The notes beneath the pieces are model-generated. The model was given only the letters and a program-made list of their open reading frames with translations, ran no database searches and was not told where the DNA came from. This document shows, piece by piece, positions 1 through 33,578 of a stretch of DNA of 33,578 nt. The stretch lies in NCBI GenBank assembly GCA_052055015.1, contig JBQJIT010000079.1. One strand, written 5' to 3'. This DNA is from Malassezia furfur (taxonomy: Eukaryota). The translations under genes and the position numbers were made by a program. The first letter of the stretch is position 1; each line of letters opens with the position of its first letter.

Positions 1-9
1 GCCACCTAC

Positions 10-86
10 TTCAGCTCGCTGTTTCCGAACGTCGTGAACGTCGAGTTATGCGCGACTGCCGTCTGCGCCTTCTTAAAGATCGACAT
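10..86 (-). CDS. First coding exon of a probable eisosome PIL1/LSP1-domain (BAR) protein; gene continues off the left edge
   Basis: Minus-strand ATG at 86 reads MSIFKKAQTAVAHNSTFTTFGNSEL and is followed by a GTAGGT donor at 9. The A-x-AHNST...GN.(D/E)L pattern resembles basidiomycete PIL1-domain N-termini as I recall them. Only 25 codons are visible. Confidence 0.5.
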
Positions 87-280
87 GACTGCCTCCTCTC
101 ACCAGTCCACCACACGGATATCCAGCTGGGCTCCGAGAAAAAACGGAAGCGCGTCGACGCCCTGCATGCCGGGCAGGGCCCCGACCTGGATGAGTCAGCA
201 CCACGTGTGGAACGTGCAGTGGAGGTGGAAGAACGTTGACCATGCCGCCGTGCAGTACGCACAAACGCAAGCGCAGTGCG

Positions 281-1735
281 ATGCGCGCGGACCGTGCGCG
301 CGCCATCGCTGCCGGCGGAGGGCGCTGCATTGCGACAGTATATACACACCATGGGGGAGAGGAGCGCGAAGAGGCAATCGCTGCCCACCCATTCAATCAC
401 CAGGTACGCACACACATCGCATTTGTCTCACCCAGCTCGACCTTCTCATTCCATGTGCAGACGAAGACACTGAGGCAAGCACAAAGTCGCTTGTCCACAC
501 CATTCAAACGCTCACTGGTAAAACGTATCCGTACATGGCACATGTCCCCCTTACACTGTTCCTCACGCCCGCCTTTGTCGCACACTATATCTACAGCGGC
601 GCCCTGTACGCGATGAGCATGACGCACCTCGACACCCAAGATACAGTTTGTCTCGATGGACAGGGCATGCTGATTCTCTCCCTCACCAAAGATACCTATC
701 ATACGCTGGGCCTCGTCGGTCGGCCGTGCCGATTCAGTCGCGGCGCATCGGGTCGCATGGGCGACCGAAAAAGCGGGCCTGTGTCTCGTTACTGTATGTG
801 CGCGCTGTACTCACACAGTGGTTGAACTACCGCTACTTTCTCCTTCGTTTGTTCCAGGAAAAAAAGGTTACGAACGCGCATACCAATGTCTAGACGCGTG
901 GGATAAGCGCCGCGCGCAACAGGGCATGGGACCCACACCCGCAACTTGGCCCATGCTGTTCGTGTGGGATCCACCCCGACGTACAGAGGCACCTGAGTAC
1001 ACGACCGCAAAAGTCCAATTCCCAGAAGCGCTCGTTCCGCCGCACCAGGTGCGTGCATGCCCGCTGGAGGTGCGCGTACACCACCTTCGGGACGTATGGG
1101 TCCCGAGTTTGGAATTGCATGGGGAATCCTCTACCAATTTTTTGCTCGCAGACCATGTTTCCGATGCATGGACTGAACAGTATCGAACTCTACTGGAATA
1201 CGCGGGGCTCTTGATGATGCACTCGCCCCGACTGGAGACGTTTGATCGATGTGATCCTTCGATTGCACAGTACTTTGCACCGGCACCATCTGTGGCTGGT
1301 TCTGCGCTACACGTTTGCATCCGCGGCTTTTTTCCCTCGATGCTCGCCGGGGCAATCGTTCGCCAAGTCGAGGATCATCTGGCTCAGCCCCATGCCTTCC
1401 CACCAAACACAACATCGATGAAAAAGTGGGCCATTGCCTCCCTGATGGGTTTCCCTGATACCCCCATTGCTTGGCGCACCGCATACCCTGGCCTGGGGCT
1501 TGCGCTGGGATCAGGTCAAAGTTTACAAGGTGCAGGACGGCCACAGCCGTCCCCGCCCGCGCGGAAAGCACGTGGTAAAGGTGTCCTTCGGCGCGGCGAA
1601 AGCGAGCACGGTTTTTTGCGTACGGGAGAAAATGGATGGACCGCGTTCCTTTTTCCTGCTCCCTCCACGGGCACCGCTGCCCGTCGTCAAGGCACGTTGT
1701 TCATAGAGTCGCTCGAGCTAGACACGCGCAATTGA
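281..1735 (+). CDS. RPP40: Ribonuclease P/MRP 40 kDa subunit-like protein; exons 281-403, 436-793, 819-1735
   Basis: Introns 404-435 (GTACGC..CTCAC.CAG) and 794-818 (GTATGT..CTCAC.ACAG) join three ORF frames. HPFNHQ|LDLLIP, G.LILSLTKDTY..LGL.G, IRGF, WA..SLMGFPDTPIAW and EHGF..GEN match Rpp40-family motifs. Confidence 0.8.
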
Positions 1736-1820
1736 CGCCCAATCGGAGATCGGGCGTGATTGATTGGATCGGGCTCAGCACTTGCCGGGGCCCTGGGGTA
1801 ATATGTGGCCCTAGCGGACT

Positions 1821-2907
1821 ATGACGATGCAGCCAGTCCGTATGCTACGCCCTTTGCTCGCGCAGACGCTTCGCACCCGCGCTTTGCGCCCGATTGCACC
1901 CCTATCGCGCGGACTGTCATGCACGAAGCTGGTAGGGCAACAAGAGTCGTCCCAGCCAGGCTTCTTTGAGGTACGCCGCCGTTGATCACTGACGATTAGG
2001 CGCTCTTGCACGGCTCCGGCGAGGGTAAGGATGATTCCGCCGTGAACGATGCGCGCATGAACCTTACCTCGAGCAATATCTGGGACATCCAACGTGAGTA
2101 TAGGCAATGGCTGAGGCAGGTGTCCATGTGAAGCCCGAAAAGATGGCAGAGTACCGTGCGATGACGTACGTGCATGGCACTAATCCAGCTCCAAGTACCA
2201 CCCGATGATTGAGGAGCACTACAAAGATGTGCTGAAGTGGGCTGGTAGCTGGGAAGTCGTCGTGGGAGATATCGGCTACTTTTGTACGTCAAGAGAGCTC
2301 ATGCACAGACCATTTCTGGCGCTACCAGAACTACGCCGGCGTGGACAAGTTTGAACGAGAGACGGTCACTGATGCCGTATGTGCATGTCGACTTACCTCA
2401 GCTCCAACGGGAGTACCGTGAGCACGTTTACCCGCTCTCGTATTCTCGCCAGAACTGGCTCACGCAAGCCTTTTCGTTCTGGAACCCGACGCTGCCACCA
2501 AAGAACCTCGACACGATCTATGAGTTGCGCACGTACCACCTGAAGCCTGGTCATCTCCTCGAGTGGGAACGCGACTGGTACGTTACTCCGATGCTCATGG
2601 CAGGCGCAAAGGACTCGAGGCTCGCCGCCCGTATCAGGAGCCGGTGGGCGCCTGGTTCTCGCATGTGGGTGAACTGCACACAGTGTTCCACATCTGGGAG
2701 TACCCGTCGCTGGAGGAGCGCGAAAAGACGCGCGCAGCCGCCTGGCAGGTTGAAGTACGTTTGTGCACAACGACAACTAACTATCTAGGCATGGAGCACG
2801 ACGGTGAACAAGGTATGCATGCCTTTTCTCTCAGCTAACGACAGACCGTCCGCTTGATCGACAGCATGCACTCGCAGATCATGCGGCCGATTGCGTACCG
2901 TACGTGA
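1821..2907 (+). CDS. NIPSNAP: NIPSNAP family mitochondrial protein; 9 exons
   Basis: Introns 1971-1999, 2094-2119, 2166-2188, 2284-2308, 2377-2401, 2578-2603, 2755-2788 and 2813-2844 give one continuous frame. It has an Arg-rich presequence, LLHGS, GSWEVVVGD..YHFWRY, IYELRTYHLKPGHLLEW and VGAWFSHVGELHTVFHIWEYPSLEERE. The 3' end is uncertain because a donor-like GTACGT lies at 2900. Confidence 0.9.
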
Positions 2908-3376
2908 GCATTGTCGGTGGGCGGCGCGGCGGGGATCGCGACCTCCACAAGTGATGTATCCCTTGCAGCACCCCAGCTGGTCTCGCCCGCGTCCCCTTGC
3001 GCAGGCGTTCCCTGCCCCGTAGAAAGGATCAAATCGGCCGAAAGTAACCAACCAATTGGGAAATAGAGAACTGCCACGCGTGATTACGCCGTACTGTCAG
3101 AATGCGCTCTCGGCCGGGTTGCCCCAGATCGTGGACAGTGGCTGGCTGTCCCCAAGCGCCTTGCGTGAGAGCAGGGCCCAGCCACCGAGCCCACTCGGTG
3201 CCAGGCAGGCGTAGCCGACGCCGAAGGGACGGGGCCGATCGGATCGGGAGCCCCTGGATCGAGGCGCTCCGCGCGCGAGTATCGCACGCGTCCTTGAACC
3301 TAAACGGCTTCGCATCCCGCGCCTCTTCAGCCCGACATACCCAGTGTGCGAAGATAGGGGAGCAAATTTCGAGGTG

Positions 3377-6300
3377 ATGATCCCCTTCTCTGGCCCTGGT
3401 GGCAGTCCGTCCGTGATGCCCCCCCAAACCGCCGGTTCGTCGGACGAGGCACAGGCGGGGTCGTATGGTATCAGCCCGACGAACAACCTATCTCACGCGG
3501 CCGGCCCGAGTGCGAATAAGCCTTACGGAACACCGTATTCCTCGGTTCATATGCCGCATACAATGGATGCGCTCGATTTGTCCATGTCTCCGCCGTACAT
3601 GCAGCGTATGTCGGCGATGAATGCCCATGGACTGGTCGAGTCGCCCAAGCCCTTCCAGCAGCCGCAGTCGCTTGATGGAAAGCGGCGGCGTACTTCTGCT
3701 GCGACGGCGACCATGAGCCCCTTGCTTGGCACACCGATGCATGGCCCGCCGTCGGGCGAGCACGACGTAGGGCAGATGGGACAACCGGTACGTGCCGCCG
3801 GCTCACACCAGTACATGCATCCCTACCCCATTGGGTTAGGTGTGCACAATACCCCGCCCAATACAGGTTTCTGTTTTCCGCCGGGGATATCTTCGATGCC
3901 GGTGCCTGAGACACCGACGAGCGTCGCGAGTGCACCCGGTGGGCTGCTCAACCAGCAAAATAGCCAGAGCCCGTTGGCGCATCGTGGCACGTTCCATTCC
4001 GTCCAAGGAGAGTTGCCCATAATGCCCAACATGATGGTGCATCAGCAACAGAAGCTGGGGCATGGCATGCCCCCACTGCAGCCCAATATGCATCCGGCGC
4101 AACCCGCGTTCTATGAGTCGCCTACGGCCCGGCGCGTCGGCAGCCATGGTGCTGTGCCGCCCTGGCCTACGCCCGACAGTGATTGCTTCTTCAACGTGTC
4201 ACCGGCCGGTCGGTCGAGCGGTGCAATGCTGCCACCCGGCCAGCAGCCGTCGGCCATGCGACCCGTGCCCCTGCAGCGGCAGTACAGCGCGCCGCAGCCA
4301 CGCGTAACACGGGAGCGAACCGAGCGTAAGGCGTCGACGGATGTGTGGCCCGACGATGTCGAGGTCGCGTTCTGGGAGGCGCTCCGGCTGATTCCCAAAC
4401 TGGGGCGCCGCAAGGTCCTCGTGCATGGAAAGCCGTGCGGACGCAACGAACTAATTGCCGACTACATTGAGCGCAAGACGAACAAGACGCGCTCGCGCAA
4501 GCAAGTCTCGAGTCACATCCAGGTGCTCAAAAATGTCAAACGCAACGATCCCGAGTTCCAGCAGCTAATTGCCGAGCCCGCCGCCGAGGAAGATTACTAC
4601 ACACCGGCGGGCGGCATGATGTATGCGCAGCCTCTGGCCGACTACAGTAGTGGCCTGCTAGGCGTGTCGCTGCTGACGGCGCCCAACGACCCGTCGCTGA
4701 TCGTGTCGCCCTCGCCGCTGTCCTCGGCGACGCTCTCGCCAAACCCCAACTTGATGAGCCCGCTGCCGTCTGGCCTGTCACCGCGGGGCTCGCCCGCGAC
4801 GGGCGCGATCGCGAGTGCACTCGACAACCTGCACTTTACCGCGTCGCCCAAACCCATGGCGCAAGGTGCATTCTCACCGCAGCATATGGCAGAGACGACG
4901 CTCCTGGCAGACGTGGACCCCCCGCCGATGGTGCTTCCGTCGAGCTTTTCGATGTGGACGTATGCGTCTACCACGGAGGACAAGCATGTCTACGCCAAGC
5001 TTGACTCGGCCGCATTGTCGCGTGTGTTGCAGAACGCGACGCCGCTGCCCGTGCTGCCGCTGAGTGCACCCAACTTGTCGAGCTTCCGCTTCCCGAAGCT
5101 GGACGAGATGTACAAGCAGCTTGCATGTCCGTGCTTCCACGTGCATGTGCCGCTGTCGCTACCGCGCCTCGCGCCGACCTCACCGCCGTTTGACCGGTTC
5201 GGCGTGGCACTGTCGCTGGCCAGTACCAAGAACACGCCGCTGTTGTCGGTTCTGTCGATCTACTCGCACTCCAAGTGCGTCTTGTCGATGGTCGAGCGGC
5301 TCGAGGCGCCACGCCCCCTCGCGATGCGCCGCGCCGACTCGCTCAACACGCGCTCGCCGCTGCCCACCGGGGAGGCGCTTGCGCCCGAGGCGAGTGGCGC
5401 TGGGGAGGCGCCCGCAGCGACGTCCGCCGATGGAGCCAAGTCGCCCGCGATGGGCACGCAGGACAAGTACCGCTGGTCGTACCAGGCGCCGTTTGCGTCC
5501 GAGTTCTGGGCCGACTTTTTGTCCCGCAACCACCCCGTGCATATGTACGGGAGCGGCGGACTGGACGTTGCCCCCGCATTCTGCAAGGAGCCCAGCGAAC
5601 GCGCCGCCCTGGGGCTGGCGGTGAGCGGCGTGACGTTTGTGCAAGAGTTTGTGCTGCCCCACAACGCCGACACCCCCGTGCACACCGTGCAGAACCCGCC
5701 GGAACTGAGTGGGCCGCATGTCAGCCCAGGAAGCAAGCTCGGCGAGGTGGTGTGTGTGGTGGCGTGGGAGTACGAATGCGTCGAGATGCCGAGCAAGCAG
5801 TCGGGCGTGCCTGTCGTGTCGCTGATCAAGAACACGGCGCACACCAGCGCCGCCCCTACGCCCAGCGAGCCTAACACGCCGCAGAAAAGCGCCGCAACGA
5901 CGGTACCCAGCACGCCGACGCCGCGGCCCAAGACCATGCTTGGCCTCGAGCTGCAGCCGGCCAACGAGGCGCTGGCGGATTCCGAGCACGTTGGCGCACA
6001 GCCCAGCACACCGCCGCGCGCCACGACTGGCCGCACCGGCGGCGAGGCGTCCGCACGGGATGCCGAGGGCGCTGCAAGCTCGCTTGACGCGCCGCACGCC
6101 GGAGCGAGCACGGGGGGTATGCGGCTGCCGTTGCCGCGCCTCACGACCACCGAGCCGTCGCCACAGGCGCCCGCGGCACTCCAGCGCGATCCGACGCCCG
6201 GGCAGGCCCCGTCGTCGGCGCACGCGCTCGCCGACATGGCGGGGCGCGAGCGTGGCGCCGCGGCCAAAAACGCGGCAAGCAGGTCTGTGGCGGGACTGCA

Positions 6301-6832
6301 GCCCGGGGCGCACTCGCCCTTCCTTTTGCAAAACAACCTTACGAACGACCAGCCGAATTACTCGGCCTTCCTCAACGACACGGGTCATGCCAGCACTCTG
6401 CTCCCCTCAATGAAGTTTGAATCGCTTCACTCGAGCGTCGACCTCCCGTCGTCGTCGTCGAGCGATTCATTCCCGACGGTGTCTGCGCCGATGCGGTCCA
6501 ACTCGATGAGCGTGTTGGACGAGCACGAGTCGGGTCTGCCGATCGGCACCTCCGCCGGCATGAGCGCGACGGTCAATTCGCTCACCGATCCGCTCGCCTT
6601 TGATGCGTCAGGCGACGCGTCTATGCGCCTCGGCATCTCGGCCGGCCAGATGCCGTGGTCGCTGCAGCAGGACTTCATGGACGCCTTCCTCAACAACCCC
6701 ACCTCGGACACGGTCCTGGTCGGACCTGGCTCGCCTCCCAGTGTCTCACCCACCACGCTCACTTTTTCCACTGCTCAGGATACCAGCGCGCGGACACAGC
6801 CGCTCGACGTTTCGCTGATGTCTACCCTGTAA
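3377..6832 (+). CDS. TEC1: TEA/ATTS-domain transcription factor (Tec1/AbaA/TEAD family)
   Basis: TEA domain at ~4340-4535: [24 protein letters not shown]...[31 protein letters not shown]. First in-frame ATG at 3377. Long P/S/Q-rich disordered flanks. The symbol marks the family; orthology is not proven. Confidence 0.92.
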
Positions 6833-6983
6833 TGTCCATGCCTTTCTTTGCTTGCCTGTGCACGCGACAGGCCCTTCTTCCTCCCTGTTCCCTCTCGCAT
6901 GCCTTTTGAGGACCTCCACCTACATCGTATCTATCTCATGTAGCTCTACCGGGCACAAATTAGCCCAATTTTGCCACCGTCTC

Positions 6984-7634
6984 ATGGCCTCCACTATGGA
7001 CAACGCGAACCCGGTGGTCTATGCCACCCGGGTCGACCAACCCCGCGAGGCTGAGCAGCGCGCCGCTGCCAAGTCAACGCAGTGGTGGCGCGACGATCGC
7101 CTCGCTCCCCACGCGCACCTGTTTGCCCCTGACGATGCCGAGAGCGACGACGAGAGCAGCGACGACAGCGACGTTCCGCGCGACGCCCTCGACGCGCGCG
7201 AGGTGTTTGACCTTGTGCGCTCCATCACCGACCCGGAGCATCCACTGACACTCGAGCAGCTCGCTGTGGTCAACGAGCAGCACATCACCGTCGACGAAGG
7301 GGACCCAGCCACCAAGCGCGCGCCGCATGTCTTGCTCGAATTCACGCCCACGATCCCGCATTGTAGCATGGCAACGCTGATCGGCCTCTCGCTGCGCGTA
7401 CGGCTGCTGCGCGCGCTTCCGGCCAAGTACAAGGTGGACATCCGCATCCGCCAAGGCACGCACCAGTCCGAGAACGCGATCAACAAGCAGCTCAATGACA
7501 AGGAGCGCGTCGCAGCGGCGCTCGAGAACAAGCACCTGCTGGGCGTCGTGCACGGGTGCCTCGCCACCTCGGCCCAGCGGGGCGCCGGTACCAAGATGCC
7601 AACAGACGGCTCGCCCTTGCTTACTACTAGCTAG
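6984..7634 (+). CDS. CIA2: Cytosolic Fe-S cluster assembly component, MIP18/FAM96B family
   Basis: [40 protein letters not shown] and [21 protein letters not shown] are family hallmarks; N-terminal MDNANPVVY. Confidence 0.95.
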
Positions 7635-7641
7635 TTGTACA

Positions 7642-9555
7642 TTAGGAGACGGGCACTGCCGGGCGCAGTTGCTCGAGCAAACTGTCTCCGTTCACCATCG
7701 ACGTCGTAGCGACCAGGAATCGCCGGTTGCGCTGCTGCCGGCTCATGAGCCGCAGCGCGGCAATCTCGGCATAGGTCACGCCACCCACAAAGAACACCAG
7801 GGTGGTCTTCACGGCGTCATCCGTCCCGGCGTCCTGTTCGGCCTCCTGCACAAAGTCGAACGTGGCCCCGGGCCAGTGCACGATCGAGTCGTCCACATTG
7901 CGCCACCCGGCAATGCGCGGCGCCGGCGGAAGCTCTTCGCGGCGCTGCTGACGCGCCAGCAGCACCTGGTCATGCTGGCAGATGGTCTGCACCAGACGCA
8001 ACGAGAGCGGTGCATACCCACTGAACACGTAGCTAATGTCCCGGGGCAATGCCTCGTCCACCTCGTCGTCGACCAGGCGCAGCGGCTTTTGCAGGTCCGC
8101 AAAGCGGCTAATGCGCATTCCTTTAGGGTGCACCGGCGGCACACTCAGCAAATGTAGCTGCTCCAGCGCGAGCAGCATGGGTAGGTACTCGTAGCCGTAC
8201 ATTTGAACCACACTCGCTTTGAACGCTTCGAGCCACTTCGCACGCATGTTGGCGCCCACGACACATGCGAGGCAAGCGAGACGCAGTACAGAGAGCACAG
8301 GCACCTGTAGGTATACCAGTTCTTCGATCGCGGCCAGCTGCTGAGAGAGCTGGTAGCCGGCGACCAAGTTCTGCTGGATCTCAAGGAGGCGATGGAAGCG
8401 CTCGGTCCGGGTCGTCTGCAGAAGATGCTCGACAACGTATGTGTGCAGCCGCAGACTCGCATGCTCACTCTGCAAGTTACCGAGGCGGCCCACAAACGCA
8501 CGGATCTCTTCCACCGTGTTGGCCTGGTGCCGGCCCTGGTAGTCCTGACTGATGCGTTTGGCGACGGTGTGCAGCTTTTCGCCCACTACCGCAAAGTTGT
8601 TGTCCTGAATCGCGCGGAACAGGGGGTCATCAGCGCCGTCAAGGCGAACTTTGCGTTTCGCCGCGGCCATCGATGTCGAGGCACGCCCCTGGGCCGCGGG
8701 CGCCGTCGCTCCGACCCACGACGCTTCGACGTCGACGTATCCGTTACGGATGCCCAGCGTCTCGTCAATCAAGCCCTCGTATGTGAGCTGTGTGGAAAGC
8801 GGTGTCACCATATCCACGGTGCGGTCAAGGACGATGAGCGCATCGATCTGCGGCGAGAGTGTCTGGAGGGCTGCATGGTTCGGCTCCGAAGCAAAGTGTT
8901 CGCGGCGCTGCCGCACGAGTAAGTCGCACAGCCGGTTCGCTAGGTCGCCCTTGCCCACAATGCGAGGGAAGAGGCCGTACGTACTTTGCATGGTCATCAG
9001 CGCCTGAGCCGACTGAAAGAGCAGGGTCTGGTCGCCGTCAAGGAACGTGCGCCGGAAGTCGGCGGCAGCTTCGAGGCTCAGTACGTCGGGGCTCAGTACA
9101 CTAAACTCGAGCGGGAAGTTGTGGATAGTGACATGTCGCAGCATGTTGTTCTTGCGCAAGTACTGCACGCAAGGCTCAGTGCGATAGGGCACGAACGCGA
9201 TCGCATAGTCGTGCTTGCGGTCGTCGCCATGAGCGATGGTATCTGCCTTGTAGTGCGCCAGAAGCGTATCAAGCCACCGGATCTCGGGGCGGAATAGGTA
9301 GACTAGGTTTCTGGTGGGAGCGTTCACCTGCTCGGGCTGCGACGGGGGTGTCGGCTCGAGCCAGAACATCTTGTCGACGCCATGCTGGCGCAAGGCGTGC
9401 ACGTCCAAAATGAGCCCAAGAGGACCGGCGAGGCTTGGGTCGATTAGCAGTGTCTTAGCCTCAGACACTGCATCGAGCGCGCTAATGAATGCATCGCGCG
9501 CGAGGCGCGCCAAAGGCGCGACGTCCACACCGTCCCACGCCGCGTCGCCGTCCAT
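7642..9555 (-). CDS. VPS33: Sec1/Munc18-family vacuolar sorting protein Vps33 (HOPS/CORVET)
   Basis: KTLLIDPSLAGPLGL, YGLFPRIVGKG, LIVLDRTVDMVTPLSTQLTYEGLIDE, DISYVFSGYAPLSLRLVQ and VFFVGGVTYAEIAALR. First true ATG at 9555. Confidence 0.95.
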   Translation of the reverse strand: MDGDAAWDGVDVAPLARLARDAFISALDAVSEAKTLLIDPSLAGPLGLILDVHALRQHGVDKMFWLEPTPPSQPEQVNAPTRNLVYLFRPEIRWLDTLLAHYKADTIAHGDDRKHDYAIAFVPYRTEPCVQYLRKNNMLRHVTIHNFPLEFSVLSPDVLSLEAAADFRRTFLDGDQTLLFQSAQALMTMQSTYGLFPRIVGKGDLANRLCDLLVRQRREHFASEPNHAALQTLSPQIDALIVLDRTVDMVTPLSTQLTYEGLIDETLGIRNGYVDVEASWVGATAPAAQGRASTSMAAAKRKVRLDGADDPLFRAIQDNNFAVVGEKLHTVAKRISQDYQGRHQANTVEEIRAFVGRLGNLQSEHASLRLHTYVVEHLLQTTRTERFHRLLEIQQNLVAGYQLSQQLAAIEELVYLQVPVLSVLRLACLACVVGANMRAKWLEAFKASVVQMYGYEYLPMLLALEQLHLLSVPPVHPKGMRISRFADLQKPLRLVDDEVDEALPRDISYVFSGYAPLSLRLVQTICQHDQVLLARQQRREELPPAPRIAGWRNVDDSIVHWPGATFDFVQEAEQDAGTDDAVKTTLVFFVGGVTYAEIAALRLMSRQQRNRRFLVATTSMVNGDSLLEQLRPAVPVS

Positions 9556-9582
9556 GCGCACTGGTTGAGCGTCCGGGGAACG

Positions 9583-9596
9583 TGACTGATGAGTCA
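9583..9596. promoter_or_regulatory. Candidate Gcn4/CpcA (AP-1 type) bZIP site in the VPS33-CRS1 divergent promoter
   Basis: TGACTgatgAGTCA contains ATGAGTCA (9589-9596), the reverse complement of the TGACTCAT consensus, 20 nt before the first CRS1 ATG. Confidence 0.45.
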
Positions 9597-9616
9597 GCGT
9601 GCGTGACGCGCGCAAG

Positions 9617-12145
9617 ATGGCAGCCGAGTCGATGGCCTCGACAGGTTGGCGCGCACGACGATCCTGGTTTGCGTGGGCGAGAGCAATGACGACCAACACC
9701 AAGGTTGCGTCTGCACCGACGGATTATGCGGCGCTGCAACGCCAAAACTGGATCCCGCCGAAACCAACAGAGCCGGAGCCAACGCTGCATGTGTACAACA
9801 GCCTCACGCGGTCCAAGGACCCGTTTGTGCCGATGCGCGCGCGCCACGTTACATGGTACAACTGTGGCCCGACCGTGTATGATGCGAGCCACATGGGTCA
9901 TGCGCGTAACTATGTCACGCAGGATATCATCCGGCGCATCATGCGCGACTACCTCGGCTATGACATCCAGTTTGTGATGAATATCACCGACATCGACGAC
10001 AAGATCATTGTGCGCGCGCGCCAGGCATACCTGTTGGAGCAGTTCCGTGCACAACACCCTGCTCTGACGCGTGCGCTGCTGGACGAAGTGCAAGAGGCAT
10101 GGCGCGCCTTTTTCCGCAAGACGCTGATCCGCTTTGCGCCGCCGGCGCCGCCGCACGAGACCGAGTCGGATCCCCAAGCGGCAGAGGCCGCGCGATCCGG
10201 GGAGGCCGGGTGGGAGGCTGTCGTGCGCCTCGCGGAGGACGAGGCGTGGCGAGCGAATGCCGCGCTCCAGGAGCCCAAGTTTGCGATGTGGATGCGTGCG
10301 CTGCAAACGTCACGCGAGGCACTTGTGGGTGCGGCTGTTGCCCTGGGGGCCGGCGACACGACCCCCGAGCAGGCCAAGGCACTGATCGATGCGTCCGAGG
10401 ACATTTTGAACCAGCATCTCGATAAGACACTTGGACACACGGTTGCCGACCCCGCCGTCTTTCGCAAACTTGCAGCGTACTGGGAGAATGCCTTCTTTGA
10501 GGATATGCGTCGCCTACGCGTGGAACCTCCAACGACGCTGACGCGTGTGAGCGAATTTGTGCCCGAGATTGTGCACTTTATCGAGCGTGTCGTGGCGAAT
10601 GGCTTTGCGTATGTCGACGATGCGACGCCCGAGAGCAAAAATGTGTGGTTCGACACCACAGCGTTTGACGGCAGTCCATGCGATGCCGCACACACTAACC
10701 CAAAGCATCACTACGCCAAGCTCGCGCCGTGGAGCAAGGGCAACCGCGAGCTGCTCGAAGAGGGTGAGGGGAGCCTCTCGGTGAGCTCTGCCGCGACGCA
10801 GGGCAAGCGCAATGCGGCCGACTTTGCGCTGTGGAAGCGTGCCAAGCCCGGAGAGCCCGCGTGGCCTTCGCCGTGGGGCCCTGGGCGGCCCGGCTGGCAC
10901 ATTGAGTGCAGTGTGATGGCGTCCGAGGTGTTGGGCCACCAAATCGATATCCACTCGGGCGGTGTGGACCTCATGTTCCCCCATCATGATAACGAGCTGG
11001 CCCAAAGCGAGGCGTACCACTGCAACGCGCAATGGATTAACTATTTCCTGCACACGGGTCACCTGCATATCGAAGGGCTCAAGATGAGCAAAAGCCTGAA
11101 AAACTTTATCAGCATCGACGACGCGCTGCAGCGGTTCAGCGCGCGCCAACTGCGCTTGGCGTTCCTGATGCAGCCGTGGAACGCCCGCATGGATTTCCGT
11201 GAGTCGGCCATGGCCGAAGTGCGCAGCGCCGAGACGACCTTTAACAACTTTTTCTCGAGCGTAGCGGCACTCCAACGCGAGCATCGCGCACGTGGTCCGG
11301 CGTTCTCCGACGGCCAGCATCACTATGGCACGCAAGAAAAGGCGCTCAGTGCCCACCTTGTCGACTGCCAGGTGTCGTTCCGCGCGGCGATGTGCGACAA
11401 CTTTGACACGCCCAAAGGCATCGACCTGCTGCTCCAGCTCGTGTCGCGTGCAAACGTCTACGAGCGCGGCTCAGCACGGGCGGACCTTAACGTGTCAGTG
11501 CTTGTGAATGTCGCCGAGTTCGTCGGGAGCATGTTGCGCATGTTTGGCCTAGGCGAGGGTCCTGCGACGCCGCTTGGCTGGGGCTCGACGCAGGCAAGCG
11601 GCGGCGTGGACCGCGACGAGGTGCTCATGCCCTACCTGCGTGTGCTGTCCAGCTTCCGCGACCATGTGCGCCAGCTTGCACGGGAAAATGCGCCAAGCAC
11701 GGAGCTGCTCAAGCTTGCGGACAAGCTGCGCGACATGGACCTCGTGGACCTGGGCGTCGCTCTCGAGGACCAAGAGGATGGTCGTGCCCTGGTCAAACTC
11801 GTCCCTGCCGAGCAGCTGCAGGCGCAGCGTGCCGAAAAGGAGCGGCTCCAAGCCGAAAAGGCCGCACGCAAGGCCCAGGCTGCCGAGCAGGCGCGGCAGA
11901 AGCGGCGCGAGATGCTCGAAAAGGGACGGATTGCGCCTGTCGACATGTTCCGTGCGCCGCACTACACACCAAACGCCGACGCGCCCGCATTTGGCACGTG
12001 GGACGAGCGCGGGATTCCGACGCACGACCTGCAAGGTGAGGCGATCGCCAAGAAGCGTCGCAAGAACCTCGAGAAAGAGTACGAGAAGCAGGTGAAACTG
12101 CACAACGAGTACCTGGCCGCGCGCGAGGCGGGCGAGATCGAGTAA
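9617..12145 (+). CDS. CRS1: Cysteinyl-tRNA synthetase, probably dual cytosolic/mitochondrial
   Basis: WYNCGPTVYDASHMGHARNY (HIGH-type motif), DFALWK, GRPGWHIECS, DIHSGGVDLMFPHHDNELAQSEA and KMSKS. In-frame ATGs at 9617, 9632 and 9686. Confidence 0.97.
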   Translation: MAAESMASTGWRARRSWFAWARAMTTNTKVASAPTDYAALQRQNWIPPKPTEPEPTLHVYNSLTRSKDPFVPMRARHVTWYNCGPTVYDASHMGHARNYVTQDIIRRIMRDYLGYDIQFVMNITDIDDKIIVRARQAYLLEQFRAQHPALTRALLDEVQEAWRAFFRKTLIRFAPPAPPHETESDPQAAEAARSGEAGWEAVVRLAEDEAWRANAALQEPKFAMWMRALQTSREALVGAAVALGAGDTTPEQAKALIDASEDILNQHLDKTLGHTVADPAVFRKLAAYWENAFFEDMRRLRVEPPTTLTRVSEFVPEIVHFIERVVANGFAYVDDATPESKNVWFDTTAFDGSPCDAAHTNPKHHYAKLAPWSKGNRELLEEGEGSLSVSSAATQGKRNAADFALWKRAKPGEPAWPSPWGPGRPGWHIECSVMASEVLGHQIDIHSGGVDLMFPHHDNELAQSEAYHCNAQWINYFLHTGHLHIEGLKMSKSLKNFISIDDALQRFSARQLRLAFLMQPWNARMDFRESAMAEVRSAETTFNNFFSSVAALQREHRARGPAFSDGQHHYGTQEKALSAHLVDCQVSFRAAMCDNFDTPKGIDLLLQLVSRANVYERGSARADLNVSVLVNVAEFVGSMLRMFGLGEGPATPLGWGSTQASGGVDRDEVLMPYLRVLSSFRDHVRQLARENAPSTELLKLADKLRDMDLVDLGVALEDQEDGRALVKLVPAEQLQAQRAEKERLQAEKAARKAQAAEQARQKRREMLEKGRIAPVDMFRAPHYTPNADAPAFGTWDERGIPTHDLQGEAIAKKRRKNLEKEYEKQVKLHNEYLAAREAGEIE

Positions 12146-12159
12146 TGTAGCTAAAAAGA

Positions 12160-13057
12160 CTACGCGCGCAGATGGATGCGCATCAGCGAGGTGCCCGCAC
12201 GGTTGTACGCCTGGCGTCGCGCCGGATCGTCGTCCTCCACATGGGTATACGTAAAATGCTTTTTGAGCATGGCAAAGAACCGCTTGTCGGCCTGGTGTGA
12301 GCAAGAGGGACGAAAGGGGAAGCGACATACCCTGCGCCTTTTGTGGTAGCTAAAGAGGATTTCGGTGTGCGGCGTAGCTAGCGCGACCATTGTGTCGACC
12401 AAAGGCTGAAACGCCTCTTCACGGTACACGCAGTCGGCGAGCAGCAGGACATCCGGTTTAGGCGGGACATCCGATGGGATCGGCTCACCCCTGGATGTGA
12501 GTGCGAGGAACATACCAGTTCAGCTCGGCGATCCGGCACTCGTCAACCATTTGGCCACGGTTGAGCGCCGCATTCTCCTCCATCAATGGAAGCATCGGCA
12601 CCTGGTCGGTGATCCACGTCGTTGCTCCACACCCCAGCTCGGCCACCAGGAAGCCCACGAGGCCCGTACCACTCCCGAGCTCGACGATCGACTTGCCGCG
12701 CCACGGGTGCGTCGCGGGAGTGGTATGCGTGCGCGTCATCATCGAAGCGATGTACGCGCCGAGCACCTCGGCGGCAGGCCATATGGTTCCGCCACACCCA
12801 CTCGTCATGTCGAGCTTGAGCGCAATGGCATACGCGAGCTCCTTGTCGCAAGGTGCGTCCGCCGACGCGTCTGGGGCCGTGTCGCGTTCGATCGACGTGA
12901 CGGGTGCCTTGGTGCCATCCTGGAAGTAGGTAATTACCGCGCGCTGCCCAATAATCGACGGCTGTTGCTCTGGGAAGAGCGCCTCGCCTGTGGCCGGCTC
13001 AGCGTCAGGCGAAGGCGAGCGCGAATCGGCCCTGCCGAACAGCCATTCCGCGTCCAT
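12160..13057 (-). CDS. EFM6: Protein-lysine N-methyltransferase, METTL21/Efm6 family; exons 13057-12516, 12490-12331, 12291-12160
   Basis: GCGGTIWPAAEVL, SAM motif IVELGSGTGLVG, ITDQ, LNW|G, LLADCVY and YHKRRR|ADKRFF. Introns 12491-12515 and 12292-12330 have GTATGT donors and CTCAC branch sites. Confidence 0.9.
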
Positions 13058-13155
13058 CGCCGCCAAGACAAAGCCACGTGAGTGTGGAGGCCAAGGGCCA
13101 GAGCCACCTCGGATGCAGGGGCGGTGCGCCTTTTGCCCTCCGCACCGCTCACGCG

Positions 13156-16100
13156 ATGGCTGCGCCTCCGCGCGCGGACGCTGCGGCGCCAACAGATACA
13201 CAGCAGAGTGCGGCGCAGCCGCATCCACCCACGGTCGGTCAGACATCGCATGCAAGCACGTCACTCCATCTACCGCCTCCCCCCGCGCGACCCGTGCGGG
13301 CGCAGAGCGACTACGGACCGGTGCTCCAAGAGGCTCCGCCGCCGCCGCCGAAAACGGGCATCACACATGTGCGTGACCGGTCACTGCAGGAGCCCGGGCC
13401 GGGCACATCGGTGCCACCGTCGTACTTGGGCCGCAGCGTGCCGCCCCACGTCAATGTGACCCAGGCGTCGCAGGCCAGCACCAGTTCGTTGCCGCCGGCG
13501 CTGCGCCCGCTGGACCTGCGTACCTTGTCCAAGTCGCTGCCTGGGCAATCAGCGCCGCCCCAGGACTACTTCTCGCCGCATCCCGCGCGCCCCGAGTGGA
13601 GTTACGAGCCGTCGCGCGGCACGCCGGACACATGGATCGCGGAGCGTCCACGCGAGATGGTATCGACGCCGCTGGTGCTCACGCCCGAAACGGGCGTTTC
13701 TGAGCGGGCAGGTGTAACCAGTGCACGCGAGATGGGGCACAAACCCTCTTCCTCCGTGCCGAGCCTGCCGCAGCTCCCCGAAGGTGCGGTGCCGGCACCG
13801 CCGGATGCCTATCTCCAGGCACCTCTACACGATGCGCACGCCGAGGCACCCGAACGCGCAGCGTATGTACCTCCTCCGCGCCACCCGGCATCAGCGTCGG
13901 CGTCTGAGCGAGTTGTTCCCCCGCGCCCAGCAGACAAGGCGCCGCGGCCGCCCGCGCCGTCGCTCATGGCGCCGGCCATGCCAATGCGGCGCACCGTATC
14001 GGACGCCCCGCCCGAGCGTGCTATGCCCAGCCTGCCTCAGACAATGCCTCAGCCTGGGACGCCCGGTGGTCCCGTGCGTCCGCGCATCGAGATCCCACCC
14101 ATGCCGCCCATGACACAGCAGGCCCGCCCGGTGACGGCTTCGGTTGCCACGCCGCGAACTGAGGCGATGCCGAATACAGAGTCGATTGCTGGGACGCGAC
14201 GGCGTGGCTTTGAGGTGCCGCCGACACCTGAAACACCGGGGACGGTGCGTCCTGGCCCGATTTCACTGCCGACGCCCACGGTCGACCGCGTGCGCGGCCC
14301 TTTTTCCCCCAGCGGTGAGCCGATGCATCACCCGCTGCCTACGCCCATTACCGAGACGGCGCGAGGGCCCTATACGCCTGCGCATGAGGTGCCTCGCGCG
14401 GTGCCCGAACACCCGCGTGCGCCTGTGTTGGCGGCCGGCGAGGCACCGCTTGGGGCCTTTTCCTCCGGCGAGGGGCCGTCGGGTGTCATGCGGCAGGCGA
14501 TACCGTCGGGCGCTTCCCTGACGGGCTCGTCGCCTACGGGATCGCCGGCGCGCAGTGCCCGGACGCCGTCGTCGGCGCACTCGCTGAGCGCGTCGGCGTC
14601 ACTGGCGTCTGGCTTACCGATCGGCGCAGCATCGGCGGGTGCGTCGGGGCCTTCGGCGCCGTCGCACCTGTCAAGTTCAATGTTCGGTCCGTCGTCGATG
14701 CGCACCGTGGACAACTCCGATACCCCCACCATCTCTACCGCGAGCAGCAGCCAGGGCGGTAGCAGCGATGATGACGATGAGGACGATGACCTTGCTGCCG
14801 ACGACTCGAGCAGCGAAGACGAAGGAAACGACACGTTGCCCGACACGACGCTCACCACTCCATCGGAGGCGACAGACCCGAATGCGCAAGACGAGATGCT
14901 GGACCCGGTGCAGGTAAACCGGTTGCCCCCCTTCCCGTTGGTACCATGCGACATTCCGTTTAAGTCGATGGTGCATGCGGGCGACTTGTTTGGGCGCCTA
15001 TTTGCCGTGGCCAAGCATGACAAGATTCGTGTGATGGTACGCGGCGAGGGCCCCAACGGGTACACGGAAAAGGTCTTTGCACAGGGCGCTGAGCACTACG
15101 CGGCAATCGGCAGCCCCACGAACCTCTCGGCGACCTCGCGCGAGTTCCGCACGACGATGCTTGCCTTCTGTCCGCCGATTGCTGTTACGCCGCCGGGCGA
15201 TTCTGCCGTGGTGCCAAGTGAAGCCGGTGCCTTCGCATGGTACGGCACGACAAACGGCAACGTTGGCGAGTTCAATGTGCACACGGGACAGCTCACTGCA
15301 GTGCGTACCAACATCCACAAAGAGCGCATCTGCCTGCTGCAGCGCGTGGGCCATGCGATGCTAATTGTCGACGAGAGCGGCAAGATCTCGGCGTGGGTAC
15401 CGCGTCACGGTCGGCCACTCAGCCTCGCGCACACAACGCCGCACAGTCAGCGGATCACGCTGCCCAAGCATTCGTACGTGGCGCTCGTCGGCGACCAGCT
15501 GTGGGTGTGCACGGTGGCCATGTCGCCCAAGTCGAACACGATGCCCGTAACGCAAAAGACGCTGTACATGCGCATCTACAATCCGATCGCCGATGACCGC
15601 CCCTTTAATGCGCTCACACAACCCCTCACCCTGCCGCTCACCAAGGAGAACGGGGTGGGGAGCGTAACCTGCTTCGCAGTGGTACCCGAATACCGCAACA
15701 CGGTCTTTTTCGGGCACGACTCGGGGCACATTAGCGTGTGGACGATTGATGCGCCGGCGTGCACCGACGTGCACCGCATGTGTACGCACCCCATAACTGC
15801 CATGACAGGCATCAACTCGATGCTGTGGATCGGCACCCGCTCGGGGCACATTACGCTCTACGACGTGCGCATGCCCGTGTGGCGCGCGGCAAAGCGCTGG
15901 CGAGCGCATCGCGACGCGGTCGCCTTCTTGCTGATCGACCGCTACGGCATCGACCCCCGCAAGCAGGAGCTGGGGGTGTGCAGCGTGGGCTACGACAACT
16001 TTGCGCACTTCTGGGACGCCTTCCTGACGGACGACTGGACAGACAATGAGCTTCGCAAGCTCTCGCAGACCTTTTCGACGCCGCGTACGCTGCGCGTGCT

Positions 16101-17268
16101 CGAGCTGACGTACAATATCGGAGCGGCGTCCCCGTCGAGTCTGTTTGGCCTGGTGGACAACATGGAGCTGTTCCAGCGCGTGCTACGCAACTCATGTGCG
16201 TTCAGTGCGCCGAGCGAGAGTGCCGCAAACGAGTACTGCGATGCGTACAACTCACCGGACATTATTGTCTTTGGCTTCCAGGAGCTGATCGATCTCGAGG
16301 ACAAGAGACTGACGGCCAAGCGCCTGCTGCTCGGCAACCGGCGGCGCGAGCGCAAAGACTTTGACAACAATATCTCGTCGCAGCACAAGGCGTGGCATGA
16401 CCAGCTCGTCAACTTTGTGCGCCTCGTGCTTCCGCCCGAGGCGCCCTACTCGGTGCTTTTATCCGAGAGCATGGTCGGCCTGTTCTCCATGGTGTTTGTC
16501 AAAGCGAACCTCCGCGAACACACGCGCGACCAAATGAGCTACCAGGTCAAGACGGGGCTTGGCGGGCACTACGGCAACAAAGGCGCGCTCGTATCGCGCT
16601 TCGTGGCGTACGACACCTCGTTCTGCTTCATCAACTGCCACCTCGCTGCGGGCCAGCGCAACGTGCGCCAGCGCAACTCGGACATCGGCGTAATTCTGCA
16701 GTCGTCGTTCCCCGTGGCTCCGCCCCATACCCGCAGCCTCGCTTACACGCGTGGTGGTGACGGCACGCTGATCGGCGACCACGAGATCTGCTTTATTGCA
16801 GGCGACCTTAACTACCGTATCGACTTGAGCCGCGAGGCGGCGCTCAGTCTCGTGCGCGAGCAGCGTTTTGACGAGCTCACTGCGGCCGATCAGCTCCTCA
16901 ACGAGCTGCGTTCCAACCTTACATTGCAGCTGCGCGGCTTCCAAGAGGCGCCTATCCACTTTCCGCCCACATACAAGTTCAACCGGCGCTCCAACGACTG
17001 GGACTCCTCGGAAAAGGCCCGTGTCCCGGCGTACTGCGACCGGATCCTCTGGCGCGGATCTACGTCTGACGCGGTGCAGTGCACCTCGTACAAACGCTGG
17101 GACGCCACCATCTCGGACCACCGGCCCGTCTCGGCCACGTTCCGCGTGCGCACCAAGGCTATCGACTCGGCACGCTTCGAGCAGGCCACACAAAAGGTGG
17201 ACGCCGAGTGTGCCGTATACAAACAGCGCGTGCTCCACGACACGCTCACCTACTTTCTTTCTTTGTAG
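13156..17268 (+). CDS. Inositol polyphosphate 5-phosphatase with a Pro-rich N-terminus, a WD40-like propeller region and a C-terminal IPPc domain
   Basis: PDIIVFGFQE, KTGLGGHYGNKGA, SFCFINCHLAAGQ, GDLNYRI, PPTYKF, PAYCDRIL and SDHRPV. The central region has propeller-like GH..GHISVW and GHITLYD segments. Confidence 0.93.
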   Translation: MAAPPRADAAAPTDTQQSAAQPHPPTVGQTSHASTSLHLPPPPARPVRAQSDYGPVLQEAPPPPPKTGITHVRDRSLQEPGPGTSVPPSYLGRSVPPHVNVTQASQASTSSLPPALRPLDLRTLSKSLPGQSAPPQDYFSPHPARPEWSYEPSRGTPDTWIAERPREMVSTPLVLTPETGVSERAGVTSAREMGHKPSSSVPSLPQLPEGAVPAPPDAYLQAPLHDAHAEAPERAAYVPPPRHPASASASERVVPPRPADKAPRPPAPSLMAPAMPMRRTVSDAPPERAMPSLPQTMPQPGTPGGPVRPRIEIPPMPPMTQQARPVTASVATPRTEAMPNTESIAGTRRRGFEVPPTPETPGTVRPGPISLPTPTVDRVRGPFSPSGEPMHHPLPTPITETARGPYTPAHEVPRAVPEHPRAPVLAAGEAPLGAFSSGEGPSGVMRQAIPSGASLTGSSPTGSPARSARTPSSAHSLSASASLASGLPIGAASAGASGPSAPSHLSSSMFGPSSMRTVDNSDTPTISTASSSQGGSSDDDDEDDDLAADDSSSEDEGNDTLPDTTLTTPSEATDPNAQDEMLDPVQVNRLPPFPLVPCDIPFKSMVHAGDLFGRLFAVAKHDKIRVMVRGEGPNGYTEKVFAQGAEHYAAIGSPTNLSATSREFRTTMLAFCPPIAVTPPGDSAVVPSEAGAFAWYGTTNGNVGEFNVHTGQLTAVRTNIHKERICLLQRVGHAMLIVDESGKISAWVPRHGRPLSLAHTTPHSQRITLPKHSYVALVGDQLWVCTVAMSPKSNTMPVTQKTLYMRIYNPIADDRPFNALTQPLTLPLTKENGVGSVTCFAVVPEYRNTVFFGHDSGHISVWTIDAPACTDVHRMCTHPITAMTGINSMLWIGTRSGHITLYDVRMPVWRAAKRWRAHRDAVAFLLIDRYGIDPRKQELGVCSVGYDNFAHFWDAFLTDDWTDNELRKLSQTFSTPRTLRVLELTYNIGAASPSSLFGLVDNMELFQRVLRNSCAFSAPSESAANEYCDAYNSPDIIVFGFQELIDLEDKRLTAKRLLLGNRRRERKDFDNNISSQHKAWHDQLVNFVRLVLPPEAPYSVLLSESMVGLFSMVFVKANLREHTRDQMSYQVKTGLGGHYGNKGALVSRFVAYDTSFCFINCHLAAGQRNVRQRNSDIGVILQSSFPVAPPHTRSLAYTRGGDGTLIGDHEICFIAGDLNYRIDLSREAALSLVREQRFDELTAADQLLNELRSNLTLQLRGFQEAPIHFPPTYKFNRRSNDWDSSEKARVPAYCDRILWRGSTSDAVQCTSYKRWDATISDHRPVSATFRVRTKAIDSARFEQATQKVDAECAVYKQRVLHDTLTYFLSL

Positions 17269-17381
17269 CGCACACATGCAGTTTTACCCCTCCTTCACGC
17301 ACACGCACGGGCACGCACGCCGCCTGGGCGCGTAGAGTGCTAAAAGTGGGGAAGCCATTTACTATATTCGTCCGCCTTTAC

Positions 17382-18293
17382 TTACAGGTTCGGCTTCGAG
17401 TCCACCGAGTCGCTCTTCTTCGGCGCCGAAATGTACGAGCCCTTGGCGTCGCGCTTGTCGCAACGCGCAATGCCGTCCTCATCGCGGTACACACCAAGCT
17501 CAATCAGCTTGGCAAACACCTTGGCAAAGTCATCGAAGAACAACTTTTGGTCGGCTGCGTACTTCTCCACCCACGGACGGAACTTGTCGTCCTGGATCAG
17601 CGCATAGTCCGTCGGGAGCATCATGAGGGGCTCGTCGTCCTCGTCCATGCCAGGCGCACGGGCCGAGTATTGGAAGGGACCGTCCCAATTGCGCGGCTCC
17701 CACTTGAGCTGGAGCAGCAGCTTGTAGTATTGGTTCGAGAACCGCGTCGGGTTGATCGACCAGGGACCGTCAAAGCCCGAGCGGTCCGAGTGGCAACGGC
17801 CGAGGTTGTGCGCACCCGAGAGCGCGACAATCTCCTGGTCGTTGAAGCCCATACGGTAGAAGATGTGGCGCAGGTGGTCGGCGGCCAGCGCACCATCGGG
17901 CAAACGGCCGCGCGGCGGAAGGTATTTCGTGTTGGCAAAGTCAGTGCGGCCGGGCTTCCACTCAATCTCAGGGCCGCCCATCGCCTTCACCGCCGTCACA
18001 CCGGCAAGCGTCCAAAGATCAGCGTACGAAATCCAGTCGTGCTTCTTCTTGATCGGCTCAAGGAAAACGCGCGCGTGCTGCAGGCCCGCATTGGCAGGGT
18101 CGCCACCCTCCTCCTCGTAGCGCATGCCAGCACCGTTCGAGCCACCGGTGTCATCCTCCTTGCTGTAGGTACCGCTAGCGTGCCAAGCAAGGCGGAGAAC
18201 AACAGGACCGATAGAGCCATCGTCGTAGTCCTTGTTCTTCAGGATGGCAACAACATCCTTGCGGACAGCATCAAAGTCACCAGGCTTAGACAT
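17382..18293 (-). CDS. CCP2: Heme peroxidase of the cytochrome c peroxidase family without a mitochondrial presequence (CCP2 type)
   Basis: [15 protein letters not shown] (distal R/W/H), [33 protein letters not shown] (proximal His), SGFDGPW and LMMLPTD. Confidence 0.93.
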
Positions 18294-18481
18294 CGTAGGT
18301 TAGGGTCTTGGTGGCGAAGTGGGGAAATCGGCGCAGCCGGTCAGCTTTATGCCGGTCGCCACCTCGGCCTATCAGGTGCCAGCCATTACCACGGAGCGAA
18401 ACCTGTCGAATTCGGCCGAAACTGGTCCCGTGGAAGCGCTCGTGCCAGCCTTGGCGGTCCGCACGGCGCGGTACCAGCACC

Positions 18482-19450
18482 ATGTTCTCACGGACGTCCA
18501 CGACCCTCCGTCGATTGCTTCAGACCGCTTCTCATCTGCAGAACCCCGGAAGCACAAGTAAAATGACCTCTGTTCAGGATATTCAGCCCCGTGTGATCGG
18601 TGCGCCCAACACGCTCGACTACCGCGTTTACCTCGAGTCGAAGTCGACCGGTCTCCCGCTCTCGCCTTTCCACGATGTGCCGCTGTACGCGGACGAGGCG
18701 AACGGCATCTTGAACTTCATCGTTGAGATCCCCCGCTGGACGAACGCTAAGGTGGAGATCAGCAAGGAGGAGCCGATGAACCCCTTCCTGCAGGACACCA
18801 AGAAGGGCAAGCTGCGCTTTGTGCGCAACTCCTTCCCGCACAAGGGCTACATCTGGAACTATGGTGCCTTCCCCCAGACTTGGGAGGACCCTAGCTTCAC
18901 CCACCCCGACACCAAGGCCGCCGGTGACGACGATCCGCTCGACGTCGTCGAGATCGGCGAGCAGGTCGGCTACACGGGCCAGATCAAGCAGGTCAAGGTG
19001 CTCGGTGTGATGGCCCTGCTCGACGAGGGCGAGACCGACTGGAAGGTGATCGTGATCGACGTCAACGACCCGCTTGCGCCCAAGCTGAACGACATCGAAG
19101 ACGTTGAGCGTCACCTGCCGGGCCTGATCCGTGCCACGAACGAGTGGTTCCGCATCTACAAAATCCCCGACGGCAAGCCGGAGAACCAGTTTGCGTTCTC
19201 TGGTGAGGCCAAGAACCGTGCGTACGCGCTGGAGGTGATCCACGAGTGCCACGAGGCGTGGCGCCGCCTGATCACGGGCCAGGCCAACGCTGGCGACGTC
19301 AAGATCGAGAACTCGACGGTGCACGGCAGCAAGAACCTCGTGTCGCCTAGCGACGCGGTCGTCACCTCGATCCCCGCCGCAGCCCCCAAGCCTCCGGCGC
19401 CGATCGACCCCAGCATCGACAAGTGGTTCTTCATCTCGTCGTCGAACTAG
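18482..19450 (+). CDS. IPP1: Family I inorganic pyrophosphatase, with alternative start at 18563
   Basis: [52 protein letters not shown] and [14 protein letters not shown]. Confidence 0.97.
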
Positions 19451-19484
19451 ATAGGTATACATCGTCTAGCCCTAACGTATGCAC

Positions 19485-20603
19485 CTATGCACGGTACAGA
19501 GCCCGCTTGGCCACCTTGGCCACAATCTCCGGGGTAGGGAACGACGCACTCTCAAGGTTCTTGGCGTACGGAGTAGGGAGGTCCGCGCCCGTCACACGCT
19601 CCACGGGCGCATCGAGATAGTCGAACGCCTCCGTCTCCATGATCTGCGCACAGATCTCGCTACCGAGACCGAACGCAGGGAAACCACCCTCGATCGTGAC
19701 AAGGCGGTTGGTCTTCTTCACGCTCTTGACCACCGAATCGATGTCGAGCGGGCGGATCGAACGCAGGTTGATCACCTCGGCGGAGATACCCTCCTTTTCC
19801 AGCTCCTTGGCGGCGTTCAGCGCGTGCCGCACGCCGATGCTGTGCGACACCAGCGTCACGTCCTTGCCTTCACGCATGATCTTGGCCTTGCCGATTGGCA
19901 CCACAAAGTTGTCCGAGAGCGCCTCCTGGTCGATAGGGAAAGACTCGCCGTAGAGAATCTCGTTCTCCAGGCACACCACGGGGTTCGGGTCACGAATCGC
20001 TGCCTTTAGCAGGCCACGCGCATCCTCCGAGTCGAAGGGACTGACCACCTTGATACCAGGCAGCTGGCCATACCACGATGTGTAGTCCTGCGAGTGCTGA
20101 GCGGCAACACCCGCCGCGGCACCGTTCGGGCCACGGAACACGATCGAGCAGGTCACACCACCACCTGACATGTAGTGCGTCTTGCCAGCCGAGTTGACGA
20201 TTTGATCAATGGCCTGCATGGCAAAGTTGAACGTCATGAACTCGCAGATCGGCTTGAGACCCGCAAAGGCCGCACCGACGGCCAGACCACAGAAGCCCGC
20301 CTCGGTAATGGGCGTGTCCACAACACGGTCCTCGCCGAACTTGTCCAGTAGACCCTTGGTAACCTTGTATGCACCGTTGTAGCGCGCAACCTCCTCACCG
20401 AGGAGGAACACACGCTGGTCGCGGGCCATCTCTTCTTCCATGGCCGAGTTGAGCGCATCACGCACGGTGATCTCCTCGCCCTTGGACTCGCTAGCGAACG
20501 CACGGCAGGCCATAGGCATGGCACGGATTGCTGTCGGGCGCACGGCGGCGCGCAGCACGCCAGCGCGCATCAAGCTTGTGTTACGGGTCACCGCGCCGAA
20601 CAT
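19485..20603 (-). CDS. PDB1: Pyruvate dehydrogenase E1 beta subunit, mitochondrial
   Basis: [66 protein letters not shown] and [15 protein letters not shown]; Arg-rich presequence from ATG 20603. Confidence 0.97.
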
Positions 20604-20747
20604 GAGGGAAATATCGACAGACGTTGGGATTTCCCAACGACTGGCCCGCGCCCTGGGAATAGGCCCGATTGCACCGCGTGGCTGTAGACACAAACCCGAA
20701 AATCGGGCCCTGCGTTCGCCAGCACCTCCAGGACGTCTCCGTGAAGG

Positions 20748-21751
20748 ATGAGTAGGTTTCATGCGCTAATAGCAGTGGAAGAACTATCGTCCGGTTCCTC
20801 GGACTATGCGGCCTCGACCTGGATTGCGTGGTTCCTTTCTACCAAGGGCAATGAGTATTTTTGCGAGTTGGACGAGGACTACATCCTTGATCGTTTCAAC
20901 TTAACCGGTCTCAACACCGAGGTGCAGCACTACATGCACGCACTGGACCTGATCACGGACGCGCTAGGTACATTCAGCTTGCTCACACAGATGAACAACT
21001 CGACGATGATCAGCGCGAGCAAATCGAGACGCAGGCGCGGATCCTGTATGGCCTCATCCACGCCCGCTACATCATCACGACGCGCGGCTTGGCCAAGATG
21101 CTGGAAAAATACAAGCGCGCCGACTTCGGTCGCTGCCCGCGTGTGTTGTGCTACCAGCAACCCTTGCTTCCCGTGGGTTTATCGGACATTCCATTCCAGA
21201 GCCCCGTGAAGCTCTACTGCCCGCGCTGCGAGGACCTGTACAATCCCAAGAGCTCGCGGCATGGCTCGATTGACGGCGCCTTTTTTGGCACCACGTTCCC
21301 CCACATGCTATTCATGGTATACCCCCACATGGTCCCCGCGCGTACTTCGACGCACTCGGCGGCCATGCATCACGCGAGCCGCCAGACCTACGGTGGTGTG
21401 TCTGCGAACGTGCTGCACCAGCGTGCACTCGCTCTGGAGCAGAACAACTCGCTCACCGGCCCGCAGCAAAATTCGGACGACCCGGGCAGCGAGGTAGGAG
21501 CCGCAGACGGCCCCAGCGACACACGTGCCCAGGCGCATGTCGAGCCGGCGACGTCACGCGGCGCGATGGAAGCTGCTTCCCTGCCGAAACCGGTGGTGCC
21601 CGACGTGGAACGAGTTGTACCGCGCATCTTTGGCTTCCCCGTGCACGAGACGAGCCGACTCATGGCATGGCAGGGAAGACAGCAACAAAAGCAAGCCGTG
21701 CGCATCTCACGCTTCCAGCATCGTGCAGAGAGCCTACCCAAGCGACCATAG
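20748..21751 (+). CDS. CKB2: Casein kinase II regulatory (beta) subunit; exons 20748-20751, 20776-20967, 20991-21751
   Basis: [38 protein letters not shown] after removing intron 20968-20990, zinc finger FGRCPRVLC...KLYCPRC, and [13 protein letters not shown]. The CKB1 versus CKB2 paralog call is tentative. Confidence 0.92.
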
Positions 21752-21770
21752 TTACGCGTCACGATACTGC

Positions 21771-22367
21771 CTATTTTGTACTTGCACTCATTTCTCGTAC
21801 GGGAAGCCCCATCTGGCGCGTCTTTGCCGCCTCTTCCTCGCGCTGTTTGCCAATGTCCAGCAAAATGTCACGGTAACGCAGGTTGGACACGATTTCGTTC
21901 GCGCTTTGGAAGATGAGCTTACTCCAGCTCTGGTCAAAGCGGCCTGCTTCGCGAACAATCGCCATGACCTCCTTACGGATGTCATTGTCCATGGTCTCCA
22001 AGAGCACCGCCGCATCGTCGCCCACCGAGCCGCGCTCGAGCAGAGTCGCGAGGGCCTGCTTGTCCGAGCGCAGGTCATTCATGCTCTTAAGCACGTTTAC
22101 AGCGCGTGCTAAGAGCGCACCCTGCAGCGTCGCCCGCGGCACAACCCAGCCGCTATCGTCGGCGCCGCCGTCGGGGAATTCTTCCTGGACATCGGCCAAA
22201 GTATTGTAAATGGCGCGCTCCGCGTTCACCTCGTTTTTCGCATTCGATGCTTCTTGATATTCTTGCAGACGCCGTGTTTCTCTCCGACGATACACCTTAC
22301 TGAACGCCGCGAGCGCCGCGAACAGCGTCGCGATGTACGCGATCGGCACGAAGATGGACAGCGCCAT
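21771..22367 (-). CDS. SEC66: Sec62/63 translocation complex subunit Sec66
   Basis: N-terminal TM segment PIAYIATLFAALAAFSKVYRRR, then ERAIY, ALLARA, KQALATLLERGSVGDD and EA..F...W..LIFQSANE. Confidence 0.88.
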   Translation of the reverse strand: MALSIFVPIAYIATLFAALAAFSKVYRRRETRRLQEYQEASNAKNEVNAERAIYNTLADVQEEFPDGGADDSGWVVPRATLQGALLARAVNVLKSMNDLRSDKQALATLLERGSVGDDAAVLLETMDNDIRKEVMAIVREAGRFDQSWSKLIFQSANEIVSNLRYRDILLDIGKQREEEAAKTRQMGLPVREMSASTK

Positions 22368-22534
22368 GGCCGCGGTGGAGTGTGCGAATGGAGGTGCGCC
22401 CCTAAACCGCGGGCACCCTGCGGCATGTCACAAATTCCTAGTAGGTCTACATGTCAGGCGCTGGTCGGTACAGCGGGTCGGTTCCCCACTCGGTCGTGCT
22501 GTGGTGACCGGCCAACAGAAACGGCCCCGGAACC

Positions 22535-24866
22535 ATGAAGGGGCTCAAGAAGGCTATGGTACGTGTTTCCGCTGATACAGAACCTTTCTCGGACGAGAAA
22601 TAACGATGGAAACAGCAATACACCGAGCCGAAACTCGACGCCCTCGTCCGGCGGACCGGCACCGCCGTCCAAGGACAACATGTCACGCTCGTTCCTAGGC
22701 GGGCGCCCGTCCAGCGCGAGCTCTTCCGACTCGTCCTCTTCACGCGCGTCGCAGCAGACACAAGGCACGGGAAGCCGCATGCCCAGCCAGACACAGGCGC
22801 AGGGCGCATCGTCGGGACGCCGCTCCAGCGGACCGGCCCCTGCCCCGGGCCCCGGGCCGCCTTCGAGTGCATGGAATGCGCCACCTACGGCCGCGGGCAT
22901 GCCTGGTACCTCGAAAACGCCTGCAAGTGACCCAGATGCGCTGTCTGTGCCGGGCCACCGTGGCGCGCCGCCGGGCACGCCCAAACCCGCGGGCTTTCAT
23001 CTGAACGCAGGGGCGCCCAACCCCAATGCGCCTGCGAGCGGCACGGCACCGTCGGTGGCCTTGGCGCGAAACCGCGCGAATGTCCCGCAGACGGTGGCGC
23101 CGAAAGACACGATTCCGGTCACCAAGACGCCGCCGCGAAAACAACGCAGCAGTCGCATCCAGCCGAGTGAAAATGTAACGCTGGAGCCGTTGCCGTCGTT
23201 TTACGAGGTACCACCAGCGGAGCGCACCGACCTGTTCGTGCGCAAGCTGCGCCAATGCAGTGTGGTGTTTGATTTCAACGATGCGAGTCAGGAACTCCGC
23301 GGGAAGCACATCAAGGCGCAGGCGCTGCAGGAGATGTTTGAATACCTCACGACGCAGCGCGGCGCCATTACCGAACCCATCTATCCCGAGATGGTGCACA
23401 TGTTTGCCGCGAACCTGTTCCGAACGATCCCGCCGCAGTCCAATTCGTTCGAGGCATTCGATCCCGAGGAGGACGAGCCGGTACTGGAGCTTGCCTGGCC
23501 GCACCTCCAGGTGGTGTACGAGCTGTTCCTGCGCTTTGTCGAGAGCTCCGAGCTGAACATCAATATCGCCAAAAAGTACATTGACCAGTCCTTTGTCACA
23601 CAGCTGCTTGAGCTGTTCGACAGCGAGGACCCGCGGGAGCGTGACTTCCTCAAGACGATGCTGCACCGCATCTACGGCAAGTTTTTGAACCTGCGTGCGT
23701 TCATCCGCCGCTCGATCAACAACGTCTTTTTCCAGTTTGTCTACGAGACCGAGCGGCACAATGGAATTGCGGAGCTGCTTGAGATTCTCGGGTCAATCAT
23801 CAACGGCTTCGCCCTGCCTCTCAAGGAAGAGCACAAGGTGTTTTTGACGCGCGTGCTGCTTCCGTTGCACAAGGCCAAGAGCCTCGCGATGTACCACCCC
23901 CAGTTGGCTTACTGTGTGGTGCAATTCATCGAAAAGGACAGCATGCTCACGGAAGAGGTCATGCTCGGACTGCTGCGCTTCTGGCCCAAGACCAACTCGC
24001 AAAAGGAGGTCATGTTCTTGAACGAGGTCGAAGAGGTGCTGGACGTAATCGAGCCCCAAGACTTTGCCAAGATCCAGGTGCCGCTTTTCCAGCAGCTCGC
24101 ACGGTGCATTCAGAGCCAGCACTTCCAAGTCGCTGAACGCACGCTCTATTTCTGGAACAATGAGTACATTGTCAACCTGATGGGCGACAACATCCACGTC
24201 ATTCTGCCGATCGTATTCGACAGTCTGTACGACAACTCCAAGTCGCATTGGAACCCAACGATCCATACCCTGGTGTACAACGCGTTGAAGTTGTTTATGG
24301 AGATCAACCCGGCTTTCTTCGACCTGGTCTCTTCTGAAAATCAGCAGCAGCGTGCGACGCGCGAGCAAAAGGAGCAGTCGCGCGAACGCGCCTGGCAGCG
24401 CCTGCGCTCGTCAGCCGCGCGCAACTCGCGACGATACAACATGCCACCACCCAAGTCGCAGGGCAAGCTGGATCTCCCAACACTCGGTACTCAGCGCTCC
24501 GACGTGCGCGTCGGCGGCCATGAGATGGGCGCGGCGCAGACATCCGACACCCTGCCGTTCACGAGCACCCTGTCGGGCCTGGCACCGCCCGCCCTGAGCC
24601 TTGCGACCTCAACCTCCTACTTGCACAACCTGGGACCCGGCACCGAGGCGTCCAACACCGTGCCGCGGCTGGGCTCGCCGCCACCCAGCGCCTCGGAGCA
24701 CCCCCCAGATGAGCACGAACTGTCCCCCAACAGTACAGCAGGCACTTCATTCAATGGTGAATTTGAGGATGCCGAGAACGGGATCGACTTCCACGACCCC
24801 GCATTGTCGGCCTACCTCAACGATGCGCCCTTGATTGGACGCACAAACGAGCTGTCTCTTGTATAA
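22535..24866 (+). CDS. RTS1: PP2A regulatory subunit B' (B56); exons 22535-22558, 22581-24866
   Basis: [77 protein letters not shown] and HFQVAER. Micro-exon MKGLKKAM is joined by intron 22559-22580. Confidence 0.96.
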
Positions 24867-24970
24867 TCTAGCACATAGCCTGCTGTATACTATACATCGC
24901 TCGGACGAGCTGCATTGTGCCTGCTGCGCGGCAGGCATGTGAAAAGAAGGCGCAGGGGCGTATGGTACAG

Positions 24971-25418
24971 TTACTGCGCGGCGGCATTCGCGTGCTCGAT
25001 CGACCGCACGAGGTCATTCAGGTGCGTCTGGGCCTCGCTGGCCTCCTTCTCGAGGAACTGGGGTAAGTACCGAACACGTACGGTCTGCTTTTTCTGCAGC
25101 ATTTGGTTCTCCTCCAAAGCCTGTTGCTGCTTCTTTTTCAGGCCCATGGCAACATCCTCATACGACTCTTGCATGAACCTGTATAAGCGCACCACCACGC
25201 ACATTTTGCCCACGGCCTCGTACATGCGAGTGCCGCTGCCGAGTCCTTTGAGTTGCTCGAGCGTTAGCTCGTCCAGCTTTGCCTCGCGCTGCCGCGCATT
25301 CACCTGCGCCCGCACAATACTAAGCTGGCGCTGAGACTGTACCAGGCGCGTTTGCACCGTATTCAACAGCTGTGTGAGCAACAATTGCACGTACAACTGG
25401 CAGAGAGTCTTCGGACAT
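24971..25418 (-). CDS. PFD1: Prefoldin subunit 1; exons 25418-25395, 25369-25203, 25178-25082, 25057-24971
   Basis: Coiled-coil hairpin with REAKLDELTL and YEAVGKMF (formed on splicing 25179-25202), then KKQT|FLEK. Three 24-25 nt GT-AG introns. Confidence 0.88.
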
Positions 25419-25477
25419 GGCGATCGTCGTGGAGGTCGGCGTGCATATTTCCCCGCCGGTTTTCGGGTTTCTCCAGC

Positions 25478-26335
25478 ATGGCCAACCGCACAGGCACGCG
25501 GGTGGTGTTTGGTAGGTCGCGCACGCTTATGCAGTGGGGAACATCCCGTATGACATCTCTGAAGAGCAGTTGGTGAAAGTCTTCTCTGAGGTGGGACGCG
25601 TCGTGGCTTTCCGCCTGGTCAGCGACAAGGAGCAGGGCAAGTTCAAGGGATACGGCTTCTGTGAGTACGAAGATGCCGAAACCGCCGCGTCGGCGGTGCG
25701 CAACCTAAACGATGTCGAGGTTGGCGGGCGCCCGCTACGCCTCGACTTCGCTGAAATGGACCCCATGGCTGACGGAGGCCGGGATGCCAACAAAACGCCT
25801 GCGATGGCGCCATTCCCGGGGGGCCAACCACCGCCCCCGGGCGTCTCAGCGACCGACGCGATCACCCATACCATTGCAAGCCTGCCTCCCTATCAGCTGA
25901 TGGACATTTTGACGCAGATGAAGGCGCTCACCAATACGGCTCCTGAGCAAGCGCGGGCGCTGCTGCAAGGGAATCCACAGCTGGCCTACGCGGTGTTCCA
26001 TGCGATGCTGATGATGAACGTGGTGGATCCCGCGGTTGTACAGCGCGTACTGGGCGAGTCGGGTGCCGTACATGCACCCCCGGCGGTGCCGCCCACGCCC
26101 GCAGTACCTACTCCGCCCGTGGCACCTGCGCCGGTTAAGATGGAGGCGCGCAGCACACCCACTCCGGCACCGGCTCCCCCGCCCCAGCTCGACGAGCAAC
26201 AGCGAGTACGTTGCACACCCATTGACGCAGCAACTTTTGAACCAGGTCCTGCAACTCACCCCCGAGCAGATCAATGCGCTGCCGCCAGACCAACGGGCAA
26301 GCATTTTGCAGCTAAAAGCCCAGTTTGGACAATAG
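25478..26335 (+). CDS. RNA15: Cleavage stimulation factor 64 kDa subunit / Rna15; exons 25478-25511, 25535-26205, 26231-26335
   Basis: RRM VFVGNIPY...KGYGFCEY, hinge domain (TDAIT..IASLPP.QLMDILTQMK...LLQGNPQLAYA) and C-terminal QVLQLTPEQINALPPDQRASILQLK after intron 26206-26230. Confidence 0.94.
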
Positions 26336-26347
26336 ACATGTACATCG

Positions 26348-27961
26348 CTATAGACTAGGTCGTTGTACCGACTGTTGCTTGTGCGTGCGGAGCAGGTTGA
26401 AGCTGAGCGGGCGCAGCGTCAGGTTCTCCTTTTGGACGCGCGTCAGAGCCTCGTGTGCCGTGCGGTCCACCTCAGCGTACACCTCGTCCGGCGTGCCACT
26501 GGCGTCGAGACGCACCCACGCGCCGCCCGACTGCTGCACGAGATGCTCGACGTCCAAAAAGGTTTCGCGCACCACACGCTGGAACGCCTGCTTCTCGTAG
26601 CGTTCATCGCCGTAAGCACTGCGCGAGGCGGCCGTCGCCTCGTCAAGGTCCAAAAAGATAGTCACGTCGGGCATGGGAATACCCACGTCTGGGCTCAGGC
26701 ACCACGTCAGGTCGAGACCCTTGGCGCGCGAGTAGGCAATGCCCGAGAACGCGTAGCGATCGCACACTACCGACTGGCCAGTCGCGAGTGTCTGCATGAT
26801 CGAGTCAATCACCTCCCAGCGGTTCGCCGAGAAGAGCAGATGGATCGCTTCGTCGGGGATGTCGCTCGCATTGGTCAGGTACGCATTGATCATGCCACCA
26901 ATCTGGGTGGTACGGTCGGGGAACTTGACCAGGCGCGCGTGAAGAGCCTGGACCAGCCGGTCCACCTGGGTCGACTTCCCTGCACGGTCGAGGCCCTCGA
27001 CGACGATCAATGCGCCGCGTCCGCTCGGCGGCCCATGGTTCACCCACGCCGGGGCAGGCGGAAGAACCACCTCGGTGGCTTGGCACAGCGCCAACCAGCG
27101 CAATACACGGTCGATGAGGACCTCGCGATGCTTTCCGAGGTAGTTGTGATCACATCCCTCGAGCAAATTGAGCTGGACTGTGCCTGGCCGGCGCGTCGGT
27201 TGTGCAGTGATCACATTGACAAAGTCGGCAGAGTCGATCATGGGTACAATGGCGTCGGCCGTGCCGTGTGCAATGAACATTTGCACCGACGAAGGGACGC
27301 GTTTGACGAAGGCAGGCGTGGGGAATTCACAGCCATCGATAAAGTCCTGCCGCGTCATGCGTACTTTGCGCGGGCCATCGCGACCCGGAAACGTCATCTC
27401 ATAGAAGCCTTTCTCCTTGAACGAGGGTTCGACCTCTGGCAAGCGTTCATAGACGCGCTGCGATTAGCCAGGTGTACATACTCCCATCTCGAAACGACCA
27501 GAAAGCATGATCATCTGCGCCGGCGGCCGGCGGCTCGCCTGGGTCAAGTATTTGCCCACAAAGGTGTACCCGATGGCACAACCTTTGGAGTGGCACACCA
27601 TAAGCTTCACCACGTAGCCAAACCGCTGCTCGAGGTACTCGACAATGTGGTTGAGCTCGTCCGCGTACAGCTCGTACGCGCCGTTGGTCCATTCGCCGGG
27701 AGACTCGCCCTCGCCACGCTGATCAAAACGATAGGAGTCCATATCCAGTTTCTGCGCGAGCGGCTTGAACATGATGCCGTTCTTGTGCGAAGACATGCCA
27801 TGCACAAAGAGGGCCAGCGGCCGGCCCTCCGTATGGCTCCGCTCAAGCAAAGGCGCGTCGGCCCGGACGCCTTTTTGGATAAGGAGCCCCTTGTAGCGTG
27901 GATTGGGGATATCAGCCATCCCCGAATCCAAAAACGGCACGTCCACTACATGTTCCGCCAT
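26348..27961 (-). CDS. CDC8: Fusion protein: N-terminal alpha/beta-hydrolase plus C-terminal thymidylate kinase; exons 27961-27482, 27457-26348
   Basis: Kinase: RGALIVVEGLDRAGKSTQ, FPDRTTQIG, HLLFSANRWE, DRYAFSGIAYS, YGDERYE. Hydrolase: FVHG, FDQRGEGES, CHSKG, HGTADAIVP, GCDHNY. Intron 27458-27481 (GTATGT..CTAAT.CGCAG) joins the two ORF pieces in frame. Confidence 0.88.
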
Positions 27962-28028
27962 GGTGCCAAGACGCGTTGTGGTCCAGATGTGTCTCGCTCC
28001 ACGTGGCTTTCCTGCAACCGACACCGGC

Positions 28029-28841
28029 ATGGGCAGGAAGGCGGAGGTACAGCGCGTGGCGCTCGAGCGCTTGATGGGCCCCGAAGGTACGTGTATACTA
28101 TGTTAATGCAGTAATGGGGACCGCCGACAAGGACATGCACTTTACGGACCCCAAGGTATGCCGCAACTTCTTGTGCGGCACTTGCCCGCACGACTTGTTT
28201 AGCAATACGGTTCGTCGCGCGTGCTCTGACAAGCGCAGAAAATGGACCTGGGTCCATGTCCTCGGTCGCACCTCCCGCGCTATAAAGAGATGTACGATGC
28301 GGCTGTTGCCCGTGGGGAGACTTTCCCTCAGATCACGGCGGAACACGAGCGAAGTATCCACATGTTCATCACCGACATGGACCGCAAAATTGCCGCAAAC
28401 CGGCGACGTCTCGACCAAACGCCTGAGGAGATGGAACGGTCGAATGCGATTATGCGGGATATCAACGAGATTGGCGAGGCTATCACGGCTGCAGAAAACG
28501 AGATGGAAAAATTGGGAGAACAGGGCCAGGTCGAGGAGTCGCTCAAGGAGCTCGCCAAGGTCGATGCACTCAAAGCCGAGCGCAGTGAAAAGGAGAAGGA
28601 GTTCCAGGTGCTGCAAGAGAACAGTGGTGCAAGTGGTCACCAAAAACTACGTGTGTGTGATGTGTGTGGTGCCTACTTGTCCATTCTCGACTCGGACCGC
28701 CGCCTGGCGGACCATTTCAGCGGCAAGATGCACTTGGGATACTTACGGCTTCGTGAACTCCTCGTGGATTTTGAAAAGCGGAAACAGTCTGGTGGTGCGC
28801 CGCGCCAGGATACCTCGCGTCGTCGGAGTCGATCTCCATAG
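28029..28841 (+). CDS. LUC7: U1 snRNP-associated splicing factor Luc7; exons 28029-28086, 28112-28209, 28239-28841
   Basis: LERLMG, first zinc finger VCRNFLCGTCPHDLFSNT|KMDLGPCPRSH, second zinc finger QKLRVCDVCGAYLSILDSDRRLADHFSGKMHLGY, and a short RS tail. Confidence 0.95.
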
Positions 28842-28889
28842 TGCTCGTGCGATAATTGCGAAAGTGGAGTAATCGACCAGAAACGATCG

Positions 28890-30221
28890 ATGCCTGCGGG
28901 GTGGAAATCGTACGCTGACATTGTTCGTGTGAGGACCCAGGAGCTCTTTAGCAAGGCCTCTGAGAGCGGTGGAGCAAAGCCACGAGAGGGAGGGACAGCA
29001 TCATCACCTCCCCAACCGGCATTGACCGCCCAACCGGATGCGACCTTAACCAAACCTATCGAATCTGCTTCGACAACGCATGCGCCCTTCCCCGAAATTT
29101 CCGATACGAAACTCAAGAGCGTCTTTGCAAGCGTGACCCCCTCAGGCACGAGCCAAGCGGCATGTGTGCGTTCTGCTCTTCTGGAGATGGAGTGTATGTT
29201 GCGTATGTCTAACGCAGTGGCCTACCGCATGGACCCCTGCCTATTGAACCAGAAGAGCAACACGGTCGAGGGCTACTGGCTCCTCGCCGAACTGCTGCGC
29301 CGGGTGGCCGTCGATTCCAAAGACCCGTTACCCATGTTGACTGGCGGAGGTGATGAGACGTTGGGTGCGTCGAGCTCGAAGGGTGCGCAATGGCTCCCGA
29401 TGCGCTCCTCTCGCGCATATGAGCCGCACGATGTTTATGCTGCCGTTGAGCGTAAAGATGTTGACACGATCATGGCAATTCGTGACGCAAACTTTGCGCT
29501 GCTACTCGGTGGGGACGATGCCCGCACTCCACTGGAGTACGCCATCAGCTTGGGCCCTGCGTACGAACGCGTGAGCCTTTTTCTGGCGGGTGCTTTGTCT
29601 CGCTTCGTGAACAATTTGCCCGACGAGATGCAGAAGGCGGACCCTGAGACACTCGCGGTGCTGCGCAAGGTGCGCGCCAATCTGAAGCTTGCCATCGATC
29701 ACAGTCTTGGGCGTGAGCAGACCTCGATGGTCGCCTCCTATGTCCAGATTCTCGTCATGGCCGAAGGGCTGCAATGGGTGACGCAGTCGGCCCGGGCGAT
29801 AGCGTACGAGCTGCGGTCGCGTGCCTCGGCGGATCCGTACGCAACTTGCCCGACGCAAGTGGCGCAGGACATTGTGGGCCGCTTCCTCACACAGAACCTA
29901 CGCATGCGTCGCGATCGGGACCACTATGTGGTCGCGGCGATTGAAGACTACATCGCCAACGCTGCCTCGGACCTGGTTCTTCTGGCGCTATGGGACTGTG
30001 TCCGCGGCGCTGATGATCCGCTGCCCGACTACGCTTTTGCACGCGACGACCGACTTTCCGTGGCGTTTGTGAGCGCCGTGACGCGTGCGGAGCGCAAGGA
30101 CGAGCGGCGCCCGCAACGGATCTGGGTGCAGGCGCAGCGCGCGGCTGACGCGCTGCAAAGTGGATTACGAAGCCGGACGGCGCATGAGCGCCTTGCGTTA
30201 CTCGCACAGATTGTAGACTAA
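28890..30221 (+). CDS. Hypothetical helical protein with an ankyrin-like segment; probable in-frame intron 29194-29217
   Basis: A 443-codon ORF fills the gap between LUC7 and the last gene. VYAAVERKDV...TPLEYAISLG is ankyrin-like. Intron candidate GTATGT..CTAAC.GCAG. Confidence 0.75.
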   Translation: MPAGWKSYADIVRVRTQELFSKASESGGAKPREGGTASSPPQPALTAQPDATLTKPIESASTTHAPFPEISDTKLKSVFASVTPSGTSQAACVRSALLEMECMLRMSNAVAYRMDPCLLNQKSNTVEGYWLLAELLRRVAVDSKDPLPMLTGGGDETLGASSSKGAQWLPMRSSRAYEPHDVYAAVERKDVDTIMAIRDANFALLLGGDDARTPLEYAISLGPAYERVSLFLAGALSRFVNNLPDEMQKADPETLAVLRKVRANLKLAIDHSLGREQTSMVASYVQILVMAEGLQWVTQSARAIAYELRSRASADPYATCPTQVAQDIVGRFLTQNLRMRRDRDHYVVAAIEDYIANAASDLVLLALWDCVRGADDPLPDYAFARDDRLSVAFVSAVTRAERKDERRPQRIWVQAQRAADALQSGLRSRTAHERLALLAQIVD

Positions 30222-30234
30222 ACACGACGATTCT

Positions 30235-33200
30235 CTAGTACGATTTCTTGGCGGCAGTCAAGGGGTCATTGTTCAGCAGCGCCGCCCAGCGTCCTCCACG
30301 CTTGGGCGCCGAGTTCTGCCGGCGATGGCGCCCGCTTGCGGACGGCGCCGAACCGACCGAGCTGGCCGTGGGCTGCGGCGGCTGGGTCGTGTTCGACGCG
30401 CCCTGGGGCTTCATGCCGAGTTGCGCACGCTGCGGCGAACTGGACGCGCGCGGCTGCTGCGACTTGGGGAGCATGGGAACGTTAAACGAATTGTCCGACA
30501 TTTGGTGCGCCGCAGGGATGCTGCCCTTGCGGCCGGACGACGTCGTGTAGGCGTAGCCATCATACGTTGGCTGTGCAAACGACTCGTACGTCTGACCAGG
30601 CTGCAGGCCCTGGACGCGCGGCGCACGCGGCGCCTCGGCACGACTCGGCTTGGCCCGTGTCGCCTGGCGCGGCGCCTCGGCCTGCGGCACCTCGGCCCGT
30701 GCGGGACGGGCCTCGTAGCCCTCAAGAGGCTGGCCGTACGCATCGACGGGGCGGCCGTACGCATCATACTGGGCGTATTCGTACGGCTGCTGGGGGTACT
30801 GCTCGTACGGCTGGCCGTACTGGTCGTACGCCTGAGGGTCGTACGACGCCTGGGCCTGGTCGTACTGTGCGTACTGCTGGGCGTAGCCGCTGGGGTCGTA
30901 CTGCGCATAGTCGTACGCCTGCTGCTGGCCCTGGTCGTAGCCCGCATACGCATTCGGATCGTACGTCGGCTGCGCGCCGTATGCCTGCTGTTGCGGGTCA
31001 TACATTGGCTGGCCATACGCATCGTACGCGGCTTGCTGCTCGTACGCAGCCTGCTGCTCGTACGCGCCGGCCTGCTGCTCGTAAGCGCCGACCTGCTGGC
31101 CGTACGCATCGTACGCGGCCTGCTGTTCGTACGCGCTGGGCTGTTGACCGTACGCGTCGTACGCCTGCGTCGGTTGCGGTGCCGCCTGCGAGGCGTAGGA
31201 CCGCGACGTGCGCTGCTTGGCTGGCGACTTGCTCACGGGTGTCGGCGCCTGCGACGTCTGCTCGGCGTAGCCATACTCTTCCATCTCGTAGAGCGGGCGG
31301 CCGCCGCCAAACTCGTCGTACAGCTCTTCGTCCGGAGTCTTGCGGGCGGGGATAGCGCCAGGCGCAGCGAGCGACTGCGTCGGTGCCGCATGCCGTTCGC
31401 GTGGGGCCTCTTGTGCCTCGGCTGGCAAGGGCGGCAGCGGCTGCGACATTTCACGGCGCAGCTCGGCCTCCTGCTCAGCGGCCGAGGGGAGCACGGGCGT
31501 CGTCTTGACGCGGTGGTGTTGCTCCAACTCGTCCAGGTTGAAGAGGTGAGTATCGATCGGCTCGAGGTCCGACGCCAAAAAGTCGTCGAGCAAGCGGCCG
31601 CTTCCGGTCGAGTTCATCCGCGAGAGGCGCGGGCCCGCCGAGTGGCTCACCGAATCGGAACGCGTGGGCTGCGCGTCCTTGGGCGGCACCGGCGGCTGCG
31701 CAACCTCCGTCTTGAACGTCGGCTTAAACTGGCGGCGCGCCTTGAGGAACGCATCGAGGTCGGGCGACTGCGGCGCACTGCCGACACGCGGGCTCGTGCT
31801 CGGCTTGCGGCGCAGCCAGTCGTCCGAGTTCCACTGCACGCCCTTGCCCGCAAACCGCTCGCTGGGGCGCACATGCTCGGCGGACGCCGCCGGCGCCGGC
31901 GCAGTGGGCGCCGTGTGCGTCGGCTCGTCGCTGGGGATTACCGAGAGCGGCACACCGAGCGACGAGGCACGCGCCATGGCACGGGGGTAGTCCACCTCGT
32001 CCATCGCGCGGATAAAGCGCGCGACAGACTCAGGGTCGTAGGCCGCCGAGCCTCGCAGGCCCTGCGACGCCTGCGCGGTACTCGGCGCCGTGGCAGTCTG
32101 CGCCGTGGACGCACGACTCAGACGGTCCGATGGTGCGTCGGCAACCGACTGCTCCTCGCTCTCGGGTACCGTTTGCAGGTACCGAGGGTGTGCGTCATAG
32201 CCCTGCGCCTGCTCGTAGGCCTCGGTAGGCTGGCGCGTCTCAGCCGGTTCGTACGCCGCAGAGGGCTCGACGGTCGTTGCGTACGCGGCCTGCGACACGG
32301 GGTCGACAGACCAAGTGTACTGAGGTTGTGCCGGCGCCGTGTACGACGGCTGCGGTGCAGGCTGGTCGAGCGACTTGGCATAGCCCGTCGGCTGCTGCGC
32401 AGGCTTGTCCAACGACTTGGCATAGCCCGTCGACGGCGCCGTCGACAGCTCCGTCTCGGGCGAGATGTAGCGCGGCAGAGCCATGTACGTCGCACGCGGC
32501 ACCGGCTGCGAGCTGGGCGCCGGCACCGACACTGGCACAGGCACAGGCTCCGGCACCGACTCGTGATGCGTCGGCAGTGCAGGCTCGCCCTCGGTCTCGG
32601 TAAGGTCAGGACGCGTCGTCGCCATCATCTCGAGATCGTGCTTCGTGGTCTCGGTGGCCTCGCGACGCTCGGCCAGCGTCGTGGCAGGGTCGATCTGCGT
32701 CATGTCCGGACGCGTGGTGGCCAGCGTCTCGAGGCCATGCTGGACCTTGTGCTCGTCGTGCGCATGTGGCGAGGCTGACGACGGCGCCAGTGGGGCCTGC
32801 GAGACACCGGCATACGTCGGCTGCGTAGGAACATAGGTCGGCTGCGCGGCCACGTACGTCGGCTCAGGCACGGAAACCGCCGCGGACTCGCTGGGCATCG
32901 ACTCGTGCGACACGGGCTGACCAAGCGCCGCATACGAGTCGCTGCTCATGATGGGCGCCGCAGACGGGGCCATGGCAGTGACTGGCACCTGAGCCGCCTC
33001 GGCCACCGGCACCTGGGCCGACGTGCGCGTGTCCGACGAAGCGGTGCGGCCGTGCGTAGAGATGGGGCGCGTCTCGTGCGAGGACGTCTCGGACAAGTCG
33101 GGGCGCTTGTGCGACAACACCGACCAGTCGCGCTTGAGGTGCGCACCTGCATCATGCTGCAGCTGGTGGGCATCCGCGTGCGACGTCTCAGTAAGATCGG

Positions 33201-33576
33201 GGCGGGTGTCGGCGAGCGTCTCCCAATCACGACGGATGTGTTCCTTGGACACGCGCGGCTCAGGCTCAGTGAAATCGGGACGCGTCGTCTCGAGCGTCTG
33301 CAAGTCGTGCTGCACCTGTTCCTTGGACGCAAGCGGCACAGGACCAGGCTCGGCAGTCTCGACCAGGTCCGGCCGCGTCGTCTCGAGCATCTTCAGGTCC
33401 TGTTTGGCATGCTCCGTCGCGGTGTGCTGTGCCGTGTGCGTGTCAGCCAGGTCAGGACGCGTCGTAGCGAGTGACTCCAAGTCCTGCTTGAGGTGGTCCG
33501 AGACAGGACGCGAGCGCTGGCTGGGGCTTTCAGCAGGGCGCGTCGCATCGCCGCCACGCATGCTCAGCGGCGTCAT
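30235..33576 (-). CDS. Large low-complexity repeat protein, probably disordered; the N-terminus may lie beyond the window
   Basis: 1113-codon ORF rich in A/P/Q/T/S/E, with internal peptide repeats that vary mainly at third codon positions in this frame. The ATG is 2 nt from the window edge. Confidence 0.85.
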   Translation of the reverse strand: MTPLSMRGGDATRPAESPSQRSRPVSDHLKQDLESLATTRPDLADTHTAQHTATEHAKQDLKMLETTRPDLVETAEPGPVPLASKEQVQHDLQTLETTRPDFTEPEPRVSKEHIRRDWETLADTRPDLTETSHADAHQLQHDAGAHLKRDWSVLSHKRPDLSETSSHETRPISTHGRTASSDTRTSAQVPVAEAAQVPVTAMAPSAAPIMSSDSYAALGQPVSHESMPSESAAVSVPEPTYVAAQPTYVPTQPTYAGVSQAPLAPSSASPHAHDEHKVQHGLETLATTRPDMTQIDPATTLAERREATETTKHDLEMMATTRPDLTETEGEPALPTHHESVPEPVPVPVSVPAPSSQPVPRATYMALPRYISPETELSTAPSTGYAKSLDKPAQQPTGYAKSLDQPAPQPSYTAPAQPQYTWSVDPVSQAAYATTVEPSAAYEPAETRQPTEAYEQAQGYDAHPRYLQTVPESEEQSVADAPSDRLSRASTAQTATAPSTAQASQGLRGSAAYDPESVARFIRAMDEVDYPRAMARASSLGVPLSVIPSDEPTHTAPTAPAPAASAEHVRPSERFAGKGVQWNSDDWLRRKPSTSPRVGSAPQSPDLDAFLKARRQFKPTFKTEVAQPPVPPKDAQPTRSDSVSHSAGPRLSRMNSTGSGRLLDDFLASDLEPIDTHLFNLDELEQHHRVKTTPVLPSAAEQEAELRREMSQPLPPLPAEAQEAPRERHAAPTQSLAAPGAIPARKTPDEELYDEFGGGRPLYEMEEYGYAEQTSQAPTPVSKSPAKQRTSRSYASQAAPQPTQAYDAYGQQPSAYEQQAAYDAYGQQVGAYEQQAGAYEQQAAYEQQAAYDAYGQPMYDPQQQAYGAQPTYDPNAYAGYDQGQQQAYDYAQYDPSGYAQQYAQYDQAQASYDPQAYDQYGQPYEQYPQQPYEYAQYDAYGRPVDAYGQPLEGYEARPARAEVPQAEAPRQATRAKPSRAEAPRAPRVQGLQPGQTYESFAQPTYDGYAYTTSSGRKGSIPAAHQMSDNSFNVPMLPKSQQPRASSSPQRAQLGMKPQGASNTTQPPQPTASSVGSAPSASGRHRRQNSAPKRGGRWAALLNNDPLTAAKKSY
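30716..31170 (-). repeat. Tyr/Gln/Ala-rich coding repeats (AYDAYGQ, AYEQQ, YDP)
   Basis: The translation shows repeated AYDAYGQQ, AYEQQA, YDP and QPYE units; on the plus strand CGTACG and CTGCTG units recur. Confidence 0.85.
32371..32432 (-). repeat. Coding tandem duplication with 42-nt period (TGYAKSLD x2)
   Basis: CGACTTGGCATAGCCCGTCG is present exactly at 32371-32390 and 32413-32432. Confidence 0.85.
32593..33495 (-). repeat. Seven dispersed copies of a ~19-aa coding repeat, consensus x-K-x-D-L-E-x-L-A/E-T-T-R-P-D-L-x-E-T
   Basis: HLKQDLESLATTRPDLADT, HAKQDLKMLETTRPDLVET, QVQHDLQTLETTRPDFTEP, HIRRDWETLADTRPDLTET, HLKRDWSVLSHKRPDLSET, KVQHGLETLATTRPDMTQI, TTKHDLEMMATTRPDLTET. Confidence 0.9.
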
Positions 33577-33578
33577 GG

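Follow-up and report, generated by a model that had tools for sequence, protein, structure and literature searches.

A Tec1/TEAD-family transcription factor of Malassezia furfur with a strongly diverged homologue of the TEAD YAP-binding domain

The YAP-binding domain (YBD) of TEAD binds YAP/TAZ, Vgll or FAM181-type peptides at three known interfaces, and Tec1-type factors, which belong to the same TEA family, direct fungal filamentation as well as biofilm and virulence programmes. The question raised by the present locus, which lies in a 33,578-nucleotide stretch of Malassezia furfur DNA (JBQJIT010000079.1, assembly GCA_052055015.1; hereafter the window), is whether a fungal TEA factor also carries a relative of this domain. 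A sequence-only reading of the window had proposed an ordered, beta-rich block of approximately 300 aa, encoded downstream of the TEA domain at 4928-5830 and collinear with the TEAD YBD. The open frame around this block runs from stop to stop between 3215 and 6832, and the features within it are collected in Table 1, where P0001 denotes the full protein and P0002 the 301-aa translation of 4928-5830, which is free of stops.

Table 1. Features of the TEA factor gene, in positions of the window
Feature	Position	Strand	Basis
TEA/ATTS (Tec1/TEAD-family) transcription factor gene, intronless, 1151 aa	3377..6832	+	First ATG to stop; ORF lists and translation
TEA/ATTS DNA-binding domain, P0001 aa 375-440	4337..4534	+	PF01285
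Conserved extension adjoining the TEA domain, P0001 aa 441-480	4535..4654	+	Sliding identity 0.75-0.88, 55 aligned full-length relatives
Linker motif M1, short, conserved, predicted helix	4796..4837	+	Kept in most of 55 aligned rows
YBD-fold domain, P0001 aa 560-872, divergent TEAD YAP-binding-domain homologue	4892..5830	+	AF2, Foldseek, VIA-align, hhalign with controls, TEA-free fungal profile vs PDB
Insertion within the YBD-fold domain, of low complexity and probably disordered, P0002 aa 131-181	5318..5470	+	pLDDT block means 47-69; length and sequence vary among relatives
C-terminal amphipathic motif M2, conserved	6662..6709	+	Aligned in Malassezia, Ustilaginales-type and Exobasidiomycete-type relatives

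The assignment of the gene to the TEA family is clear from its DNA-binding domain (PF01285; 96.6 bits where the gathering score is 25.1, E 1.1e-27, with positions 2-67 of the 68-position profile covered), and fungal profiles containing the TEA domain match the TEAD TEA-domain chains 2hzd and 5gzb with E values of 1e-26 to 1e-30. The founding fungal TEA/ATTS factors, Saccharomyces cerevisiae Tec1 and Aspergillus AbaA, are of this same family, and the Pseudozyma orthologue P0029 has been named 'Ty transcription activator TEC1' by a source. The closest relative (P0003; 1146 aa) shares 92% identity across the YBD-fold domain. P0065 and P0072, two distant relatives, likewise have the motif of this extension directly after TEA.

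The existence of an ordered block after the TEA domain was borne out. An AF2 model of P0002, run with no templates and with an alignment of basidiomycete-type rows only, reached a mean pLDDT of 88.3 and a pTM of 0.83 (pLDDT of at least 90 at 228 of 301 residues) and contains 10 strands of at least three residues and six helices, and all 54 Ustilaginomycotina-type relatives align with the block end to end (P0002 residues 1-4 through 286-301). Its start needed correction, because residues 560-571 of P0001 are modelled at a pLDDT of about 95 with an additional short strand when the model is extended upstream, so that the domain begins at about 4892 rather than at 4928. The domain follows the TEA domain on the same polypeptide at a distance of approximately 120 residues. 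It is predicted to be a beta-sandwich flanked by helices in which insertions add about 100 residues, the animal YBD being about 200 aa long and the Malassezia domain about 313 aa, with one disordered (Table 1) and two or three ordered insertions. A second insertion, at P0002 201-220, is modelled at a pLDDT of 74-81.

The interpretation of this block as a TEAD-type YBD fold was supported by comparison of the predicted model with known structures. Every one of the best 50 Foldseek matches was a YBD chain of TEAD or Scalloped (E 3.7e-10 to 3.2e-9, probability 1.00, TM on target 0.65-0.72), and among 48,161 representative chains searched with VIA-align the TEAD2 YBD (9neo_A) was matched with a Z of 16.5 and an rmsd of 2.8 A over 183 of 199 residues, whereas the next folds were UNC119 (Z 7.4), PDE6D (Z 7.1) and UNC119B (Z 6.7). 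PDE6-delta, UNC119 and RhoGDI have the general sandwich topology in common with the domain (Z 4.9-7.4, 125-133 residues aligned) but lack the helix pair and the link to a TEA domain and score far below TEAD. The YBD of animal TEAD1-4 and Drosophila Scalloped (PF17725; 9neo, 5emw, 3l15, 8a8q) is therefore the best and a near-complete structural match in the predicted model, with the same fold, the same place after the TEA domain and collinear conserved segments. Sequence identity to the TEAD chains is only 11-17% in both the Foldseek and the VIA-align comparisons.

At the level of sequence, a direct profile check failed: the Pfam YBD model (PF17725) has no match in P0001 or P0002 at E values up to 10 and none in 42 relatives at E values up to 1, and the precomputed labels of the 54 Ustilaginomycotina-type relatives contain no YBD. 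We nevertheless file the domain as a divergent YBD homologue rather than as a PF17725 match, because the Pfam score is a criterion of detection and not of structure. Searches with the block alone (phmmer against the PDB; ESM Atlas) also returned nothing, and the basidiomycete-only profile A1, searched against the PDB at E values up to 10, found TEA-domain chains only and no YBD chains, so that the sequence link to the animal YBDs needs either structure or a bridge through Mucoromycota. This bridge was found with hhalign, by which the domain profile aligned to the post-TEA regions of 75 Mucoromycota proteins that carry PF17725 with 98.3% probability (E 2.3e-14, score 107.8, 198 columns), compared to scores of 10.4-17.1 and E values of 0.19-0.86 for one reversed and 10 column-shuffled controls. 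The domain HMM alone matches 42 of 119 proteins among the fungal TEA proteins listed, and in the two that were checked (P0111, P0103) its match falls within the Pfam YBD range. A TEA-free mixed fungal profile of 26 rows then matches the TEAD4 YBD chains in the PDB (E 5.1e-9), and the domain thus shows sequence-profile homology to accepted YBD members. The HMMER alignment of the fungal profile to the TEAD4 chains also agrees with six of the segments that had been paired with TEAD by eye, the first four in a significant stretch and the last two in a second stretch that is not significant alone, but it leaves two unaligned, namely the final strand and the segment that holds the acyl-Cys motif.

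How far does this architecture extend among fungi? A YBD is annotated in 75 of the 120 fungal TEA proteins listed, mostly Mucoromycota by source name (Mortierella, Mucor, Rhizopus, Umbelopsis and others), in which the TEA domain is followed by the same domain. A fungal YBD is thus less novel than first proposed, many early-diverging fungal TEA proteins already bearing the annotation, though none of the orthologues of the Malassezia protein does (0/54 labels, 0/42 Pfam matches), and the Malassezia domain adds a divergent member to an established domain family. The compact YBDs of Mucoromycota take up about 200 aa at the C-terminus of proteins 390-660 aa long and reach the Pfam cut-off (27-46 bits against 23), unlike the Malassezia domain, which lies in a protein with long disordered tails and inserted loops. 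The profile-profile homology to these Pfam-labelled proteins backs the proposal that TEA plus YBD is an ancestral architecture. Among the full texts searched, none reported a YBD for Tec1/AbaA-type proteins of fungi; the Hippo-origins study (Sebe-Pedros 2012) may already discuss fungal Sd domains.

Overall, 94 of 99 TEA proteins of at least 390 aa keep the domain. Within the ascomycetes it was detected by profile in Pneumocystis TEA proteins (54 bits), and a search from the Pneumocystis domain for other ascomycetes found six Pneumocystis proteins only. On the Tec1 side, the Saccharomycotina protein P0201 from Dipodascopsis has no detectable domain whereas the early-branching ascomycete Pneumocystis has it; the TEA proteins of Dipodascopsis, Rhodotorula and Cystobasidium, three Dikarya, yielded no domain by HMM or hhalign, which may reflect loss or divergence beyond reach. 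Stand-alone YBD proteins, suggested by 22 of 31 distant phmmer matches that lack a TEA domain, were rejected, as 13 of the 22 start at an internal Met within the post-TEA motif of P0065 and P0072, which identifies them as ORF calls that lack their 5' part, probably because of an intron.

Within the domain, F193 and F197 (P0002 numbering) are invariant in the Basidiomycota, Pneumocystis and Mucoromycota rows, and L198, A231 and Q239 are nearly so. These residues map to the AF2 helices H191-199 and H222-233, which we take to correspond to the two helices of TEAD that make up the groove for the YAP/Vgll helix. The cysteine that carries palmitate or myristate in animal TEADs has its place, presumably, at P0002 188-192 by collinearity with the acyl-Cys motif, and this place holds no conserved Cys (Cys in 0 or 1 of 85 rows across 185-193; in the mixed alignment of 26 rows, 0/26 at 188-193 and 1/26 at 187). 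The absence of the acyl-Cys had been proposed and is borne out by collinearity rather than superposition, in a segment that HMMER leaves unaligned. In the TEAD4 chain a Cys precedes the conserved Ser-Phe-Gly; the Malassezia domain has Tyr at that position, as do 75 of 85 rows in all. The Mucoromycota YBDs accepted by Pfam likewise have no Cys where animal TEADs are acylated, and the acyl-Cys therefore defines the animal TEADs and not the family. With no conserved counterpart of this residue, TEAD-type S-palmitoylation is improbable, and a lipid in the core, if present, would have to be bound non-covalently. C67 is shared and invariant in the fungal rows including Mucoromycota and absent from TEAD4, and, tentatively, may mark a fungal-specific modification site.

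Taken together, we consider it highly probable that this gene encodes a Tec1/TEAD-family factor with a true, strongly diverged YBD homologue, which likely serves as a partner-docking platform and does without TEAD-type acylation. The factor would read DNA through its TEA domain and, by analogy with the role of the fold in animals, the YBD homologue would be the platform on which a partner protein docks to turn the DNA-bound factor on or off. As the docking module is the same as that of animal TEAD, its fungal relatives probably act through a bound partner too. Sd/TEAD has been traced back to the unikont ancestor, and Yki to holozoans alone (Sebe-Pedros 2012, in the summary of PMC4761220), and since YAP/Yorkie is, by that summary, confined to holozoans, the partner of the Malassezia factor must differ from that of animal TEADs. 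Candidates would be a helix-bearing co-regulator or, by analogy with yeast, where Tec1 acts in complex with Ste12 (extracts of PMC2538907 and PMC13117471), a Ste12-type factor.

The conserved motifs elsewhere in the protein were also considered. Motif M1 is conserved in more distant fragments as well, and its docking in cis on the YBD-fold domain in the manner of a Vgll/YAP helix was rejected, the AF2 helix having a pLDDT of only about 60 and not being confidently packed against the domain. The more distant fragments end in a motif resembling M2, which is possibly an activation motif; a complex prediction of M2 with the YBD-fold domain, run without alignments and without controls, gave a score of 0.00, which speaks neither for nor against binding.

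It could be argued that the chief task of the domain, as a beta-sandwich of the TEAD/PDE-delta/UNC119 kind, is to bind or sense lipid, and that the factor is controlled by a non-covalently held fatty acid or prenyl group and not by a protein. The best folds after TEAD are indeed lipid binders, and many of the matched TEAD entries hold palmitate or myristate in their core according to their titles, but these lipid-binding folds score far below TEAD and the fungal rows have no conserved counterpart of the acyl-Cys, and we regard this explanation as rather improbable. Lipid binding and partner docking are not mutually exclusive. Slightly less probable again is that the YBD homologue has lost any docking role and is retained for the structure, stability or self-association of the factor, which would fit with YAP/Vgll not being expected in fungi (summary in PMC4761220) and with the TEA factors of Dipodascopsis, Rhodotorula and Cystobasidium, which do without the domain or have it in unrecognisable form. 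Against this stand the retention of the domain in nearly all of the longer TEA proteins and the residues of the surface helices that do not vary between Mucoromycota, Pneumocystis and Basidiomycota, and conservation over such distances exceeds the constraint that a passive spacer would need. Convergence, by which a common immunoglobulin-like sandwich without shared ancestry with the TEAD YBD would have come to follow the TEA domain, could account for the low identity to TEAD and for the failure of the Pfam model and single-sequence searches, but is close to refuted by the gap in Z between TEAD2 and all other fold clusters (at most 7.4), the same position relative to the TEA domain, the separation of the profile-profile match from its controls, and the graded intermediates provided by Mucoromycota proteins to which both the Pfam YBD model and the HMM of the domain itself match.

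The finding of a diverged YBD homologue adds Dikarya to the animals and Mucoromycota as carriers of the TEA plus YBD architecture, and exposes annotation gaps, as truncated gene models and 5'-cut ORF calls mask this architecture in public protein sets. The fungal proteins also form a natural set of YBDs in which the acylated cysteine is missing, and could help in studying the role of the lipid in TEADs. According to an extract of a 2026 paper (PMC13117471), Tec1-type function in basidiomycetes has rarely been revealed; our data show that the basidiomycete and Pneumocystis factors have retained the fold used for cofactor docking in animals, which goes undetected by the standard domain library, and residues 560-872 provide a concrete bait for finding co-regulators. 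Tentatively, it is possible that control of TEA factors by a docked cofactor predates YAP and still works across fungi, with the cryptic YBD of Dikarya Tec1-type factors binding a helix-bearing partner, perhaps of Ste12 type, in the YAP/Vgll groove. If this were true, the Tec1-Ste12 partnership would be the fungal counterpart of TEAD-YAP.

The block (P0002, 301 residues with no stop in frame) lies within the single long open frame of a TEA-factor gene, whose stop-to-stop translation (P0001) carries a TEA/ATTS DNA-binding domain (PF01285; E 1.1e-27, 96.6 bits against a cut-off of 25.1) and nothing else of note by Pfam, with no TEAD YAP-binding domain (YBD, PF17725) even at E <=10. Its closest match is 92% identical, in a protein without a species name; the closest named relative, from M. 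psittaci, shares 63% identity across the block, and behind it come further Malassezia proteins and those of Ustilaginales and Exobasidiomycetes, which assigns the window to a Malassezia-like basidiomycete yeast. A phmmer search of the whole library with the block returned 53 proteins at E <=0.001, 22 of them below 1e-30. All 54 relatives (54/54) align across the whole block, from its first four residues up to residue 286-301, so the borders proposed by the sequence-only reading are near those of a conserved unit. A second AlphaFold2 model, begun 52 residues earlier, makes P0001 560-571 part of the fold (pLDDT ~95), which places the domain start near position 4892. In 55 full-length relatives, three parts of the TEA protein are conserved, namely the TEA domain together with the 40 residues that extend it, a short motif in the linker, and the block; the remainder is poorly conserved.

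Coordinates of the TEA gene, its conserved parts and other features of the window
Feature	Window position	Strand	P0001 residues	Remarks
Rpp40 family (RNase P, PF08584)	85-825; 926-1735	+		two adjacent ORFs upstream of TEA gene
TEA gene, open frame	3215-6832	+		stop to stop; first ATG 3377, giving 1151 residues
Lys-Arg-Arg-Arg patch	3680-3691	+	156-159	basic
TEA/ATTS domain		+	375-440	PF01285
Linker motif M1	4796-4837	+		predicted helix, pLDDT only ~60; ~20 residues before YBD
Block (P0002)	4928-5830	+		YBD fold
Block C67	5126-5128	+	638
Motif M2	6662-6709	+		amphipathic, near C-terminus, within last 77 residues
Large ORF	26543-28114	+		no Pfam match at E <=1e-5
Large ORF	28890-30221	+		no Pfam match at E <=1e-5
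Large ORF	30235-33576	-		no Pfam match at E <=1e-5; overlaps next; 67-69% G+C
Large ORF	30325-32778	+		no Pfam match at E <=1e-5; overlaps previous, on opposite strand; 67-69% G+C

The neighbouring genes are ordinary housekeeping ones (Rpp40, FeS-assembly/MIP18-type, Sec1, cysteinyl-tRNA synthetase, peroxidase and a PP2A B56 subunit). The split of Rpp40 between two ORFs probably reflects an intron or a frame change. A Malassezia cuniculi gene model (P0020, 1441 aa) fuses Rpp40 with the TEA factor, a sign that two genes were merged in annotation and that their order is conserved.

The first AlphaFold2 model of the block used no templates and an alignment of 85 rows; every row had been retrieved with the block itself, none was Pfam-labelled as YBD, and the named ones came from Ustilaginomycotina. 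It has ten strands and six helices (mean pLDDT 88.3, pTM 0.83), with low confidence in an inserted loop at residues 131-181, and together with the alignment of the relatives it confirms the earlier observation of a conserved, ordered block after the TEA domain. When the model was compared with 350,542 PDB chains by Foldseek, the best 50 rows were solely YAP-binding domains of TEAD1-4 and Scalloped (E 3.7e-10 to 3.2e-9, probability 1.00, TM on target 0.65-0.72), as the sequence-only reading had anticipated. VIA-align, which is independent of Foldseek, ranked the TEAD2 YBD first among 48,161 representative chains (Z 16.5, rmsd 2.8 A, 183 of 199 residues aligned, 17% identity) and as the single chain above Z 8, followed by the lipid-binding sandwiches UNC119 (Z 7.4), PDE6D (7.1) and UNC119B (6.7). 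As judged from the predicted fold, the structural link of the block to animal YBDs is direct.

At the sequence level, a TEA-domain search among shorter proteins, with the best 120 of 396 matches listed, contained at least 75 proteins in which precomputed labels set PF17725 beside PF01285, mostly Mucoromycota by source name. Ten listed proteins were re-scanned with Pfam; all six labelled ones passed the YBD cut-off (27-46 bits against 23), and the four unlabelled ones (Cystobasidium, Rhodotorula, Pneumocystis and Dipodascopsis) gave the TEA domain alone. A block profile cut from the basidiomycete-only alignment A1 aligned by hhalign over 198 columns with a template profile made from what follows the TEA domain in the 75 labelled proteins, spanning the YBD part of that template (98.3% probability, E 2.3e-14, score 107.8), and the controls, one reversed and ten column-shuffled templates, scored 10.4-17.1 (E 0.19-0.86). 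The block-only HMM matched 42 of 119 proteins from the listed TEA-search matches, and in both proteins checked (P0111 and P0103) the match fell within the Pfam YBD range. A TEA-free mixed profile (18 own-family rows, of which the named minority are Ustilaginomycotina, seven Mucoromycota and one Pneumocystis) found TEAD4 YBD chains in the PDB (HMMER, E 5.1e-9). The basidiomycete-only profile retrieved TEA-domain chains and no YBD chain from the PDB, and single-sequence searches with the block gave no match (Pfam; phmmer against the PDB), so the sequence link to animals runs via Mucoromycota intermediates. The earlier interpretation of the block as a YBD is thereby supported by Foldseek, VIA-align, hhalign and the mixed profile; the Pfam YBD model does not match the block. 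Of the eight segments that had been paired with TEAD, six are paired identically in the printed HMMER alignment, the first four in a significant stretch and the last two in a second stretch not significant by itself; HMMER left the other two unaligned.

C67, F193 and F197 are invariant in the mixed 26-row alignment, and L58, G115, F189, L198, A231 and Q239 nearly so. In the model F189-L198 and A231 map to a pair of helices, H191-199 and H222-233, which we take to form the groove for YAP and Vgll helices in TEAD structures. The acylated Cys of animal TEADs, the position of which we assume from the motif in the sequence-only reading, falls by collinearity on block residues 188-192. Cys is found in at most 1 of 85 rows at any of the positions 185-193, in agreement with the earlier claim that it is absent; the Cys found at position 184 in 20/85 rows is too far upstream for equivalence. 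Where TEAD4 has a Cys ahead of the conserved Ser-Phe-Gly, 75/85 rows have Tyr, and the Mucoromycota rows also lack the acylation Cys. TEAD-type S-acylation is therefore unlikely on the aligned sequences, and a lipid may yet be bound non-covalently. C67 itself is Cys in 85/85 and 26/26 rows, Mucoromycota and Pneumocystis included, and is aligned by HMMER to an Asn of TEAD4.

Among 99 TEA proteins of at least 390 residues, gathered from the listed TEA-search matches and a Pneumocystis-domain search, a combined fungal domain HMM matched 94. Pneumocystis, an early-branching ascomycete, was positive with the basidiomycete HMM (54 bits). The five misses were a Podila fragment, one protein without a name, Dipodascopsis (Saccharomycotina), and Rhodotorula and Cystobasidium (both Pucciniomycotina); in the last three hhalign likewise detected no domain. 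The Pfam YBD model gave no match at E <=1 to any of the 42 Dikarya-type or unnamed relatives scanned. Stand-alone YBD proteins, suggested by the lack of a TEA domain in 22 of 31 distant matches, were rejected because 13 of the 22 begin at an internal Met in the motif directly after the TEA domain of full-length P0065 and P0072. Many of the entries P0063-P0092 are such ORF calls and look falsely TEA-less. The deposited Malassezia obtusa model (P0094, 323 aa) stops nine residues into the YBD and omits part of the N-terminal region, so that the domain lies outside the annotated protein.

Both short motifs outside the folded domains, M1 and M2, are retained across relatives ranging from Malassezia to the Ustilaginales type, with a similar form in more distant fragments, and M2 looks like an activation motif. 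The Lys-Arg-Arg-Arg patch stands out in an N-terminal region that is otherwise not conserved: 70% or more of 55 relatives share it. It is a possible nuclear localisation signal.

Compared with the animal TEAD YBD, the block is alike in fold and position, and a homologue, but it lacks the acylation site and falls below the PF17725 threshold; it is therefore classed within the YBD family as a divergent homologue, and not as a PF17725 match. The novelty proposed earlier is narrowed, since databases already record the family and its fungal members (the at least 75 labelled proteins), although none of the 54 closest relatives carries a YBD label. Three points seem unrecorded in the literature searched: that the domain persists in Ustilaginomycotina, in Pneumocystis and in a second, more distant group of relatives, that it is enlarged, and that fungal members generally lack the acyl-Cys. 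The block may already be labelled in other InterPro member databases or in AlphaFold-DB domain catalogues.

The TEA DNA-binding domain thus shares one polypeptide with the YBD-fold domain, both are strongly constrained, and the latter would be a docking place for a regulatory partner, as in animal TEADs. In the summary of Sebe-Pedros 2012 given in PMC4761220, YAP/Yorkie is holozoan-specific and Sd/TEAD was already present in the unikont ancestor, so a fungal partner must be another protein. Budding yeast Tec1 is described as acting in a Tec1/Ste12/Dig1 complex (PMC2538907), which makes a Ste12-type factor, by analogy, a candidate. The domain is not a new kind of system; it gives those who study fungal transcription, or the history of TEAD cofactor control before animals, a useful lead that can be tested.
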